Positions 1-64,000 of a stretch of DNA of 64,000 nucleotides are shown here, in pieces. The stretch's first letter is position 1. Every line of letters starts with the position of its first letter. The DNA is from Elusimicrobia bacterium GWA2_61_42. GTDB lineage: Bacteria; Elusimicrobiota; Elusimicrobia; Elusimicrobiales; UBA9959. The notes under the pieces are model-generated. The model worked only from the letters and a program-made list of their open reading frames with translations, was not told the origin of the DNA and searched no databases. Position numbers and translations under genes: made by a program. Location: contig MGTU01000011.1 in the NCBI GenBank assembly GCA_001799615.1, positions 23,480-87,479 on the forward strand, in the 5' to 3' direction.

Positions 1-9
1 GCTGGCGCG

Positions 10-366
10 ATGAACGAGAAAGGGGCGCGGTACGAAGAACAGGCCGCGCTGTTCCTGAAAGCCGCGGGCTTCGAGATACTGGACCGTAACTGGTCGACCC
101 CCATGGGGGAACTGGATATCGTGGCGCGGAAGGGCGACACCGTGGTTTTCGTGGAAGTGCGGGCCAGGTCCAACCCGGGCTACGGCACCCCGGCCGAAAG
201 CGTGACGCCGGCCAAGCGGGCCAGGCTCATAAGGACGGCGCAGGCTTACCTGAAGGCCCGGCGCCCGGCGGCGGAAAGCTTCAGGTTCGACGTGATAGGC
301 ATAGTCCCGGGCGCGGAGCCCGAGCATATCGAGGACGCTTTCAGCGCCGACGGCTTCGGGTTCTAA
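10..366 (+). CDS. yraN: YraN family putative endonuclease (UPF0102)
   Basis: G.xxE.xA..fL...G..IL.RNW, GELDIVA, VFVEVR and RFDVI motifs; 118 aa. Confidence 0.92.
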   Translation: MNEKGARYEEQAALFLKAAGFEILDRNWSTPMGELDIVARKGDTVVFVEVRARSNPGYGTPAESVTPAKRARLIRTAQAYLKARRPAAESFRFDVIGIVPGAEPEHIEDAFSADGFGF

Positions 367-395
367 GGAACCGGGCCGCGGCTTAAGGAGACATC

Positions 396-1232
396 ATGGA
401 TTCTTCGGACATACTCGTGAACGTGGAAAATACCGCCCGCTGGCTCAAGAAAATAGCCGCGGGGTTCAGGCCCCAGACCGCCATCATCGCCGGCTCGGGG
501 CTGGGAAATTCCCTCCCCCGCCTGGAAGACAAGGTTTCTATCTCCTATAAGGATATCCCCGGTTTTCCCTCCACCACCGTCAAGGGCCACGCCGGCGAGA
601 TGGTTTTCGGGCGCATGGGCGGCAAGGACGTGGTGATGATGCGCGGGCGCTTCCATTATTACGAGGGCCGGCCGCTCAGCTTTATCGCTTTCCCCATAAG
701 GGTGCTGGCCGCGCTGGGCGTAAAGAACCTGCTGCTCACCGCCGCGGTAGGTTCGCTCAAGCCCGCGCTCAAGCCCGGCGATATGATCATTCTCCGGGAC
801 CACCTTAATCTGATGGGGGCCAACCCGCTGATGGGAAATTACCACGAGGCTTTCGGCGCCATGTTCCCGGACATGAACGAGCCCTACGACAAGGTTTTCC
901 GCCGCGAGGCCATGAAGCTGGCCCGCAAGTTCAAGATCCGCGCCCGCGAAGGCGTCTACACCGCCGTGACCGGCCCGTCCTACGAGACGCCGGCCGAAGT
1001 GAAAATGTACCGCCTGCTCGGCGGAGATATCGCCGGCATGTCGGTGGCCCCGGAAACCATCGCGGCCCGCCAGCTCGGGCTGCGCGTGGCCGGTTTCTGC
1101 TGGATCTCCAATTTCACCAGCGGCATTTCAAAGACCACGCTGACGCACGACGAAGTGCTGGCGCTGGGAGAAAAAGTATCCTCTAAAATGCGGGCCCTGC
1201 TGGAAGGCCTGCTTAATTCAAAGGCGGTATAA
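396..1232 (+). CDS. punA: Purine-nucleoside phosphorylase (trimeric type)
   Basis: GSGLG, GHAG, GRFHYYEG, GPSYETPAE and GMS motifs; SD AAGGAG upstream. Confidence 0.95.
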   Translation: MDSSDILVNVENTARWLKKIAAGFRPQTAIIAGSGLGNSLPRLEDKVSISYKDIPGFPSTTVKGHAGEMVFGRMGGKDVVMMRGRFHYYEGRPLSFIAFPIRVLAALGVKNLLLTAAVGSLKPALKPGDMIILRDHLNLMGANPLMGNYHEAFGAMFPDMNEPYDKVFRREAMKLARKFKIRAREGVYTAVTGPSYETPAEVKMYRLLGGDIAGMSVAPETIAARQLGLRVAGFCWISNFTSGISKTTLTHDEVLALGEKVSSKMRALLEGLLNSKAV

Positions 1233-1236
1233 AAAT

Positions 1237-2547
1237 ATGAGAATGATGGACCTGCTGCTCAAGAAGCGCTCCGGGCTGGAAATGACCGCCCCCGAACTGG
1301 AATTCATAGCCCTGGGCGCCGCCGACGGCTCCATTCCCGATTACCAGCTTTCGGCCTGGCTGATGGCCGCTTTCCTCAACGGGCTGACCCCGGCCGAAAC
1401 CGCCGCCTTCACCCGCGCGATGGCCCTTTCCGGGAAAAAACTGGACCTGTCCTCCGTTAAAGGCGCCAAGGTGGACAAGCATTCCACCGGCGGCGTCGGC
1501 GATGGCGTCTCCATCGCGCTGGCCCCCGTCGTGGCGGCCTGCGGCGTGGTGGTGCCCATGATGAGCGGGCGCGGCCTCGGCCACACGGGCGGCACGCTGG
1601 ATAAATTAGAGGCCATGAAAGGCTTCAACGTGCGGCTCGAGCCCGCCTATATCGTCAAACAGCTTAAGGCCACCGGCCTGTCCATGTTCGGCCAGACGGC
1701 GCAGCTCGCCCCCAGCGACAAGAAGCTTTACGCGCTGCGCGACGCTTCCTGCACGGTAGAGGCCCTGCCGCTGATCGTGGCCAGCATCCTCTCCAAGAAA
1801 TACGCCGAGGATATCACCGGGCTGGTGATGGACGTGAAGTACGGCTCCGGCGCCTTCCTGAAAGATTTCAAGAAGAGCAGGGAACTGGCCGTGGCGCTGA
1901 TGAAGACGGCCAAGCTGCTGGGCATCCGCTGCGTGGCCGTCATGACCGCCATGGACGAGCCGCTGGGGCTTGCCGTCGGCAACGGCATAGAGACCGCGCA
2001 GTCCATAAAGATCCTCGCCGGCGAGAAGGGCCCCGCGGATTTCATGCGCGTGCTGGAAGTCCTTTCCGGCTGGATGATCTACCTGGGCGGCAAGTCCCGT
2101 TCCGCCGCCGAAGGCGAGGAGAAGGCGCGCGCGGCCATCGCCGACGGCAGCGCCCTGGAAAAATACCGCCTGATGGTCAAATGGCAGGGCGGCGACGTGC
2201 GCGTCGTCAGCGACCCCGACCGCTTCATGCCCAAAGCCAGGCTGGTAAAAGAGATCAAGGCCGCGAAAGCCGGCTTCCTCACCCGCATGGACGCCCGCAC
2301 GGTGGGCTTTGCCAGCGTGGTGCTGGGCGCCGGGCGGGCCAAGGCCGAGGACGCCGTGGATTTCGGCGCGGGCTTTATCCTGGAGAAGAAGCCCGGCGAC
2401 CGCGTGAAGCCCGGCGACGTGATAGCGCGGACCTACGGCTCAAGCCCGGCGAAGCTGGCCGACGGCGTAAAGATGTTCGAGTCCTCGCTCGCGTACGGCC
2501 CGAAGGCCCCGGCCCGCGCGCCGCTGATCAAAGAGATCATTAAATAG
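1237..2547 (+). CDS. pdp: Pyrimidine-nucleoside/thymidine phosphorylase
   Basis: DKHSTGGVGD, MSGRGLGHTGGTLDKLE, LYALRD, SILSKK and DVKYGSGAF motifs. Confidence 0.95.
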   Translation: MRMMDLLLKKRSGLEMTAPELEFIALGAADGSIPDYQLSAWLMAAFLNGLTPAETAAFTRAMALSGKKLDLSSVKGAKVDKHSTGGVGDGVSIALAPVVAACGVVVPMMSGRGLGHTGGTLDKLEAMKGFNVRLEPAYIVKQLKATGLSMFGQTAQLAPSDKKLYALRDASCTVEALPLIVASILSKKYAEDITGLVMDVKYGSGAFLKDFKKSRELAVALMKTAKLLGIRCVAVMTAMDEPLGLAVGNGIETAQSIKILAGEKGPADFMRVLEVLSGWMIYLGGKSRSAAEGEEKARAAIADGSALEKYRLMVKWQGGDVRVVSDPDRFMPKARLVKEIKAAKAGFLTRMDARTVGFASVVLGAGRAKAEDAVDFGAGFILEKKPGDRVKPGDVIARTYGSSPAKLADGVKMFESSLAYGPKAPARAPLIKEIIK

Positions 2548-2555
2548 GAGACCGC

Positions 2556-3182
2556 ATGAAGAACGTTCACGTCTCGAAGCACCCGCTGGTGATGGACAAG
2601 ATCGCCCGCCTGCGGGACAGGAAGACCAGCGTGGTGGATTTCAGGCGCCTGATGGGCGAGCTGAGCATGTTCCTCGCGCATGACGCTTTCCTGCACGCCA
2701 AGGTCAAAAGCGTCAAGGTCCGCACCCCCATAGGCACCGCCAGGGCCATGCGCCTGTCCCACGACATCGTGTTCGTGGCCATACTGCGTGCCGGGCTGGG
2801 CATGGTGGACGGCCTTATCAAGCTGCATCCCGAGGCCAGGCTGGCGCATATCGGGATTTACCGCGATGAGGAGACCCTGAAGCCCGTGAAGTATTACGTG
2901 CGCCTGCCGGAGAACGTGACGGACAGCCTGGTGGTCATCGCCGATCCCATGCTGGCTACCGGCGGCTCCGCCGTGGAGGCCGTGGAAATAATGAAAAGCC
3001 GCGGCGCGAAGAATATATGTTTCATCTGCATGATAGCGGCCAGGGAAGGCCTGAAGCGCCTGGCGGCCGCCCACCCCGAGATGCCTATTTACGTCGGCAC
3101 GGTGGACGAGAAGCTCAACGGGAACGGCTACATAGTGCCGGGTCTGGGCGACGCCGGCGACAGGATGTTCGGGACGGACTAG
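2556..3182 (+). CDS. upp: Uracil phosphoribosyltransferase
   Basis: ILRAG, YRDEETL, DPMLATGGS and YIVPGLGDAGDRMFGT motifs. Confidence 0.97.
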   Translation: MKNVHVSKHPLVMDKIARLRDRKTSVVDFRRLMGELSMFLAHDAFLHAKVKSVKVRTPIGTARAMRLSHDIVFVAILRAGLGMVDGLIKLHPEARLAHIGIYRDEETLKPVKYYVRLPENVTDSLVVIADPMLATGGSAVEAVEIMKSRGAKNICFICMIAAREGLKRLAAAHPEMPIYVGTVDEKLNGNGYIVPGLGDAGDRMFGTD

Positions 3183-3198
3183 CTCCCGCAGAAAAAAC

Positions 3199-3230
3199 AA
3201 AAGGGACAGCTCGCGCTGTCCCTTTTTTTT
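3199..3230. terminator. Bidirectional intrinsic terminator
   Basis: AAAAGGGACAGC-TCGC-GCTGTCCCTTTT hairpin with A/T tracts, between convergent upp and the Crp/Fnr gene. Confidence 0.9.
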
Positions 3231-3243
3231 GCCCGGCCGCGGC

Positions 3244-3963
3244 TTATCTCTTGGCGTGCGGGTCCGCGATGCGGGTAAGCGTCGCGTGGTCCAGTATCTT
3301 TATGGCCTTGGTTTCGCGCTTTATGACGCTGCGCTTTTCCAGCTCGGCCAGCGTGCGCACTACCGTCTCCAGCGCCAGGCCGGTTATCTCGGCTATTTCC
3401 GTGCGCTTGAGGCCGTGGATGGCCGGGGTGGACGTGTCCTTGGATTTATAGGAAATGGCGTTCAGCAGCGCCCTGGCGACCTTGGAGCGGGCGGGCTTGT
3501 AAGCCGTGTCCTTCAGCTTGAGCTGCAGCGTGCGCATCTCCATGGACACCTTGGTGAGGAAAAGCTTGTAGGTCTTCGGGTGGTCGTTGAGGAACTGCTC
3601 CAGGTTTTTCCTGTCCACGAAAGAGAGGACGGTCTCGCCCATGGCGCGGCTGTTGCAGAGGTAATCGTTCTCGGAGAACAGGGCGATATGCCCGAAAGTC
3701 TCTCCGGGATGGCGTATCCAGGTGATCATCTGCTGGCCCTTGGCGTCGGTCGAGAAGACCTTGGCGCGCCCTTTGCAGACCGTGTAGACGCCGAGGGGCT
3801 TCTGGAATTCGGCGTAGATCCCCTCCTCGTCGGAAAATTTGCGTCCGAGTTTTATCGAGTTCCAGGCTTTCTGCGCCTGCGCGTCGAGCTTGTTGTAAAA
3901 ACAACTGGTCCGGAAGCGGCAAATACCGCAATCCGGAGCTTGATTTTTAGTGAATCGGTCCAT
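3244..3963 (-). CDS. Crp/Fnr family transcriptional regulator with N-terminal Cys cluster
   Basis: N-terminal CGICRFRTSC; cNMP-like beta-roll (GRAKV...PGETFG); C-terminal HTH RTEIAEITGLALETVVRTL. Confidence 0.9.
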   Translation of the reverse strand: MDRFTKNQAPDCGICRFRTSCFYNKLDAQAQKAWNSIKLGRKFSDEEGIYAEFQKPLGVYTVCKGRAKVFSTDAKGQQMITWIRHPGETFGHIALFSENDYLCNSRAMGETVLSFVDRKNLEQFLNDHPKTYKLFLTKVSMEMRTLQLKLKDTAYKPARSKVARALLNAISYKSKDTSTPAIHGLKRTEIAEITGLALETVVRTLAELEKRSVIKRETKAIKILDHATLTRIADPHAKR

Positions 3964-4073
3964 ATTCTCCCCCGTCCCGCTGTCGGGCTAACCTTATTAT
4001 ATCTTATTTCCGCTCCCGCCGTCATTTGCTAAACTATTGGGGACGAAAGCGCCGCTTATTAATTCGCTACGGC

Positions 4074-5528
4074 ATGCTAAAAGACCTCAAAGCCCTCGGA
4101 AAAGAATCCCTGATCTACGGCCTCTCCACGGTGGGAGCCCGCCTGCTCAATTTCCTGCTGATGCCGTTCTACACGCACTACCTGCTGCCGGCGGAGTACG
4201 GCGTAGTAGCCACGGTGTTCTCCTACATAGCGTTCCTCAATATCCTCTACCAGTACGGGATGGACCAGGCGTACATGCGCCATTACGACCACAAGGAAAA
4301 AGCTTTTTCCACGGCTTATTCCTGCGTGCTGGTAACCTCCGTGCTGTTTTCCGCCGTGCTGGCCTGCTGTCCCTCCTTCTGGGCCGGCCTGGGCGGCATA
4401 GGCGCGGAGCGCGGCAACCTCGTCCTTTACGCCGCGGCCATCCTGTTCCTGGACAGCATTAACGTCCTGCCTTTCGCCGACCTGCGCATGGCGCACAAGC
4501 CGTTCTATTTCGCGGGCGTGCGCATGTTCTCCATAACCCTGAACGTAGTTCTCAATATCGTTTTCCTCACCCGCCTGCACATGGGCATAGAAGGGGTTTT
4601 TCTGGCCAACGTTATCTCTTCGCTGGCTTCGGTGGCGGCCGTGCCCAAGCGCTTCACCTTCACCTTCGACCGGGAACTGTTCGGCAAGCTGGCGGCTTAC
4701 GCCCTGCCGCTGCTGCCGGCCGGCCTGGGCGCCATGGCCGTGCAGGTGATAGACCGCCCCATACTGCTGCGCCTGGCCGGGGAAGCCGCCGTGGGCGTCT
4801 ATCAGGCCAATTACCGCCTGGGGATCTTCCTGGTGCTCGTCGTCAGCATGTTCGACCAGGCCTGGCGGCCCTTCTTTATCGAGCGCGCGGACAAGCCGGG
4901 CTCCCCGGCCGTGTTCGCCCGCGTGCTTACTTATTTCACGCTGGCGCTGGTCTGGCTGGGCATGGCGCTCGCGTTCTTCATCCCGGACCTGGCCCGGTTC
5001 CAGGTGGCCGGCCGGCCGCTCATCCACGAAAGCTACTGGCCCGGCCTGGGCATCGTGCCCGTGGTGCTGTTCGCGTACCTGGTCAACGGGATCTACGTGA
5101 ACCTGCTGGCGCCTGTCATCATCGCCAAAAAAACCAAGGTGATAATGCTGGCCACGCTGCTGGGCGCGCTGGTGAGCGTAGCCGCCAATTTCGCGCTGAT
5201 CCCGGTGCTGGGCATCCTGGGCCCGCCGTGGGCCGCTTTCGCCGCCTATTGCGTGATGACGCTGACGGTCTATTTTTACGGGCGGCGCTTGTTCCCCGTG
5301 CCTTACGAACTGAGGCGCCTGGCCCTCGTGGCCGCGGCCGCGCTGGCGCTGTGCGCGCCGGCCCTGGCCGGCTGGGTCCACGCCGGGTGGCAGTGGACCG
5401 CCTACCGCCTGCTGGCGCTTTCGGCTTACCCTGTGCTGCTGCTCGCTTTCGGTTTCTTCCTGCCCGAGGAAAAGCAAAAAGCCTGCGTGCTCTTCGGCCG
5501 CACCCCCGTCTGCCTTTATAAAGAATAG
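4074..5528 (+). CDS. Oligosaccharide flippase (Wzx/MOP family)
   Basis: LGKESLIYG start, PFYT..L.PAEYG, DR..L and many TM helices; start moved to ATG 4074. Confidence 0.85.
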   Translation: MLKDLKALGKESLIYGLSTVGARLLNFLLMPFYTHYLLPAEYGVVATVFSYIAFLNILYQYGMDQAYMRHYDHKEKAFSTAYSCVLVTSVLFSAVLACCPSFWAGLGGIGAERGNLVLYAAAILFLDSINVLPFADLRMAHKPFYFAGVRMFSITLNVVLNIVFLTRLHMGIEGVFLANVISSLASVAAVPKRFTFTFDRELFGKLAAYALPLLPAGLGAMAVQVIDRPILLRLAGEAAVGVYQANYRLGIFLVLVVSMFDQAWRPFFIERADKPGSPAVFARVLTYFTLALVWLGMALAFFIPDLARFQVAGRPLIHESYWPGLGIVPVVLFAYLVNGIYVNLLAPVIIAKKTKVIMLATLLGALVSVAANFALIPVLGILGPPWAAFAAYCVMTLTVYFYGRRLFPVPYELRRLALVAAAALALCAPALAGWVHAGWQWTAYRLLALSAYPVLLLAFGFFLPEEKQKACVLFGRTPVCLYKE

Positions 5529-5549
5529 CCCGCGGGCCCAGCCCGGCAT

Positions 5550-5592
5550 AGGTCTTTGGACACTTTCGTTCTTTCCCCTCCTGCCGTATAAT
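5550..5592 (+). promoter_or_regulatory. Palindromic box AGGTC-TTTG-GACAC, 23 bp, then -10 TATAAT
   Basis: Box 5550-5563, TATAAT 5587-5592, ATG 8 nt later. Confidence 0.6.
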
Positions 5593-5600
5593 TAAAAGAC

Positions 5601-6872
5601 ATGTCTCTCAAAAATTTCGCGCGCGCGGCCTGCGCTTTGCTTTGCGCCTCCGGCGCTTCACCAGTTTATTCGGCCGGCCTTAGCCTGGATGCGAAGGACC
5701 TGGCGGCGCAGTCCGCCCCGCCTGCTCCCCCGGCGCCTTCTGCCGTCAGGGACTGGACGGTGATGTATTTCGTCAACGGCAAGAATAACCTTGAGAGTTC
5801 CGCCATGATGGACCTGAACCAGATGGAGCTGGCCGGCAGCACGGCCCGGGTGGCCATAGTGGCCGAGCTGGGCCGCATGAACGGCCAGGAGGGCGACGAT
5901 CACAGCGAGGGCGACTGGACCGGCGTGCGCCGCTACCATATTAAAAAAGACCGCGATACTTCGCGCATAGCTTCCCCCGTCCTCCAGAACCTGGGCCGGG
6001 CGGATATGGGCTCCTGGAAGGAGCTGGTTTCATTTATCAGCTGGAGCAAGGCCAACTTCCCCGCCCGGCGCTACGCCCTGGTGATGTGGGACCACGGCAA
6101 CGGCTGGAAGCCCGTGGACCCGGCCAACGCCCATGACTTCGGCGATCTGAAGGGTTTTTCCCTGGACGACGAGACAGGCAGCGAGATCTCTACCCCGCAG
6201 ATAGCGGCCGCGCTGAAGGCCGCGGGCGGGGTGAACTTCCTTATGCTGGACGGCTGCAACATGGCCATGGCCTCGGTGGCCTATGAAGTGAAGGACTACG
6301 CGGAGGCGCTGACGGCCTCGGAGGAGACCGAACCGGGCGTAGTGGTGCGGTACGCCCAGTTCCTGGGCCTGCTTAACGCCAGGCCCTCCATGGGCGCCGA
6401 GGAGCTGGCGGTCAACACGGTAAGGACCTACCGCGATTATTTCACGGCCGCCGCCGGCGACAATGAGGGCGCCCCGGCGACGCAGTCGGCGCTGCGGCTT
6501 TCAAAGATGCTCCCCTTGCGCGTCAAGCTGGACGCCTGGGCCGCCGCCGCCCGGCGCGCGGAGCCGGAGGTGCTGGCGCGGGCCAGGGCCGAAGCCAGGA
6601 TCTTCGGCGAGGATCCGGAGTACAAGGACCTTTATGATTTTGTGGGCTTGGTCACGGCCGGCACGGCCGACGCGGAGCTGAAGGCGCTGGGCCGGGATTT
6701 TATGCTGTTCTTCAAGACGGAACTGATCATAGAGAACTGGGCGCAGGACAAGGCAAGCCACGGCCTGTCCGTCTATGTGCCCGAAGTCTACGACCCCCTT
6801 TACGGCGGCCTGGCCTGGGCGCGCGACGGCGCCTGGGACGATTTCGCCGCGTTTCTCGCGAAGGGGCGGTAA
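5601..6872 (+). CDS. Secreted clostripain-family (C11) cysteine peptidase
   Basis: Signal peptide; WTVMYF.NG.NNL, MWDHGNGW (catalytic His), LDGCNM (catalytic Cys), ASEE.EPG. Confidence 0.88.
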   Translation: MSLKNFARAACALLCASGASPVYSAGLSLDAKDLAAQSAPPAPPAPSAVRDWTVMYFVNGKNNLESSAMMDLNQMELAGSTARVAIVAELGRMNGQEGDDHSEGDWTGVRRYHIKKDRDTSRIASPVLQNLGRADMGSWKELVSFISWSKANFPARRYALVMWDHGNGWKPVDPANAHDFGDLKGFSLDDETGSEISTPQIAAALKAAGGVNFLMLDGCNMAMASVAYEVKDYAEALTASEETEPGVVVRYAQFLGLLNARPSMGAEELAVNTVRTYRDYFTAAAGDNEGAPATQSALRLSKMLPLRVKLDAWAAAARRAEPEVLARARAEARIFGEDPEYKDLYDFVGLVTAGTADAELKALGRDFMLFFKTELIIENWAQDKASHGLSVYVPEVYDPLYGGLAWARDGAWDDFAAFLAKGR

Positions 6873-6874
6873 GG

Positions 6875-7633
6875 CTATTTTTCCTGCTGGAGATCGCCGA
6901 AGGCGCTTACGCCGAGGATGGTGGTGGCCAGGCAGAAAACGGCGATGGCGCCCAGGTCCGCCCACACCGTAAAAGCGCCCTGGCCCAGCATTATGATCCT
7001 CAGCAGGTCCACGGAGTAGGTGACCGGGTTTAAAAGGCTTAAGACCTGAATGTACCGCGCCGAGGTGGCCAGGTCGAACAGGGCCCCGCTGAAAAAAAAC
7101 AGCGGCCAGGTCAAAAAGCTCATCACCAGCCCGAACCCCTCCATGGATTTCATCCGGGCGCCGATGGTCAGGCCCATGTTGGTTACCAGGTAGGACATGG
7201 GCAGGGCGGCCGCCAGGCACAGCAGCGCCTTCCAGACATTAAGCGGCAGGATGAAGATGGCCCCGATCGTCAGCAGCATCAGGATCTCGATCATGGCGCC
7301 CAGCATGCCGCCCAGCGACTTGCCGACGAACAGCGTCGAGCGCGAGATGGGCGCCGCCAGCACTTCCTTCAAAAAATCCAGCCGCTTGTCCCAGATGATA
7401 TACAGCCCGTACGTGATGGAGGTGAAAAGTATCACCATGGCCATTATGCCCGGAAAAATGAACTGCTGGTAGGTGTAGCCCGGCACCGGGCTGTGGCCGC
7501 CGGCCAGGCCCTCGCCCATCACGAACAGGAACAGCAGCGGCGAGATCAGCATGGAAACGATGCGCTCCTTCTCGCGGAAGAAGATCTTGACCTCGCGCAG
7601 CAGCAAAGCGTAAACGGCGTTCAGGTTTATCAT
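6875..7633 (-). CDS. ABC-2 type transporter permease
   Basis: Y.QFIFPGI, LKEVL.AP.SR, P.FFFSGA and LNP.TY.VD motifs; start set at ATG 7633. Confidence 0.9.
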   Translation of the reverse strand: MINLNAVYALLLREVKIFFREKERIVSMLISPLLFLFVMGEGLAGGHSPVPGYTYQQFIFPGIMAMVILFTSITYGLYIIWDKRLDFLKEVLAAPISRSTLFVGKSLGGMLGAMIEILMLLTIGAIFILPLNVWKALLCLAAALPMSYLVTNMGLTIGARMKSMEGFGLVMSFLTWPLFFFSGALFDLATSARYIQVLSLLNPVTYSVDLLRIIMLGQGAFTVWADLGAIAVFCLATTILGVSAFGDLQQEK

Positions 7634-7652
7634 AGTAGGTCGGCTGCCCGGG

Positions 7653-8627
7653 TCATTTCCCCTGGGTTTTATTGACGGCGATCCTTTCAAAGATGCTTTC
7701 GGAGTGCTCTTCGGCGTCCTCGCTGATCTGCTGGCCGGCGAACTTCAAAAACACGTCGTCCAGCGTCACGCGGCGCACCTCCACTTCCTCTATCCTGCCC
7801 CCGGCGTTGAGCAGCGCCTGCAGGTTCGCGCCCGCGTTCTCCATGCTTATCGTGAAGCGCCCGTCCCCGCGCTGCACGCTGTCTACGAAAGGCAGCGCCC
7901 TTACGGCGGCTTCGTTGATGTCGCCTTTGAGGAAGACCAGGTCCTGTCCGACCTTTTTCTTCAGGGCGGCGGGGGTGTCCAGTTCTATGATCTTTCCCTT
8001 GTTGATGATAGCGATGCGGTCGGCGAGGCTGTCGGCTTCTTCCATGTAATGCGTGGTAAGGATGATGGTGGTGTTGTGTGTTTCCTTGAGTTCCCGGATG
8101 TGGGTCCAGACGGCCTTGCGGCTGGCCGGGTCCAGGCCCAGGGTCGGCTCGTCGAGGAAAAGTATTTTAGGGCCGTGGATGAGCCCCCGGGCTATCTCGA
8201 GGCGGCGGCGCATGCCGCCGGAGTAGGTCTTGACCAGGCTGTCGGCCCTGTCGGCCAGGTTCACGAGGCCCAGCATGGTCTCTATCTTCGGGCGTATCTC
8301 CCGGCGGGGCACGCCGTAGAGCATGGAGTGGAGGTAAAGGTTTTCCCGCCCCGTCAGCAGGTCGTCCACGCTGGGCTCCTGGAAGACTATGCCGATATTC
8401 CTGCGCACTTCCAGCGATTCGGTCCGGATGTCCCGGCCGGCCACCAGGGCTGTGCCGGAGGTGGGTTTTACCAGCGTGGCCAGCATGCTTATCAGCGTGG
8501 TCTTGCCGGCGCCGTTGGGGCCCAGCAGCCCGAACACTTCCCCGTCGGGGATTTCCAGGGAGACGCCGTCTACCGCCGTCACTTCGGAGTAGCGCTTTAC
8601 TAGGTTTTGGATCTTGATCGCGGGCAT
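7653..8627 (-). CDS. ABC transporter ATP-binding protein (DrrA-like)
   Basis: GPNGAGKTT, YSGGMRRR, LFLDEPT and TTHYMEEA; start set at ATG 8627. Confidence 0.93.
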   Translation of the reverse strand: MPAIKIQNLVKRYSEVTAVDGVSLEIPDGEVFGLLGPNGAGKTTLISMLATLVKPTSGTALVAGRDIRTESLEVRRNIGIVFQEPSVDDLLTGRENLYLHSMLYGVPRREIRPKIETMLGLVNLADRADSLVKTYSGGMRRRLEIARGLIHGPKILFLDEPTLGLDPASRKAVWTHIRELKETHNTTIILTTHYMEEADSLADRIAIINKGKIIELDTPAALKKKVGQDLVFLKGDINEAAVRALPFVDSVQRGDGRFTISMENAGANLQALLNAGGRIEEVEVRRVTLDDVFLKFAGQQISEDAEEHSESIFERIAVNKTQGK

Positions 8628-8637
8628 AAGGGGTTTC

Positions 8638-9498
8638 CTACAGGTTCTTTTCGAAGAACGCGCTGAGCCGTCTTTCGTATTCATTGCCGGCCTTGTACCA
8701 GTTCTCGCCGTGGCCGGCGCCTTTCACCACCCACAGCTCCGCCGCCGGGTTGGCCGCCTTTATGCGCGCGGAGTTGGCCGGCGGCACCTGCGTGTCGGCG
8801 TCGCCGTGCACCAGCAGTATGGGCGTCGCGATGGCAGCGGCGCTCCTGGCCGGGTTCACCGCGTTTATGTTCACGCCCATCAGCAGGAAACTCCAGGCTT
8901 TCATCATCGCCAGCAGCGGCTTGCGCCACACGCCCCAGGAATGGAAAACATGGTCCAGTTCTCCGGACAGGTCCGCGTAGGGCGCGTCCAGTACGCGGGC
9001 CCGGATAAAGGGGTTCTTTGAAAGCAGCACGGAAGCGCCGCCCATGGAGAACCCGAAAGCCCCGGCGCCGTTCTTGAAACCGCGGCTTTTCAGGAAGTCG
9101 ACGGCCGCGTCCAGGTCCCGCACCTCGCGCGCTCCCCCGGTGGAGAAGAAGCCGCCGCTCTTGCCCGTGGCCCTGAAGTCGAAATAGAGCAGGTTGAATT
9201 CCCTGGCCAGGAAAACGGTCAGCCCCAGCACGTCGGACTTGTCCATGGGATAGCCGTGGCAGACGATGACGGCTTTTTTGGCGGTCTTGTGCGGGATGAA
9301 CCAGGCGTCGAGCTCTATGCCGTCGGCCGTCTTAAGCTTTACGGCTTCCGGCTTGAGCCCGAAATCCCCCGGCTGGTAGGAGCCGGTATAGCGCTTGGGG
9401 TGAGCGTAAAGCCAGAAGAACACCAGCGAGAAAAAAGCATAGAGCAGGGCCGGGTAGAAGACCAGGCGCCAGGCGATCTTAAAAGCCAGCGTGTTCAT
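8638..9498 (-). CDS. Membrane-anchored alpha/beta hydrolase
   Basis: N-terminal TM helix; HG, GFSMG nucleophile elbow, HG.AD and GAGH. Confidence 0.88.
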   Translation of the reverse strand: MNTLAFKIAWRLVFYPALLYAFFSLVFFWLYAHPKRYTGSYQPGDFGLKPEAVKLKTADGIELDAWFIPHKTAKKAVIVCHGYPMDKSDVLGLTVFLAREFNLLYFDFRATGKSGGFFSTGGAREVRDLDAAVDFLKSRGFKNGAGAFGFSMGGASVLLSKNPFIRARVLDAPYADLSGELDHVFHSWGVWRKPLLAMMKAWSFLLMGVNINAVNPARSAAAIATPILLVHGDADTQVPPANSARIKAANPAAELWVVKGAGHGENWYKAGNEYERRLSAFFEKNL

Positions 9499-10157
9499 CC
9501 GCCCCCCGTCATCGGCACGAAGCGCACCGCGCAGATAGTCTTGCGCTCAGGCCCCGAGGCGGTCTTTGTGATCAGCAGCAGGTCCTGGCTGTCCTTGCCC
9601 CCCACCGGGATGACCAGGCGGCCGCCCGCTTTAAGCTGCTTAAGCAGCTCCGGCGGCACTTCCGGCGCCGCGCAGGTCGCCAGGATGGCGTCGTAAGGGG
9701 CTTTATCCGCCCAGCCGGCGGCGCCGTCCCCCGTCTTGAAATTTATATTCCTGCAGCCCAGTTTGGCCAGCCTTTCGGCGGCCCCGCGCGCCAGCTCGGG
9801 CAGGATCTCGACGGTGTAAACTTCGGCGGCCAGTTCGGCCAGCACGGCGGTCTGGTAGCCGGAGCCCGTGCCCACTTCCAGCACGCGCTCCCCTCCCTGC
9901 AGCCCGAGCAGCTCGCTCATCAGGGCCACTATGTAAGGCTGGGAGATGGTCTGGCCGGCGGCGATCGGCAGCGGGTAATCCTCGTAAGCGCGGCTGACCA
10001 TGTCCTCGGTGACGAAGCAGTGCCTGCACACTTTTTCCATGGCCGCCAGCACGCGGGGGTCTTTTACGCCGCGGGACTGTATCTGGTCCTTTATCATGGC
10101 CCGTCGGATGAAGCCCAGGTAGTCCCCGTAGTGCTTGTCCAGGAGTTTCTGTATCAT
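9495..10157 (-). CDS. pcm: Protein-L-isoaspartate O-methyltransferase
   Basis: AYEDYPLPI, GQTISQPY, VLEVGTGSGY, APYDAI and VRFVPM motifs. Confidence 0.95.
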   Translation of the reverse strand: MIQKLLDKHYGDYLGFIRRAMIKDQIQSRGVKDPRVLAAMEKVCRHCFVTEDMVSRAYEDYPLPIAAGQTISQPYIVALMSELLGLQGGERVLEVGTGSGYQTAVLAELAAEVYTVEILPELARGAAERLAKLGCRNINFKTGDGAAGWADKAPYDAILATCAAPEVPPELLKQLKAGGRLVIPVGGKDSQDLLLITKTASGPERKTICAVRFVPMTGGG

Positions 10158-10162
10158 CGTTG

Positions 10163-10534
10163 CTACCAGACGCCTTTGCGTACCATAAAGCAGGCGGTAA
10201 CGGCCTTTATGCCGTACCTCCTGGCTTTCTCCAGCGCCTGCGGGGATTCGGAGCCGGGCTGCAGCCAGATGGTCTTAATGCCCAGTTTGTTGCATTCCTC
10301 AACCACCAGCTCGGTTGCCGCGGGCGGCACCACGGTTATTACGAGGTCCGGCTTCTTTTCCATTTCCGTCAGGCTTTTACGGATGTTCTGGCCCAGGATG
10401 AAGCCGCCTTTGGGATTAACGCCGGTGACAGGGTACCCCGCGTTGAGCAGGTCCCGGAAGATCTTATGGCCGTACTTCGAGGCGTCGTCGGAGACACCCA
10501 CTACGGCGATGGAGTCATATTCTTTTGGGTTCAT
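10163..10534 (-). CDS. CoA-binding protein (YccU-like)
   Basis: IAVVG.S....KYG, VNP, W.QPG and terminal C motifs. Confidence 0.88.
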   Translation of the reverse strand: MNPKEYDSIAVVGVSDDASKYGHKIFRDLLNAGYPVTGVNPKGGFILGQNIRKSLTEMEKKPDLVITVVPPAATELVVEECNKLGIKTIWLQPGSESPQALEKARRYGIKAVTACFMVRKGVW

Positions 10535-10983
10535 AATTGTCCGAAGTCCTCCCTCAGGCGCGTTTCCCAGGCGCTCAGGCGCGGGAAATTATACACCCCA
10601 AGCGCTGCGGAAAAGGCCGCCAGCAGGTAAAAATCCGCGTAATAGCCGGTCAGCAGGAAAAGCACCAGGCCGCAGACGGCGGGAACCTCGCAGACGGCGG
10701 CGCGAACCACGGCGGCCAGGGTAAGAGCTTTCAGCGTTTCTTCCAAGGTTGATTTTTTCGCCTGCTGCAGCCGGTTCACCTGTTTAAGCGCCGCCAGCGA
10801 CGCCGCGCCGGCCAGGTAGAGCGCGTACTTAAGCGCGTACGCGGCCGGAGGGGTAAGCGGGGGCTTGTGTCCCAGCTTGCGCAGGACTTCCACCACCCCG
10901 GCGTAGAAGAAGACGGCGGCTATGATCCCGCCGGCGGCGGCGGCCGCCGCCAGGTAAGCTTTCCGCGTCTTTTCGCCGTTCAT
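10531..10983 (-). CDS. Hypothetical membrane protein (about 4 TM)
   Basis: Hydrophobic helices; overlaps both neighbours; start set at ATG 10983. Confidence 0.7.
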   Translation of the reverse strand: MNGEKTRKAYLAAAAAAGGIIAAVFFYAGVVEVLRKLGHKPPLTPPAAYALKYALYLAGAASLAALKQVNRLQQAKKSTLEETLKALTLAAVVRAAVCEVPAVCGLVLFLLTGYYADFYLLAAFSAALGVYNFPRLSAWETRLREDFGQL

Positions 10984-12962
10984 TATTTTTTGCCGCCGGC
11001 GTCCTGCGGTTTGACCGCTTTCAGGGCGAGGGCCGCGGCCCTTATCAGGGGGTCCGGGGAGATCTCCGCGCCTATGGCGCCGCGCATCCACTCCCTGGGG
11101 GTTACGGCGCCCTGCACGCACATCCGTTCCATCTCACCGGCCAGGTCGTGCTCCTTGAAATAAGCCTCTATCTGGAAGGCGATGATATGCCCCAGCGGGT
11201 AATCCGGCAGGTAAAGAGCGTTGTTGATCATGTGGGAGTAAACTCCCAGCAGCGGGCTGCTTTTCACTCCGAAGACCGGGGCGTAGTAGCGGTCCCACAC
11301 GCTCTTGGCGATCTCCGCCACCGCCTGGCGCAGGTCGGCGGCTTCGGCGTCCTTGTTCTTGTAGAGCCAGCGCCACACGTTCATATCCACCAGCGCCACG
11401 CCGGCGATCTCGCGCGCCGACCAGAAAGAGTCCAGGTTCTTCAAATGCTCTTTTCCCGCGTCCGGCTTGCCGGCGCCCAGGACTTCCAGGTCCCTGTCCT
11501 GGAAAACGAAGGCGAAACCCTCCGTAAAGGCGGTGTTGGGCACCCCCTCCAGCAGTGTGTGGTCCACTTTGTAAAGTGAGAAAACCTGCTCGGTACAGTG
11601 GCCGAGCTCGTGCATAGCCGTGTTAAAGCCCTGGTAATCCATGCCGCCCCTGGGCACCCTGGTGCGCAGCCGGGCCTTCTCCGTGCGCATGCCCGGGCCC
11701 CAGGCGTGGCCGGCCCCGCGGGCCGCGTTAACTTCCACCCTGTCGGCGATGAACCGGGCGGTGTCCCTGGCGAAGCCGAGGCCTGCCAGTATTTCGGGGA
11801 TGGCTTTCTGGAAAGCCGCCGTGTTCGGGTATTTGGCCGCCACCAGGCGGTCCAGTTCCTCCTGGGAGACCCCGGAGCGGGCCTTGAACCCGTCGTACCA
11901 GATGTCGAACGGTTCCAGCGGGCGCCCCAGCCTGGCCGAGATCAGCGCCGCGGCTTCGCCGCCTTCCCGCGCCTCCAGCAGCCCGGCGAACATCGCCTCC
12001 ACTTCGGGCTCCGGTATTTCGCGCCCGAGTTTGAATTTGCGGTCCATGTGCGTGGGTTCCGCCGGGAAATACGGGTCCTGCTTCAGGTGGGCCCGGAAGA
12101 CGTCCAGGAACTTCTCATAGCGGGTGTCGGGCTCGCGCTCGGCTTTCGCGCCGTCCAGCGTGTTGGCGGCCGGGTCCCAGGCGTGCTTGTCGGAGTTTAT
12201 CGCCTTCGCGGGGATCTCCTGGGTGATTATGCGTTCCATCACGGTCTGTATCACGCGCTGTTTTTTCAGGCCGCCGGCCTTGTTCGTGTAGAGGCCCTTC
12301 AGGTAGTCGCGCAGGCCCCAGTGGGAGATCAGCTTCAGTCCTTCGGGGAAAAGTTCCTCCCCGTCCGGACCGGTGACCTTGTTGAGAAAAATATTATAGG
12401 AGCTGATGTACTGTTCGGCTTCGGAGTAAGCCGCGGCCAGTTCGCGGTTTATGTCGGAAGGGACGCGGTGCGCGAAGCGCTGCGCCAGGCGGGTCCTGGC
12501 CCATTCGTCCCTGCTCCAGGCCGGGCCTTTTTCCAGGCAGGCGTCGAGCGTTCTCACCGGGAAATTCAAAAGCGCCAGGAAAGCCAGGCGGGCGCGGAAC
12601 ATGTCCTCGATGAAGTGGGCGCCGGGTGAATAGGCCGCGAACAGCTTGTCGGCCGCTCCCAGCGGGCCGGTGTCTTCGTCCACTTCACGGCGCAGCTTCA
12701 GCAGCAGGGCGGTAAAGTGGCCGTTCACGCTTTCCAGCTTGGTCTCGAAAGACGCCAGGAGCTTTTCCAGTTCGGGCCCGGTCAGGAAGTTGTCGCGGCA
12801 GAAGCGCCGGAAAGCCGCCGCGGTGCCGTCCGTACGGGTGTTCCACAGCGCCGCCGCCTGCCGCACGCAGCAGGAGATCCTTTCGGACTCGGAAGGGTAT
12901 TTCTTTATCAGCGTTTCTACGGCCTTGTTTATCGCGTCTTCTTTAAGCGTGTGCCTGGTCAT
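10983..12962 (-). CDS. Putative gluzincin metallopeptidase (M2/M3/M32-like)
   Basis: HELGH followed by TEGFA third-ligand Glu; HMINNALY..YPLG tail; 659 aa. Confidence 0.7.
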   Translation of the reverse strand: MTRHTLKEDAINKAVETLIKKYPSESERISCCVRQAAALWNTRTDGTAAAFRRFCRDNFLTGPELEKLLASFETKLESVNGHFTALLLKLRREVDEDTGPLGAADKLFAAYSPGAHFIEDMFRARLAFLALLNFPVRTLDACLEKGPAWSRDEWARTRLAQRFAHRVPSDINRELAAAYSEAEQYISSYNIFLNKVTGPDGEELFPEGLKLISHWGLRDYLKGLYTNKAGGLKKQRVIQTVMERIITQEIPAKAINSDKHAWDPAANTLDGAKAEREPDTRYEKFLDVFRAHLKQDPYFPAEPTHMDRKFKLGREIPEPEVEAMFAGLLEAREGGEAAALISARLGRPLEPFDIWYDGFKARSGVSQEELDRLVAAKYPNTAAFQKAIPEILAGLGFARDTARFIADRVEVNAARGAGHAWGPGMRTEKARLRTRVPRGGMDYQGFNTAMHELGHCTEQVFSLYKVDHTLLEGVPNTAFTEGFAFVFQDRDLEVLGAGKPDAGKEHLKNLDSFWSAREIAGVALVDMNVWRWLYKNKDAEAADLRQAVAEIAKSVWDRYYAPVFGVKSSPLLGVYSHMINNALYLPDYPLGHIIAFQIEAYFKEHDLAGEMERMCVQGAVTPREWMRGAIGAEISPDPLIRAAALALKAVKPQDAGGKK

Positions 12963-12969
12963 GGTTGCC

Positions 12970-13629
12970 TCAGTATTTGAAGAATTCAGTCCCGCCCGGG
13001 GCCTGGTGCCTGCAGTCCATTATCAGCAGCCCGTAGTTGGCCGACTGCTGCCCGGAAAAGTAAAGCCAGCCGCCGGAGTCCGTGACGGCTTTGGTGAAAT
13101 CCTTGTCGTATCTGGCGGAGTCTATGACCGTGACCTTGGCCGTAGCCTCGTGCCCCGGCAGGCGCAGCTCCGGCACCGCGTTCATCCTGCCCGGCGTCAG
13201 CCTGGAGGGGTCCGCCGGATATTTGCCGTTGTTGACCACGTAGTAGACCTGCAGCGAAGACCTGAACTCCTGCAGGGTCAGCTTGGCCTCTTCGGCCAGC
13301 GCCGTGTCCGCCAGCTCCTTTTCCCGGCGCGCGGCCTCGGCGAGCAGGTCGCGGCCCAGCGCCGCCTCCAGCTCACCGTTGAACCGGGCGAGTTCCGGCG
13401 CCAGCGCGTCCAGTTTCTCCGGGGGCACCTCGGCCCCGCGTTCCAGCAGCAGCGCCAGGTTCCTGGCGGCCTGGCGCAGTTCCGGGGAATATTTTAACGG
13501 GGCGGGCTCCGGCCTGGCCGCCGCGGCGGGCGGGGCCGTATTCGCTTCCGGGCCGGGGGTTTTAACTTCCTCCTGCGCCGTGGCGGGGGCGGCCGAAAAG
13601 ACCAAAGCGGCTAAGATCAGTTGTTTCAT
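12970..13629 (-). CDS. Secreted protein with pseudopilin-like C-terminal domain
   Basis: Sec signal peptide, Pro-rich linker, then LQEFRSSLQVYY..NNG.YP.D...L and GGWLY. Confidence 0.6.
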   Translation of the reverse strand: MKQLILAALVFSAAPATAQEEVKTPGPEANTAPPAAAARPEPAPLKYSPELRQAARNLALLLERGAEVPPEKLDALAPELARFNGELEAALGRDLLAEAARREKELADTALAEEAKLTLQEFRSSLQVYYVVNNGKYPADPSRLTPGRMNAVPELRLPGHEATAKVTVIDSARYDKDFTKAVTDSGGWLYFSGQQSANYGLLIMDCRHQAPGGTEFFKY

Positions 13630-13636
13630 AGTTTCT

Positions 13637-14395
13637 TCAGGGCTTGATGTCCCAGTTCTCCAGTTCCGGCACGAACTTGTAGTCGGTCAGGTCGAACTGT
13701 ATGGGCGTCACCGAGATATAGCCGGCGCGCAGCGCGTTGAGGTCGCTGGCCCCGTCGGCGTCCTTGGGCTTGAAATCCCCGGTCATCCAGTAGTAGGTGT
13801 TGCCGTGCGGGTCCCGGCGCTTGTCGAACCAGTCGTTGAACGAAGTCCTGCTCTGGTTGGTAATGCGTACGCCCTTTATTTTGGCGGCGGAAATATTAGG
13901 AAGGTTCACGTTCAGCAGCGTCCCCGCCGGCAGCTTTTTCTTTTTCATCATGGCGGCTATCTTCACGGCGAAGGCCGCGGAAGGCCCGAAATCAGGTTTG
14001 GTGAAAGTGTCCAGGGAGACGGCCAGCGAAGGGATGCCCAGCAGCGCGCCTTCGGTGGCGCCCGACACGGTGCCGGAATAAAGGATGTTGTAGCCCTGGT
14101 TGCCGCCCAGGTTGATGCCCGAGACCACCAGGTCCGGTCTTTTCTTCATGATGGACTTGATCCCGAGCTTGACGCAGTCCGCAGGCGTGCCGCTGGCCGC
14201 GTAGCCGAAGAACTTGCCGTTGCGGTTGGCCGTCACTACCCGGAGCGGGTCCGCTATGGTGATGGCGTGCCCGACGGCGCTGCGCTGCGTGTCAGGGGCC
14301 ACCACGGTGACATTGCCGAGCTTTTTAAGCGCGCAGGCCAGGGCGTAAATGCCTTCCGCGTAGATGCCGTCGTCGTTGGTGATCAGTATTTCCAT
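13637..14395 (-). CDS. surE: 5'/3'-nucleotidase SurE
   Basis: ILITNDDGI, GTPADCV, SGINLG.N, YSGTV and SVTPI motifs. Confidence 0.97.
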   Translation of the reverse strand: MEILITNDDGIYAEGIYALACALKKLGNVTVVAPDTQRSAVGHAITIADPLRVVTANRNGKFFGYAASGTPADCVKLGIKSIMKKRPDLVVSGINLGGNQGYNILYSGTVSGATEGALLGIPSLAVSLDTFTKPDFGPSAAFAVKIAAMMKKKKLPAGTLLNVNLPNISAAKIKGVRITNQSRTSFNDWFDKRRDPHGNTYYWMTGDFKPKDADGASDLNALRAGYISVTPIQFDLTDYKFVPELENWDIKP

Positions 14396-14421
14396 GGTCG
14401 CTTTCCTTTATCTGTCGGAAG

Positions 14422-14625
14422 TCATTTGTCTTTGTAGCCGAAGGTTTCCAGCATGCCGTCAACTATCCTGGCGTGCGCTTTTTCCTGGCGCTGCAGCGCC
14501 AGGAAGAATTTTTTAAGCTGCGGGTCGTCCACGGCCTCGGCGTAGGTCCCGAACCGCTCGTGCATGGTGTTCTCCACTTTGCGGATCTGGAGGAAATATT
14601 TTACATAATCTTCTTTAGAAAACAT
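14422..14625 (-). CDS. Small ferritin/rubrerythrin-like half-bundle protein
   Basis: Helix with E18, DPQLKKFF turn, second helix with EKAH (ExxH); 67 aa; 11-nt overlap with upstream gene. Confidence 0.7.
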   Translation of the reverse strand: MFSKEDYVKYFLQIRKVENTMHERFGTYAEAVDDPQLKKFFLALQRQEKAHARIVDGMLETFGYKDK

Positions 14626-14857
14626 TCCGTTCGTCCCCCTCTATCTTCGCCCTTTCCGCCGTAAGCAGCTTCGTGTGCCGTTCGGATTCCTTCTCCAGGA
14701 TGCCCAGCTGGATGCGCAGCTTTTCTCTTTCCGCCGCCGGCAGGCCGCTCCAGAACAGGGCCGTTTTGAGGTGGCGGTTGTAGATGGGGATGGATCGGTC
14801 TTCCAGCGCTATGGCTTCGTCCAGCATTTTTAAAAGAATTTTTTTCTCAACGCCCAT
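14615..14857 (-). CDS. Small ferritin-like half-bundle protein
   Basis: LDEAIALED...IY helix and ESERH helix; 80 aa; 11-nt overlap with GH26 gene. Confidence 0.68.
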   Translation of the reverse strand: MGVEKKILLKMLDEAIALEDRSIPIYNRHLKTALFWSGLPAAEREKLRIQLGILEKESERHTKLLTAERAKIEGDERNVF

Positions 14858-15845
14858 TTTTTTCCTTTTTAAAGAACCAGTCCAGCCCGGCGCCGTCGGA
14901 TGTGAAATGCCGGCTATTCGCGCCGGCTGAATATACGGAGGCGGCCCCGGGGTCCGCCGAAACGCGCCAGTCGCATTCCTTGTCGTAGTCGAACCACATA
15001 AAGCCTTTTACCGCGGTGTAGCGCGATTGGAGCCGGTAGAACAGGCGCCGGACCCATTCCGCCTTGTTCCCGCCCGAAGAACAGGACGCGACTTCCGTAA
15101 GAAAAACCGGTTTGTCCGGCGCCAGCGCCAGCGCCCTGGCGTAAGGGTCCTTCAGCAGCAGGTTGGGCCTGCTCCAGGCAGACCACGCCTGCGTGTCGCC
15201 CCAGTTGTAGATATCGAGTCCCACCGCGTCGGTGTATTCGTCGCCCGGGTAGTAATTCTCGAACCGGTTCCATTTCTCCGCGGGTTTGTCCTCGCCGTTC
15301 ACGCTGAAGACCAGCCGCGCCTTCGGCCCGGCTTCCGCCCTTATTATGCCCGCCATGCGGCGCCAGGCCAGGCGGTACTGCCCGGCGTCGCGCGAGTTTT
15401 TCGCCCCGGCCCAGGCGTACCAGTCGCCGTTGGGCTCGTGGCCCCAGCGGATCAGGACCGGCTTGCGGTAAGCCTTTATGGCCGCCGCCATGCTCCGCAT
15501 ATAGGCGTCGTAGCCTCCGGCGGCGATCTCGCCCAGCAGGCTGCGGTCGGGGTCGCTCTTGAGATAGGGTTCCCAGGTCAGCGCCAGTATCGACGAAGCG
15601 GCCCTCGCGGCTTTGATCTCGGCGGCGGGGAAGCCGTCCCCCCAGGCCAGGTAGAAGGAGATGAACCCCGTCGGCAGGCCCAGGGCCCCGTAATTCTCCG
15701 AAATTATGCCCGCCACGCAGCCGGGCTGCTCCGTCTCGAAGCGGTACGTCCTCTGCCAGGGGAGGCGCAGGTCCTCGCGCAGGGCCCAGAGCAGCACGGC
15801 CGCCGCCGCGAGGCCTAAAGCCAGCGGTATTTTCAGGCGCGCCAT
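14847..15845 (-). CDS. Glycoside hydrolase family 26 with N-terminal anchor/signal
   Basis: LTWEP, G.YD.Y, RWGHEPNGDWY (acid/base), YYPGD...D.VGLD.YN, FLTE (nucleophile), WF; start set at ATG 15845. Confidence 0.88.
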   Translation of the reverse strand: MARLKIPLALGLAAAAVLLWALREDLRLPWQRTYRFETEQPGCVAGIISENYGALGLPTGFISFYLAWGDGFPAAEIKAARAASSILALTWEPYLKSDPDRSLLGEIAAGGYDAYMRSMAAAIKAYRKPVLIRWGHEPNGDWYAWAGAKNSRDAGQYRLAWRRMAGIIRAEAGPKARLVFSVNGEDKPAEKWNRFENYYPGDEYTDAVGLDIYNWGDTQAWSAWSRPNLLLKDPYARALALAPDKPVFLTEVASCSSGGNKAEWVRRLFYRLQSRYTAVKGFMWFDYDKECDWRVSADPGAASVYSAGANSRHFTSDGAGLDWFFKKEKNGR

Positions 15846-17377
15846 TTCGCTTTTTCCTCGCGGCCCAGGACCGGCAGCTGGTTGAAATAGAAAATGTTCC
15901 ACAGGATGAAGAGATGGTACGCGGCCCAGAACATGTTCACGCCCATCGCGTAAGGGGCGGTGCGGAACTTCAGCAGGCCGGTGACCAGGGCCGCGATGTT
16001 AAGCCCCATCATCACGCCGTAAGGCCAAAGGGCCGAAAGCGGCATCACTTCCGCTTTGCCCTTGGTGGTGACCACGAAGGTCATGCGCTTGCCGAACAGA
16101 CCGTACACGGCCGCCTTCATCAGCAGCGGGAAACACAAGGAGCCCAGGATCAGCCCGTAATAGATCTGGCTGAAATTGTAATGCCGCTCCTTCATGGTGG
16201 AGAAAAAGATCAGCAGGGTCAGGCAGAAATACGGGACATAGGCGGTCAGGTAGATGCGCGGGTCGAGGAAGAACGACGGAACGTTGAAAAGCAGGAAGGC
16301 TATCGGGCAGAGCATCAGCAGGAAGAAGGCCCAGCCGACGAAGTAATAGGTGCCGGCCAGCATGTATTCCCACCACTGGATGGGCGAAAGCTTGAAGGGA
16401 TGCCTGAACACGCCGGAGACCAGCTTGCGGAAGACGCTGATGGTGCCGCCGGCCCACCGGGCCTGCTGCTTGAAATAGGCGGGCAGGGTTTCCGGGCCCA
16501 GGCCGAAAGCCACCACGTGGTTGTGGTACCAGGAGCGCCAGCCTTTCATGTGCAGGTTCACGGAGGTGGCGAAATCCTCCGTTATGAACTCTTCCTCGAA
16601 CCCCCCCACGTCCAGCAGCGCCTCTTTGCGGAAGACCACGTTGGTGCCGCAGCAGAACATGGACCCGGTAACGTTCTTTCCCTCGCAGATGGTCTCGTAG
16701 AAGATGGCCTGCTGCATGGCGGAGCCCTTGGCTACCGGGCTTTCGCCGATGTTGGTGTAGAACTGCGGCGTCTGGACGAAGGCCAGCCTTTCATCGCCTT
16801 CCAGCAGCGGGATTATGTCGTTGAGGAAATCCGGCATCGGGTTCTGGTCCGCGTCGAAGATGGCTATATATTTTTCAGGCATGCCCCGCAGGAAGTCGTT
16901 GACGATGCCCGCCTTGGCCCCGTGGCGTTCCGTACGCCTGAAGACCGTGATGCCGTGCGCCAGCGCCAGCGCGTCGGCCTCGTCCTTATAGGACTGGTCG
17001 GAGGAGTCGTCGAGGAAGTAGATGGTCTTGCGGGGATAATCGACGTTGCGGAAGGTGATGATGGTGCTTTCCAGCACTTCTTTCGGCTCGTGCCTGGCCG
17101 CCACCACTATGGCCACCGCGGGTTCTTCTCCGGGCTTAGGCGTCACCCGCCTGGGCGCCGCCCTCGGGGTCGTCAGCGCGAAGGTGTTCATCATGTAGCC
17201 GAAGGCGTGCAACAGCATGTAGCTTTCGCCCGCCAGCAGGAACAGGCCGAACAGCCTCTCCAGGGCGCTGTATTCCGAGTAGGAGAAGATCACCACGCGC
17301 GCCACGAAGTACACGCAGATGGCTATGGCCGCCGCTATCGTGAATATCCGCAGCCTTTTAAGGAAGGCGATCAGCAT
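15833..17377 (-). CDS. Cellulose-synthase-like processive GT2 without PilZ domain
   Basis: LDD, HGAKAG, DAD, VQTPQ.Y, CGT, TED and QQARW motifs; N- and C-terminal TM helices; 514 aa. Confidence 0.9.
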   Translation of the reverse strand: MLIAFLKRLRIFTIAAAIAICVYFVARVVIFSYSEYSALERLFGLFLLAGESYMLLHAFGYMMNTFALTTPRAAPRRVTPKPGEEPAVAIVVAARHEPKEVLESTIITFRNVDYPRKTIYFLDDSSDQSYKDEADALALAHGITVFRRTERHGAKAGIVNDFLRGMPEKYIAIFDADQNPMPDFLNDIIPLLEGDERLAFVQTPQFYTNIGESPVAKGSAMQQAIFYETICEGKNVTGSMFCCGTNVVFRKEALLDVGGFEEEFITEDFATSVNLHMKGWRSWYHNHVVAFGLGPETLPAYFKQQARWAGGTISVFRKLVSGVFRHPFKLSPIQWWEYMLAGTYYFVGWAFFLLMLCPIAFLLFNVPSFFLDPRIYLTAYVPYFCLTLLIFFSTMKERHYNFSQIYYGLILGSLCFPLLMKAAVYGLFGKRMTFVVTTKGKAEVMPLSALWPYGVMMGLNIAALVTGLLKFRTAPYAMGVNMFWAAYHLFILWNIFYFNQLPVLGREEKAKWRA

Positions 17378-18951
17378 CAGAAGGCCTTTACCGCCGACAG
17401 GCTGTAATAATTATCCCTGTAGTAATGGGAGACCGTCAGGGAATAAGCCGCCTGAAAATTCAGGGTGCCGCGCAGCCCGACGTTAAGCAGCAGCGACGGG
17501 TTGAAAGAAAGATAGGGGCTGTTGTCGTAGGCGGCGCGGCACTTCGCCTCGAAATAATCCCCGCGGGCCCCGTAATAGAGCCCGTCCGGCCCGAAATTGA
17601 GCTTGTAGCCCGCGGTCAGCGCGTACAGGTCGTAGGCGGCGGGAGCGAAATAAAGCGCGGAAGTTTTGTCGTAGTTCTGCCGCTCGTAGCGGAATTGGGC
17701 GTAAAGGGCGGAAGGCTCACGCGAGAAATAGTACCGGGCGTCGGCCCCGTAAAGCTCGAGGCCGTTGCCGTCGTTGATATGGCCGGCCCTGTAATCGGCC
17801 CCGGCGGAAAGGCTGCCGTTCGCGTCCCAGTCCAGCCTGCCCTTCAGGGCGTCCAGGTCCAGGTTCCGGGCGAAGACAGCGCGGCTGTTTATGAAATTCT
17901 CCCTGCTGTAAGTGACCGCCCCGGTCAGGTTCTCGCGCAGCTTGCGCCAGTAGAACAGGTTGTAATCCTCCCTGGAGGCGGGCGGACGGTTCAGGCTTTT
18001 GGCCGAGTAGGAAGCTCCGGCCCCGCTGCTGAAAGCCGGCCTGTATTCCAGGGAGAGCCGGCCGGCTTTCTCGTCCAGGGGCGCGGCGCCGGAGAAAGAA
18101 TAGCGGCCGTGCGCCCCCACCAGCGAGAGCAGCAGCGACGGGGAAAGATGTTTTTCCGCGGAGAGAGAGCTGTTCAGGTACTTAACGCCGGTCATGCGGT
18201 CCGCCCCGTCGGCGTTCCACAACGAGACCCCGGCCCTGACGGCGTAGCCGTCGCCGAAGGCCGCGTTCTTTTCACGCGACCTGTTTGCGGCGGTGTTGTA
18301 AGGCGAAACTTCCGCCAGCTTTTTATAGTACTGCTCCGCTTTGGAATAAAGGCCTGAGTTGGAGTAGAACTGTGCCAGGTCGAACAGGGCCTCGGCCTCG
18401 GCCGGCTCCAGCGCGACGGCTTTCTCAAAATGGGCCAGCGCCTGCTCCGGGCGCGCGCCCCGCATCTTTTCCTTGCCGAGTTGTTCTTCCTTTATCCAGT
18501 CCAGGCCGGCCTTGGTGAAAGCCGCGGCGTAGGCCTTGTCCGAGGCCGGGTAGCGCTTGTCCCAGGCCAGCACCCTGGCCTTCTCCAGTTCCGGCTGGTA
18601 GTCCGCCGGTTCAAGGGTTATGGCCTTGTCATAAAAAGCGGCGGAATCGCCGAACCTGTCCTGCCAGCTGTAAAGCCGGGCCAGGGCCAGGGCGGATTCG
18701 TAATCTGAAGGATCGGTTTTAAGGGCGGAGAGGGCGGAGGCTTCGGCCTCGCCGAATTTACCCAAGGAGATCAGGATTCGGGTTTCCAGGCGTACGCAGG
18801 GCTGGTCTTTGGGCCCGTCGGCGACGGGCAGGGCTTTTTCTGCTTCGGCGGGGTTGCCCGAGTTGAAGAACTGTTCGGCTTCCGCGCAGGTAGCGCTGGC
18901 CGTTCCATGCGCGGCCAGCGGCAGCAGCAGTATAAATAAGGCTTTACGCAT
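17377..18951 (-). CDS. TPR-repeat plus outer-membrane beta-barrel protein (BcsC/PgaA-like architecture)
   Basis: Signal peptide; TPRs with LARLYSW and ARVLAW; alternating beta-strand C-terminal half ending in Phe. Confidence 0.78.
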   Translation of the reverse strand: MRKALFILLLPLAAHGTASATCAEAEQFFNSGNPAEAEKALPVADGPKDQPCVRLETRILISLGKFGEAEASALSALKTDPSDYESALALARLYSWQDRFGDSAAFYDKAITLEPADYQPELEKARVLAWDKRYPASDKAYAAAFTKAGLDWIKEEQLGKEKMRGARPEQALAHFEKAVALEPAEAEALFDLAQFYSNSGLYSKAEQYYKKLAEVSPYNTAANRSREKNAAFGDGYAVRAGVSLWNADGADRMTGVKYLNSSLSAEKHLSPSLLLSLVGAHGRYSFSGAAPLDEKAGRLSLEYRPAFSSGAGASYSAKSLNRPPASREDYNLFYWRKLRENLTGAVTYSRENFINSRAVFARNLDLDALKGRLDWDANGSLSAGADYRAGHINDGNGLELYGADARYYFSREPSALYAQFRYERQNYDKTSALYFAPAAYDLYALTAGYKLNFGPDGLYYGARGDYFEAKCRAAYDNSPYLSFNPSLLLNVGLRGTLNFQAAYSLTVSHYYRDNYYSLSAVKAF

Positions 18952-18992
18952 TAAATATCCCCTTAGTACCGGGCGTACACCCCAATGTGATT

Positions 18993-19025
18993 AAAAAGAA
19001 AAGCGGCTTTCAAACGTAAGCCGCT
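18993..19025 (-). terminator. Intrinsic terminator after tRNA-His
   Basis: AGCGGCTT-8 nt-AAGCCGCT hairpin followed by TTTCTTTTT on the minus strand. Confidence 0.8.
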
Positions 19026-19037
19026 GGGAGTCAAATT

Positions 19038-19114
19038 TGGGGTGGCTGAGGGGACTTGAACCCCCGACCTCTCGGGCCACAGCCGAGCGCTCTAACCACT
19101 GAGCTACAACCACC
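19038..19114 (-). tRNA. tRNA-His (GTG)
   Basis: GGTGGTTGTAGCTCAGTGGTTAGAGC...CTGTGGC...GGTTCAAGTCC...CAGCCACCCCA; G-1:C73 pair; CCA encoded. Confidence 0.97.
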
Positions 19115-19165
19115 GTATGACTATTATATATAAAACAAATGTATAATGAAAATCACGGAGGGCTT

Positions 19166-20584
19166 ATGATAAGAAAACCTGCTGTAGCCGGACGCTTTTA
19201 CGACGCGGACCCGGAGGCGCTGCGCGCCGCGGTGCTGCGTTTCCTTAAACCGGCGAACCGTCCCCTGGGCGAGGTAAAGGGGTTTCTGGCCCCTCACGCC
19301 GGCTATACCTACTCCGGCCCCGCCGCCGGCTCCGCTTTCGCCTCCGTAAAGGACCTGGACTTTGACACGCTGGTGATAATGGCCACCGGCCACACCATGC
19401 CGCTGCGCAAAGGCGCGCTGCTGGCCTCCGGCTCGTTCGAGACCCCGCTGGGCCGGGTGGAGATAGACGCCGCGTTCTGCGCCGAGCTCCTGAAGGAAAA
19501 AAAACTTTTCGAGGACCTGCCGGCCGCCCACGAGGAGGAGCACGCCGTGGAAGTGCAGCTGCCCTTCCTGCAGGCCGTAAAAGGCTCCGCCGTAAAGATC
19601 GTCCCCATACTTTTTAACTGCGAGGACACCGCCCTGCTCGAAAAGGCCGGGCGCGCCGTGGGCCGGGCCCTGAAAGGGCGCCGGGCGCTGTTCTGCGTTT
19701 CCTCCGACCTCAGCCATTATCCCCCCGGCGACGTCGCCGAAATGTCGGACCGCTCGGTGCTGCTGGCCCTGCGGCAGGCCATGCGCAATGCCAGCCCGGA
19801 GTATTTCACGCTGGCCAACCGCCTGCTGCTGGCCAAGGCCGCGGGCTCCCTGGATACCACGGCCTGCGGGCAGGCGGCCATGACCGCCGGCGCCGCGGCA
19901 GCGCTGGAACTGGGCTGCAACGATTTCGAACTGGGGCTTTACACCCACTCGGGCAAGGTCTCCGGCGACGAGACGGCCGTGGTGGGCTACGGCGCGGGTT
20001 TCTTCACCAAGGTTTCCCCCAAGCCTTCCGGCGCGCCCGGCTTGGACGGCAGGATGCAGGAGGAACTGCTGGCGCTGGCGCGCTTCAGCATAGGGGGCTG
20101 CCTGAAAACCGGGAAAACGCCTAGCCAGCCTTTGAGCTTCAGGCCGGAATTCAACCAGCCGGCCGCCGTGTTCGTGACCCTTACCAGCGGCGGCGCGCTG
20201 CGCGGCTGCATCGGCAGCCTGGAGCCGCGCGGGACGCTGGCCGACATGGTCGGTGCTTACGCCGGCGCGGCGGCTTTCGAGGACCCCCGGTTCGAGCCTG
20301 TCACGGCGGCGGACCTGAAAAAACTGAAGATCGAGATCTCGGTGCTTTCCCCCCTGGAACGGGTTTCCGGCCCGGAGGCGGTGAAAGCCGGGGTGCACGG
20401 GGTCTATGTTAAAAACGGCGGCCGCTCGGGCACCTACCTGCCGCAGGTCTGGGAGCATTTCACTGACAAAGAGGAGTTCCTGTCCTCCCTCTGCGCCGAG
20501 AAGGCCGGGCTGGCCGCCGGCGCCTGGAAAGACCAGGCTACCGAGTTATATACCTATACGGTATCTTCTTTCACCGAGAAATAA
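19166..20584 (+). CDS. AmmeMemoRadiSam protein B (Memo-like) fused to protein A (AMMECR1)
   Basis: RKPAVAGRFY, PHAGY.YSG, EHAVEVQLPFL, SSDLSHY, VVGY; then FVTL....LRGCIG, DPRF, EISVLSP, LPQVW; SD GGAG. Confidence 0.92.
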   Translation: MIRKPAVAGRFYDADPEALRAAVLRFLKPANRPLGEVKGFLAPHAGYTYSGPAAGSAFASVKDLDFDTLVIMATGHTMPLRKGALLASGSFETPLGRVEIDAAFCAELLKEKKLFEDLPAAHEEEHAVEVQLPFLQAVKGSAVKIVPILFNCEDTALLEKAGRAVGRALKGRRALFCVSSDLSHYPPGDVAEMSDRSVLLALRQAMRNASPEYFTLANRLLLAKAAGSLDTTACGQAAMTAGAAAALELGCNDFELGLYTHSGKVSGDETAVVGYGAGFFTKVSPKPSGAPGLDGRMQEELLALARFSIGGCLKTGKTPSQPLSFRPEFNQPAAVFVTLTSGGALRGCIGSLEPRGTLADMVGAYAGAAAFEDPRFEPVTAADLKKLKIEISVLSPLERVSGPEAVKAGVHGVYVKNGGRSGTYLPQVWEHFTDKEEFLSSLCAEKAGLAAGAWKDQATELYTYTVSSFTEK

Positions 20585-20615
20585 CAAAAGCCCCCCGTTG
20601 GCGGCTCCTCAGTAT

Positions 20616-20657
20616 AAAAAAGATCCACCGTGCTATGGACGCACGGTGGATCTTTTT
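20616..20657. terminator. Bidirectional intrinsic terminator
   Basis: AAAAAGATCCACCGTGC-TATGGAC-GCACGGTGGATCTTTTT. Confidence 0.9.
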
Positions 20658-20673
20658 GCGAAGGCTGGGTTGT

Positions 20674-21126
20674 TTACAGGCCGCCCAGGAACATCAGGGC
20701 GAACATGAACAGGCCGCCGGTCATGGCTCCCACAATTCCGCCGAATAAGGCTATGCCTACGAAGGCGCCTATCGCTACCATGCCGTAGGTGGCCATATTC
20801 GTTTTAAGGTGTTTTTTCAGGGACTCGCCGAAAGTAGGAGGCTTTTCGGGCTCCGCGGGCTTAACTTCCGGCGGTTTGGCGGCGGGCGTGCTTGCGGCAG
20901 CCGGGGCTGAGGCTGCGTCAGGGGCGCCGACTGCGGGAGGGGTAGGCGTGTTTGAACCGCTGGCCAGTCCAGTCGCTATACCTGAATTAACCTTCAGCCA
21001 GCTCTGCGCCTCGCCCAAGGGGATGTTCTCCCTTTCGCCGAGGGGCAGGGTCTCCGCAAAAGCGAAGCCGGTAGCCATTATAAAGCTGCCGAGAACTATG
21101 AGGAAAATTGCTTTAGTGTTTTTCAT
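20674..21126 (-). CDS. Hypothetical exported protein with Pro/Ala-rich linker and C-terminal Gly-rich TM hairpin
   Basis: Signal peptide MKNTKAIF...AFA; start set 6 nt after TATAAT. Confidence 0.7.
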   Translation of the reverse strand: MKNTKAIFLIVLGSFIMATGFAFAETLPLGERENIPLGEAQSWLKVNSGIATGLASGSNTPTPPAVGAPDAASAPAAASTPAAKPPEVKPAEPEKPPTFGESLKKHLKTNMATYGMVAIGAFVGIALFGGIVGAMTGGLFMFALMFLGGL

Positions 21127-21132
21127 ATCCAT

Positions 21133-21202
21133 ATTATACGGAATAGCCGTAAATTTTGTAAGGGCAATTGTTCCCAAGCGTATATAGGTCCAAAGACCTA
21201 TA
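21133..21202 (-). promoter_or_regulatory. Two palindromic boxes plus -10 TATAAT
   Basis: Perfect 8-4-8 inverted repeat TATAGGTC-CAAA-GACCTATA at 21183-21202; box GGGCA-ATTG-TTCCC at 21162-21175; 23 bp to TATAAT at 21133-21138. Confidence 0.7.
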
Positions 21203-21253
21203 CCGTAAAATGGAGGAATATGGGGAAAAACAGTGAAGCGGTGGCGGGCGGGG

Positions 21254-21436
21254 TTAGAAAAGCTTGTCCTGGCTGGGTTTTTCCTTTCTTTTGCCTGATT
21301 TCTTGACCGCCTCCTCCGCCTCGGTCAAGCCGAGGCGGAAGATGTCCACTATCTGGTAGCCGTCTTCCCTTAGTTGCTGCAGTTTCGTGCTGTCTTCTTC
21401 AGAGAGGGAGATCACTATCTGGTAGCGTGGTTTCAT
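21254..21436 (-). CDS. Small ribbon-helix-helix-like DNA-binding protein
   Basis: N-terminal alternating strand RYQIVISLS, helix EEDSTKLQQL, second helix IVDIFRLGL; basic tail. Confidence 0.6.
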   Translation of the reverse strand: MKPRYQIVISLSEEDSTKLQQLREDGYQIVDIFRLGLTEAEEAVKKSGKRKEKPSQDKLF

Positions 21437-21439
21437 TGT

Positions 21440-21589
21440 TTACCTTCCTTTTCCAGTGTAGTTTAAAGCAAGTTTGATCCGGTCGGCGCGGGCTATGCTG
21501 ACCCCCATCTTGCCGTCCTTTATCAGGCCGAGTGTCGCGCACATCCACACCTTGAAGTCTTTCTGGAGCATATACTTTTGAGTGTTCAT
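21440..21589 (-). CDS. Small protein (49 aa) absent from the ORF track
   Basis: Read by hand: GGAGG SD, then MNTQKYMLQKDFKVWMCATLGLIKDGKMGVSIARADRIKLALNYTGKGR*; stop lies 3 nt before the next ATG. Confidence 0.7.
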   Translation of the reverse strand: MNTQKYMLQKDFKVWMCATLGLIKDGKMGVSIARADRIKLALNYTGKGR

Positions 21590-21620
21590 ATTTCCTCCGT
21601 GCAAGTGACGCTGTTCTCAA

Positions 21621-21658
21621 CTATGTATAGTATAGCATAGGATAGTATAGTTTGTCAA
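21621..21658 (-). promoter_or_regulatory. Sigma70 promoter overlaid by tandem pentamer repeats
   Basis: TTGACA (21653-21658), 18 bp, TGcTATACT (-10 at 21629-21634); five direct NATAG units at 21626-21650 plus one inverted unit. Confidence 0.8.
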
Positions 21659-21787
21659 GGGGTAGTTTCCCCCCCCTTCAAATAAGCATTGAAAAACAAG
21701 CACATTTTATTCCCCCTCCCAACGGGCTCTGCCCCCTTCCGTAGGAATTTCCTGTTTTCCGTTCGAATAAATTGCTAAAATTCCCCT

Positions 21788-22630
21788 ATGAAGAAACTGC
21801 GTTTCCAGCCCGGCCGCACCTTGGTTTGCGGCATACTCAACGTCACTCCCGATTCGTTTTCGGACGGCGGCAAATGGCCTTCCGCTCAGGCCGCAGTAGC
21901 CCGCGCGCTTGAGCTGGAAGCCCAGGGCGCAGATCTGCTGGATATTGGCGGCGAATCCTCCCGCCCCGGCAGCGCTTCGGTCGCCTTGGAAGAGGAAAAG
22001 CGCCGCGTCATACCGGTGCTGGAAGCCCTTGCGGGCCGGCTTAAGATCCCGATCTCGGTGGATACCTGCAAGCCGGAACTGGCTTTATTGGCCGTAAAGG
22101 CCGGCGCGGACATCATAAACGACATAACCGGGTTCATTTCCCCGGCCATGATAGAGGCCGCGGCGGCTTCAGGCGCGGGCGCCATAGTTATGCATATGCA
22201 GGGAGAGCCCCGGACCATGCAGGCCGCCCCGGTTTACCGCGATGTGGTAGCGGAAGTAAAAGCTTTCCTGGCCGAAAGGGCCGCCGCGCTGGCTAAGGCC
22301 GGGGTAAAGGACATCATCCTGGACCCGGGCATCGGTTTCGGCAAGAACATCGCCCATAACCTGGAGCTGGTGGCCCGCCTGGCGGAAATACGCTCTATCG
22401 GCTGCCCGGTGATGCTGGGGGTTTCCAGGAAAAAATTCATAGGCGCGCTGGCCGGCGGCGAGACCGGCGAACGCTTGAGCGGCACTATAGCCGCCTGCGT
22501 GGCCGGGGCCGCCAACGGGGCGGACATCATCCGCGTGCACGACGTGCTGGAATGCCGCAAGGCCATGCTGGTGGCCGACGCGATAAGGTCCGCCGGTAAA
22601 AAATGGCCATTTGATGGGCATAGCCCTTGA
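21788..22630 (+). CDS. folP: Dihydropteroate synthase
   Basis: GILNVTPDSFSDGG, DIGGESSRPG, SVDT, IIND, DPGIGFGK, SRK and RVHDV motifs. Confidence 0.97.
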   Translation: MKKLRFQPGRTLVCGILNVTPDSFSDGGKWPSAQAAVARALELEAQGADLLDIGGESSRPGSASVALEEEKRRVIPVLEALAGRLKIPISVDTCKPELALLAVKAGADIINDITGFISPAMIEAAAASGAGAIVMHMQGEPRTMQAAPVYRDVVAEVKAFLAERAAALAKAGVKDIILDPGIGFGKNIAHNLELVARLAEIRSIGCPVMLGVSRKKFIGALAGGETGERLSGTIAACVAGAANGADIIRVHDVLECRKAMLVADAIRSAGKKWPFDGHSP

Positions 22631-22649
22631 TATGGCACCTGCGCAAGCA

Positions 22650-24383
22650 ATGACGGTCTATCTTTCCCTCGGCTCAAATCTGGGCGACAGGCTGGAAAAC
22701 CTGGCGCAAGCCCTGCGGCTGCTTAATAAGGGCGGCTGCCGGGTGGTCAAAAGCTCCTCCGTCTACGAAACCGCCCCCCTCTATTACCTTAAGCAGCCGG
22801 CTTTCTTCAACCAGGCCGCGGTTTGCGAAACTCCCCTCCCTCCGGAAGACCTGCTGGTTCTTATCGCCGGCGTGGAGAAAACCTTGAAACGCCGCCGCCT
22901 GCTTAAGAACGGGCCGCGTACCATAGACATAGACATCTTGTTTTACGGCGGGCGTGTCATCAAGTCCCCCGGGCTGGCCGTTCCCCATCCCCGCCTGGCC
23001 GAGCGCGAGTTCGTGCTGGCTCCCCTGGCCGAAATAGCCCCGGGCCTGCGCCATCCCGTCACCGGGCTGAGCGCGGCCAAAATGCTTTCGAACCTCAAGC
23101 GGCGCGGCGCCGCGCGCCGCCTGCCCTCTACTTATAAGGAAGCGGAAGCCTGGCTGAAGACCCTGCCGCCGCCGGCCGCCGACGCGCATTATTCTCTGGC
23201 CCCTATAAAAACCGCGCTGGCCGCCCTAGGCTCGCCGCAAACTTCCATGGGGACGGTGCTGCATATCACGGGTTCCACCGGCAAGACCAGTTCCGCCTGC
23301 CTGGCGGCGGCCGCGCTGGCGGCCTGCGGCCACCGCACCGGGCTTTATACCAGCCCGCATATTACCGGACCGCGCGAGCGGATAAAGCTCGACGGCGCCG
23401 AGATCAGCGAAAAAGATTTTCTCGGCTGTTTTCTCAAGGCGGAGTCCTGCTGCGCCGGCGAGCTGTCCTATTTCGAACTGCTCACGGCCATGGCTTTCCT
23501 TTATTTCTCCGGCAGGCGGACCCTGTTCTCCGTGGTGGAGGCCGGGCTGGGCGGCCGGCTGGACGCCACCAACGCGGCTGACGCGGCGGTAGCCGGCATA
23601 ACCTCGGTCAGCGTCGAGCACGCCGCGCTGCTGGGCCCGGGACTGAAAGAGATAGCCGCGCATAAGGCGGGTATTATTAAGAAAGGAAGTTCCGCCCTCG
23701 TCGGCTTGCGCGTGCCGCCGGAGGCCATGGCCGTTATCAGCCGCCGCGCCGCGGCTATGAAGGCCGGCGTTTCACGCCCGTCGGGGTTTACGGCGTACCT
23801 GGGCCCCGTGGCGGTTAAAGGCGGCAGGTTCCAGGCTAAGAACGCCGCTTTCGCGCTGAGCGCCGCGGCCCTGGCCGCAAAGCGCGCCGGCGCGGTTTTC
23901 AGCCTGGAGAAGGCAGCCGCGGCTTTACCCGCGGCTATCCCCCCCGGCCGCTTCGAACGCCTCCGCTACCGCGGCCGCCAATTTGTTCTCGACGGGGCGC
24001 ATAACCCGGAAGGCGTGGACGCGCTCCTTGAGGAACTCGGACGCCGCGGCAAAAAACCGTTCTTCGTGATCTCGCTGATGGATGACAAGGCGCTGCGCCT
24101 CCTGGTCTCAAAGTTCTCGGCGGCGGCCGGCGGTATCCTCTTCACCCGCTCCACGTCCTACAGGGCGGCACCGCCGGAGAAATTAAAAAAACTGCTGCCC
24201 GCCTCGTTCTCAGGCCGGGCCGAAGTTATAGCCGACCCCGCTAAAGCCCTCGCCCGTGCCCTCAAGCTGGCGCCTGCCTCTTCCGAAGTGGTAGTCGCCG
24301 GCAGCCTTTACCTGGCCGGGGATATTAAAGCCCTGCTCAAAGGCCGCAAAGCCTTCCATCCCAAAGAAATGCTGGTGAAATAA
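22650..24383 (+). CDS. folK-folC: FolK (HPPK) fused to FolC (folylpolyglutamate/dihydrofolate synthase)
   Basis: YLSLGSNLG, GPRTIDIDIL, PHPRL..R.FVL.PL; then HITGSTGKTS, YTSPH, EAGLGGRLDATN, KAGIIK, PGRF, LDGAHN, GSLYLAG in one frame; start could be 22632. Confidence 0.92.
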   Translation: MTVYLSLGSNLGDRLENLAQALRLLNKGGCRVVKSSSVYETAPLYYLKQPAFFNQAAVCETPLPPEDLLVLIAGVEKTLKRRRLLKNGPRTIDIDILFYGGRVIKSPGLAVPHPRLAEREFVLAPLAEIAPGLRHPVTGLSAAKMLSNLKRRGAARRLPSTYKEAEAWLKTLPPPAADAHYSLAPIKTALAALGSPQTSMGTVLHITGSTGKTSSACLAAAALAACGHRTGLYTSPHITGPRERIKLDGAEISEKDFLGCFLKAESCCAGELSYFELLTAMAFLYFSGRRTLFSVVEAGLGGRLDATNAADAAVAGITSVSVEHAALLGPGLKEIAAHKAGIIKKGSSALVGLRVPPEAMAVISRRAAAMKAGVSRPSGFTAYLGPVAVKGGRFQAKNAAFALSAAALAAKRAGAVFSLEKAAAALPAAIPPGRFERLRYRGRQFVLDGAHNPEGVDALLEELGRRGKKPFFVISLMDDKALRLLVSKFSAAAGGILFTRSTSYRAAPPEKLKKLLPASFSGRAEVIADPAKALARALKLAPASSEVVVAGSLYLAGDIKALLKGRKAFHPKEMLVK

Positions 24384-24419
24384 AAAGACCGGCGGAATGT
24401 TATTCTGGCCGGTTCTTTT
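24383..24419. terminator. Probable bidirectional terminator
   Basis: AAAAGACCGGC-GGAAT-GTT-ATTCT-GGCCGGTTCTTTT imperfect hairpin directly after the folK-folC stop. Confidence 0.65.
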
Positions 24420-24427
24420 CCTCCCTG

Positions 24428-24626
24428 AAATTTAAGTGTCCCCACCAGACGGTCACGTGTTCCCGGTTCGCCGTCGCTCACCGGGCCACGCGACCCCGGC
24501 GGGGACCTGTCGCTTCGCTCCATCCCCCGCTGCGGCCTGTTGGCCTCGCGGGTCCGCCTTTCGATTCCTGCCGCGAGCCAAATTGTTGGCTCGCTGTGGG
24601 ATATAAAATTTAAATGTCCCCACCAG
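24428..24626. repeat. tRNA-linked repeat: duplicated tRNA 3' end enclosing REP-like hairpins
   Basis: AAATTTAAGTGTCCCCACCAG (24428-24448) versus AAATTTAAATGTCCCCACCAG (24606-24626), 20/21 identical, 178 bp apart. Confidence 0.8.
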
Positions 24627-24686
24627 GAATCGAACCTGGATTGCCTGCTTAGAAGGCAGGAGCTCTATCCTTTGAGCTATGGGGAC
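24615..24686 (-). tRNA. tRNA-Arg (TCT)
   Basis: GTCCCCATAGCTCAAAGGATAGAGC...CTTCTAA...GGTTCGATTCC.GGTGGGGACA; CCA not encoded. Confidence 0.96.
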
Positions 24687-24717
24687 AATTTGTATATTTT
24701 ACAACAATTGCGGGGCG

Positions 24718-25875
24718 CTAGCCGAAAAGGTAGAGCTCTTCTTCGGCGCGGGTGATGCCGGTGTACAGCCAGCGGCGCCACATCTCGTCGTCCATCTGCG
24801 CGAAGCGCTCCTCGAACATGATCACTTTCTTCGCCTGGCTGCCCTGGGCTTTGTGCACGGTCAGAGCGTAGCCGAAGTCGAACAGGTCGCCCAGCATGGC
24901 GAGCTGCCGGTCCTTGGTGAAGTTCACGCCGGTTTTGGCGTTGAACTGCGGCGCGTAGATAAGGCCCTCGTAGGGCTTCTCGCGGTCGTCCAGCCGGATC
25001 TCGGCCTGGTACCAGTCTTTCTGTGCCGGGACTATGCTGGTAATGGTGCCCAGCATCCCGTTGAAAATGGCCTTCTTGTGGTTGTTCCTGAGGCAGATCA
25101 CGCGGTCGCCGCCGGCGGGGTTCGGGCTCTCGTAGCCGCGGTTGGCGCGGATATGCTGGTTGAGCCGGTTGCGGGTGTTGTTGTAGCCGCAGAGGATCAG
25201 CGTGTCCGGCGAATAGCATTCCAGGAGTTCCCCCGACTTCTCCTGGGCGTCGGGGTCCTCTTTCAAATATTTGTATACGCCGACGCCGTACTTTTTGGGC
25301 GGCACTATGCCGGTGGTGCGGGCGAACTCGGAAACCGTGATGATGGGGTTCTCGGCGGCCTGCCTGTGGATCTGAGTGAGCAGCAGCTGCGGCTTCTCCA
25401 TCAGGTTGAACTTGCCGGAGATGGGCGGCAGCTGGCCGTGGTCGCCCACGGCGATGATGGGGATGTTGTAGGAAAGCAGGTCGTTCCAGATGAGCCCGTC
25501 CACCATGGAGGCTTCGTCCACGATTATGAGGTGCCGCTCCAGCGCGTCCTTCTTGTCCCAGCCGGCTATCAGCCCGTCGGCTTCCCTGGGCGTGTAGATA
25601 AGGCCGTGGATAGTGCTGACCGAATCCTTAACGCTGAGGGCGCCGGCTTCCTTCAGCTTGTTCTTGAGGTTCTGCGCGGCCTTGCCGGTATAGCTGCAGA
25701 AGGCCAGCTTGACGTTCTTGTCCAGCTTTAAAAGCTCGTTCTTGAAAATGGCGATCAGCGTGGTCTTGCCGGTGCCGGCGTAGCCGCCCAGCGTTATGAA
25801 TTGGGCCTTCTCCGGGTCTTTGTACCAGGCCAGGAGTTTCGCCAGCGCTTTCTGTTGATCGTCGGATAGTTCCAT
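24718..25875 (-). CDS. SF1B helicase (RecD2/Dda-like, short form)
   Basis: GYAGTGKTT, YTGKAA, TIH, IVDEASM, GD..QLPP, IHRQA, YALTVHKAQGS and YTGITRA. Confidence 0.9.
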   Translation of the reverse strand: MELSDDQQKALAKLLAWYKDPEKAQFITLGGYAGTGKTTLIAIFKNELLKLDKNVKLAFCSYTGKAAQNLKNKLKEAGALSVKDSVSTIHGLIYTPREADGLIAGWDKKDALERHLIIVDEASMVDGLIWNDLLSYNIPIIAVGDHGQLPPISGKFNLMEKPQLLLTQIHRQAAENPIITVSEFARTTGIVPPKKYGVGVYKYLKEDPDAQEKSGELLECYSPDTLILCGYNNTRNRLNQHIRANRGYESPNPAGGDRVICLRNNHKKAIFNGMLGTITSIVPAQKDWYQAEIRLDDREKPYEGLIYAPQFNAKTGVNFTKDRQLAMLGDLFDFGYALTVHKAQGSQAKKVIMFEERFAQMDDEMWRRWLYTGITRAEEELYLFG

Positions 25876-25902
25876 TTATACTTCGGAGAGAACGGCCGGT
25901 CT

Positions 25903-26931
25903 CTAGGCCCCGGCCGCCAGCTGGCCGCAGGCGGCGGCGATGTCGGAGCCTTTCTCGCGGCGCAGGTGCGTGCGGATGCCGGCTTCCACCAGGATCTTCT
26001 GGAATTCCTTGGCTTTCTCTATGCGGCCGGGCGTGTACGGCGCGGCCGCGGGGCCGGGGTTGTACATGATCAGGTTGACCTTGCAGTTCAGGTCCTTGAT
26101 GAGGGCCAGGAGCTTCTGGGCGTACTCCGGGGAGTCGTTGAGCCCGTCGAAGAAAATATATTCGAAGAACACGGACTTCTTGGTGCGGTCGCCGTAATAG
26201 CGCGCGGCGCCGATGACCTGCCGCAGGTCGTATTTGCGGCTCATGGGCGCCAGCTCGGCGCGCTGCGCCTCGTCCGCGGTTATCAGCGACACCGCCAGCC
26301 GGACGCCCATGTGCGAGTCGGCCAGTTCGCGGATCACGGGCACCACGCCCACGGTGGAAACGGTGATGCTGCTCTGCGGGAAGTTGTGGCCCTTGTTGTC
26401 CGAGAGGATCATGATGGCTTTCTTGACCTTGGCCCAGTTCAGGAAAGGCTCGCCCATGCCCATGAAGACCACGCTGTCTATAGGCTTGCCGGCTTCGCGG
26501 CGGCAGGCCACGAACTGCGCTATGATCTCGGCGGGCTTGAGGTCCCGCTTCAGGCCGAGCGCGCCGGTGGCGCAGAAGGTGCAGCCGCAGGCGCAGCCGA
26601 CCTGGGAAGAGATGCAGGCGGAGACGGTGTTCTTGTTGAACAGGATGACGCTCTCCGCCCTGGCGCCGTCGGGGAAAGTGAGGAGCAGCTTGATGGTGCC
26701 GTCCAGCTTGGAGACCAGTTTCTCTACTTTGGGAAAGGCCGCCAGGGAGTATTTGTCCTGCAGCTTCTTAACTAGTTCCGGCCGCACTCCTGACATGGCT
26801 TCGAAGGTCGCGACGCCTTTTTTATGCAGGCAGTTGAAGACCCGGTCGGCCTTGGTGCCTTTTTCGCCCAGCGCCGTAATGGCGCCGGCCAGTTCCTGCC
26901 TGGTAAAATCCCTGATATCCGGTTTTGTCAT
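25903..26931 (-). CDS. rlmN: 23S rRNA/tRNA m2A methyltransferase RlmN
   Basis: CISSQVGC.CGC.FCATG, FMGMGEP, TVSTVG and DI.AACGQL. Confidence 0.93.
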   Translation of the reverse strand: MTKPDIRDFTRQELAGAITALGEKGTKADRVFNCLHKKGVATFEAMSGVRPELVKKLQDKYSLAAFPKVEKLVSKLDGTIKLLLTFPDGARAESVILFNKNTVSACISSQVGCACGCTFCATGALGLKRDLKPAEIIAQFVACRREAGKPIDSVVFMGMGEPFLNWAKVKKAIMILSDNKGHNFPQSSITVSTVGVVPVIRELADSHMGVRLAVSLITADEAQRAELAPMSRKYDLRQVIGAARYYGDRTKKSVFFEYIFFDGLNDSPEYAQKLLALIKDLNCKVNLIMYNPGPAAAPYTPGRIEKAKEFQKILVEAGIRTHLRREKGSDIAAACGQLAAGA

Positions 26932-27071
26932 GTTCAGTCCATAGCCGATCGTTTACCAGTTCAATTTTACAAGTTATTGCCCCCCCGTTCCTAATCCCGG
27001 GCCGGCCCGTCAGGGTGCCGGTATTTTTTGTAGAATTTTCGTGGTTAACTCAAACCGGGCGGGGTCACCTC

Positions 27072-28394
27072 ATGGCGGCAACAGAAACTTACCAGAAGCT
27101 CAATGATACCGGGATAAAGGCCCTGGCGGCGGGAGACCGCGTGAAGGCGGAGCGCCTGTTCCTCGAAGCTATTTCCCTGGACCCGGCCAATCTTTCCGCT
27201 TATATGAACCTGATCTCCGGCCATCTCTCCGGCAAGGCCTATAATAAAGCCCTCATCGTCCTGGGCCTCATGCGCGCCAGGTGCAACCCCGCCCAGCTCG
27301 CCATGGCCGCGGCCGACGTGAAAAGCGTGGAGACCATGGCCTCCTGCGCGATAAAGGAACGCTGCCTGCTCGTCAGCCTCAGCGGCACTTTCGAAAGCCG
27401 CCTGTTCGCCTTGACCTGCGCGGATCACTTCGGGCGCCGCGGCGACGCCCTGCTGGACATCGCCATGCCCCGGCAGCAGCATTTTTCGAAGCTGGAGCCG
27501 TCCGAATTTTTGTACGGCAAAAGGCTGCCGGTGGAGCAGGCCGGCTGTTTCGACGGGATCACCGGGGCTGACTACGACTCCCTGCTCTTCGTGGATTTTC
27601 CCGAGACCGCCTGCCTGGACCTGTTCTGCCGCCTGCTGGAGCTCAAGGGACCCAAAAAAATATTCGTAAGCCTGCGCCTGGCCCCTCCCAAGGGCGCTTC
27701 GGCGGCTTCGGACCTGGTGGCCTACAGGAAACTGTTCCGGGGGCTGGACGGGCTGTTCATGCTGGAGCACGACACCGCGGCCGCCAACGCCAGGTACGGC
27801 GTTCCGGCGCGCAAACTGTTCAAATATATGTTCTCGGTCAACACGGATTACTACGCGCCTCTCAAAGGCGATCCCCTGCCTTACCTGGTCTCCGCCGGCA
27901 CGGCGGCCAGGGATTACGGCGCCCTGCTCGACGCCGTGAAAGGGCTGGGCGTAAAGCTCAGGATCTATACCGACCTGGACCTGAAGCAGCCGAAGGCGGG
28001 CGGCGCGGATGTGGCGGTGAGCAGGCTGAGCGGCAACCATGAGCTGCTCAGGCAGGAGCTTGCCGCCGCCCAAGCCGTAGTTATCCCTTTCAAACCAGCC
28101 GTCAGCCCGGCCGCCAATTCCATCCTTACCATGGCCATGTCCCTCGGCAAAGTAGTTCTCACCAACAGGACGGAAGCGCTGGCCGAGCTGGTCAAAGACG
28201 GGGTGAACGGTTTTTTCTACGATGAAAAAGTGCCGGGGGACCTGCGCAAAAAGATCCGGCAGCTCCTGGCCCTTAAGAAGGAGCGCCGCGACCTTATCGG
28301 CGGGCGCGCAAGGGAAACCGTGCTGGCCAAGGCGGATTACCGCGATCTCGCGCGTAAAGTCCACGCGGCGTTGCGCGGCAAACCGCGGCTGTAG
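27072..28394 (+). CDS. TPR domain fused to GT-B (GT4-like) glycosyltransferase
   Basis: N-terminal TPR (AISLDP...AYMN); C-terminal SAG...RDY..L, AMSLGK.V and ELVKDGVNG; start set at ATG 27072. Confidence 0.65.
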   Translation: MAATETYQKLNDTGIKALAAGDRVKAERLFLEAISLDPANLSAYMNLISGHLSGKAYNKALIVLGLMRARCNPAQLAMAAADVKSVETMASCAIKERCLLVSLSGTFESRLFALTCADHFGRRGDALLDIAMPRQQHFSKLEPSEFLYGKRLPVEQAGCFDGITGADYDSLLFVDFPETACLDLFCRLLELKGPKKIFVSLRLAPPKGASAASDLVAYRKLFRGLDGLFMLEHDTAAANARYGVPARKLFKYMFSVNTDYYAPLKGDPLPYLVSAGTAARDYGALLDAVKGLGVKLRIYTDLDLKQPKAGGADVAVSRLSGNHELLRQELAAAQAVVIPFKPAVSPAANSILTMAMSLGKVVLTNRTEALAELVKDGVNGFFYDEKVPGDLRKKIRQLLALKKERRDLIGGRARETVLAKADYRDLARKVHAALRGKPRL

Positions 28395-28451
28395 CCTCCC
28401 CGGCCGGCCGTCCCCGACGGAGCGGCGATTATTATATAATAGGGTTAAAGT

Positions 28452-29258
28452 ATGGCTAAAGGGGCGTCCTCATTTTTATTTCTGATCCTGCTGGCGGCCG
28501 GCGGCTGTGCCGACCGCTACGAGGACGCCGTGGTGCTGGAAGAGCAGGGCCGGTTCCTGAAAGCGGCGGCCAAATACAAGGCCTTCGCGCTGGAGAACCC
28601 CAAAGCCGCCGACGCCCCCAAAGCGCTGCTGGCCGCCGCGAACCTTTACGCCCTCAAGCTGGGCGTCTGCCACGAGTCCAAGCCGCTGCTGGAGCGGCTG
28701 GCCAGGGACTATCCGTCTTTCAACATGCCGGAGGACGTCTTCCGCCGCATCTTCGTCTGTCCCGATTATTTCCCCGCCGGCCCGGGCCTGAAATGGACCT
28801 ACGGCGACTCCCAGACGCTGGGCAAAAACGCCAGGCAGGAAGTGGCGGTCGTGGACCACACTTCCCGGGGCGCGGTCATCAGCAGCGCTTTTTACGCCGG
28901 CCGGTCCCTCGTCAGCCGCCAGAAAAAGGCCTACCGCTTTTCCTCCATGAACTTCATGGAGCGCCAGGACCGCGGCGAGACGCTGATCCTGAATTACCCG
29001 CTGGAGACGGGCAAAGCCTGGACCTCCTCCGGGCCGGAGGGCCGCCTGGAGTTCCGCGTGGAAGCGACAGGACAGAAGGTGAAGGTCAAGGCCGGGGAAT
29101 TCGCGGGCTGCGTCAAGATCCGCCGCCGCTCCCCCGGCATGCCGTCGTGGATCCTGGAATATTACGCGCCCTGGACCGGCAAGGTCCTCACGTCGGTAGC
29201 CGGCAAAGGCTTTGAGAACCGGGTAACGGAACTGCTGTCCTATGAAGAAAAAAAATAA
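28452..29258 (+). CDS. Lipoprotein with TPR-like N-domain and beta-rich C-domain
   Basis: Lipobox-like AGGC; YFP..PG.KWTY and V.V.AG.F..C.KI...YYAP..G.V patterns. Confidence 0.7.
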   Translation: MAKGASSFLFLILLAAGGCADRYEDAVVLEEQGRFLKAAAKYKAFALENPKAADAPKALLAAANLYALKLGVCHESKPLLERLARDYPSFNMPEDVFRRIFVCPDYFPAGPGLKWTYGDSQTLGKNARQEVAVVDHTSRGAVISSAFYAGRSLVSRQKKAYRFSSMNFMERQDRGETLILNYPLETGKAWTSSGPEGRLEFRVEATGQKVKVKAGEFAGCVKIRRRSPGMPSWILEYYAPWTGKVLTSVAGKGFENRVTELLSYEEKK

Positions 29259-30510
29259 CGAGCCCGACCCCGCCGCCGTCCCCGGGCTTTTCGGCGACAT
29301 CATCCCCTCCCCGGCCCCGCCCAGGAAGGACGGGCTGCTCTCCTTCTCCTATTCCAAGATGTCGCTTTACGAGGAATGCCCCCTGAAGTACAAGTTCAAG
29401 TACATCGACAAGATCAAGGAAGAACCCAAGTTCTACTTCGCTTTCGGCAACAGCATCCACACCGCGCTGGAATTCCTGTACTCGGTCAAAGCGCCGCCTT
29501 TCCCCTCGCTCGAGGAATTGCTGGAGGCTTTCCGGCAGGACTGGAACCAGAAATCCTACCTGGAAAAAGGCTACCGCGCGCCGCAGAAGGCCGAGGACGA
29601 CTACCAGAAAGGCCTGGCGATGCTGAAGGCCTATTACGAACATAACCGCGCCGCTTTCAAGCCGCCGTTCCTGGTGGAATATTCCACCGACGTGGAAGTG
29701 GACGGCCTGCTGGTGCGCACCATCTCCGACCGCATCGAGCACCTGGGCGGCGGCGAAATAGTGATCATAGACTACAAGACCGGCAAGGACGTGAAGCGCC
29801 AGCCGCTGCAGCTGTACATGTACCAGAAGATCAGCGAGCTGGACCCCCGCCTGAAAGAAAAGATCGCCGAGACCTACGGCCAGCGCGTCAGCGCCGTAAA
29901 AGTGCGCCAGCTGCTGTACTACCATGTGCCGACCCTGAAGGAATATACGTTCGAGCGCGCCGACGACAAGGAGATAGGCGGTTTCTGGGAGCGCGTGCTG
30001 GGCGTGGCCGACGCCATAAAAGGCCTGAAGTTCGACCCTACCCCCGGCGAGCGCGCCTGCGCCTGGTGCGACTACAAGAGCCTGTGCCCCCACTTCTTCG
30101 GCGGCCAGCCCCGGCCGGCGGCGCAGCCCGCCGCCGTTACCGACAATATCGAGGTGCTGGTGGACCGCTACGGGCGCCTTAAAGAAAAAATGGAGGAGAT
30201 CCAGGCCCAGCTCGCCGAAGTGGCCGACAGCATAGGCCGCTCCGCCAGGGACGGCGGCGAATACGCCGGCTCCTCGTACACCGCGCAGGTAAAGAAAAGC
30301 TCCAGGTGGGAATTCAGGGACCGCGAGGCCGTCATCGGCGTGCTCAACCAGTTCGACCTCTACAAGAAGGCCCTCAGCCTCACCCTGACCGGCATTACCG
30401 GCGTGCTGGAGAGCGACGACCTCCCGGAGGCTGCCCGCAAAAAACTCCTCGATCAGGCCGTAAAAAAAACCGGCTACGACATCAAGATCACCAAAAAGCC
30501 CGGCGCGTAA
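29242..30510 (+). CDS. PD-(D/E)XK RecB/Cas4-like nuclease with Fe-S staple and C-terminal extension
   Basis: SYS....Y.ECP, FG..IH, DRI, IIDYKTG, QL.MY and C..C.Y...C. Confidence 0.85.
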   Translation: MKKKNNEPDPAAVPGLFGDIIPSPAPPRKDGLLSFSYSKMSLYEECPLKYKFKYIDKIKEEPKFYFAFGNSIHTALEFLYSVKAPPFPSLEELLEAFRQDWNQKSYLEKGYRAPQKAEDDYQKGLAMLKAYYEHNRAAFKPPFLVEYSTDVEVDGLLVRTISDRIEHLGGGEIVIIDYKTGKDVKRQPLQLYMYQKISELDPRLKEKIAETYGQRVSAVKVRQLLYYHVPTLKEYTFERADDKEIGGFWERVLGVADAIKGLKFDPTPGERACAWCDYKSLCPHFFGGQPRPAAQPAAVTDNIEVLVDRYGRLKEKMEEIQAQLAEVADSIGRSARDGGEYAGSSYTAQVKKSSRWEFRDREAVIGVLNQFDLYKKALSLTLTGITGVLESDDLPEAARKKLLDQAVKKTGYDIKITKKPGA

Positions 30511-30531
30511 GGGACCTCGGCCGCAACTAGT

Positions 30532-32028
30532 ATGCCTGAAAAATTTATAATCGTGCTCGACCAGGGGAGCTCCAGCTCCCGCGCCCTCGCCTTCGACCTC
30601 GACGGCAATATCCGCTACAAGGCCCAGCGCAAGATAGAGGCCGCCTACCCCTCCCCGGGCCGCGCGGAATACGACGCCGAAAAACTCTACCTCTCCCAGG
30701 CCGACAGCCTGGCCGAAGTCATGGCCAAGCTGCCGCCCGACGCCGAGGCCGCCGCCCTGGGCATCGCCGCCCAGCGCTCCACCGTAGTGTTCTGGGACAG
30801 AACCACCGGGGCCCCGCTCGCCCCCGCCCTGAGCTGGCAGGACGGCCGCGCCCTGGAGCTGCTCGCCAAGATCCCCCTCTCCAACACAAAGATCCACGAC
30901 CTCACCGGCCTTTATAAAACGCCTTATTACAGCGCGTCCAAAATAGCCTGGGCCCTGGAGAATTACCCGGAGGTGAAGGCCGCCGCCGCGGAAAAGCGCC
31001 TGCTCATCGCGCCGGTGGCCACCTATGTGATCTGGCGGCTGTCGGGCGGCAAAAGCTTCGTCATAGACCCCTCCCAGGCCCAGCGCACACTGCTGTTCAA
31101 CCTGCGCCGCCTGAAGTGGGAGCCGAAACTTCTTTCCGCTTTCGGGCTGGCCGCTGAGTTCCTGCCGGAAATAAAACCCAGCATCGGGCGCCTTTGCCAC
31201 GTCGAGACCGCCGGCCGCCGCGTGCCGGTGACCGCCATGTTGGGCGATCAGCAGGCCGCCATGCTGGGCCTTGGGCTGGAGACGCCCAATTCGGCCGCCC
31301 TCAATTACGGCACCGGGGCTTTCCTGCTGGTGAATACCGGCAGGCAGACCCTCAAGATCCGCGGCCTGCTCAATTCCTTCGGCTGGCAGGAAGGGAAGGG
31401 CAAGAAGAATATCTGTTATTTCACCGAGAGCACCGTGAATTCCGCCGGGACTTCCCTGGAATGGCTGCGCCAGAAGTTCGGGCTTTTCGAGGAGATCGGC
31501 GACGTGGACGGCATGTGCCGCAAGTCCAAAAACCGCCTGCACTGCCTGCCGGCCATCGGCGGGCTGGGCGCGCCGTACTGGGACTTCACCACCTTTACCA
31601 CCTTCGCGGGCTTCTCCCCCCATTCCGACAAATACGACGTGGTGCGGGGCGTGACGGAGGGCATCGCCTACATGGTGGCCGACGCCTTCGACCTGGTAAA
31701 GAAAAAAGGCTTTAAGATCGCTGACCTCAAGGTTTCCGGCGGCCTCTCGAAGATAGACTGGCTGTTGCAGTTCCAGGCCGACATCACCGGCGCCCGCCTG
31801 ACGGCGCTGGAGGAAAGCGAGGCCACGGCCATGGGCGCGGGGCTTGCCGCCGCCCGAGGGCTGGGCCTGGCCCCGCAGTGGACCGCCAAGGTCTCCAGCA
31901 GGGTGTTCGAGCCCGCCATAGGCGAGGAAGAGCGGCAGAACCTGATAAAGGGCTGGCGCATCTTCGTAAAGGACATACGCCGCACCAGCCGGGACCTGCG
32001 CAAACTCAACATCCTGCCTCACGCTTAG
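30532..32028 (+). CDS. FGGY carbohydrate kinase, glycerol-kinase-like
   Basis: LDQGSSSSR, WQD.R, GDQQAA, YGTG.F, GLGAPYW and Q.QAD; some GlpK positions diverge. Confidence 0.8.
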   Translation: MPEKFIIVLDQGSSSSRALAFDLDGNIRYKAQRKIEAAYPSPGRAEYDAEKLYLSQADSLAEVMAKLPPDAEAAALGIAAQRSTVVFWDRTTGAPLAPALSWQDGRALELLAKIPLSNTKIHDLTGLYKTPYYSASKIAWALENYPEVKAAAAEKRLLIAPVATYVIWRLSGGKSFVIDPSQAQRTLLFNLRRLKWEPKLLSAFGLAAEFLPEIKPSIGRLCHVETAGRRVPVTAMLGDQQAAMLGLGLETPNSAALNYGTGAFLLVNTGRQTLKIRGLLNSFGWQEGKGKKNICYFTESTVNSAGTSLEWLRQKFGLFEEIGDVDGMCRKSKNRLHCLPAIGGLGAPYWDFTTFTTFAGFSPHSDKYDVVRGVTEGIAYMVADAFDLVKKKGFKIADLKVSGGLSKIDWLLQFQADITGARLTALEESEATAMGAGLAAARGLGLAPQWTAKVSSRVFEPAIGEEERQNLIKGWRIFVKDIRRTSRDLRKLNILPHA

Positions 32029-32042
32029 CCGGGAGCTGAAAT

Positions 32043-32077
32043 AAAAAAGGACGGGCCTTAAGCCCGTCCTTTTCTTT
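32043..32077. terminator. Bidirectional intrinsic terminator
   Basis: AAAAGGACGGGC-CTTAA-GCCCGTCCTTTT. Confidence 0.88.
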
Positions 32078-32089
32078 GGCGCGCTAAGG

Positions 32090-33028
32090 CTAGTTCTTGT
32101 TCTCTTCCAGGAACAGCAGCGCTTCCATGGCCGCCTTGCAGCCGGTGCCGGCGGCAACCACGGCCTGCTTGTAGCGGGTGTCCATCACGTCGCCAGCGGC
32201 GAAAACGCCGGGGACCGAGGCGGCGGTTTTCTCGTCCGTCACGATGTAGCCGGCCTCGTCGAGCGCCAGCTTGCCTTTGAAGGCCTCGGTGGCGGGCGTA
32301 TGGCCTATGGCTATGAAGGCCCCGGTGACTTCCAGTCGGCGCACGGCGCCGGTCCTGACGTTCTTGAGGTTTACGGCGGCCAGCCTGGCCTCGCCGATGA
32401 ATTCCTCCGGGATATGGTCGTAGATGATCTCCACTTTGGGGTTGGCGCGGAGTTTCTCCTGCAGGCGGAAGGAGGCGCGGAGCTTGTCGCGGCGGTGCAC
32501 CAGGTATACCTTCGCCGCGAACTTGGTGAGGAAGAGCGCGTCCTCCGCGGCGGAATCCCCTCCCCCTATCACGCAGATCTCCTTGCCGCGGAAGAAGAAG
32601 CCGTCGCAGGTGGCGCAGCCGGAAACGCCCTTGCCGGTGAATTTCTGCTCCGAAGGGATCCCCAGCCACCTGGCCTGCGCGCCGGTGGCGATTATCACGG
32701 CGCCCGCTGTATACTCCTTGCCGCTGCCGGCCTTGAACCTGAACGGCCGCGCGGAAAGGTCGGCCCCGGTTATGGATTCCTGGAAGACCACGGCCCCCAG
32801 GCGCGTGACCTGCTTGATCATCCGCGTCATGAGGTCGGCCCCGGCCACCGGGTCGATGAACCCGGGAAAATTCTCTATCTCCATCGTCTGCAGCAGCTGC
32901 CCGCCGGGCGCCACGCCGCCGAACAGCGCGGTGGCGGCCCCTCCTCGCGTGGCGTAAATGGCCGCGGTCAGCCCGGCGGGGCCGGACCCTATGATGACGA
33001 TGTCGAAATCCGGCTTTTGGTCGGCCAT
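32090..33028 (-). CDS. trxB: Thioredoxin reductase
   Basis: GSGPAG, IENFPG, GVSGCATCDG, GGGDSA, HRR and FAAGDV. Confidence 0.97.
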   Translation of the reverse strand: MADQKPDFDIVIIGSGPAGLTAAIYATRGGAATALFGGVAPGGQLLQTMEIENFPGFIDPVAGADLMTRMIKQVTRLGAVVFQESITGADLSARPFRFKAGSGKEYTAGAVIIATGAQARWLGIPSEQKFTGKGVSGCATCDGFFFRGKEICVIGGGDSAAEDALFLTKFAAKVYLVHRRDKLRASFRLQEKLRANPKVEIIYDHIPEEFIGEARLAAVNLKNVRTGAVRRLEVTGAFIAIGHTPATEAFKGKLALDEAGYIVTDEKTAASVPGVFAAGDVMDTRYKQAVVAAGTGCKAAMEALLFLEENKN

Positions 33029-33041
33029 ATTGCTCTTTCCT

Positions 33042-33446
33042 TTATTTCTTGTAGGACGCCATCGAGGTGGGAGTTTCCCAGAAAGCGATCTTATGCACCG
33101 GCAGCTTGAGGTCGCGGGTTAAACAGGCGAAGATCAGCCCGGCCAGCACTTCCGCGGTCGGGTTCTCGTCCGTCAGGTAGCAGCGCTGTCCCTCTTTGGC
33201 GAGCACGGCGGCCAGGGGGTCGGCTTTCGCCAGGATGACCTTGTGGTCCAGGTTCTCGTCGAGCCAGAGTTTCACTTTCTTGCCCAGTTCGGTGAAATCC
33301 ATCACCATCCTGTCGCCGTTGAGCTCGGCGGCTTTCAGGCTGACTTCCACCACGCCGTTGTGGCCGTGGAGGTTCTCGCATTTGCCCTTGTAGTTGAGCA
33401 GGCGGTGCCCGTAGGCCAGGTGAAAGGTTTTTTTGATCTTATACAT
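33042..33446 (-). CDS. queD: 6-carboxytetrahydropterin synthase / PTPS (CExxHGH type)
   Basis: HRL, KCENLHGHN, MDF, LDH, NPTAE and WETP. Confidence 0.9.
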   Translation of the reverse strand: MYKIKKTFHLAYGHRLLNYKGKCENLHGHNGVVEVSLKAAELNGDRMVMDFTELGKKVKLWLDENLDHKVILAKADPLAAVLAKEGQRCYLTDENPTAEVLAGLIFACLTRDLKLPVHKIAFWETPTSMASYKK

Positions 33447-33474
33447 GTTCGAATTCGCTCCTTGCGCCGGCGCG

Positions 33475-34032
33475 TTAAAGCCCGGCTTTCTTCATGAACT
33501 TGCGGACCAGGTTCATGGACAGGCCTACCACGGTGTCGAAGCGGCCCTCTATCTTTTCTATGAAAAGGTCGCCGGTATCCTGTACGGCGTAGGCCCCGGC
33601 CTTGTCGTGGTGCTTGTACGCCAGGTCATGCAGTTCCGCCGGGGTCAGCCGGCGGGCTTTGCAGCGGGAAACTTCGCCGCCGGCCAGGAAGATGCCCTTG
33701 TCCAGCCAGATCAGGGCTACGCCGGTGTGGACGGCCTGCCAGGAGGCGTTCTGCAGGTTGAGCAGGCGCAGCGCGTCCTTGTGGCTGGCCGGCTTGCCCA
33801 GCACCTCGCCCTTACAGTAGACCAGCGTGTCGGAGCCGAGTACCGGCGAGCCGGGGTGCTTCAGCGCCACGCTGAGGGCTTTTTTGTAGGCCAGCTCCCG
33901 CACTATCAGGGCCGGCCTCTTATAGGCGCAGACCTCCTTGATATGGCTGGGGATCGTCCGGTACTTTATTCCGGCCCGGGTAAGGAGCAGCTTCCTTCTC
34001 GGGGATTTAGAGGCCAGTATGAGGGTGGGCAT
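33475..34032 (-). CDS. maf: Maf family nucleotide pyrophosphatase
   Basis: LILAS.SPRR..LL, SDT.V, GKP, DKAGAY and VVGL; start set at ATG 34032. Confidence 0.93.
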   Translation of the reverse strand: MPTLILASKSPRRKLLLTRAGIKYRTIPSHIKEVCAYKRPALIVRELAYKKALSVALKHPGSPVLGSDTLVYCKGEVLGKPASHKDALRLLNLQNASWQAVHTGVALIWLDKGIFLAGGEVSRCKARRLTPAELHDLAYKHHDKAGAYAVQDTGDLFIEKIEGRFDTVVGLSMNLVRKFMKKAGL

Positions 34033-34292
34033 TACTTGACGAGCTGTTTGTAGACCACGGCGGACAGGAAAATGCCGATGATGCTGGAGATGTTGAACTT
34101 GAAGACCAGCCCGGCGGTAAATTCCACCAGGTTCAGGTCCACGGTGGTCGGATGCAGGCCGGTGTTTATCCCCGTATTGATAAGGGCGTTGATCTGGCCT
34201 GCCGGGAACCACATATTGAACACCTTGCTGATGAACAGGCCCAGCAGGGAGCCCACTACCACCACTACCACCACATGCAGCGCGTTTTTCAT
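34032..34292 (-). CDS. Small membrane protein (DUF4321-like)
   Basis: Two TM helices; G..P..VDL...FT.G.....N..S..GI pattern; commonly found next to maf. Confidence 0.7.
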   Translation of the reverse strand: MKNALHVVVVVVVGSLLGLFISKVFNMWFPAGQINALINTGINTGLHPTTVDLNLVEFTAGLVFKFNISSIIGIFLSAVVYKQLVK

Positions 34293-34660
34293 AGTTCCTT
34301 TTCGGTGCCGGCGGCTTTATCCAGGGGTATATTGGTGGTGAACAGCGTGTTGGCGCCTATCCAGTCCAGGTAATTGGCGGCCGCCCCGTCTATTTCGGTG
34401 AAGATGGTCTCGGGCACGGCGTAGGGATGGCGCGCCTTGACGAACTGGATGATATCCTCGCGCAGCGCCCTGCGGGTCTTGATCATCAGCAGGATTTCCG
34501 AGGATTTCTCTATGCGGTCCTTCCACCAGTAGGAGGACTCAAGGCCGGGCACCAGCGACACGCAGGCCGCCAGGCGCTCCTTGAGCAGCCCGGACGCTAT
34601 TTCGTCGGCGGTCTTCCTGTCGCCGGCGGTAACAAAACAGAGGTCGTATTGGGTCGCCAT
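34289..34660 (-). CDS. cutA: Divalent-cation tolerance protein CutA
   Basis: LAACV, S.Y.W, E..L.IKT, HPY.VPE and YL.W; start set at ATG 34660. Confidence 0.93.
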   Translation of the reverse strand: MATQYDLCFVTAGDRKTADEIASGLLKERLAACVSLVPGLESSYWWKDRIEKSSEILLMIKTRRALREDIIQFVKARHPYAVPETIFTEIDGAAANYLDWIGANTLFTTNIPLDKAAGTEKEL

Positions 34661-34706
34661 AAGGTTAATGATATCAAAGGCCGGCAAATAAAATCAACGG
34701 ACCGCG

Positions 34707-35588
34707 CTACTCCAGGGGGCAGGCGGAGAATTCCTCGCGCACCTGGTCCAGGTCGGCCTGCCTGGCCTGGCGCCAGCCGGCGTCCTCGCGCAGCTCGCGG
34801 GCGCGGATCTTGTCGAACCGGCCCACGATGTCGCTTTGCTGGTCGTAGAAAGTGCGCTGGTAGCGGTAGACGTCGTAGACCGGCAGGCCCCTCAGCTCCG
34901 CGTCGTTCTTCATGGCCTGGCTGGCGGTCATGACGCCTTTTTTAACGCGCAGCTGGTCCCTGTCGTAGAGCAGCTGGTAGAAAGTCTCGTCGTCTATGGC
35001 CTTGCGGATCTTCTCCAGCCAGACGCGCTGGTTCTCCACGGTGTCCAGCGGGCGCTGGCAGTCGGAGTCCGCGGCCAGGGCCTGCCTGCGGGCCTGCTGC
35101 ATGGCGTAGCCGGTGCCGCCCAGCACGTAGGCGCAGAAGGAGGTCTTGATCCCTTCGGCGCCCCTGGCCTTGTCGAAATCCTCGTTCAGGAGGGTCAGGT
35201 CCACCGCCAGGCGCGCCTGCGTCAGCGCGGACAGCTCTTCCTCCTCCGCGACCAGTTCTTCCAGGCCGGTTTGCGAGGAGAATTCGTAGATCTTGCCGGC
35301 CCGGGCGATGGCCAAAGCCAGCATCTTGTCGGAGCTTTTATATTCCGGCGGCAGGAAGATCTTGCCGGCTTTGAGGGAGAACTTGTGGCAGAGCCCGGGG
35401 GTATTGGAGTATTCGAAACGCACCGGGTGCTTGTGCAGGAATTTAAGCAGCGGCCGGCCTTCCCGCGTACCTTCCAGGAGGTCGAAGGCCCGCTCCATGG
35501 AGGGCTCCGTGGTCAGGACGATGCCCTTCCCCCCGGCGCAGGCCGAGAGGACGAAAGCGGCGGAAATTATAAGGGCGTGTTTTTTCAT
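34707..35588 (-). CDS. Hypothetical lipoprotein
   Basis: Lipobox LSAC; codon usage like its neighbours. Confidence 0.75.
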   Translation of the reverse strand: MKKHALIISAAFVLSACAGGKGIVLTTEPSMERAFDLLEGTREGRPLLKFLHKHPVRFEYSNTPGLCHKFSLKAGKIFLPPEYKSSDKMLALAIARAGKIYEFSSQTGLEELVAEEEELSALTQARLAVDLTLLNEDFDKARGAEGIKTSFCAYVLGGTGYAMQQARRQALAADSDCQRPLDTVENQRVWLEKIRKAIDDETFYQLLYDRDQLRVKKGVMTASQAMKNDAELRGLPVYDVYRYQRTFYDQQSDIVGRFDKIRARELREDAGWRQARQADLDQVREEFSACPLE

Positions 35589-35591
35589 CGG

Positions 35592-37853
35592 TCACTTCTT
35601 GAACAGGCCTTTCAGAAGTTTGGAGGCGTCGGGCGCTATTTTATCAAGGGCTTTTTTAACCGCCGGCTGCTCCGCCAGGGATTTCATGTCCGGCTTCGCC
35701 GAGGGGTTGGCGAAGGTGCCCTTTACCGTCATGGCCACGGGGGCGCTCATGCTTATGCCGCTGGCCTTCTTCAGCTCCGTGTTTATGCGCATGTCCAGTT
35801 TTTCCGCGCCCAGGTCTATAGTGCCAGAGGAGGAAACGTCGGCCACCGCGGCGGTGAGGACGGACTTGTTCAGCTTCATCAGGCCTTTGGTGAAAGTGTA
35901 GTCCCCCTCGATCCTGTCGAAGTCGATGTTGTTGAAGTCGGGCAGGCGCAGCGTTTTGGCCAGCTTGGAGGTCTTCTGCAGCACGATAAGCGGATACAGC
36001 GCCACCTTGGCCGCCTTGTAGCGGCTGGCCAGCGCGTAGAGCTCCGAGAATTTCCCGGGTCCCGCCGAAAACGAGGCGGTCCCGTCCAGCGACTTCAGGT
36101 CGTCCGAGACGTTCACGAGGTCCAGTTTCATGGACGACGGGCCGCAGCGGAAATTGGGGTGTTCGATGGCGCCTATCTCGGCCCTGCCCGACACGTCCAG
36201 GTAGAACGGTTCCCCGGGCGCTTTCCCGGCCTGCCCGCTTTTGGCCGCCCCGGCCGCCGCGGGCGCGGGCGTGTCTTTCACGGCGAGCCGGGCCAGTTTA
36301 ACGTCGAAATCCGCTTTCGGGTGCTTCAGCAGGTCCCGGGCTTTGAAAGAGACCTTGAGGTCCTCGCCGTCCAGTTTGCCTTCCAGCTTCTGGGCCGAGG
36401 CCGCGTCCTTGGAGAAATCGATGCCGCCGGTGAACCCGGAAAGCTTGTGACCCGCGAAAGCGGCGCCCGCGCCGGCGAGGGAGGCTTTGCCTTTAAAAAG
36501 GGCCAGCCCGCCGGAATAACTGTAGTCCAGGGCGGCGGCCGCGGCGCCGGAGAGGGCGTACTGGTCCAGCAGGGCCGGCGCGATGGCGGCCAGCTTGGAC
36601 AGGCTTTTGATCTCGGCCTTCACGCTGCCGGCGGCTTTAAGGTCCGGGCCGGAGAAGTTTACCGAGGTCCTTCCGTTGACCGCGAGAGCGTCGCAGTTGA
36701 GCGAGAAGGCGGTAATGTCGGCCGAGCCGTCCCTCACCAGCAGGCTGGCGGCTACTTCGGCCAGCGGGAGTTTGTAGCCGCGCGGCAGGGGGAGCTGCTT
36801 GAATTTGCGGGCCAGCACGGTGCTGTCTATCTCGGGGACCTGGGCTTTCAGGCTGGCGGCCAGGTTGTAGGAAACTTTGGGTTCCCACCCCGCCCTGCCC
36901 TTCAGGCTGCCGCTGACCGCGCCCGCGCGGAAAGAGACCGAGCGCAGGTTCACGTCTTTCATCGTCAGCTTGAAATCCGCTTCCGAATCTATCTCCGGCA
37001 GCAGCACGCGCGGCGGCAGCCCTTTGAAGACCGTCTTGAGGTCGGAGGTGGAGAACTGCTTCACGGACACCGTGAGCCTGGCGTCGGGCTCCAGCAGGTT
37101 GGACAGCGAGCCTTTGATCTCGGCCTTCACCCCGCCCAGGGACAGCGCCGCTTTGTCTATTTCAGCCCTGCCTTTCTCCGGGTCGAAGTTTCCCAGCGCC
37201 ACGCGGCCTTTCAGCCGGGCGGGGATGGAGCCGGTGAAATAGGGCGAGGCCACATCCATGGTGAAATCGCCTTCCAGCGGGAAAAGCCCCGAAGGGGAGA
37301 TGTCGGAGGCGGAAAGGTTGATGTCGCGCAGCTCCACCGTCAGGTCGCCGGCGGCGTTGGCGTAGGTGAAGCGGGAAGCCTTTATCCTGAGGCTGGACAC
37401 GGCCAGCGGCGGCGGCGCGGCCTTCTTGTCCGCCGGCCTGGCCGGCTTCTGCGGCGGTTCTTCCGTTATCAGGTCCGAAAAATTGTAAGTGTTCTTCTTG
37501 ACTTCGGTGATGCGCAGCTTCAGGCCCGAGGCGGAGATGGAGTTTATCCTGACCTCGCGCTTCAGCAGGGCCCGCAGCGAGGGCCGCACGGCGAAGGAGG
37601 CCGCGCTTAAAAATTCGCCTTTCTTGAAATTCGGGTATTCCGAAACCCGCAGGTTCTCCATCGCCAGCCCCGAGAGGTTAAGGGTGACGGAGTCGAAGGT
37701 CACTTCGCGGCCGAGGTTCTTTACCGCGTATTCGAAGGTAAGGGCCTTAAGCCGGGCGGGCGTAAAATAAAGTTTAGCCGCGGCGAGGCCGGCGGCCAGG
37801 CACAGCAGGCCGGCGAGGGCGGCCCAGGCCGAGACTTTAAGGGCTTTTTTCAT
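35592..37853 (-). CDS. AsmA family (bridge-like lipid transfer) protein
   Basis: N-terminal TM, LGREV, ALL..EV.I, YNFSDL, repeated beta-strands, G.IDL and V.GT...P near the C-terminus. Confidence 0.85.
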   Translation of the reverse strand: MKKALKVSAWAALAGLLCLAAGLAAAKLYFTPARLKALTFEYAVKNLGREVTFDSVTLNLSGLAMENLRVSEYPNFKKGEFLSAASFAVRPSLRALLKREVRINSISASGLKLRITEVKKNTYNFSDLITEEPPQKPARPADKKAAPPPLAVSSLRIKASRFTYANAAGDLTVELRDINLSASDISPSGLFPLEGDFTMDVASPYFTGSIPARLKGRVALGNFDPEKGRAEIDKAALSLGGVKAEIKGSLSNLLEPDARLTVSVKQFSTSDLKTVFKGLPPRVLLPEIDSEADFKLTMKDVNLRSVSFRAGAVSGSLKGRAGWEPKVSYNLAASLKAQVPEIDSTVLARKFKQLPLPRGYKLPLAEVAASLLVRDGSADITAFSLNCDALAVNGRTSVNFSGPDLKAAGSVKAEIKSLSKLAAIAPALLDQYALSGAAAAALDYSYSGGLALFKGKASLAGAGAAFAGHKLSGFTGGIDFSKDAASAQKLEGKLDGEDLKVSFKARDLLKHPKADFDVKLARLAVKDTPAPAAAGAAKSGQAGKAPGEPFYLDVSGRAEIGAIEHPNFRCGPSSMKLDLVNVSDDLKSLDGTASFSAGPGKFSELYALASRYKAAKVALYPLIVLQKTSKLAKTLRLPDFNNIDFDRIEGDYTFTKGLMKLNKSVLTAAVADVSSSGTIDLGAEKLDMRINTELKKASGISMSAPVAMTVKGTFANPSAKPDMKSLAEQPAVKKALDKIAPDASKLLKGLFKK

Positions 37854-37972
37854 ATCTAACATTATAATAAAGTTACCCCGGACCCGGCTGGCGAAAAAGC
37901 CGCGCGCCGGGCGGCCGGGGCCGGCGCAGGATTTCTAAACCCCGGGATAAAAATGCTAAATTTATTTACAGC

Positions 37973-38908
37973 ATGAACGCGCTTATCGTTAACCTCAATC
38001 TCGCCGTTGATAAAACGGCCCTGGTGCCCGGCTTCAAAAAAGGGCGCGTTTTCCGCCTGGGCAACACCGTCACCCTGCCGGGCGGCAAGGGGGTCAACGT
38101 GGCGCGCGCCCTGCGTTCGCTGGGGCTGGAAGTGCCGGTAGCCGGTTTCGCCAGCGGTTTCAACGGCCGCTGGATAGCCGAAGCCATGAAGAAAGAAGGC
38201 TTCAAGACCTACCTCGAGGTTCACCAGACCGGCGAGTCCCGCGTCTGCTATACCGTGGTGGACGCCCTCGGCCGCTCCACCGACCTCAACGAAGAAGGCC
38301 CGGACGTTCCCCCCGCCGCGCAGGCGGGCTTTCTTAAGCGGTTCACGGAACTGGCGGGAGAATTCCGAGTGGCGGCCGTCTGCGGCCGCAGGTCCTCCGG
38401 GCTTAAGAAAGGTTTTTATTCTTCGCTCGTGCGGCTGGCCGCCGCGCGCGGCTGCTTCACTATTTTCGACACCAGCGGCCCCGTGCTGGCCGAGGCGCTT
38501 TCCGCCGGGGCGGAAGGCATAAAGATAAACCGCGACGAGTTCGAGGAGCTTTCGGGCGCGCCTTATACGCCGGCGCGGCTGGCCGCTTTTTTCAAGGCGC
38601 ATGCTCCCAAAGGTCTCAAGACCCTGATAGTGACGGACGGCGCCGGGCATACCCACGCCGCGTCTCCGTTCGGGCTGTGGCGGGTCACCCCCCCGCGCCT
38701 GGGCGGCCTTAAAAGCCCCACCGGCGCCGGGGATTCCTTCATGGCCGGTTTTCTCTTCGGATTTTTAAAGGGCTATGATTTCGAGCGCACGCTTAAGCTG
38801 GCCACCGGGGCGGCCGCTTCCGACTGCCTTACGCTGGGCGCCGGGCTGATAGCCAGGGAACAGACTTTGGCTTACGCGCAGAAGGCCCGCGTGGTAAAGC
38901 TGGCCTGA
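37973..38908 (+). CDS. 1-phosphofructokinase-family (PfkB) hexose-phosphate kinase
   Basis: N.AVD, GGKGVNVA, NEEGP, DTSG, K.N..E and GAGDS. Confidence 0.9.
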   Translation: MNALIVNLNLAVDKTALVPGFKKGRVFRLGNTVTLPGGKGVNVARALRSLGLEVPVAGFASGFNGRWIAEAMKKEGFKTYLEVHQTGESRVCYTVVDALGRSTDLNEEGPDVPPAAQAGFLKRFTELAGEFRVAAVCGRRSSGLKKGFYSSLVRLAAARGCFTIFDTSGPVLAEALSAGAEGIKINRDEFEELSGAPYTPARLAAFFKAHAPKGLKTLIVTDGAGHTHAASPFGLWRVTPPRLGGLKSPTGAGDSFMAGFLFGFLKGYDFERTLKLATGAAASDCLTLGAGLIAREQTLAYAQKARVVKLA

Positions 38909-38949
38909 ACCCGGATTTTTGTCGCGGCATACGCGACCAGGGAGACTCT

Positions 38950-41217
38950 ATGCAGAATTTAAACGCCGTGGAAAAAATATTCGAGCGCGCCGGGGCGGAG
39001 GGCCGCGCCAGCCTTACCGAGCCGGAGGTTTACGAGGTGATGTCCCTGGCCGGGCTGGAGGCGCCCAAGTACCTGCTTTTCCCCGCGGCCGGCCTTGAGC
39101 CCGCCGCCGCGGCAGCGGCCGCGGTTTCCCGCCTGGGCGGCGACAAAGCCGTGCTCAAGCTGGTTTCTTCCAAGACCCTGCACAAGACCGAGTCCGGCGG
39201 CGTCAAAGTGGTGGAGAAGACCGCGGAGGCCCTTGAGGAGGCCCTGAAAGCCCTGCGGGCCAAATTTCCCGACGCGGAAGCTTTTATGGCGGTGGAATTC
39301 CTGCCCCATTCCGCTTTCGCCCTGGGAGAGGAACTGCTGCTGGGCGCGCGGGCCGACGAGGCCTTCGGGCCGGTCATCACGCTGGGCCCCGGCGGCACCA
39401 ACGCCGAGGCGCTTACCAAGTCCCTGCGGCCCGGGACCTCCCCTTCCGTAATACCGGTGGACCTGGCCTTCAACAGCGGCGTCTGGGACAAATTCCTGTC
39501 CGGCTGCTGGATCTGGGCTTACGTCTCCGGCTCCGTGCGCGGCGGCCGCCGCCTGGTGCAGGACGGCGAGATGTTCAAATGGCTGGAAGGCTTTTCCCTG
39601 CTGATGAAGCATTTCCGCGACGGCGGGCACTCGGACTGGGCCATAGAGGAATTCGAGGTGAACCCGCTGGCGGCGTCCAAAGGCAGGCTGACGGCTCTCG
39701 ACGGCGTGCTGCGCTTCCGGAAAGCCCGCAAAGCCAGCCCGCGGGTGAAGCCTTCCAAAAAAGGCGTGGGCGGTCTGCTGCATACGGCCAGCGCCGCGGT
39801 GGTGGGCGTCAGCGAAAAAAAGATGAACATGGCGCGCATCATCCTCAACAATATCCTGAAGGCGGGCTTTCCGAGGGAACACACCTATATCATAAAGGAA
39901 GGCGCCGCCGAGATAGACGGCGTGAAGTGCTTCGCCTCCCCCGCCGGGTTGCCCGAGAAGGTGGATATGTATGTGGTGGCCGTGCCCTCGCCCGAGGTGC
40001 CGCGCGTGCTGGCGGAGGCCGGCGAGTCCGGCAAGGTCAACGGCGTGGTGCTGATCTCCGGGGGCATGGGCGAAAAGGCCGGTTCCGAGGGGATGGCCGG
40101 CTCGGTGGTCGAGGCTATTGCCCGCGCCCGGGAGAAGAACCCGGACTTCGCGCTCTCCGGCGGCAATTCCATGGGCATAGTGCTCAACGACGCCAAGCTC
40201 AACACTTTCTTCATCCCGGAGTATAAGCTGGAACACCCGATCGGCGTCAACCCTTACAATGCCAAGACCGCTTTTGTCAGCCAGAGCGGCGCCTTCGTCA
40301 TCTCGACCATCAGCAAGATGCCCTGGCTGAAGCCGGCCTACAGCGTCACGGTGGGCAACCAGCAGGACGTGACCGTGCCGGATTACGTCGAGCGGTTGGC
40401 CGACGAGGACGACCTGAAGGTCATACTGGTTTACATGGAAGGCTTCAAGCCCGGCGACGGCCTGGCGCTGGCCAGGGTGATAGACAAGGCCCGCTCGAAG
40501 GGCAAGCAGGTAGTGCTCTACAAGGCGGGCCGCACCGCCGTAGGGCAGAAGGCCGTGATGGGCCACACCGCTTCCATAGCCGGCGATTACCTGGTGACGC
40601 GGCTGATAATGGAGGGAGCCGGGGCGCTGGTAGCCGAGACTTTCGACGATTTCAACGACCTGGCCGCCCTGGCCTGCTCCTTCGCGAATTTCGAGATCAG
40701 GCACGGCAACACCTTCCTGATGAGCAACGCCGGGTTCGAGGCCGCCGGCATGGCCGACGGCGTGGCGGGTCGCTTTACGGCGGAGATGAAGAGCCCGGAC
40801 CTTTACGCGGCCATGACGCGCACGCTGAAGGAATTCAGGCTGGATTCCATCGTGGACGCCAAGAACCCGCTGGACATCACCCCCATGGCCCCCGACGCGG
40901 CCATAGGCGGGGTAATAAAGGCCGCGCTGGCCTCCGACGAGTTTTCCGGCGCGGTGGTGTCCATGGTGCCGCTTACGGCGGCCATGAACACGCTGCCGAA
41001 GGGCGGGGCCTGGCCCGACGACCTGGAAAAGTCTTTCCTTAAGGACGCCGCCAAAGCCGCGCGCGCGGCGGGCAAGCCGCTGATCTTCTGCGTGGCCTGC
41101 GGCACGCTATACGAGCCGTACTGCGCCTACGCGCAGAAGCTGGGCCTGCCGGTATTCCGTTCGGCCGACCGCGCTGTAAAGATCTACGCCAAGTACCTGG
41201 AATATCTCCTTTCCTAA
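38950..41217 (+). CDS. ADP-forming acyl-CoA synthetase (ACD), beta-alpha fused order
   Basis: N-terminal ATP-grasp (HKTESGGV, FGPVI, EVNPL, LDG); CoA-binding domain; SQSGA, YMEG, GHTASIAG and NPLD. Confidence 0.88.
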   Translation: MQNLNAVEKIFERAGAEGRASLTEPEVYEVMSLAGLEAPKYLLFPAAGLEPAAAAAAAVSRLGGDKAVLKLVSSKTLHKTESGGVKVVEKTAEALEEALKALRAKFPDAEAFMAVEFLPHSAFALGEELLLGARADEAFGPVITLGPGGTNAEALTKSLRPGTSPSVIPVDLAFNSGVWDKFLSGCWIWAYVSGSVRGGRRLVQDGEMFKWLEGFSLLMKHFRDGGHSDWAIEEFEVNPLAASKGRLTALDGVLRFRKARKASPRVKPSKKGVGGLLHTASAAVVGVSEKKMNMARIILNNILKAGFPREHTYIIKEGAAEIDGVKCFASPAGLPEKVDMYVVAVPSPEVPRVLAEAGESGKVNGVVLISGGMGEKAGSEGMAGSVVEAIARAREKNPDFALSGGNSMGIVLNDAKLNTFFIPEYKLEHPIGVNPYNAKTAFVSQSGAFVISTISKMPWLKPAYSVTVGNQQDVTVPDYVERLADEDDLKVILVYMEGFKPGDGLALARVIDKARSKGKQVVLYKAGRTAVGQKAVMGHTASIAGDYLVTRLIMEGAGALVAETFDDFNDLAALACSFANFEIRHGNTFLMSNAGFEAAGMADGVAGRFTAEMKSPDLYAAMTRTLKEFRLDSIVDAKNPLDITPMAPDAAIGGVIKAALASDEFSGAVVSMVPLTAAMNTLPKGGAWPDDLEKSFLKDAAKAARAAGKPLIFCVACGTLYEPYCAYAQKLGLPVFRSADRAVKIYAKYLEYLLS

Positions 41218-43370
41218 ACACCGACCGCCTTAGGGGAATCCAGAACTTCGCGCACTTTCTTAACAAGGTCGTCCGCGCTCACCGGTTTCTGCAGGAAAGC
41301 CAGGTTATTCACCGTGAGGCGGATGTCGGCGAGTTCCGAGTCGATATAGCCGGACATGAATATCACTTTCATTCCCGGACAGCTCTTTGAGATCATTCCG
41401 TATAATTCGTGGCCGTTCATCCCGGGCATAACGGTGTCGCTCAGGATCAGGTCGATCTTGTCCGTGTTCTTTTTCCATATCCTGACGGCCTCCTCCGCGT
41501 CGCGGGCTTCGAGGACCGTGTACCCGTTCTCGCGAAGCGCGCGCAGGGCGAAACCGCGTACCCCGTCGTCGTCCTCCGCCAGCAATATCGTCTCCGAACC
41601 CCGCAGTCCTTTCGTTTTGGCGGGAGCCTTGCCGGTATCTATCTCCTCCGTTACATGCGGCAGGTATATCTTGAACGTCGTCCCCAGGCCGGGCTCGCTG
41701 TATACATAGATGTTCCCTCTGTTCTGTTTGACTATGCCGTAAACCGTAGCCAGCCCGAGCCCGGTGCCTTTCCCCGCCTCTTTTGTGGTGAAAAAAGGTT
41801 CGAAGAGATGCGTCAGGGTGTCGGGGCTTATTCCGCTGCCGGTATCGGTCACCAGCAGCATGACGTAGGGGCCGGGCCGCACCTCCATATGCATTTTTGA
41901 ATATTTGTCGCTGAGTTCCGTGTTTTCGGTCCTGATGGTCACCTTCCCTCCGTTGGGCATGGCGTCCCTGGCGTTCACTATCAGGTTCATCAGGATCTGT
42001 TCCAACTGTCCCGGGTCCGCCTTTATGCGGCACTCCTCTTTTGCCAGACCGATCTCCAGGGTTATATTCTCGCCGATAAGCCGTTTCAGCATCTTCTGCG
42101 TGTCGCGGATGGCCGCGTTGCAATCGAGCACCCGCGGTTGGAATACCTGATGGCGGCTGAACGTCAGAAGCTGCTTGGTAAGCGTCGCGGCCGCCTGCGC
42201 TGCTTTTCCTATCTCCACCACGTCCTCGCGCCTTTTGTCGTCCGTAGCCAGGCTCTTCAGCAGGAAGCCCGTGTAGCCGTCTATGGCGGTGAGCAGGTTA
42301 TTGAAATCATGCGCCACCCCGCCGGCCAGCCTGCCGACGGCCTCCATCTTTTGCGCCTGCCTGAACTGGAGTTCCAGCGTTCTCTTTTCTGTAATATCCA
42401 GCCAGAGGCCGAGAACGTGCCCGTCTATGATGGTGGCGCTGGCAAGTACCCAGCGGTACTCGCCTCCGGCGCCCTGCAGGCGGTATTCGGTGTTCATGGT
42501 TCCTGTCTCTGCCAGACGGGTCATATCGGCCTTCACCCGCGTTTTGTCGTCGGGGTGTATGCGGGAGAACCACAGGTCCCGCGTTTTCAGCAGCTCCCCG
42601 GGTTTGCAGCCGCATAACCTTTCCGCGCCTTCGCTCACCCATTCTATGCGCAAGCCGTCTTTTTCCGGCTTCGCGTAAAAGAACGCCACCGGCAGGGTAC
42701 GCAGCACCATATCCTCGCGCTGCCTGGCGCGGCTCAGGTCTTCCTCGGCCTTGGCGCGCGCCTGTATCTCACGGCTCAGGTCCGCGGTCCTCTCCGCCAC
42801 CTTGCTTTCGAGCGAGCCGTTGAGCTTTTCCAGGTCCAGCTTCGCTTTCTTCACTTCCCGGTTCTTGTTTACGGCCGCCTCATAAGTGGAGAGCAGGATG
42901 TCCAGTATCTGCATCCGGTCGGCGGCCAGAAAATGTTTACGGCCGGCGAAAAAGAATTCCAGCCCCGCCTGGGCGCCGCCGGCCTTGCGCAGTTCCACAT
43001 TGGTAAGATGGTGTTTTATCCACGACAGCAGGTAATCCGGGTCAAAGGGCTTGGTCACGAAATTGTCGGCCCCGCATTCCAGGCCGCGGATAATGTCCCC
43101 GGGGTCGGAGAGCACGGTCAGCAGTATGACCGGGATGTTCTTCGTGGCCGGGTCGTCCTTGACCTTCCGGCAGAACTCATAGCCGTCCATGCCGGGCATT
43201 TCGATATCGCTCAGTATAATATTGAACCGCTGCTCTTTCAGCATCTTCAGGGCCTTGGCGCCGTTCTCGGCCCGGGAAACCACGTAGTTCTCCCTTTCCA
43301 GTATCTCTCTGGCCAGTTCGGCCTGTGTATTGCTGTCTTCCACTACAAGGATGTTGGTTTCACGGTTCAT
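41214..43370 (-). CDS. Hybrid histidine kinase REC-PAS-HisKA-HATPase-REC
   Basis: VEDS..SDIEMP, IHPDD PAS, AHDFNNLL, NARDAM, PFFTTK..GKGTGLGL and C-terminal REC. Confidence 0.93.
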   Translation of the reverse strand: MNRETNILVVEDSNTQAELAREILERENYVVSRAENGAKALKMLKEQRFNIILSDIEMPGMDGYEFCRKVKDDPATKNIPVILLTVLSDPGDIIRGLECGADNFVTKPFDPDYLLSWIKHHLTNVELRKAGGAQAGLEFFFAGRKHFLAADRMQILDILLSTYEAAVNKNREVKKAKLDLEKLNGSLESKVAERTADLSREIQARAKAEEDLSRARQREDMVLRTLPVAFFYAKPEKDGLRIEWVSEGAERLCGCKPGELLKTRDLWFSRIHPDDKTRVKADMTRLAETGTMNTEYRLQGAGGEYRWVLASATIIDGHVLGLWLDITEKRTLELQFRQAQKMEAVGRLAGGVAHDFNNLLTAIDGYTGFLLKSLATDDKRREDVVEIGKAAQAAATLTKQLLTFSRHQVFQPRVLDCNAAIRDTQKMLKRLIGENITLEIGLAKEECRIKADPGQLEQILMNLIVNARDAMPNGGKVTIRTENTELSDKYSKMHMEVRPGPYVMLLVTDTGSGISPDTLTHLFEPFFTTKEAGKGTGLGLATVYGIVKQNRGNIYVYSEPGLGTTFKIYLPHVTEEIDTGKAPAKTKGLRGSETILLAEDDDGVRGFALRALRENGYTVLEARDAEEAVRIWKKNTDKIDLILSDTVMPGMNGHELYGMISKSCPGMKVIFMSGYIDSELADIRLTVNNLAFLQKPVSADDLVKKVREVLDSPKAVGV

Positions 43371-44434
43371 AAGTTATCTCCCTTGGCTCCGGCCGGCGCC
43401 AACGCGGAAATAGCGGCGGCTATCCCGGCTGGCGAAAGCACATACGCCGCGGCCCCGGCTTTGACGGCCGCGCCCGGCATGCCGTTTATAAGCGAGCTTT
43501 CCCTGTCCTGGGCTATGGTGACGGCGCCCGCGTCCCGTAACGCCTTAAGTTCCAGCGCTCCGTCCGCGCCCATCCCGGTAAGGAGTATCCCGGCGGAGTT
43601 CCTGGGGAAACTTCCGACCAGGGAGCGGAAGAGCCTTGAAACCGCGGGGCGCATGCCGTTCTCCGGCTCGCCGTCGGTAAGCCGTATCGCCGCCCCTTTA
43701 TCCACCGTGATATGGCGCCCGTCCGGCGCGACATAGACGCGGCCCGGCAGCGCGGTTTCGCCGTCGGCGGCTACGCTTACTTTGAGAGGAGTGGACTCGC
43801 CCAGCCACAGCGCGAAACTCTCTATGAACCCCGGCGACATGTGCTGCACTATCACGATCGGCGCGGAAAGCCCCGCCGGCAGCCGTGAAAGTATGGACTG
43901 AAGCACTACCGGGCCTCCCGTGGAGGCGCCTATGGCTACCAGCTGTGTAATGCCGGGTTTTAGTTCCGGTAATTTCCCCGGCGCGGAGAGGCCGGCGGCC
44001 GGGTTCCTGGCCGCTCCGGGCCAGCGCTTTACCACCTTCACCTCGGACATGGCTTTTACCGTGCGCAACAGTTCTTCCGCCTGCGCCGCGTGCCCGGGGG
44101 CCGAAAATCCGGGCGGCGCGTGTACGCAGGCCACCGCCCCGGCCTGCACGGCCTTGAAAGCCAGCATATCATCGCCCCCGAGCGAACTTCCGGATACTAT
44201 GACTATGGGTACGGGGGTGGTTTCCATTATCCTGCGCGTCGCCTCGAAGCCGTTGAGGCCGGGCATATGCACGTCCATAGCGATGACGTCCGGTTTCCTT
44301 CTGCCGGCTAGGCTCACCGCTTCTAAACCGTCGCGCGCCACTCCGGCCACGGATATTTCCGGGTCGGAACCGAGTATTCTCCGCAGGAACTCCGCCGCCG
44401 TGGGCGAGTCGTTCACTATAAGGACTTCTATCAT
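43367..44434 (-). CDS. cheB: Chemotaxis methylesterase CheB (WspF-like)
   Basis: REC domain plus GASTGG, VQHM, RPAV, LTGMG.DG and GMP. Confidence 0.95.
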   Translation of the reverse strand: MIEVLIVNDSPTAAEFLRRILGSDPEISVAGVARDGLEAVSLAGRRKPDVIAMDVHMPGLNGFEATRRIMETTPVPIVIVSGSSLGGDDMLAFKAVQAGAVACVHAPPGFSAPGHAAQAEELLRTVKAMSEVKVVKRWPGAARNPAAGLSAPGKLPELKPGITQLVAIGASTGGPVVLQSILSRLPAGLSAPIVIVQHMSPGFIESFALWLGESTPLKVSVAADGETALPGRVYVAPDGRHITVDKGAAIRLTDGEPENGMRPAVSRLFRSLVGSFPRNSAGILLTGMGADGALELKALRDAGAVTIAQDRESSLINGMPGAAVKAGAAAYVLSPAGIAAAISALAPAGAKGDNL

Positions 44435-46632
44435 ATGAGCCTTTCGATGATCTCCAGGATATCGCTCTGCTCGAACCTGCTTTTTACGATATAGGCGTTG
44501 GCGTCGGCGTCTATGCCCTTTTCCCTGTCCCTGTCGGAGTCCAGCGCCGTTACCAGCACCACCGGCAGGTCCGCCAGGTCCTTGTCCGCGCGTATCCTGG
44601 CCGTAAGTTCGAAACCGGTCATTTTAGGCATATCAATGTCGGATATGACCATGTCGCACGGGGCGGTCCGCAGCAGTTCGAACGCGGCCGCGCCGTCCAC
44701 CGCGGTCTTCACTTCGTAGCCGGCGGCCTCGAAAATGTTCTTCAGTAGCGTTCTCGCCGTGATGGAATCTTCGGCGACCAGTATGGTCTTTTTGCGTTCG
44801 CGCGCGCGCTGCCCGCCCGCGCCGCGCGGCGCGGGGGCGCTGCTTCCCCGCCGCGTTTCCATAAGGTCGCGCATATTAAGCATGGGGACCACTTTACCGC
44901 TGCCCAGTACCGCCGCGCCGGCCGCCCCGCGCGCTTTCGCGAACGGCGTTCCGAGCCCCTTTACCAGCAGTTCCTGCTCCATCATCACCCGGTCCACCAT
45001 AAAAGCCGTGCTTTCTCCGCCGGAGGCCGCTACCAGGAACTGGCCGCCGCCGGCGCCGGGTCCGCTGCCGGCGGGGTCCGCCAGGCCGAGCGCTTCCCGC
45101 AGGTTCAAGGCCGGTATGGTCCGTCCGCAGGACGAGATGACGGTCCTCCCCTCCACCGTTCTGACGTCCCCGCGCGCGGCGCGGCCGACGCGTTCCACCT
45201 GCGCCACCGGTACCGCGAATATCTCTCCCCCGCTCTCCACAAGTATCCCCCTCAGCGTCGAGACGGTAAGGGGCAGCACCACCCGGAATATGGTCTTTCC
45301 CTGAGTTGTCTCTACTTCCGCCGTGCCGCCCAGCCGTTCGGCTTTCTCGCGCACTATGGCGAGGCCCAGGCCGCGGCCGGATATCGATGTTATTATGGGG
45401 CTGGTGGAGATCCCCGACCTGAAAATAAGGGACTCCGCCCGGGGCATGTCGGCTTTTGCCGGGGCTTCGGCGCCGGGCAGCCCCAGTTTAACGGCCGCGG
45501 CCGCCACTTTATCCGCGTCTATGCCCGCGCCGTCGTCGCTGACGGTTATCTCGGCCTTGTTCCCGCCTTTTTTAGAAACTGAAATTACTATCTTTCCGCG
45601 TGGAGGTTTATTCTTCCTCAGACGCTCTTCGTGTTTCTCTATGCCGTGGTCCACCGCGTTCCTGACCAGGTGCAGCAGCGGGTCCTTCATTTCCTGCAGT
45701 ATCCTGCGGTCCACGGCCAGTTCCGTTCCTTCCAGCACCAGCTCGGCGTCCTTGCCCTGGCTGTGCAGCGCCTCGCGCAGGAACAGCGGAAAGCCTTCCA
45801 GCAGCGTGGCGAAGGGGAGCATCATCGTCTGCTTCATATCTTCATGGAGGTGGTCTATGCGGGAGGCCAGCGCGCGCCGGTCCTGTTCCAGGACGTGCAG
45901 CAGTCCGCGCTGCGCTTTCTCGAGGCCGGCCAGGAAAACGCGGAGTGTCTCGATAAATTCGCGCGCGGGAGCGCCGTCGGCCGCCGTCGCCGGGCATTTT
46001 TTCAGCCAGAGCCGTACATCTCCTGTCAGGCCCCTCATATCCTCGCAGCGCTGCGCGGCCGCCAGTTTGCAGGCCAGCATCTCCTCCGTCTGCCGCAGCA
46101 GCGATTCAAGCGCGGCTAGGGGCACACGCACGTTCTGCTGCTCGGCGGGAACCGGGCGGGGTTCCTCACAGGCGCTCTTCAGCGCGCCGGTCCGCGGCTG
46201 CGCCGCCGGAGCATCCGCGCCGTTAAGGGCGGCTTCCAGTCCCGCGGCCGTTTCGGCGGCTTTACGGCACAGGGCCGGGGCCTTACTTTCCACCCCCGCG
46301 GCGGCGGCCAGTTCTTCCAGCGTCCTTACCGCCCCGAGCAGCCGGTCCAGCAGGCCAGCTTCTGGGACGATATTGTCTTTCTTCAGGCCGGCCAGCACGC
46401 TTTCCAGGGCTTGGCATACCGCCTCGGTCTCCTTTTCGTCCACCGCTCTGGCCGCGCCCTTAAGGCTGTGGGCCGCCCGGAAAACCACCTCCAGTATCGC
46501 GGCCGGGGAATCTGAAAATGCCGGCGCCTCGAATTTTAAAAGCCAGGAACCGAGTTCCATTATATGGTCCTCGGCCTCGCTCCTGAACGTGGTAAGGAGC
46601 TTTTTTCTGAACTCGTCGGCGTTATGGTCCAT
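44431..46632 (-). CDS. cheA: CheA-REC hybrid kinase (WspE-like)
   Basis: HSLKGAAR Hpt, HLVRNAVDHG, DDG.G, SGRG.GL, CheW domain and C-terminal REC. Confidence 0.95.
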   Translation of the reverse strand: MDHNADEFRKKLLTTFRSEAEDHIMELGSWLLKFEAPAFSDSPAAILEVVFRAAHSLKGAARAVDEKETEAVCQALESVLAGLKKDNIVPEAGLLDRLLGAVRTLEELAAAAGVESKAPALCRKAAETAAGLEAALNGADAPAAQPRTGALKSACEEPRPVPAEQQNVRVPLAALESLLRQTEEMLACKLAAAQRCEDMRGLTGDVRLWLKKCPATAADGAPAREFIETLRVFLAGLEKAQRGLLHVLEQDRRALASRIDHLHEDMKQTMMLPFATLLEGFPLFLREALHSQGKDAELVLEGTELAVDRRILQEMKDPLLHLVRNAVDHGIEKHEERLRKNKPPRGKIVISVSKKGGNKAEITVSDDGAGIDADKVAAAAVKLGLPGAEAPAKADMPRAESLIFRSGISTSPIITSISGRGLGLAIVREKAERLGGTAEVETTQGKTIFRVVLPLTVSTLRGILVESGGEIFAVPVAQVERVGRAARGDVRTVEGRTVISSCGRTIPALNLREALGLADPAGSGPGAGGGQFLVAASGGESTAFMVDRVMMEQELLVKGLGTPFAKARGAAGAAVLGSGKVVPMLNMRDLMETRRGSSAPAPRGAGGQRARERKKTILVAEDSITARTLLKNIFEAAGYEVKTAVDGAAAFELLRTAPCDMVISDIDMPKMTGFELTARIRADKDLADLPVVLVTALDSDRDREKGIDADANAYIVKSRFEQSDILEIIERLI

Positions 46633-46640
46633 ATAGCCCG

Positions 46641-48389
46641 TCAGATCTTATATTGCTCCGCCAGGTGTCTCAGCTTCTGGCCGAGTTGCTGCAGGTCCTT
46701 GGTGGACGTTTCCGTCTGGCGCGAGGCGCTGGCGTTCTGCGTAGTGGCCGTCTTTATATTCTCCATGGCCTGCGCCAGTTGGTCCATGCCGGCCAGCTGT
46801 TGCTGGCTCGAGGCCGCTACCTGCGTGGCCGCCTGCGCCGATTCGGCTATACTCTCGGCCAGCTTCGCTATGGCGTCGCCGGCTACGGCGGATTGTTTCA
46901 CGCCGGCCGCCACCGCCCTGTTCCCCTGCTCGGTGGCCATCACGGCGGAACTTATGGCTTTCTGCACCTCGCTCAGTATCCCCCGCACCTGCGCGGTGGC
47001 GCTCTTGGACTGCTCGGCCAGGGTCTTCACTTCCTGCGCCACCACGGCGAACCCGCGCCCCTGCTCGCCCGCTTTGGCGGCCTCTATGGCGGCGTTGACC
47101 GCCAGCAGGTTGGACTGCTCCGCCAGGTCGCTTACGGTGGCGGTTATTTCCCCTATGGTCTGGCTCTGTTCGCTGAGGCGCACGATGTTGCCCGCTATGG
47201 ATTCCACCTGTCCCTTTATCTGGCCCATCCCCTCCATTACTTCGGTCACCGCCTTTTTCCCCTCCAGTGCCACCTGGGCCACGCGCTGCGCGGAGTCCGA
47301 GACCTGCCTGGCTTTCTGGCTGGAAAGCTGGGCGGTCTGCTTGACCTCTTCCACGGTGGCCGTGGTCTGGCTGACGGCCGTGGCGATTTCCGCCACGGTG
47401 GAGGCGGTTTCGGTGGTGGAGGCCGCCATCTGGCCGGTGGACGAGGCCAGCACCTGTGTGGCGTTCTGGATATCCTTGGTCATTACGCGGAGATTGGCCG
47501 TCATGGAGCGGAAGGCGTTGCCCAGCACGTCTTTCTCCGAGAGCGGTTTTACCTCCGCCCGGAAATCGCGGCCGCCTATCTGCTCGGCCGCTTCAGCCAT
47601 GCCGCGCAGGTACGCGGTCATGCGCGTAAAAGCTTTAGCGAGGGCGCCCACTTCGTCCTCGCGGCTGGACGCAGGGAGATCGACGGCCATCTCGCCGTTG
47701 GAAATGGCTTCGGCCGCCGCCGCCAGGCCGGTGAGCGGCCCCACTATATTGCTGGTCAGCAGGAAAGCGATGAGGAGACCGGTAAAAACGGCCGCGGTCC
47801 CGGTCAGGAAAAATATCCGCACCGAACCCGCGGCGCGCTCGCGGCTGAGCCTGGTGGCCGTTCTCATGCTTTGTTCCGACTCCTCGGCCATCGTAAGTGC
47901 CAGCGCGCGTATGCGTTCGTACCGGTCCCGCTGTACGCCCTGGGCCATGACCATGAGTTCCGCCGTTTTCCCCAACCGCGCCAGTTGTATCTCCTCCTGC
48001 ATGGTTTTGTCGTATGCTTCCCATTTTATGATGAGCTCCGCCGTTTCGGCCTGTAATTTCCCCTCGGCACGGCTATGGGCCGCCTGCGCCGCTATGCTCT
48101 GCTTGATATCCACCACTTGTTGTTCAGCGTCGGCCGCCACTTTTTCCTGTTCCGACCTGTCCTTTATCACCGACATCTCCAGCATTTGGCCGCGTACCCT
48201 GTTCAGGTTGGAGCGCAGCTGCAGCAGGTTGGTTATGGCGGGGTGTTCTCTTTCAGTGAGGTCCAGCGTGGCCCGCATAGTCGTGATAACGTCGTAGGCA
48301 GTGAGCGTTACCGCCGCCGTAAAAAATATCATCAGTCCGAAGCTCAGAAGAAGTTTGTTCTTTATGGAAATGTCAGCTATCCGTTTCAT
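46641..48389 (-). CDS. Methyl-accepting chemotaxis protein (4HB sensor, two HAMP; WspA-like)
   Basis: Two TM helices; DEVG.L and D.LG HAMP domains; AEQSNLLAVNAAIEAAKAGEQGRGFAVVA tip. Confidence 0.95.
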   Translation of the reverse strand: MKRIADISIKNKLLLSFGLMIFFTAAVTLTAYDVITTMRATLDLTEREHPAITNLLQLRSNLNRVRGQMLEMSVIKDRSEQEKVAADAEQQVVDIKQSIAAQAAHSRAEGKLQAETAELIIKWEAYDKTMQEEIQLARLGKTAELMVMAQGVQRDRYERIRALALTMAEESEQSMRTATRLSRERAAGSVRIFFLTGTAAVFTGLLIAFLLTSNIVGPLTGLAAAAEAISNGEMAVDLPASSREDEVGALAKAFTRMTAYLRGMAEAAEQIGGRDFRAEVKPLSEKDVLGNAFRSMTANLRVMTKDIQNATQVLASSTGQMAASTTETASTVAEIATAVSQTTATVEEVKQTAQLSSQKARQVSDSAQRVAQVALEGKKAVTEVMEGMGQIKGQVESIAGNIVRLSEQSQTIGEITATVSDLAEQSNLLAVNAAIEAAKAGEQGRGFAVVAQEVKTLAEQSKSATAQVRGILSEVQKAISSAVMATEQGNRAVAAGVKQSAVAGDAIAKLAESIAESAQAATQVAASSQQQLAGMDQLAQAMENIKTATTQNASASRQTETSTKDLQQLGQKLRHLAEQYKI

Positions 48390-48949
48390 TGGTCCCTCCC
48401 GTTTAATTCTGCCGCCGCTGCGTGGTCCGCTTCAAGGAATCTGTCCGCCAGGAATATTATCAGTCCCTGCCGTGTCAGGCCGCCGAGATATTTAGCGTGT
48501 ATGCCGGAGAACCCCGGCGGCGGCGGCTGTATCTCGGCGGCGGAGACCCGGCGTACCCCGCAAACGGCGTCTGCGAGGACGCACAGCTCCCGTATCTCCC
48601 CGGCGGTCCCGGTCCCCTCCGGCGCGCGGGCGCGCAGTATTACTATTTCCCGCGGCCCCGCGGGTTCCGCTCCTATCCCGAAGAAAAGTCCGAGGTCGGC
48701 CACCGGCAGTATCTGCCCCCGGATATTGGCCACGCCGGCCATGAACCGCGGGGCGCCCGGGATGCGCGTTATCTCTCTGCCGGAACAGACCTCGCGGACA
48801 AGCGCCAGTTCTACGGCGTAGCTTTCTCCGGCCAGGCGGAATTCCAGGAATTCCTCCTTTTTCCCGGCGGCGGGCCTCTCTTCCGCGGCCGCGGCCATGG
48901 TTTCGGCCCGTTTCTTCAGTATCCCGGCGTCACTTACTTTTTCAGTCAT
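48386..48949 (-). CDS. cheW: CheW (WspD-like)
   Basis: F.L.GE.YAV...VREV, IPGAP....GV.N.RG.I.PV.DL. Confidence 0.9.
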   Translation of the reverse strand: MTEKVSDAGILKKRAETMAAAAEERPAAGKKEEFLEFRLAGESYAVELALVREVCSGREITRIPGAPRFMAGVANIRGQILPVADLGLFFGIGAEPAGPREIVILRARAPEGTGTAGEIRELCVLADAVCGVRRVSAAEIQPPPPGFSGIHAKYLGGLTRQGLIIFLADRFLEADHAAAAELNGRDQ

Positions 48950-50390
48950 CGGTGAACCTCGTCAGCGCCGAGCGCACTATTTCTTCCAGGCGGCCGGCCG
49001 TCATGCCTTCCGAATCCGGCAGTACGTCCTGCTGTTCGTGACGTTTCAACAGGGCGGCGGCGCTCTTGAAATGCCTGCGTGCCCAGGCGGCTTTGCCGCC
49101 GCGCAGGAATAAATTCCCCAGGGCCAGATGGGTCAGTATATGGTCCGGCGCCAGATACAGCGCCTTCCGGAATGACATGCCCGCCTCGCTGTCCCGTCCC
49201 TCTTCAAGAAAAATAGTTCCTAGGAGATAGTGCGCCAGGGGATCGAGCTTGTCGGCTTCTATGGCTTCGGCGCAGAGCTTTCCCGCTTCGGCCAGTCTGC
49301 CCAGGTTGGCGCGCACCCTGGCCAGGAGGACGAGCCCGGCGGCGTTCTGCGGTTCCGCGGCAAGCAGGGCCTCCAGTTCCTTCCCGGCCTCCGTATACAG
49401 GCCCGCCCGGTACAGGCCCCCGGCTTCCTCCAGCGGGCGCTTTTTCGGCGCGGGCGGCGCCGGCGGGCGGGTTCGCGCGGCGGTCGTCCTTGACGGGGCG
49501 GCCGCGGCATACAAGGCTGGAGGCTGCGGCCGGGGTCCCGCCGCTTTCCTGTAAATGGTCAGGCCCGGGAGCCGCGCCGGTTCCAGGCCGGGGATCTTGT
49601 CCGAAAAAGTCAGCGGCCCTTCGGCCGGGCCCAATATCAGCCAGCCGCCATCCTTCAGCGCGGCCCGGAATTTACGCAGTACGGCCTCGGCCAGGTCGGC
49701 CCGGAAATACATAAGCACGTTCCTGCACAGTATCAGGTCCATGGCGTTGGTAGCGGTCAACAGCGAGGGATAGGAGTCTTCCGCAAGGTTGAGGTAGGAG
49801 AAATCCACCATTCCCCTGATGCGGGGGAGCAGATGCAGTTTTTTGTCCCGGGTCTTCGTGAAATAGGTCGCCTTTATTTGTTCGGGAACTTCCCTGAAAG
49901 ACCAGTCCCCGTATATGCCGCGCCCGGCTTCGCGCAGCGCTTTGGAATTTATATCCGTGGCCAGTATGGATACGGCCCTGCTTCTCAGCGCAGGAGAGCA
50001 GCTGTCCAGCAGCATGGCCAGGGAATAGGGCTCTTCGCCGGTGGCGCAGCCGGCGCTCCATATCCGTAAGGTTTGTTCCCGCTTCCCGTCCCCCGTAAGG
50101 GCCGGGAGCACAATGTTCCTGATCGCGTCGAAATCGGCCTTATTCCTGAAAAAATATGTTTCCCCTATCGTCAGATAGGCGGCCAGCGTCTCCAGGAGTT
50201 CTTTGTCGGGAGGCGAGGTCACCAGGCTGTTAATGCAGGCGGCGGCGTCGGTAAAGCCCAGTTCCGGGGCCGCGCGCGAGACCGCGAGCTCCAGGTCCTG
50301 GAACTTTTCCCGCGGGAAATACAACCCGGTGCGCTCGGCTATGAAGGCGGAGAATTCTTCGAGGTCCGCGGCCCGCTTTATCGAGCTCAT
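48942..50390 (-). CDS. cheR: CheR methyltransferase with C-terminal TPR (WspC-like)
   Basis: TIGETYFFR, WSAGCATGEEPYSL, CRNVLMYF, then TPRs; start set at ATG 50390. Confidence 0.93.
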   Translation of the reverse strand: MSSIKRAADLEEFSAFIAERTGLYFPREKFQDLELAVSRAAPELGFTDAAACINSLVTSPPDKELLETLAAYLTIGETYFFRNKADFDAIRNIVLPALTGDGKREQTLRIWSAGCATGEEPYSLAMLLDSCSPALRSRAVSILATDINSKALREAGRGIYGDWSFREVPEQIKATYFTKTRDKKLHLLPRIRGMVDFSYLNLAEDSYPSLLTATNAMDLILCRNVLMYFRADLAEAVLRKFRAALKDGGWLILGPAEGPLTFSDKIPGLEPARLPGLTIYRKAAGPRPQPPALYAAAAPSRTTAARTRPPAPPAPKKRPLEEAGGLYRAGLYTEAGKELEALLAAEPQNAAGLVLLARVRANLGRLAEAGKLCAEAIEADKLDPLAHYLLGTIFLEEGRDSEAGMSFRKALYLAPDHILTHLALGNLFLRGGKAAWARRHFKSAAALLKRHEQQDVLPDSEGMTAGRLEEIVRSALTRFTDD

Positions 50391-50884
50391 CGCGTTCCTC
50401 CTTGTATCGCGGCGCCGTTCATCTCTTCGCCCGGCGGCAGGCGGCGCGGGTCGAAGATCAAGATGAACCCCTCGCGCGCTTTGATCACGCGGTCCACGTA
50501 TTTCCCCTGTACCGCCGCGTCCGCCGCTATCAGTTCGTCCGGGCGGCAGCCGGTCAGGTCGGGCACAAGATCGGCCGGTATGGCGCATGGGCCCTGCGGG
50601 CCGTCGGCAATAATGAAATAGTCCCGCGGCGCCAGTTCCTTTTCCGGCAGGCCGAAAATCTGGCGGATGTTCAGTAGGGGGATCGCTCTTCCGTGGAGGT
50701 TGAGAAGGCCGGAAACGGACGCCGGAGCCTTCGGCAGCGGCGCCGGCGCGAAAGCCCTGACCACCCGCTCCACGCCTTTCATGGCAATGGCGTAGCTCTG
50801 GTCGTCAAGTTTAAAGACCAGGAAATAGGCGGTTTCCGGCGCGGGACCCGCGCCGGAAACCGTACGTACGTACGATGACTGCAT
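50387..50884 (-). CDS. cheW: CheW (WspB-like)
   Basis: LVF.L..Q.YA....VERVV, PLP.AP..V.G.LN.HG..IP. Confidence 0.88.
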   Translation of the reverse strand: MQSSYVRTVSGAGPAPETAYFLVFKLDDQSYAIAMKGVERVVRAFAPAPLPKAPASVSGLLNLHGRAIPLLNIRQIFGLPEKELAPRDYFIIADGPQGPCAIPADLVPDLTGCRPDELIAADAAVQGKYVDRVIKAREGFILIFDPRRLPPGEEMNGAAIQGGTR

Positions 50885-50916
50885 TCCCCACCCCCAAACC
50901 CCTGTACTGCCTAGTT

Positions 50917-50945
50917 AGGATAGAATTGATGCGCGGCAAAGTCAA
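50917..50945 (-). promoter_or_regulatory. Sigma70-like promoter of the chemosensory operon
   Basis: TTGACT, 17 bp, TATCCT on the minus strand; spacer contains TTGCC-GCGC-ATCAA. Confidence 0.6.
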
Positions 50946-51002
50946 TCACGCCAGCGTGCGCGAATTTAGGACTTCACGTCGTAAAACAAAATACGGGAAT
51001 TG

Positions 51003-51749
51003 TCAGGAGACCGGCTCGGTGCCGGAGCGCGGCTTTTTGTAGGTCCGTCGGTTATCCCCGGGCGGCTGCAGATAGATCCAGCCGAGGGCGTTCTTGTTCT
51101 TTATGCGCCTGCCCAGGCGCGGGCCGAGTTTGGCGCGCAGCCTGTTGGCCAGGCCGCGCAGGGCGTCGAATTTGTTCGGGACGATCTTGGTGTCGAAGAC
51201 GAATTTTAGAATGTCGTTCTCTTCCACGAACAGGGGGCTCCTTTCCATAAGCATGAATAGGAACCGGAACTGCTCCAGCGAAAGCCTGGCCACGGGCTTT
51301 GCGTCCTTGAAAACCGTGAGATTTTCCGTCTCAAGACGCAGGTCCCCTTTTTCAAGTATGCCGCGCTCCCACCAGACGCGGCGCAGCATGCTCTCTACCA
51401 GCATGCGTATCCTGTTAAGGGGGCCGCCTTTCAGCACAAAACCGTCCGCCTGATGTTTTAAATAGGCACCGTACTCCTGCTCGCCGTCGGCGCTTACTAT
51501 TATTATTGGGGTCTTCTTCAAATCCTGGTCCGCTCTTATCCGCGCGCAAAGGGGCCCGGCGTCGCCGTCCGGCAGATGGTAGTCCATCAGCACGCAGTCC
51601 GGCCGGAGCTTCCTGGCAAGGTTGAACGCGTCCGCGCAGTTCATCGCCGCGCCGACCTCGTAATTGAAAATTTTAAAAAAATTGCTTAAGGAACGCAGCC
51701 AGATGGTGTCGTCATCCACGATCAATACTGTGCGCTTGTTCATAGTCAC
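51003..51749 (-). CDS. Response regulator with divergent OmpR-like winged helix
   Basis: IVDDD, MDYHLP and K; C-terminal LS..QF.FL..L...RLR.KL....I......G. Confidence 0.82.
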   Translation of the reverse strand: MTMNKRTVLIVDDDTIWLRSLSNFFKIFNYEVGAAMNCADAFNLARKLRPDCVLMDYHLPDGDAGPLCARIRADQDLKKTPIIIVSADGEQEYGAYLKHQADGFVLKGGPLNRIRMLVESMLRRVWWERGILEKGDLRLETENLTVFKDAKPVARLSLEQFRFLFMLMERSPLFVEENDILKFVFDTKIVPNKFDALRGLANRLRAKLGPRLGRRIKNKNALGWIYLQPPGDNRRTYKKPRSGTEPVS

Positions 51750-51891
51750 CCACCTCTCCCTTACTTAAAGATAGCAAAAAATACGGGCAAATCAAATCCG
51801 CGCCGTGCCCGCGAGCATGTCCTCGTGAGCACGGCCGTTATATAACCCGCTCCGCCTTCGCCTGAGGCGCGGTAAAGCGGGCAGGTCTCTG

Positions 51892-52263
51892 CTATCTCTT
51901 TTTCCCATCCAACCCCGCCGCCACCTGGAATTTGCACGGCTCGGCCGTGAGCAGCCGGCCGTCTTTCGTCCGCGCCCTGGTCTCGGCCTGGTAGCGCCCG
52001 TCGGTATAGCCTGCCCAATCATACCACCAGTAGCCAACTGAGTATCGGCAGGGTTGCCAGGCGCCGTGATCGATGGAGATCTCCACCCGCTCAATATCGC
52101 CCGTGGCTCCCACGCGGAACGTATATTGCGGCGAAGTTATCTTTTCGCCGCGCTGTGGGTGATCCAGTATCGTGCGGCCCCCGCCGCCCGCTGGCGCGGC
52201 GCCGGATTTATTCGGCGCGATCTTCCTTTTGCTTATCGCTTTTATCAGCTTAGTTATTCCCAT
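51892..52263 (-). CDS. Small Ig-like/beta-sandwich protein
   Basis: DHP..GE.I, VEISID.GAW, W.YDW and G.Y....RA pattern. Confidence 0.65.
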   Translation of the reverse strand: MGITKLIKAISKRKIAPNKSGAAPAGGGGRTILDHPQRGEKITSPQYTFRVGATGDIERVEISIDHGAWQPCRYSVGYWWYDWAGYTDGRYQAETRARTKDGRLLTAEPCKFQVAAGLDGKKR

Positions 52264-52543
52264 GTCCTTGCAGTCTCCTTTTGGTTCCCTGTATTACCAG
52301 TTGGCTGGTTTTTACGGTCTTTAATAGCCCCCACATCATCCTTTTGCGCCTGGCCGCGATAGCGCGGCAGTTCTTACAATCCTGACTGCCGCTCGCATAA
52401 TCCGCGCATGTCAGGAGCGAGTCGGCCTCCTGTCCCAGTTTCCGGGCAAGTCTGGTTCTTTCCCCGTCCGTTCTGCCGCGGCCCAGCCTGTCGGTGATAT
52501 CCTTCATCACGGCCGCCTTATTCAGGTATATTGAACACTTCAT
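52250..52543 (-). CDS. Hypothetical Cys-containing small protein
   Basis: Operon spacing with both neighbours; C-x8-CxxC. Confidence 0.6.
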   Translation of the reverse strand: MKCSIYLNKAAVMKDITDRLGRGRTDGERTRLARKLGQEADSLLTCADYASGSQDCKNCRAIAARRKRMMWGLLKTVKTSQLVIQGTKRRLQGHGNN

Positions 52544-52547
52544 AGCG

Positions 52548-53411
52548 TCAAAAGCCCCCGGACTCCGGCCGCGCGGTGCTTCTGGTAACGCCGATCGTTA
52601 TCTGCCTGGCGTCCTTCTCGTCGTTCGACATCGCTTTTATCGGCAGGTCCGTTGCGCCGTCCGGCAGGGCGAAACGCATGGAGAAGGTCCCGTCCGGATT
52701 CAGCTGGACTTTGCGGCCGGCTACGGTTACGAAGGCGTCCGGCTCCGTGGCGCCGTACAGTATCAGTTCGCAGTCCGCCACCAGCCAGAACTTCTTTTCC
52801 TCCGGCCTCCGCTTGGCCTGCAGCGAACTGACGCCCCAGGAGGCCCCCCGCGAGAACACGGCCCGCAGCATCTCCCAGCGCTGGGCCAGCGACTTGGCCA
52901 CCTCGCCCGAGCCTTTGCCGATATACTCGACCCCGGAAAGCTGCAGCAATCTGTCGAAATCCTCGGAGACGGCCATCCAACCTCCGTCCATAACGTCCGA
53001 CACCCGTCCCGGCGGCAGAGTGACGGGATTCGTCTTTACTATGCCGATAAAACTGCCGTCCGGCTGTAATAGGCCGAGCTCGCAGCAATAAGAGCCGCCG
53101 CCGTCCTGGACATGCACGTACCAGTTCTTGGCGTCGAGCATTACAGGGACGTCGAAATACTTCTGGATATGTCCGGCCGTGTGCGCCATGTCGTAGACGC
53201 GCAGGAGCTGGCGGCCTTTCTCGAATATATCATGGCCGTGCTTGCGGGCAAGGAGGGCTTTTGAACCGGGCGTTATTTCCCAGTAGATGAACATCCAGTT
53301 GGGGTCCCTGGGCATTAAAGCCGCCATTGTTACGCCGTAATCCAGGGGAAGCGCGTCAGCGCCGGCATCCGGCTGAATATTTTTATCGGTAATTACGCCT
53401 GAAGTAGGCAT
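52548..53411 (-). CDS. DUF4912 domain protein
   Basis: LP..YG, L.PRDP.W.F.YWE, LR.YD, NWY, FWLVAD.ELI.YGATEP.A and DGTF..RF.LPDG; start set at ATG 53411 after GAGGA. Confidence 0.82.
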   Translation of the reverse strand: MPTSGVITDKNIQPDAGADALPLDYGVTMAALMPRDPNWMFIYWEITPGSKALLARKHGHDIFEKGRQLLRVYDMAHTAGHIQKYFDVPVMLDAKNWYVHVQDGGGSYCCELGLLQPDGSFIGIVKTNPVTLPPGRVSDVMDGGWMAVSEDFDRLLQLSGVEYIGKGSGEVAKSLAQRWEMLRAVFSRGASWGVSSLQAKRRPEEKKFWLVADCELILYGATEPDAFVTVAGRKVQLNPDGTFSMRFALPDGATDLPIKAMSNDEKDARQITIGVTRSTARPESGGF

Positions 53412-53422
53412 ATATTCCTCAC

Positions 53423-53590
53423 CTAAGCGGCGTCGCACAAAAGCCGCATCGACGTCTTAAGGTATTGTTCCGCCTTAAGATAATAGAACGCGCTCCGCAA
53501 GAACCGCCCCGCCAGGCCCGCGGACTCCGCTTTTTTTCGGGGACTCGGGCGCGGTTTAATGGCTGCTTTCCTCGGTCGATAGTGTCTCAT
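53423..53590 (-). CDS. Small basic hypothetical protein (55 aa)
   Basis: GGAGG SD 8 nt before ATG 53590; first gene of the cluster. Confidence 0.45.
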   Translation of the reverse strand: MRHYRPRKAAIKPRPSPRKKAESAGLAGRFLRSAFYYLKAEQYLKTSMRLLCDAA

Positions 53591-53790
53591 CAGTTCCGCC
53601 TCCATCGGCGGTCTTTACGGAGACACCGGCCTGCCGCTTCAGCGTCGCGCTAGGCGGCGGTAGAAGCGGCTAAGGCTGGTCTGCTCCAGTCCGCCGGCTA
53701 AATTATTTAGGAAACCAATAAAGGCTTTCCCCCCAGAGCAAATATACATGCTTTTGGGCGGAATTGACTATAGGGTAAAAGTAGGTAGGT

Positions 53791-53813
53791 AATAGGTATG
53801 GGAAATACCTATT
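53791..53813. promoter_or_regulatory. Inverted-repeat operator candidate
   Basis: AATAGGTAT-GGGAA-ATACCTATT, with further TAGG units at 53771-53790. Confidence 0.6.
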
Positions 53814-53830
53814 GGGGCTTTTCTACGGGT

Positions 53831-54784
53831 TTAAAGGCCTTGCAGGAAAGAAACAAGGTTGACGCTTTTGTTGGCGAGGCCGAGTTTCTTGCGGATATTG
53901 TTGCGGTGTTTATCGACCGTCTGGGAGGAAGCGTTCAAAAGGCCGGCTATTTCCTTGGTCGTCATGCCCGCCTTGACCATATTGGAGACCTCTATCTCTT
54001 TAGGTGTAAGCTTGAGGTGCTTCTCCGTCAGCCTGCGGCCGAACGAGGAGATCAATGTTCCCAGGCTTTTCTCCAACAAGTCGAGGTGCTTGCGCGAATC
54101 CCCGCCCTTCAGCCTGATCCTCTTTAAGATAGGCAGGATTATCTTATTCACGTTCACGATAATGTCGTCTTTTAACTTGTTCTTTTCTACCTCTACCGCG
54201 TTCATGGCTTCCCGAAAAGCGATATTTTTGTCTTCGAGGAGCTTTTTTTCAACTTCCAGGTCCGCGCAAGTCCTTTTCAGCGCCTCTTCCACTTTCAGGC
54301 GCCCGGTGATGTCCCGGAATATGCCGATATTGCACTCCCTGCCGTCGATAGGGGCCTTAGCCGTATTGATGTCGACATAGAAGATCTCGCCGTTCTTTCT
54401 GAGGCAGGGTACCGACGCGACGGCCACTTCTCCGCGGGCCTGGGCTTCAAACGTGGCTATAACGGAGGGTAAATTTACCGGGGGATGGATATCCCTGACG
54501 CCCAGCGTCAGCATTTCTTTTCCGGTATAGCCGAACATGCGGCAGATAGCCGGGTTTGCGTATCTGAACATCCTGGTTTTAAGATCGGCGATCAGGATCC
54601 CGTCGGCGCTGGCTTCAAAGAGTGCGTGATACCTGGCCTCGCTTTCGCGCAGCGCCGCCTCCGCCCGCAGGAGCTCGCTGCCCGATTCGCGGAGGGCGGG
54701 TTTAACGGCGGGCGGAATTTCCCCGGAGCTTCCACCGGTGCGTCCGGTCTTCGCGGAACGATAGCTTTTCTTGTTGGCTTTCAT
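53831..54784 (-). CDS. PAS-LuxR family transcriptional regulator
   Basis: PAS (ASADGI, ANPA.C.MFGY, IHP, DIT); LTPKE.EV...G.TTKEIA..L..S.QTV..HR.NIRKKLG; start uncertain. Confidence 0.9.
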   Translation of the reverse strand: MKANKKSYRSAKTGRTGGSSGEIPPAVKPALRESGSELLRAEAALRESEARYHALFEASADGILIADLKTRMFRYANPAICRMFGYTGKEMLTLGVRDIHPPVNLPSVIATFEAQARGEVAVASVPCLRKNGEIFYVDINTAKAPIDGRECNIGIFRDITGRLKVEEALKRTCADLEVEKKLLEDKNIAFREAMNAVEVEKNKLKDDIIVNVNKIILPILKRIRLKGGDSRKHLDLLEKSLGTLISSFGRRLTEKHLKLTPKEIEVSNMVKAGMTTKEIAGLLNASSQTVDKHRNNIRKKLGLANKSVNLVSFLQGL

Positions 54785-54944
54785 GACGGAACACGGCCTG
54801 CGGCCGTTCTCGGTGATTACGTGTGGTGTTGTTTGGCGCCGCCCTTCGGCGGTAGGCCGATCCCCTATCTTCCTGACGATAACAAAAATATCCGGCCAAG
54901 TCAATTTTCTTAGGTTTTCCGAAAGCTCCGGGTGAAGGCGCTCC

Positions 54945-56090
54945 TCAAACCGCGTTTTTAAGGATCTTCTCTATTTCGGGCTGTTCGTGTTTCATGCCCC
55001 ACAAGCGGATCAGGCCCATGGCGTTGGCCGCTATGCGCGGGATGTCGGCGGCGGGGATGCCGGCCTCGCCCAGCCGCACCGGGGCGCCGGCCTTTCTGAA
55101 GAAAGTCTCGAACGCCTTTATGGTGTCCTCGGCCGTCCGCACGCCGAAAACAGCGCGGCCGAATTTCTCAAGCCGCGCCGGGCCATCCGCGGCGAGGTGA
55201 TGCTTGAACCAAGCCGGCATCACTATGGCCAGCCCGGCGCCGTGCGCTATGTCGTAGAGCGCGCTGAGGGAATGTTCGATGGCGTGGTTAATGAAGTTCA
55301 TGCCGCCGTAGCCGCAGGTGGCCAGGCCGTTCAGGGCCAGGGTGGCCGACCACATCATGGAGGCGCGGGCGTTATAGTCGGACGGGTCCTTCAGGATCCT
55401 GCCGGTGGACGCTATTACCGTGCGGGCCAGGGCGTGCACCACCTCGTCGGTTATTTCCGCGTCGCGGTCCGTGGTGGTGAAATACCCCTCTATGATGTGG
55501 GCCAGCGAATCCACCGCGCCGTTGGCTACCTGCGCCATGGGCAGCGTCAGCGTGGTCTCCGGGTCAAGCACCGAAACCCTGGGGAATAGCGCGGCGCCGT
55601 GGGCCGAGTATTTCTGCCGGGTCTCTTCTTTCGTCACCACGCAGCCGGCGTTCATCTCCGAGCCGGTGGCCGGCAGGGTCAGCGCGGTAAAAAGCGGCAG
55701 CGCCTCTTTTATCTCCGCCTTGCCGCAGAAGAAATCCCAGACGTCGCCGGGGTACTTCACGCCGGCCGCTATGGCCTTGGCCTCGTCTATCACGGAGCCG
55801 CCCCCCGCCGCCACCACCAGGTCGCAGTCGTTCTTCCTGGCTTTCTCTATGCCCTCCCGCACGTGGGAGAGGACGGGGTTGGGTTTTACCCCGGCGTGCT
55901 CGATGAAGGCGACGCCGTTATCCTTCAGGGCCGTGATTAGGGCCGCGTAAACCCCGTTCTTCTTTATACTGCCGCCGCCGTAGACCAGCAGCGCCTTTTT
56001 GCCGGCTTTGGCCGCTTCGGGGCCCAGTTTGAAAATGGTGTTCTTGCCGAAAATGATCCTGGTGGGGTTAGAGAAAGTAAAGTTCTGCAT
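54945..56090 (-). CDS. Iron-containing alcohol dehydrogenase (BdhA/YqhD-like)
   Basis: NPTRIIFG, GGGSIK, PNP, GGGSVID, TLPATGSE, H.IEH and HGAGL; SD AGGAGG; start set at ATG 56090. Confidence 0.95.
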   Translation of the reverse strand: MQNFTFSNPTRIIFGKNTIFKLGPEAAKAGKKALLVYGGGSIKKNGVYAALITALKDNGVAFIEHAGVKPNPVLSHVREGIEKARKNDCDLVVAAGGGSVIDEAKAIAAGVKYPGDVWDFFCGKAEIKEALPLFTALTLPATGSEMNAGCVVTKEETRQKYSAHGAALFPRVSVLDPETTLTLPMAQVANGAVDSLAHIIEGYFTTTDRDAEITDEVVHALARTVIASTGRILKDPSDYNARASMMWSATLALNGLATCGYGGMNFINHAIEHSLSALYDIAHGAGLAIVMPAWFKHHLAADGPARLEKFGRAVFGVRTAEDTIKAFETFFRKAGAPVRLGEAGIPAADIPRIAANAMGLIRLWGMKHEQPEIEKILKNAV

Positions 56091-56131
56091 ATCGTTCCTC
56101 CTGGTCGCTCGCTGGAAAAAGTTTAGCAAAT

Positions 56132-56162
56132 AAAAAACCGCGGCTCTTCAGCCGCGGTTCTT
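56132..56162 (-). terminator. Intrinsic terminator
   Basis: AACCGCGGC-TCTTCA-GCCGCGGTT with T6 tract on the minus strand. Confidence 0.85.
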
Positions 56163-56178
56163 AAAGCGCGGTCTTCCG

Positions 56179-57807
56179 CTATTGCGCGTCCACCCAGACG
56201 CCGCGCGCCGGGAGCCCCCCGCCGAAAGCCTTGCTCTGGACCACGCCTTCCTCGGCCAGGCAGCCGGTGATGAAAGCGCGGGCCTTGACCAGCTCGTGGA
56301 CGGGGTTCAGAAGCACGGGCGTGCTTTTGCCTTTCTTGAAATTAACGTGGTCCCGCTTTACGATATACTGGGAGTTAAGCTGGCCGGTAAAGTCGTTGTA
56401 GATGATCTCCACGTGGCAGTCCAGGTAGCTGCGCGACAGGGGTTTCAGCCACATCCTGTCCTCGTCGAGGGACACCTTGAAGTCCTTGCTCTCCACGTAT
56501 TCCAGGCGGTCGCGGAAGTCCTCGCTGAGGTCCAGGTAGACGGCCGGGTCGCAGTAGTTCCTGTCGGGGACGAAGCCCGCGTAGAGATTCTCCCTGACGG
56601 TCCTGGCCAGGCGCGCGCCTATCCTGCCGCCCGTGGAGTTGACGAAATCCTCCTGCTGCTCGTTCTGGTCGTTGGCGCCGTTAAGCACGTGGGAGCCGGC
56701 GGTCTCGATGCCGCCCACCAGCGCCGCGCGCAGGCCGCCGCGCACGTAGCCGTAGAGCATGATGCCGTGGAAGTGGTACCAGGAGCCGTACTTGTCGCCC
56801 TTGCCTTTGTAAAAATTGCTGATGACCGCCAGCTTGCGGGTGACGGCCAGCTTGTCGCGCTCGGGGTGGCGCCAGTTGTCGGAGAGCACGTTCTCTATGG
56901 TCAGGATGGTCAGGTAGACGTCGCCGCCGTTGAGGCGGTAGCTGGCCCGGAACACCTGGTCCATCGTGGCGGAGGCGTCCTGGCGGGAAAGGATGTAATT
57001 GATAAGTTCCGTTTCGGCGCCGGTCTTGAAATGGCGCGAAGTGACCCCGGAAGCCAGGGCGGTGAACAGCTTGGTAAAGCCCAGGGGGACCAGCTCCCCT
57101 TTCTCGCGGCAGTACTGGAGGAATTCCGGGCTCCATTCGTGCGGCAGGCCGTAAGAGGGCTGCAGGCCGTTGGCCATTTCCTCGTTGATGATCTGCTTGA
57201 GCATGTTCAGCATTTCAGTCTTGCGGAAGGGGTTGATGCGCCCGTCCAGCTGCAGTTTAGAGTTGCGCAGCTGCACCAGCATGCGCTCTTTTTCGTCCTG
57301 CGGCAGGTCCAGGGCCAGGATGTCGGCCTCGGTGGGCAGGGCCACGGGCGGGTCCTGCACTACCGGGTTTATGTCGGTGTAAGTCCCCCCGGCGGGATTG
57401 CCGTTGTCCTCTATTACGCCGAACAGCACCTGGAAAAGCATTTTGGGCAGGTTCTTGGTGTAGACCGTCAGGGCGACGTCGCTCTGGAGGTCGTGGCGCA
57501 GGTAGGCGGCCTGGCGGTACTGGCGGGCGAACTCCAGCGTGTTCTGGATCCCGGGGATGTCTATGGTCCCGCCGATCAGGTTTATCTTGTCGGCGCCGGC
57601 GGGGCGGCGGCGGGGCGCCAGCAGCGGGTCGTAGGAATCGGGGTCCAGGTAATAGTTGCCGGAGGCTTCGGGCAGGGCTTTGACGGCGGGCGCTTCGAAA
57701 GTCTTTGAGGCGGCTTTAAGGCCGCTTACGTCGAAATATTCCAGCTGCTGGGCGGCGGCGGGCGTTACGGAGAGAATGGCCGCCATCATTAGTATGTTTT
57801 TTTTCAT
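56179..57807 (-). CDS. Secreted hypothetical protein
   Basis: Signal peptide MKKNIL...AAA; 542 aa; own promoter and terminator. Confidence 0.8.
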   Translation of the reverse strand: MKKNILMMAAILSVTPAAAQQLEYFDVSGLKAASKTFEAPAVKALPEASGNYYLDPDSYDPLLAPRRRPAGADKINLIGGTIDIPGIQNTLEFARQYRQAAYLRHDLQSDVALTVYTKNLPKMLFQVLFGVIEDNGNPAGGTYTDINPVVQDPPVALPTEADILALDLPQDEKERMLVQLRNSKLQLDGRINPFRKTEMLNMLKQIINEEMANGLQPSYGLPHEWSPEFLQYCREKGELVPLGFTKLFTALASGVTSRHFKTGAETELINYILSRQDASATMDQVFRASYRLNGGDVYLTILTIENVLSDNWRHPERDKLAVTRKLAVISNFYKGKGDKYGSWYHFHGIMLYGYVRGGLRAALVGGIETAGSHVLNGANDQNEQQEDFVNSTGGRIGARLARTVRENLYAGFVPDRNYCDPAVYLDLSEDFRDRLEYVESKDFKVSLDEDRMWLKPLSRSYLDCHVEIIYNDFTGQLNSQYIVKRDHVNFKKGKSTPVLLNPVHELVKARAFITGCLAEEGVVQSKAFGGGLPARGVWVDAQ

Positions 57808-57876
57808 CGGCGTTTTCCTGTTCTGTCTAATTGTCCGGCTTCGCTTCTGCCGCGCGCGGCAGTTCCTATATACTAT

Positions 57877-57951
57877 AATCTAACAGAAATACCGGCCTTT
57901 GTAATGCGCGAAAAGGCCCAGAAGGGCGGTGTTATTGGGCCTATACGGCCC
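57877..57951 (-). promoter_or_regulatory. Two palindrome-like boxes plus extended -10
   Basis: GGGCC-GTATA-GGCCC (57937-57951); GGGCC-TTTT-CGCGC (57906-57919); 23 bp; TGtTAGATT (-10 at 57877-57882). Confidence 0.5.
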
Positions 57952-57960
57952 TAGGACCTT

Positions 57961-58665
57961 ATGAGCGCTGAAAAACTGATCCTCATTTCTGACGTGCACG
58001 CCAACCTGCCGGCGCTGGAAGCCGTCAGGGCCGATATCGCGCGCCGCGGGCTGTGCGCCGCCCCGGTCTGTTTCCTGGGCGACGCCGTCAACATGGGCCC
58101 CTTCCCGGCGGAAACGGTGCGGGAGCTGCGGTCCATGAACCTCCTTTGCCGGGTCAGGGGCAACCATGACCGCTACGCGGCCGGCGCCATCGACCGCCCG
58201 GCGCTGGAGCGTTATTTCCGCTGCCCCGAAGGCGCCGAGCACACCGCCTGGACCGCCGCCGCGCTGGACGAGGGTTGCAAAGCCTGGTTGGGCGCGGCCC
58301 CTGTGGCGGCCTCCTTCACTCTTGGCGGCGCGGAATTCTGCTGTTTCCACGCCTCGAAAGAAAGCGACGAGGCGTCCTTCAAACCTTTGCCCCAGCCGGT
58401 CAACATACTTTGCGGCCACATCCACTCCGCCTTCGTCCTGCCGCAGGAGGCGGGCTTCCTGGCCGTCAACCCGGGCAGCGTAGGCAGCCCGCTGGACAAG
58501 AACCCCGCGGCCTCCTACGCCCTGCTGTCCGTGAACGGCCGGGTCAGCGCCGAGATAATACGGGTGCCGTACGACATCGCCGCCTTTTCCGCGGCGCTGG
58601 AGTCCCGGGCCGTGCCCTGGGGCGGCGTTATCGGCAGGGTAGTGAGGAAAGCCAGCTTGTTCTGA
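57961..58665 (+). CDS. Metallophosphoesterase (YfcE/calcineurin-like)
   Basis: SDVHAN, LGD, GNHD, H, GHIH and NPGSVG. Confidence 0.9.
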   Translation: MSAEKLILISDVHANLPALEAVRADIARRGLCAAPVCFLGDAVNMGPFPAETVRELRSMNLLCRVRGNHDRYAAGAIDRPALERYFRCPEGAEHTAWTAAALDEGCKAWLGAAPVAASFTLGGAEFCCFHASKESDEASFKPLPQPVNILCGHIHSAFVLPQEAGFLAVNPGSVGSPLDKNPAASYALLSVNGRVSAEIIRVPYDIAAFSAALESRAVPWGGVIGRVVRKASLF

Positions 58666-58667
58666 CC

Positions 58668-59795
58668 ATGAAAATACTGCACATCACTGAATCTTTCGGC
58701 TGGTCGGGCGGCGCCGCGCAGGCGCTTTACCTGGCGCGCGAACTGCGCGCCCTGGGCCAGGAAAACCTCCTCGCCTGCCCTGAAGACGGGGACCTGGGGC
58801 AAAAGGCCGCGGCCGACGGCTTCGAGGTAATTCACTTCCGCCCGAAGCGGGATTATGACCTCAGGACCGCCTTCGCCCTGGCCCGGCTGATAGACGAGCG
58901 GAAGCCCGACGTGCTGCAGGCCCACCACCCGAAAGCCCACGCCATGGGGCTTATGGCCAAGTTCCTCGCCCGGCACAAACCGGTGTTCGTGGTCACCAGG
59001 CGCGTCTCGCACCCCATCATCACCACTTTTTTCGCCAGGCTGAAGTACCAGAGCCGGCTGATAGACGGCTTTATCGCGGTGGCGGATTCCGTGCGCGGCC
59101 TGCTTACGGCTTACGGCCTGCCGCCGGAGCGCGTGCGCACCATCTACAGCGGCACCGACCCCGCGCGCTTTTCCCCCCGGCCGCCGGACCCGGCTATTGT
59201 AGAGGAGCTGGCGCTGCCGCCCGGCCTGCCGGTCGTCATGCTGGTGGGGAATTTCAGCGAACATAAGGGGCAGCGCGTGCTGCTGGAAGCCGCCGGGCTG
59301 CTGCGCGGCCGCGGCCTGGACTTTATCCTGGTTTTTGCCGGCAGGGGCACCGATTCGCCCGAGCTTAAAGCGCTTTATAAAGCCGCGGGCCTGCCGGAAG
59401 AAAAAGGGCGTTTTTTGGGTTTGCGAGACGATGTGGAAAAGCTGCTCACCGCGGCCTCGGTCAGCGTTAACGCCGCGGTAAAGGGCGAGGCGCTGAGCGG
59501 CAGCATCCGGGAATCTCTCGCCATGGGCGTGCCGGCGGTGGCCAGCGATATTTCCGGCAACGCGGAAATAGTCAAGGACGGGGTGACCGGCCTGCTTTTT
59601 CCTCCCGGCGACGCCCCCGCCCTGGCGGACCGCCTGGAAACGATACTGCGAACCCCCGGGCTCCGGGAAAAATTCTCCGGTAATTCCGTCTCCCTGGTGC
59701 GCGATGGTTTTACTACGGCCATCATGGGCCGCAGAACTCTTGAATATTATCGGGAATTATTGGGCAAGCGCGGCGGCGCCAGCCGGCCGGTCTAA
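58668..59795 (+). CDS. GT4 glycosyltransferase
   Basis: MKILHI...W.GG, AHH, KG, GLRDDV, E-x7-E (EALSGSIRE) and DGVTGLL; start set at ATG 58668. Confidence 0.9.
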   Translation: MKILHITESFGWSGGAAQALYLARELRALGQENLLACPEDGDLGQKAAADGFEVIHFRPKRDYDLRTAFALARLIDERKPDVLQAHHPKAHAMGLMAKFLARHKPVFVVTRRVSHPIITTFFARLKYQSRLIDGFIAVADSVRGLLTAYGLPPERVRTIYSGTDPARFSPRPPDPAIVEELALPPGLPVVMLVGNFSEHKGQRVLLEAAGLLRGRGLDFILVFAGRGTDSPELKALYKAAGLPEEKGRFLGLRDDVEKLLTAASVSVNAAVKGEALSGSIRESLAMGVPAVASDISGNAEIVKDGVTGLLFPPGDAPALADRLETILRTPGLREKFSGNSVSLVRDGFTTAIMGRRTLEYYRELLGKRGGASRPV

Positions 59796-60397
59796 GGTAT
59801 TTCTTTAAGTCTTTTCCTGTAGCAGTTCTCGCAGAAGCCGTGGGTGAACAGGGCTTCCGAGTGCTCGCTGATATAGGATTCCAGCTGCATCCAGTCGCCC
59901 TTGTCGGTGCGGATCTTTTTGCAGTCCGCGCAGATGGGCAGCAGGCCGGTCAGCTGCTTGACCTGTTTCAAAGCTTCCCGCAGCTGCGCGATCAGCGCTT
60001 CCTTTTCGTTGACCAGCTGCTTGCGCTCTATCGCGTACCTGACGGTGCGTTTAAGCTCCCGGTGGCCGAATTGGCCTTTTACAAGGTAATCCTGCGCCCC
60101 GTCCTTCAGCGCGTCGATGCCCGCTGCTTCGTCCTCCGTGCCGGTCATCACTACTACGGGCAGGCTGGGGAATTTTCCGCAGACCGCCTTTATGGTGGCC
60201 GCGCCGCCGCTGTCCGGCAGGCCCATGTCCAGCAGCGTCACGTCGGCGCCGTCGGCGGCTATGCTTTTAAGGCCCTCTTTCAGGGTTTCTTTCACGCTTA
60301 CGTCGGAGCCCAGGCCGGCCTCTTTCAGCATCCTGAGCGTGATGCCGGCGGAGACAGGTTCGTCTTCTATTATTAAAATACGGATCTGGCCGTTCAT
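59792..60397 (-). CDS. Response regulator: REC plus coiled coil plus Cys/His domain
   Basis: IED, LDMGLPDS, GAQDYLVK; C-terminal LLPICADCKKIR...W...THGFCENC. Confidence 0.88.
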   Translation of the reverse strand: MNGQIRILIIEDEPVSAGITLRMLKEAGLGSDVSVKETLKEGLKSIAADGADVTLLDMGLPDSGGAATIKAVCGKFPSLPVVVMTGTEDEAAGIDALKDGAQDYLVKGQFGHRELKRTVRYAIERKQLVNEKEALIAQLREALKQVKQLTGLLPICADCKKIRTDKGDWMQLESYISEHSEALFTHGFCENCYRKRLKEIP

Positions 60398-60444
60398 TTC
60401 TCTACCCCCACGGCTATTATAACTCAAAAAAAACGCGAAGAAAA

Positions 60445-61758
60445 CTACAGGAGTTTCCCCTGCAGCAGCCAGGCGGTGCTGAGGAAGGCGAAGAAGCCCA
60501 CCACGTCGGTGACGGTGGTAAGGAAGATGCCGGAGGAATGCGCCGGGTCGTAGCCCATGCGCTTCATAAGCACCGGGATAAGCGCGCCGGACAGGCCGGC
60601 CGCCACCATATTGACCACCATGGCCAGGCCCACTACCAGGCCCAGCCAGCCGTTGCCTTTCCAGAGCCAGGCGGCCGCCGCCGTGATCATGCCGGTGGCC
60701 ATGCCGTTCACAAAACCTACGAAGACCTCCGTGCGTACCAGCTGCCAGGCGTTATGCGGCGCTATCTCGCGCATAAGCATGCCGCGTATCACCACGGCCA
60801 GGGTCTGCGTGCCGGCGTTGCCGCCCTGCCCGGCTATGATGGGCAGAAACACGGCCAGCACCGCTATCCGCGCTATAAAGTCCTCGAACAGGGCCACCAC
60901 CGAACCGGCGAGGAAAGCCGTGGCCAGGTTTACCGTAAGCCAGGGCAGGCGCCGGGTGATCTTGAACCAGGCCGAAGAGAAGGCCCGTTCCTCGGCGCTG
61001 GCGCCGAACAGTATCTGCAGGTCCTCGGTGGCCTCTTCCTCGGTGGAGGCGATGATGTTCTTGGTGTTGACTATTCCTATCAGGTGCCCGTTCTCTTCGG
61101 TTACCGGCACGGCCAGGTAATGCTTGCGGGCCGCCATGGCCACCAGCTCCTCCCGGTCCGTGAACGGCGAGACTTTAAAAACGTCCTTGATCATTATCTC
61201 GGCTACGGGGGCTTCCGGGGAGGCCAGCAGCAGGTCCCGCATGTTCAGCACGCCCAGCAAAGCGCCGGTATTGTCCACCACGTAGCAGTAGGAAGCGGCC
61301 GGCAGCTGTTTCCTGGCCATCTGGCGCAGTTTCAGGATCACGTCCCGCACTTTCGCGTCGCCGCGGAAAGCCAGGAAGTCCGTGTGCATCATGCGGCCGG
61401 CGCTGCCACGGGGGTAGGCCAGTATCTCGGCCATGTCCTTGGAAAATTCGGCGTCCAGCAGCGCGATCGCGGCTTTGGAAAAATCCGGGTTGAGGCGCCG
61501 GAAAATATCCGCGGCGTGGAATTTGCCGGCGCGGTGCAGTATTTCCGCCGCTTCCTGCGGTGTAAAGCTTTCAAGTATGCCGGCGGCTTCCTGGGGCGCC
61601 AGGTTTTCGAGGACCTGCGCCGCTACCGACGGGGGCAGGTCTTTAAGCAGCTGCGCCGCGTCGCGGGCCGGCAGGGCTTCCAGCGCCTGGGCCGCTTTGA
61701 CCGGGTCGGTCTGGATGAACTTCTTCACTATTTCTATGGCCGCTTCTTTCTTTTTCAT
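60445..61758 (-). CDS. mgtE: Magnesium transporter MgtE
   Basis: N-domain, YP..SAG..M CBS pair, RLPWL, GGNAGTQ, DPA and TTVTDVVG. Confidence 0.95.
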   Translation of the reverse strand: MKKKEAAIEIVKKFIQTDPVKAAQALEALPARDAAQLLKDLPPSVAAQVLENLAPQEAAGILESFTPQEAAEILHRAGKFHAADIFRRLNPDFSKAAIALLDAEFSKDMAEILAYPRGSAGRMMHTDFLAFRGDAKVRDVILKLRQMARKQLPAASYCYVVDNTGALLGVLNMRDLLLASPEAPVAEIMIKDVFKVSPFTDREELVAMAARKHYLAVPVTEENGHLIGIVNTKNIIASTEEEATEDLQILFGASAEERAFSSAWFKITRRLPWLTVNLATAFLAGSVVALFEDFIARIAVLAVFLPIIAGQGGNAGTQTLAVVIRGMLMREIAPHNAWQLVRTEVFVGFVNGMATGMITAAAAWLWKGNGWLGLVVGLAMVVNMVAAGLSGALIPVLMKRMGYDPAHSSGIFLTTVTDVVGFFAFLSTAWLLQGKLL

Positions 61759-61762
61759 AAAT

Positions 61763-62716
61763 TTAAGCCGAAGCCCGGCGGAGCCGGTCCATTATGGCCC
61801 GCCCCAGGCCGTGCCGGGGCACTTTTTCCGCGTAGATGGTCCTGGCGCCGGAGCCCTCGAGGGCATGCAGCGCCCCGAACAGGTTCGCCGCCGCCTCGCG
61901 CAGGTCGCCGCGGGGAGAAAGGATCTTAACAGCGGCCCACTTGCCGGCGGGGCGCGTGCTGAAAGCCAGGTAGGCCGCGCTTGGGGCAGGTTTTACCGCC
62001 TTTCCCGGCGCTATCAGCTTAAGCCTGGCCGCCGGGGCGTAATGTTTTTTAAGGCAGCCCGGCGCCAGGGGCGCCTTGCCCGCCGCGGGCCTCAGTAATA
62101 CTGCGCCGGCCGCCTTTTCAATTTCCTCCAGCGGCAGGCCGCCCGGGCGCAGCAGCACGGGCTTGTCTCCCTGGAAAGAGATTATAGTGGACTCCACTCC
62201 GATGGCGGTTCTCCCCCCGTCCAGGATCATGTCCGGCCTGTTCCCCAGCTGTTTTTTTACGTGGGCGGCGGTGGTGGGGCTCAGCGCCCCGAAGCGGTTG
62301 GCGCTGGGGGCGGCCACCGGCCGGCCGGCGGCTTTTATCAGCGCCAGCGCGGTGCGGTCCGCCGGAACGCGTACGGCGACGGTTTCCAGGCCGGCAGTGA
62401 CTATGCCCGGCACGGCCGCGGCTTTGGGCAGCACCAGCGTCAGCGGGCCTGGCCAGAATTTCTCCATCAGGCGCAGGGCGGGTTTCGGGATCTTAGAAAA
62501 AAGCTTTTTCGCCCTGGCGGCCGAGCATTCATGCAGTATGAGCGGGTCGAACCGGGGCCGGTCTTTTATCTCGAAGATGCGCGCGCAGGCTTTAGGGTTC
62601 AGGCCGTCCGCGCCCAGGCCGTATACGGTTTCGGTCGGAAAAGCCACGACGCCGCCCGCCCTTATCAGGGCCGCGGCTTTTCTGATGCTGGCTTGCGTGG
62701 CTTTGTGTCTGTTCAT
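61763..62716 (-). CDS. sua5: L-threonylcarbamoyladenylate synthase Sua5
   Basis: AFPTETVYGLG, K.RP..PLI.H, WPGPLT, APSAN, GVESTI, PG..KHYAP and DRL.RA. Confidence 0.96.
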   Translation of the reverse strand: MNRHKATQASIRKAAALIRAGGVVAFPTETVYGLGADGLNPKACARIFEIKDRPRFDPLILHECSAARAKKLFSKIPKPALRLMEKFWPGPLTLVLPKAAAVPGIVTAGLETVAVRVPADRTALALIKAAGRPVAAPSANRFGALSPTTAAHVKKQLGNRPDMILDGGRTAIGVESTIISFQGDKPVLLRPGGLPLEEIEKAAGAVLLRPAAGKAPLAPGCLKKHYAPAARLKLIAPGKAVKPAPSAAYLAFSTRPAGKWAAVKILSPRGDLREAAANLFGALHALEGSGARTIYAEKVPRHGLGRAIMDRLRRASA

Positions 62717-62789
62717 AAGCAGGCTGCCCGCCTTTCAACGGCGGGCAGTCTAATTCTAGCAATTTCCGGCGGCGGGCCGGAAAAGCGGC

Positions 62790-64000
62790 TTATTCTTTCA
62801 GCAGGCGCGCCAGGGTCTCCGCCAGGTCCTCGTATTTGTAAGGTTTGGGCAGTACGGCGTCGAAACCGTTAGCTTTGTAGTCGGCCATCACCGCCTCGTC
62901 CGAGTACCCGCTGGAAACTATCACCCGGGCGCGCGGGGCCGTCTTGCGCAGTTCCGCCACCGCCTGCTTTCCGCCCATGCCGCCGGGGATGGTCAGGTCC
63001 ATTATTACCGCGGCGAACGGTTTATTATTTTTCGCTTCCTCGTCGTAGCGCCGCACGGCGTCCCTGCCGTCGGTCACTACCTCGCATTCATAGCCCAGCG
63101 CGCCGAGCATGCGGCGCACCGCGTTCGCTACGACTTCTTCGTCCTCGAGGACCAGGATGCGCCCGGTGCCTTTGACGATATCTTTCTTGACCGCGACCTC
63201 TTCGCTCATGCTGCGCCCGGTAGCGGGCAGGTAAATGTCGAAGCTGGAGCCCTTGCCTGGCGTGGAGGAGGCCGTGATGTCGCCGCCGTGGTTCTTAACC
63301 ACGGACCAGGCCATCGAGAGGCCGAGGCCGTGGCCGCGTTTTTTCGTGGTAAAGTACGGGTCGAAGATCTTTGTCAGGAGTTCCGCGGGAATTCCCATCC
63401 CTGTGTCGGAGACGGTTATCTTTACGTACTCGCCGGGTTCCAGCGGGGCCGGCGGCCGGACTTCTTTGCCTATATTGCACGCCTCCAGCTTCAGCACACC
63501 TCCGCCGGGCATGGCCTGCAGCCCGTTCATAAGCAGGTTGTTTATGGCTTGTTTCAGCTGGTTTTCGTCGCCGTTCACGCTCCACAGCTGCTCCGGGACC
63601 GCTATCCGGCACGCTGCGGTAGTGCCCGAAGTGGCGAGGCTGAAGATATCCTGCAGAGCGCGCCGCAGGCAGAATTCCTGCTTGACCGGTTTGCCTCCCT
63701 TTGAGAAAGCCAGCAGGCTGGCGGTGAGGCTTTGCGCGTTATGCGCGGCCTCGATCGTTTCGCGCAGGATCTCGGCGTTCTCCTTGTCGCCGCCGCAGCG
63801 GGCTTCCAACAGTGAGATGTTGGCCATGATCCCCGTCAGCATATTGTTGAAGTCGTGCGCTATGCCGCCGGCCAATTGCCCCAGCGATTCTACGCGCTGC
63901 ATGGTGACCATTTCCATCATTATCTTATCGCTCTTTTTTCTTTCGGTGATATCGTTTATAACCGCCAGGAAAACCCGCTTTCTGCCGGTTTCCACCAGCT
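62790..64000 (-). CDS. Hybrid PAS histidine kinase, 5' end beyond the window
   Basis: DITERK, AHDFNN, DPYFTTK..G.GLGL and REC (MDLTIP); frame open to the window edge. Confidence 0.92.
   Translation of the reverse strand, partial: LVETGRKRVFLAVINDITERKKSDKIMMEMVTMQRVESLGQLAGGIAHDFNNMLTGIMANISLLEARCGGDKENAEILRETIEAAHNAQSLTASLLAFSKGGKPVKQEFCLRRALQDIFSLATSGTTAACRIAVPEQLWSVNGDENQLKQAINNLLMNGLQAMPGGGVLKLEACNIGKEVRPPAPLEPGEYVKITVSDTGMGIPAELLTKIFDPYFTTKKRGHGLGLSMAWSVVKNHGGDITASSTPGKGSSFDIYLPATGRSMSEEVAVKKDIVKGTGRILVLEDEEVVANAVRRMLGALGYECEVVTDGRDAVRRYDEEAKNNKPFAAVIMDLTIPGGMGGKQAVAELRKTAPRARVIVSSGYSDEAVMADYKANGFDAVLPKPYKYEDLAETLARLLKE

Follow-up and report, generated by a model that had tools for sequence, protein, structure and literature searches.

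The cellulose synthase BcsA carries a built-in PilZ domain and requires the BcsB anchor. In the alginate system Alg8-Alg44 the PilZ domain belongs to Alg44, a separate membrane protein that activates the synthase and has a domain in the periplasm. Half-ferritin-type hairpins dimerise to form a di-iron site at their interface. Among BcsA-like synthases, one account describes RiGT2 of Romboutsia ilealis as working without BcsB and retaining a PilZ-like domain, and BgsA, of the mixed-linkage beta-glucan synthase BgsBA of Sinorhizobium meliloti, as working without a canonical PilZ (PMC10374906). A term search of a Bcs review returned no occurrence of the word "ferritin" (PMC8892547), and we found no published description of a ferritin-like pair as a synthase subunit.

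The operon described here comes from a groundwater Elusimicrobia genome (94.8% complete) and lies within a 64,000-nucleotide stretch that was analysed as a whole (the window). We consider it reasonably probable that its five genes form a compact synthase-dependent system resembling Bcs, which produces a beta-glucan, exports it and is gated by a small ferritin-like pair, predicted from the products of two genes that we call fer80 and fer67.

Organization of the locus

As listed in Table 1, all five open reading frames are present on the minus strand. The GH26 frame can also be read from a GTG (14847-15902, 351 aa); however, the recorded protein (P0025, 100% identity) is the 332-aa form. With that start the genes overlap at 17377, 15833-15845, 14847-14857 and 14615-14625, as the initial annotation had proposed. 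A tRNA-His gene with its own promoter-like and terminator-like sites lies directly upstream, and consensus scans recognised no separate operon promoter in the 50 nt before ATG 18951; this and the hairpin count against the main reading. Because the cassette is conserved in other phyla (see below), chance is ruled out for it.

Table 1. Features of the operon and its upstream flank (positions in the window)
Feature	Position	Strand	Basis
Predicted outer-membrane export porin	17377-18951	minus	ORF, 524 aa
Predicted inner-membrane processive GT2 synthase	15833-17377	minus	ORF, 514 aa
Predicted membrane-anchored periplasmic GH26	14847-15845	minus	332-aa form, ATG 15845
fer80, predicted cytosolic helical protein, first half of pair	14615-14857	minus	ORF, 80 aa
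fer67, half-ferritin-like protein, second half of pair	14422-14625	minus	ORF, 67 aa
tRNA-His(GTG), directly upstream of operon	19038-19113	minus	Rfam tRNA 68.3 bits and ARAGORN
Promoter-like site by tRNA-His	19152-19123	minus	Consensus scan
Terminator-like hairpin by tRNA-His	19025-19002	minus	Consensus scan; 50 nt upstream of first operon gene

A predicted BcsA-fold synthase without PilZ or BcsB

The GT2 translation contains the full processive motif set ascribed to it (DD, HGAKAG, DAD, QTPQ, TED and QQARW), and the catalytic and processive motifs together with an FxVTxK loop were invariant in 22 family members. BcsA was the top PDB sequence match (5.7e-38). The top NCBIfam match was CelA TIGR03030, which at 217 bits was below the 699-bit cut-off and covered profile positions 58-556 of 714. 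The AlphaFold2 model (pLDDT 84.4) was most similar to BcsA (9b8v_E, TM by query 0.80; 4p00_A, 0.78), followed by plant CesA. The enzyme thus shares with BcsA its fold, its processive motifs and the gating-loop motif; unlike BcsA, it has two N-terminal helices preceding the GT domain in the model.

The claim that this synthase has no PilZ domain was borne out: Pfam matched GT2 families but no PilZ, and the C-terminal tail after the FxVTxK loop has 80 residues compared to 189-250 in seven BcsA/BgsA-type references. Likewise, the lack of BcsB noted for the operon extends to the entire 94.8%-complete genome, where a search for PF03170 was negative while a control search in E. coli was positive. 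Neither BcsG (PF11658) nor GH8 (PF01270) was detected anywhere in this genome, and PilZ domains were found on two other contigs only. In the tree the window's synthase falls into its own (starred) clade, outside both BcsA and BgsA. BgsA, on the other hand, groups with HlyD-linked synthases next to BcsA, has HlyD-type BgsB as its partner (locus L051) and has about 200 residues beyond the gating loop. The modelled fold and these searches point to a BcsA-fold, inner-membrane processive synthase without a PilZ domain or BcsB partner, which would polymerise the chain and thread it through the inner membrane without BcsB.

The export porin

The largest product has a signal peptide, a TPR domain (approximately residues 22-234) and a 16-strand beta-barrel (236-523), of which Pfam recognised only the TPR. 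Its AlphaFold2 model, built from a 19-sequence alignment, showed 14 helices followed by 16 strands (pLDDT 89.9, pTM 0.82), in agreement with the barrel fold expected for the C-terminus. The best Foldseek matches were E. coli BcsC (9b8a, 7.6e-14; 6tzk, 4.9e-11) and PelBC (9h80_M, 1e-12); the PgaA barrel 4y25 matched at 6.6e-11 (TM by target 0.75, rmsd 3.9 over 305 columns).

In having a 16-strand barrel after its TPR repeats, the protein resembles BcsC, PgaA and PelB. However, the PgaA and BcsC sequence models matched only the TPR part, with scores far under the cut-offs, and the TPR domain is short, about 210 residues in this 524-aa protein compared to a BcsC profile of 1157 positions. The locus also differs from the PgaA and PelB systems in having no PgaB/PelA-type deacetylase or PelC partner. 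On the modelled structure, the protein would be the outer-membrane exit of the system, through which the chain leaves. The barrel was not found in five related genomes in which synthase and small pair are both present; it is therefore not universal, and the idea of a minimal five-gene unit is not supported in that form.

The GH26 hydrolase and the nature of the polymer

The hydrolase gene product has a hydrophobic N-terminus (MARLKIPLALGLAAAAVLLWAL) and matched Pfam GH26 with 43 bits against a cut-off of 20.2 (4.8e-11). Its acid/base Glu is conserved in 81 of 85 relatives and its nucleophile Glu in 84 of 85. The closest solved relative was the GH26 domain of C. thermocellum Endoglucanase H (1e-39), compared to 3.8e-7 or weaker for mannanases and 4e-4 for a beta-1,3-xylanase. 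By this sequence placement it is predicted to be a lichenase-branch endo-beta-glucanase and the functional counterpart of BcsZ; anchored in the membrane, it would occupy the place of that periplasmic endoglucanase, as a GH26 rather than a GH8 enzyme.

Related loci carry enzymes of cellulose systems. GH8 replaces GH26 in the same operon slot in five homologous loci. BcsG, the pEtN transferase of cellulose, is added in some Elusimicrobia loci and was coupled to GH26 in all three loci tested. Because of the lichenase-like GH26, the GH8 in its slot and the BcsG of some homologous operons, the polymer is probably a beta-glucan, cellulose-like or mixed-linkage, and not mannan or xylan. It most likely has beta-1,4-glucosyl links. 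We put the chances of a cellulose-like chain at about even; a mixed-linkage 1,3;1,4-glucan, which the lichenase-like GH26 would suit as it would the BgsBA product, is possible, and any other type unlikely. The earlier description of the polymer as non-cellulose finds no support in these observations.

It could be speculated that the product is instead a non-glucan beta-glycan such as beta-1,4-mannan or beta-1,3-xylan, in keeping with typical GH26 specificities. The majority of characterised GH26 enzymes are mannanases, according to two sources (PMC6556568, PMC13390465), and the GT2 clade lies outside BcsA and BgsA, so phylogeny leaves the sugar unfixed. However, we consider this very improbable given the distance of the enzyme from mannanases and the xylanase, the GH8 and BcsG of the homologous loci, and the fact that the synthase most closely matches cellulose synthases in both sequence and fold.

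The fer80 and fer67 genes are conserved with the synthase

Of 19 GT2 loci, 16 had fer80 and fer67 downstream, two were ended by contig edges and one was without the pair. Among 401 sampled Elusimicrobiota genomes, fer80 (E at most 2.3e-29) was found in nine, in every case beside fer67 and downstream of GT2. Among 301 sampled Omnitrophota genomes the GT2 (E at most 1e-60) was found in 27, all of which also had fer80; in 26 of the 27 it was on the same contig and strand as GT2, 17-1249 bp after the GT2 match. In metagenome contigs found via fer80, fer67 was adjoining in four of four and GT2 was present in all three that extended upstream. Same-strand adjacency of the pair and the GT2 spans at least four phyla, whereas hydrolase and porin vary. 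Across phyla, no other genes are therefore as faithfully linked to the synthase as fer80 and fer67, and the co-occurrence of the genes in many genomes upholds the proposal of a synthase-dependent exopolysaccharide system.

A two-gene ferritin-like module sets the window operon apart from Bcs, although the "half-ferritin" label is firm for one of the two proteins and tentative for the other. The product of fer67 passed the Pfam Rubrerythrin cut-off marginally (23.8 against 22.8; 6.4e-5). Nine of 15 homologues also matched this family, and E18 and E48xxH51 are invariant in all 15. Its profile matched EncB (1.2e-6), symerythrin (4e-5) and designed di-iron bundles. Like EncFtn/EncB, symerythrin and the "Due Ferri" designs, it is a two-helix hairpin with E and ExxH. 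The ferritin status of fer80, on the other hand, is weak, because its sequence matched no Pfam family, its helix B carries [DE]xxxH instead of ExxH, and profile comparison with fer67 gave a probability of 3%. Its invariant residues in 14 homologues are E19, Y26, H29, S37 and H61. The arrangement differs from known half-ferritins in that two different hairpins, one of which (fer80) has a non-canonical motif, come from tandem genes linked to a polysaccharide synthase, with no encapsulin or iron-storage context.

A PilZ domain on fer67 in Omnitrophota

A custom tail profile detected a C-terminal PilZ domain on the fer67 homologue in 13 of 26 Omnitrophota operons; PF07238 itself exceeded the threshold in L058 and L061, and the c-di-GMP motifs RxxxR and [DN]xSxxG were intact in all 13 proteins. 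No PilZ was present in 11 of the 26 Omnitrophota loci or in any Elusimicrobia locus examined, and the window's pair retains only the di-iron-type ligands. The initial annotation had suggested a metal/redox module in place of c-di-GMP. The module is indeed tied to the synthase, but its fusion to PilZ in half of these Omnitrophota operons speaks against a general replacement of c-di-GMP. As in Alg8-Alg44, the Omnitrophota homologues supply a c-di-GMP receptor domain in trans via a partner protein; unlike Alg44, this partner is a small helical hairpin of the cytosol that pairs with another hairpin, and no PilZ is present on the copy in the window. Judged from these sequences, the pair would be a signal-input subunit able to carry c-di-GMP sensing, present in the window in a form without PilZ.

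The pair is predicted to dock on the synthase

Complex prediction of GT2 with fer80 and fer67 together gave 0.83, compared to 0.05 for the best of three controls. Among solved complexes 58 of 80 scored this high, as did 2 of 110 mismatched pairs; these counts hold only roughly here because custom alignments and three chains were used. Contact agreement between runs was at least 88% and partner pLDDT at least 80. No comparable solved complex is known to us. In the prediction the pair docks on the GT2 cytosolic domain through fer80 residues 17-38 and fer67 residues 1-17. The contacts use invariant non-ligand residues (fer80 Y26, H29 and W36-G38; fer67 M1, F2, D6 and Y10) and do not involve the putative metal ligands. 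On the GT2 side, E228, F291, R398 and Y400 (27/27 each), P182 (26/27), H287 (25/27) and N179 (24/27) are family-specific with respect to BcsA/BgsA. The modelled contacts thus fit the conservation pattern. However, the synthase of L029 (Ectothiorhodospiraceae) keeps the contact residues although fer80 was not found in its genome, where GT2 and GH26 are present, and this weakens the specificity argument.

Taking the PilZ fusion of fer67 and the predicted docking together, the pair is most likely a previously undescribed, synthase-bound regulatory subunit. The two proteins would form a ferritin-like four-helix heterodimer whose outer face docks on the cytosolic glycosyltransferase domain, beside the DAD and QTPQ motifs, and which would take the gating role of the built-in PilZ of BcsA. 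Where fer67 carries PilZ, the input would be c-di-GMP in trans. In the window, the sole candidate sensor is a buried di-metal-type site (fer67 E18, E48 and H51; fer80 E19 and H61), and iron, oxygen or peroxide may exert the control, or the pair may act as a constitutive activating subunit.

One other possibility is that the pair is an obligatory subunit of a BcsB-less synthase, structural or co-catalytic and non-sensing, on which folding, stability or activity depends, its Glu and His residues being a ferritin-like relic and PilZ having used a convenient tether in certain lineages. The near-universal adjacency to GT2, the strong predicted docking, the missing BcsB, the absence of a canonical ExxH in fer80 and the many loci without PilZ are all consistent with this; however, we think it rather unlikely as the invariant fer67 ligands lie outside the predicted interface, which suggests selection on the buried site, and in L029 the synthase occurs without the pair.

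Relatives of the pair also occur apart from the synthase. Weaker fer80-like matches without GT2 were present in 53 of the 301 Omnitrophota genomes, and in eight such loci that were opened the neighbours were thioredoxin-reductase-like, radical-SAM and other genes, which makes an autonomous redox function plausible for the fer80-like family. The pair itself might then be a split mini-rubrerythrin, an autonomous di-iron redox or peroxide-detoxifying protein co-transcribed with the polysaccharide genes in a stress response and making no contact with the synthase. The di-iron profile matches of fer67, the thioredoxin-reductase-like flavoproteins adjoining paralogous pairs in three of the eight synthase-less loci, and a true ferritin gene after fer67 in L076 agree with such a role. 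We regard it as quite improbable for the synthase-linked pair, which keeps its same-strand position in at least four phyla despite varying hydrolase and porin, is fused to PilZ within the operon and passes complex prediction with clean controls. Surface residues also distinguish the synthase-linked copies, among them fer80 H29, which was present in 10 of 10 linked and in none of eight unlinked copies.

Organization of the operon and its surroundings

The initial annotation had described five minus-strand genes, each overlapping the next, and all five were found as open reading frames with clean translations at the positions listed in the table. They encode a TPR-barrel porin, a GT2 synthase, a GH26 hydrolase and two small helical proteins of 80 and 67 aa, which we call fer80 and fer67. 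The overlaps also held, at 1, 13, 11 and 11 nt, when ATG 15845 is taken as the start of the GH26 gene; the ORF listing starts this third gene at GTG 15902, and its recorded form is the 332-aa protein that begins at ATG 15845 (P0025 in our protein set). The C-terminus of fer67 is residue 67, and surE starts 26 nt downstream.

The window belongs to contig 11 of a 2.95-Mb genome that is 94.8% complete, and the titles of related contigs read Elusimicrobia or Elusimicrobiales. This genome has two PilZ genes, both on other contigs, and six GGDEF matches.

Upstream, the operon neighbors a divergent Memo-AMMECR1 gene, with a tRNA-His gene and its own good promoter-like site nearby. A 444-aa minus-strand ORF covering the Memo-AMMECR1 DNA matched no family and is probably spurious. 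Our scan recognized no promoter upstream of the first gene of the operon. As the operon ATG lies so shortly past a terminator-like hairpin, transcription may need read-through from the tRNA or a type of promoter that is foreign to the scan. An Rfam scan of 13000-20000 at E ≤1 returned the tRNA-His alone, with no c-di-GMP riboswitch or other known RNA in the leader.

Features of the operon, its surroundings and homologous loci (L, loci fetched for comparison; G, genomes; positions without prefix refer to the window)
Feature	Position	Strand	Remark
TPR-barrel porin	17377-18951	-	
GT2 synthase	15833-17377	-	
GH26 hydrolase	14847-15845	-	
fer80	14615-14857	-	
fer67	14422-14625	-	
Fused Memo-like and AMMECR1 protein, 481 aa	19139-20584	+	
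tRNA-His(GTG)	19038-19113	-	between Memo-AMMECR1 gene and operon
Promoter-like site of tRNA-His	19152-19123	-	good
Terminator-like hairpin	19025-19002	-	~50 nt before operon ATG
NTP_transf_2 protein, ~270 aa	L026:9740-10546		after fer67
NTP_transf_2 protein, ~270 aa	L027:2295-3113		after fer67
Full-length ferritin (PF00210)	L076:1280-1771		after fer67
Response-regulator receiver protein	L073:1351-1734		after fer67
Long synthase, ~605-615 aa	L060:7719-9551		
Long synthase, ~605-615 aa	L073:2172-3992		
Long synthase, ~605-615 aa	L080:4068-5882		
Second-type GH26 with BcsG homologue	L012:5156-7857		
Second-type GH26 with BcsG homologue	L017:10835-13404		
Second-type GH26 with BcsG homologue	L019:5215-7754		
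Secreted protein, ~250-270 aa	L015:10952-11764		
Secreted protein, ~250-270 aa	L017:10019-10831		
Secreted protein, ~250-270 aa	L019:4433-5221		
Secreted protein, ~250-270 aa	L011:2480-3229		
Secreted protein, ~250-270 aa	L008, L012, L014, L016, L018, L030, L034, L036		tblastn matches
GT2-less fer pair beside thioredoxin-reductase-like flavoprotein (Pyr_redox_2)	L064, L068, L069		3 of 8 loci opened
GT2-less fer pair beside radical-SAM protein	L066, L067		2 of 8 loci opened
GT2-less fer pair beside PPDK_N-domain protein	L062		1 of 8 loci opened
GT2-less fer pair beside metal-resistance protein	L063		1 of 8 loci opened
GT2 match with in-frame stop	G1026:C4:84634-86145		TAG
GT2 match with in-frame stop	G985:C20:28408-29862		TAA
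GH26 broken into two ORFs	L075:755-1676		51 aa and 247 aa

The cassette recurs across phyla

To follow the five-gene neighborhood beyond the window, we scanned species-representative genomes for the GT2 and read the gene content of each locus by tblastn and ORF inspection. The 19 loci obtained came from Elusimicrobia, Omnitrophota (one), Spirochaetes (two), Sedimentisphaerales (one) and Ectothiorhodospiraceae (one). Genes for the 80-aa and 67-aa proteins lay downstream of the GT2 in 16 of the 19; two further loci were cut by contig ends, and the Ectothiorhodospiraceae locus (L029) lacked the pair. GH26 was found in 15/19 loci and an upstream TPR-barrel in 8/19. The order GT2-fer80-fer67 was kept even where GH26 had moved to the opposite strand, and in the Omnitrophota and Sedimentisphaerales loci a GH8 gene followed the GT2 directly.

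Larger samples gave the same picture. Across 401 Elusimicrobiota genomes the fer80 profile returned nine strong matches and one spurious weak one, and all nine strong matches adjoined fer67 downstream of a GT2. Orthologues of the synthase occurred in 4 of 24 other genomes of the window's genus (67-78% identity), so the cassette is patchy. Among 301 Omnitrophota genomes the GT2 family was present in 27, all of which also carried fer80; in 26 it lay on the contig and strand of the GT2, 17-1249 bp past the GT2 match, and in the 27th the two genes were split across two contig ends. When the ORFs of these 26 loci were scanned with profiles built in this analysis, GH26 was found in 21, GH8 (by Pfam) in the GH26 slot in three and neither in two. 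A TPR-barrel gene precedes the GT2 in L058-L061, the stretches that reach upstream. A sample of 401 Spirochaetota genomes returned only its centre genome and three weak matches and so has no bearing on linkage.

The layout described in the initial annotation thus recurs, and these counts across Elusimicrobiota, Omnitrophota and others mark it as a cassette shared between phyla, with the synthase and the fer80/fer67 pair as the invariant core.

Some loci carry an additional gene after fer67. Both Spirochaetes operons are without a hydrolase, and in them fer67 is followed by a protein with an NTP_transf_2 nucleotidyltransferase domain. One Omnitrophota operon (L076) has a full-length ferritin at this place and another (L073) a response-regulator receiver protein.

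A synthase family without PilZ

Pfam assigned the synthase to GT2 families with a weak Cellulose_synt match. The best NCBIfam model was CelA, at 217 bits against a cut-off of 699; the match covers profile positions 58-556 of 714 and does not reach the model's C-terminal region. The motifs DDS, HGAKAG, DxD, QTPQ, CCGTN, TED and QQxRW and the FxxTxK loop were invariant in 22 family members. By sequence the closest solved relatives were BcsA of R. sphaeroides and E. coli, and the structural model (pLDDT 84.4) likewise matched BcsA best (TM by query 0.80 and 0.78), followed by plant CesA and hyaluronan synthases. The model begins with two N-terminal helices, continues through a GT-A domain and the interface and transmembrane helices, and ends in a short C-terminal helix.

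The window's synthase gave no PF07238 match for a C-terminal PilZ. Only 80 residues follow its FxVTxK motif, as compared to 189-250 in the references, and the predicted structure stops after the transmembrane helices. At E ≤1e-20 the family numbers 1614 proteins among 8000 candidates scored; the matches listed name Omnitrophota, Latescibacterota, Fibrobacteres and Parcubacteria, and none of the 120 family proteins among them has a precomputed PilZ domain.

We placed the synthase in a quick maximum-likelihood tree of 36 rows (27 family members, two paralogues from related Elusimicrobia, two BcsA, BgsA, three HlyD-linked synthases from plasmid records, and PgaC as outgroup). The window's family formed a starred clade of its own (99) that sits on a long stem and excludes the group of BcsA and BgsA. 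The tree tool issued a long-branch warning, so we read from it no more than the family's position outside both BcsA and BgsA. Longer BcsA-like paralogues of 655 and 765 aa from two relatives of the window's organism (L009 in genome G026 and L010 in G007) grouped with canonical BcsA, and both the canonical type and the window type thus occur in the window's lineage.

A subgroup of synthases (P0164, P0192, P0225 and others; long synthases in the table) carries a ~100-aa beta-rich C-terminal extension. A PilZ hidden in these ~610-aa variants was considered and rejected: Pfam found none in three of them or in L029, and none of 13 C-terminal tails scanned contained RxxxR followed by [DN]xSxxG. As it has no Pfam PilZ match and neither c-di-GMP motif, the extension is possibly a PilZ in degenerate form. 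L060 and L080 each have two fer pairs, one following the long synthase and the other farther along, beyond a GH26; a PAS histidine kinase separates the two pairs of L060.

The small proteins and their fusion to PilZ

Residues E18, E48 and H51 of fer67 (the last two forming E48xxH51) were invariant in 15 sequences. The window's fer67 scored just above the Pfam Rubrerythrin cut-off, 9 of 15 homologues also matched this family, and the fer67 profile matched EncB (1.2e-6), symerythrin and designed di-iron bundles. These data suggest that fer67 is a ferritin-like helix pair with putative E ... ExxH metal ligands. For fer80 Pfam had no family. Its invariant residues are E19, Y26, H29, S37 and H61, and its motif is [DE]57xxxH61, with [DE]57 four residues before H61. 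Its match to EncC was weak (0.087), as was its profile relation to fer67 (hhalign probability 3%), so that a ferritin-like nature is tentative for fer80. The fer80 family comprised 481 clusters (50% identity, E ≤1e-3); the best 150 of the 481 were all free-standing proteins of 63-102 aa, and look-alikes in the atlas were hypothetical proteins of 79-81 aa from Omnitrophota and Planctomycetota.

Several Omnitrophota homologues of fer67 are longer (159-178 aa), with an extra domain that contains RxxxR and [DN]xSxxG. PF07238 scored above its cut-off in the fer67 of L058 and L061, both inside GT2 operons, and also in three fer pairs that do not adjoin a GT2. Using a tail profile built here, we found the fusion of fer67 to PilZ in 13 of the 26 Omnitrophota GT2 operons, and both c-di-GMP motifs were present in all 13 fused copies. 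Of the remaining operons, 11 had the short, window-like fer67, one a 163-aa form without a PilZ signal, and one was cut by a contig end. In many operons, therefore, the PilZ missing from this synthase family is attached to fer67. The window's operon has no PilZ with RxxxR and [DN]xSxxG, its fer67 stopping at 67 aa. The PilZ-bearing fer67 of L061, used as a query on the window's genome, gave zero matches, but as it missed even the window's own fer67 this negative is uninformative. A PilZ-like ORF suspected by eye after the GH26 of L029 had no Pfam match.

Predicted docking of the pair on the synthase

We predicted a three-chain complex in which the GT2 was scored against fer80 and fer67 together. 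The score was 0.83 (runs of 0.81, 0.84 and 0.83) compared to 0.05 for the best control, with contact agreement between runs of at least 88% and partner pLDDT of at least 80. In the calibration this score was attained for 58 of the 80 solved complexes, as compared to 2 of the 110 mismatched pairs; these counts are a rough guide here because we used our own alignments and three chains.

The predicted contacts involve Y26, H29 and W36-G38 of fer80 and M1, F2, D6 and Y10 of fer67, all of them invariant residues outside the candidate metal ligands. On the GT2 they would fall at 179-183, 204-210, 224-228, 286-292 and 398-404, beside the DAD and QTPQ motifs and on a cytosolic loop. Contact positions of the GT2 are kept in the family and different in BcsA and BgsA: N179 in 24/27 members, P182 in 26/27, and E228, F291, R398 and Y400 in 27/27. 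H29 of fer80, among the tightest predicted contacts, was found in all 10 GT2-linked copies and in none of the 8 unlinked copies. The predicted contacts are thus consistent with the pattern of conservation. L029, which has the GT2 and GH26, gave no help to the docking model: fer80 was not found in its genome, and its interface residues were kept, with no relaxation seen.

Pairs of the fer type also occur apart from the synthase: of the 301 Omnitrophota genomes, 53 had weaker fer80-like matches but no GT2. In the eight such loci that we opened, the neighbors included flavoproteins, radical-SAM proteins and others (see table), and some of the fer67-like proteins of these Omnitrophota pairs also bear PilZ. 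The fer80-like/fer67-like pair is a wider, undescribed two-gene module, and the ancestral job of the fer family may well be redox chemistry.

Export porin

Pfam recognized only TPR in the porin. Its AlphaFold2 model, built on a 19-sequence alignment (pLDDT 89.9, pTM 0.82), consists of 14 helices (TPR, residues 22-234) followed by 16 strands (236-523). The initial annotation had read the C-terminal part of this protein as a barrel, and the predicted 16-strand fold bears this out. In a Foldseek search of the PDB, E. coli BcsC (7.6e-14), PelBC, BcsC 6tzk and the PgaA barrel took the first ranks.

Five related Elusimicrobia genomes without a barrel at the locus had matches elsewhere to the TPR region alone, none of them full-length. 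A conserved secreted protein (~250-270 aa, no Pfam family), whose N-terminus resembles a signal peptide, is encoded in many Elusimicrobia loci, including barrel-less ones. Its gene in L011 is immediately upstream of the GT2, in the slot that the barrel gene fills in the window. The protein has no homologue in the window and may represent an alternative component of the outer membrane.

Hydrolase and polymer

The GH26 scored 43 bits against a Pfam cut-off of 20.2 bits and has a hydrophobic N-terminus. The solved enzyme aligns with it at the HE(P)NG and TE(V) motifs, and the catalytic glutamates are kept in 81/85 (acid/base) and 84/85 (nucleophile) relatives. The closest solved relative was the GH26 domain of C. 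thermocellum Endoglucanase H (1e-39), compared to 3.8e-7 or weaker for mannanases and 4e-4 for beta-1,3-xylanase. By sequence comparison, the window's GH26 is nearer to 1,3;1,4-beta-glucanase than to mannanases or xylanases and falls on the lichenase branch. We take the PDB molecule of the Endoglucanase H domain to be the lichenase CtLic26A.

In five homologous loci GH8 occupies the GH26 slot; the window's 94.8%-complete genome had no match to GH8 (PF01270) or BcsG. L012, L017 and L019 carry a second type of GH26 (~41% identity to the window's) that is translationally coupled to a BcsG homologue. These two genes lie on the opposite strand and adjoin GT2-fer80-fer67. BcsG (PF11658), the pEtN transferase of cellulose, was coupled to the relocated GH26 in 3/3 loci tested (E 1e-98 to 1e-115).

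Indirect hints make a beta-glucan the probable product. The nearest fold (BcsA), the alternation of GH8 and GH26 and the presence of BcsG in relatives speak for a cellulose-like chain, and the lichenase-branch GH26 speaks for a mixed-linkage glucan.

Proposed working and comparison with known systems

In the working that we propose, the GT2 would polymerize UDP-glucose into beta-glucan and translocate the chain, the anchored GH26 would trim or release chains in the periplasm, and the short TPR-barrel would conduct the polymer outward. A bundle of fer80 and fer67, lying against the GT domain from the cytosolic side, would set synthase activity, in response to c-di-GMP where fer67 bears PilZ. 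As the window's pair has no PilZ, it may act through a putative buried metal site (iron, oxygen or peroxide) or be constitutive. It is possible, although we consider it rather unlikely, that fer80/fer67 represents a novel type of sensor bound to the synthase. The pair would then be a di-iron four-helix bundle, split into a heterodimer, through which oxygen, peroxide or iron gates a beta-glucan synthase that is independent of BcsB; it would act alone in Elusimicrobia such as the window and together with c-di-GMP, via the fused PilZ, in Omnitrophota. If so, matrix secretion in these mostly anaerobic, uncultivated phyla would be wired directly to redox or iron status, and the built-in PilZ of BcsA would be merely one of several interchangeable input modules for the synthase fold.

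Synthase-dependent secretion of polysaccharides (cellulose, PNAG, Pel, alginate) is a textbook route to biofilm matrix. To our knowledge, every well-studied case is switched on by c-di-GMP via a receptor within or bound to the synthase. The window's system resembles Bcs in its processive GT2, which is of the BcsA type and has both the D, DxD, TED and QxxRW motifs and the transmembrane channel, and in a porin that joins TPR to a 16-strand barrel like BcsC, although the TPR part is much shorter than that of BcsC. In contrast to Bcs, its synthase lacks PilZ and lies in a clade separate from BcsA, its hydrolase is GH26 in place of the GH8 endoglucanase BcsZ, and a search of the 94.8%-complete genome for BcsB (PF03170) found none, the control search being positive in E. 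coli. It works like a Bcs machine but lacks three Bcs features: synthase PilZ, BcsB and GH8. It also differs from BgsBA, whose partner BgsB is of the HlyD type: the window's locus has no HlyD gene, and BgsA (L051) groups with HlyD-linked synthases, away from the window's clade.

Supply of PilZ in trans has a precedent in Alg44. For a ferritin-like hairpin pair as PilZ carrier we found no precedent in the literature on cellulose synthase, PilZ and ferritin-like or rubrerythrin proteins. Among the literature matches listed, there was no BcsA/PilZ system of this kind in Omnitrophota and no PilZ acting with a four-helix bundle in trans on cellulose synthase; GH26 was absent from those on cellulose synthase with TPR and exopolysaccharide. 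A literature search for an Elusimicrobia cellulose synthase found nothing. A PilZ survey (10.1101/814665) makes no mention of ferritin, rubrerythrin or four-helix.

The cassette would be a further type of synthase-dependent system, BcsB-less, with a minimal BcsC-like porin, GH26 or GH8, and a separate two-protein helical module bearing PilZ in some lineages and metal-type ligands alone in others. Uncultivated phyla (Omnitrophota, Elusimicrobiota and others) hold most of the large synthase family, so bacteria of groundwater and sediment may commonly build their matrix with this cassette. The operon occurs in versions that have PilZ and versions that lack it, and thereby provides a natural experiment in how input domains are exchanged on processive synthases. 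Structural and biotechnological studies would also gain a small beta-glucan synthase that is independent of BcsB.

Interrupted reading frames

Two Omnitrophota GT2 matches, in G1026 and G985, each contain a single in-frame stop, and one GH26 (L075) is broken into two ORFs. These stops and the split gene may be assembly errors, pseudogenes or recoding.
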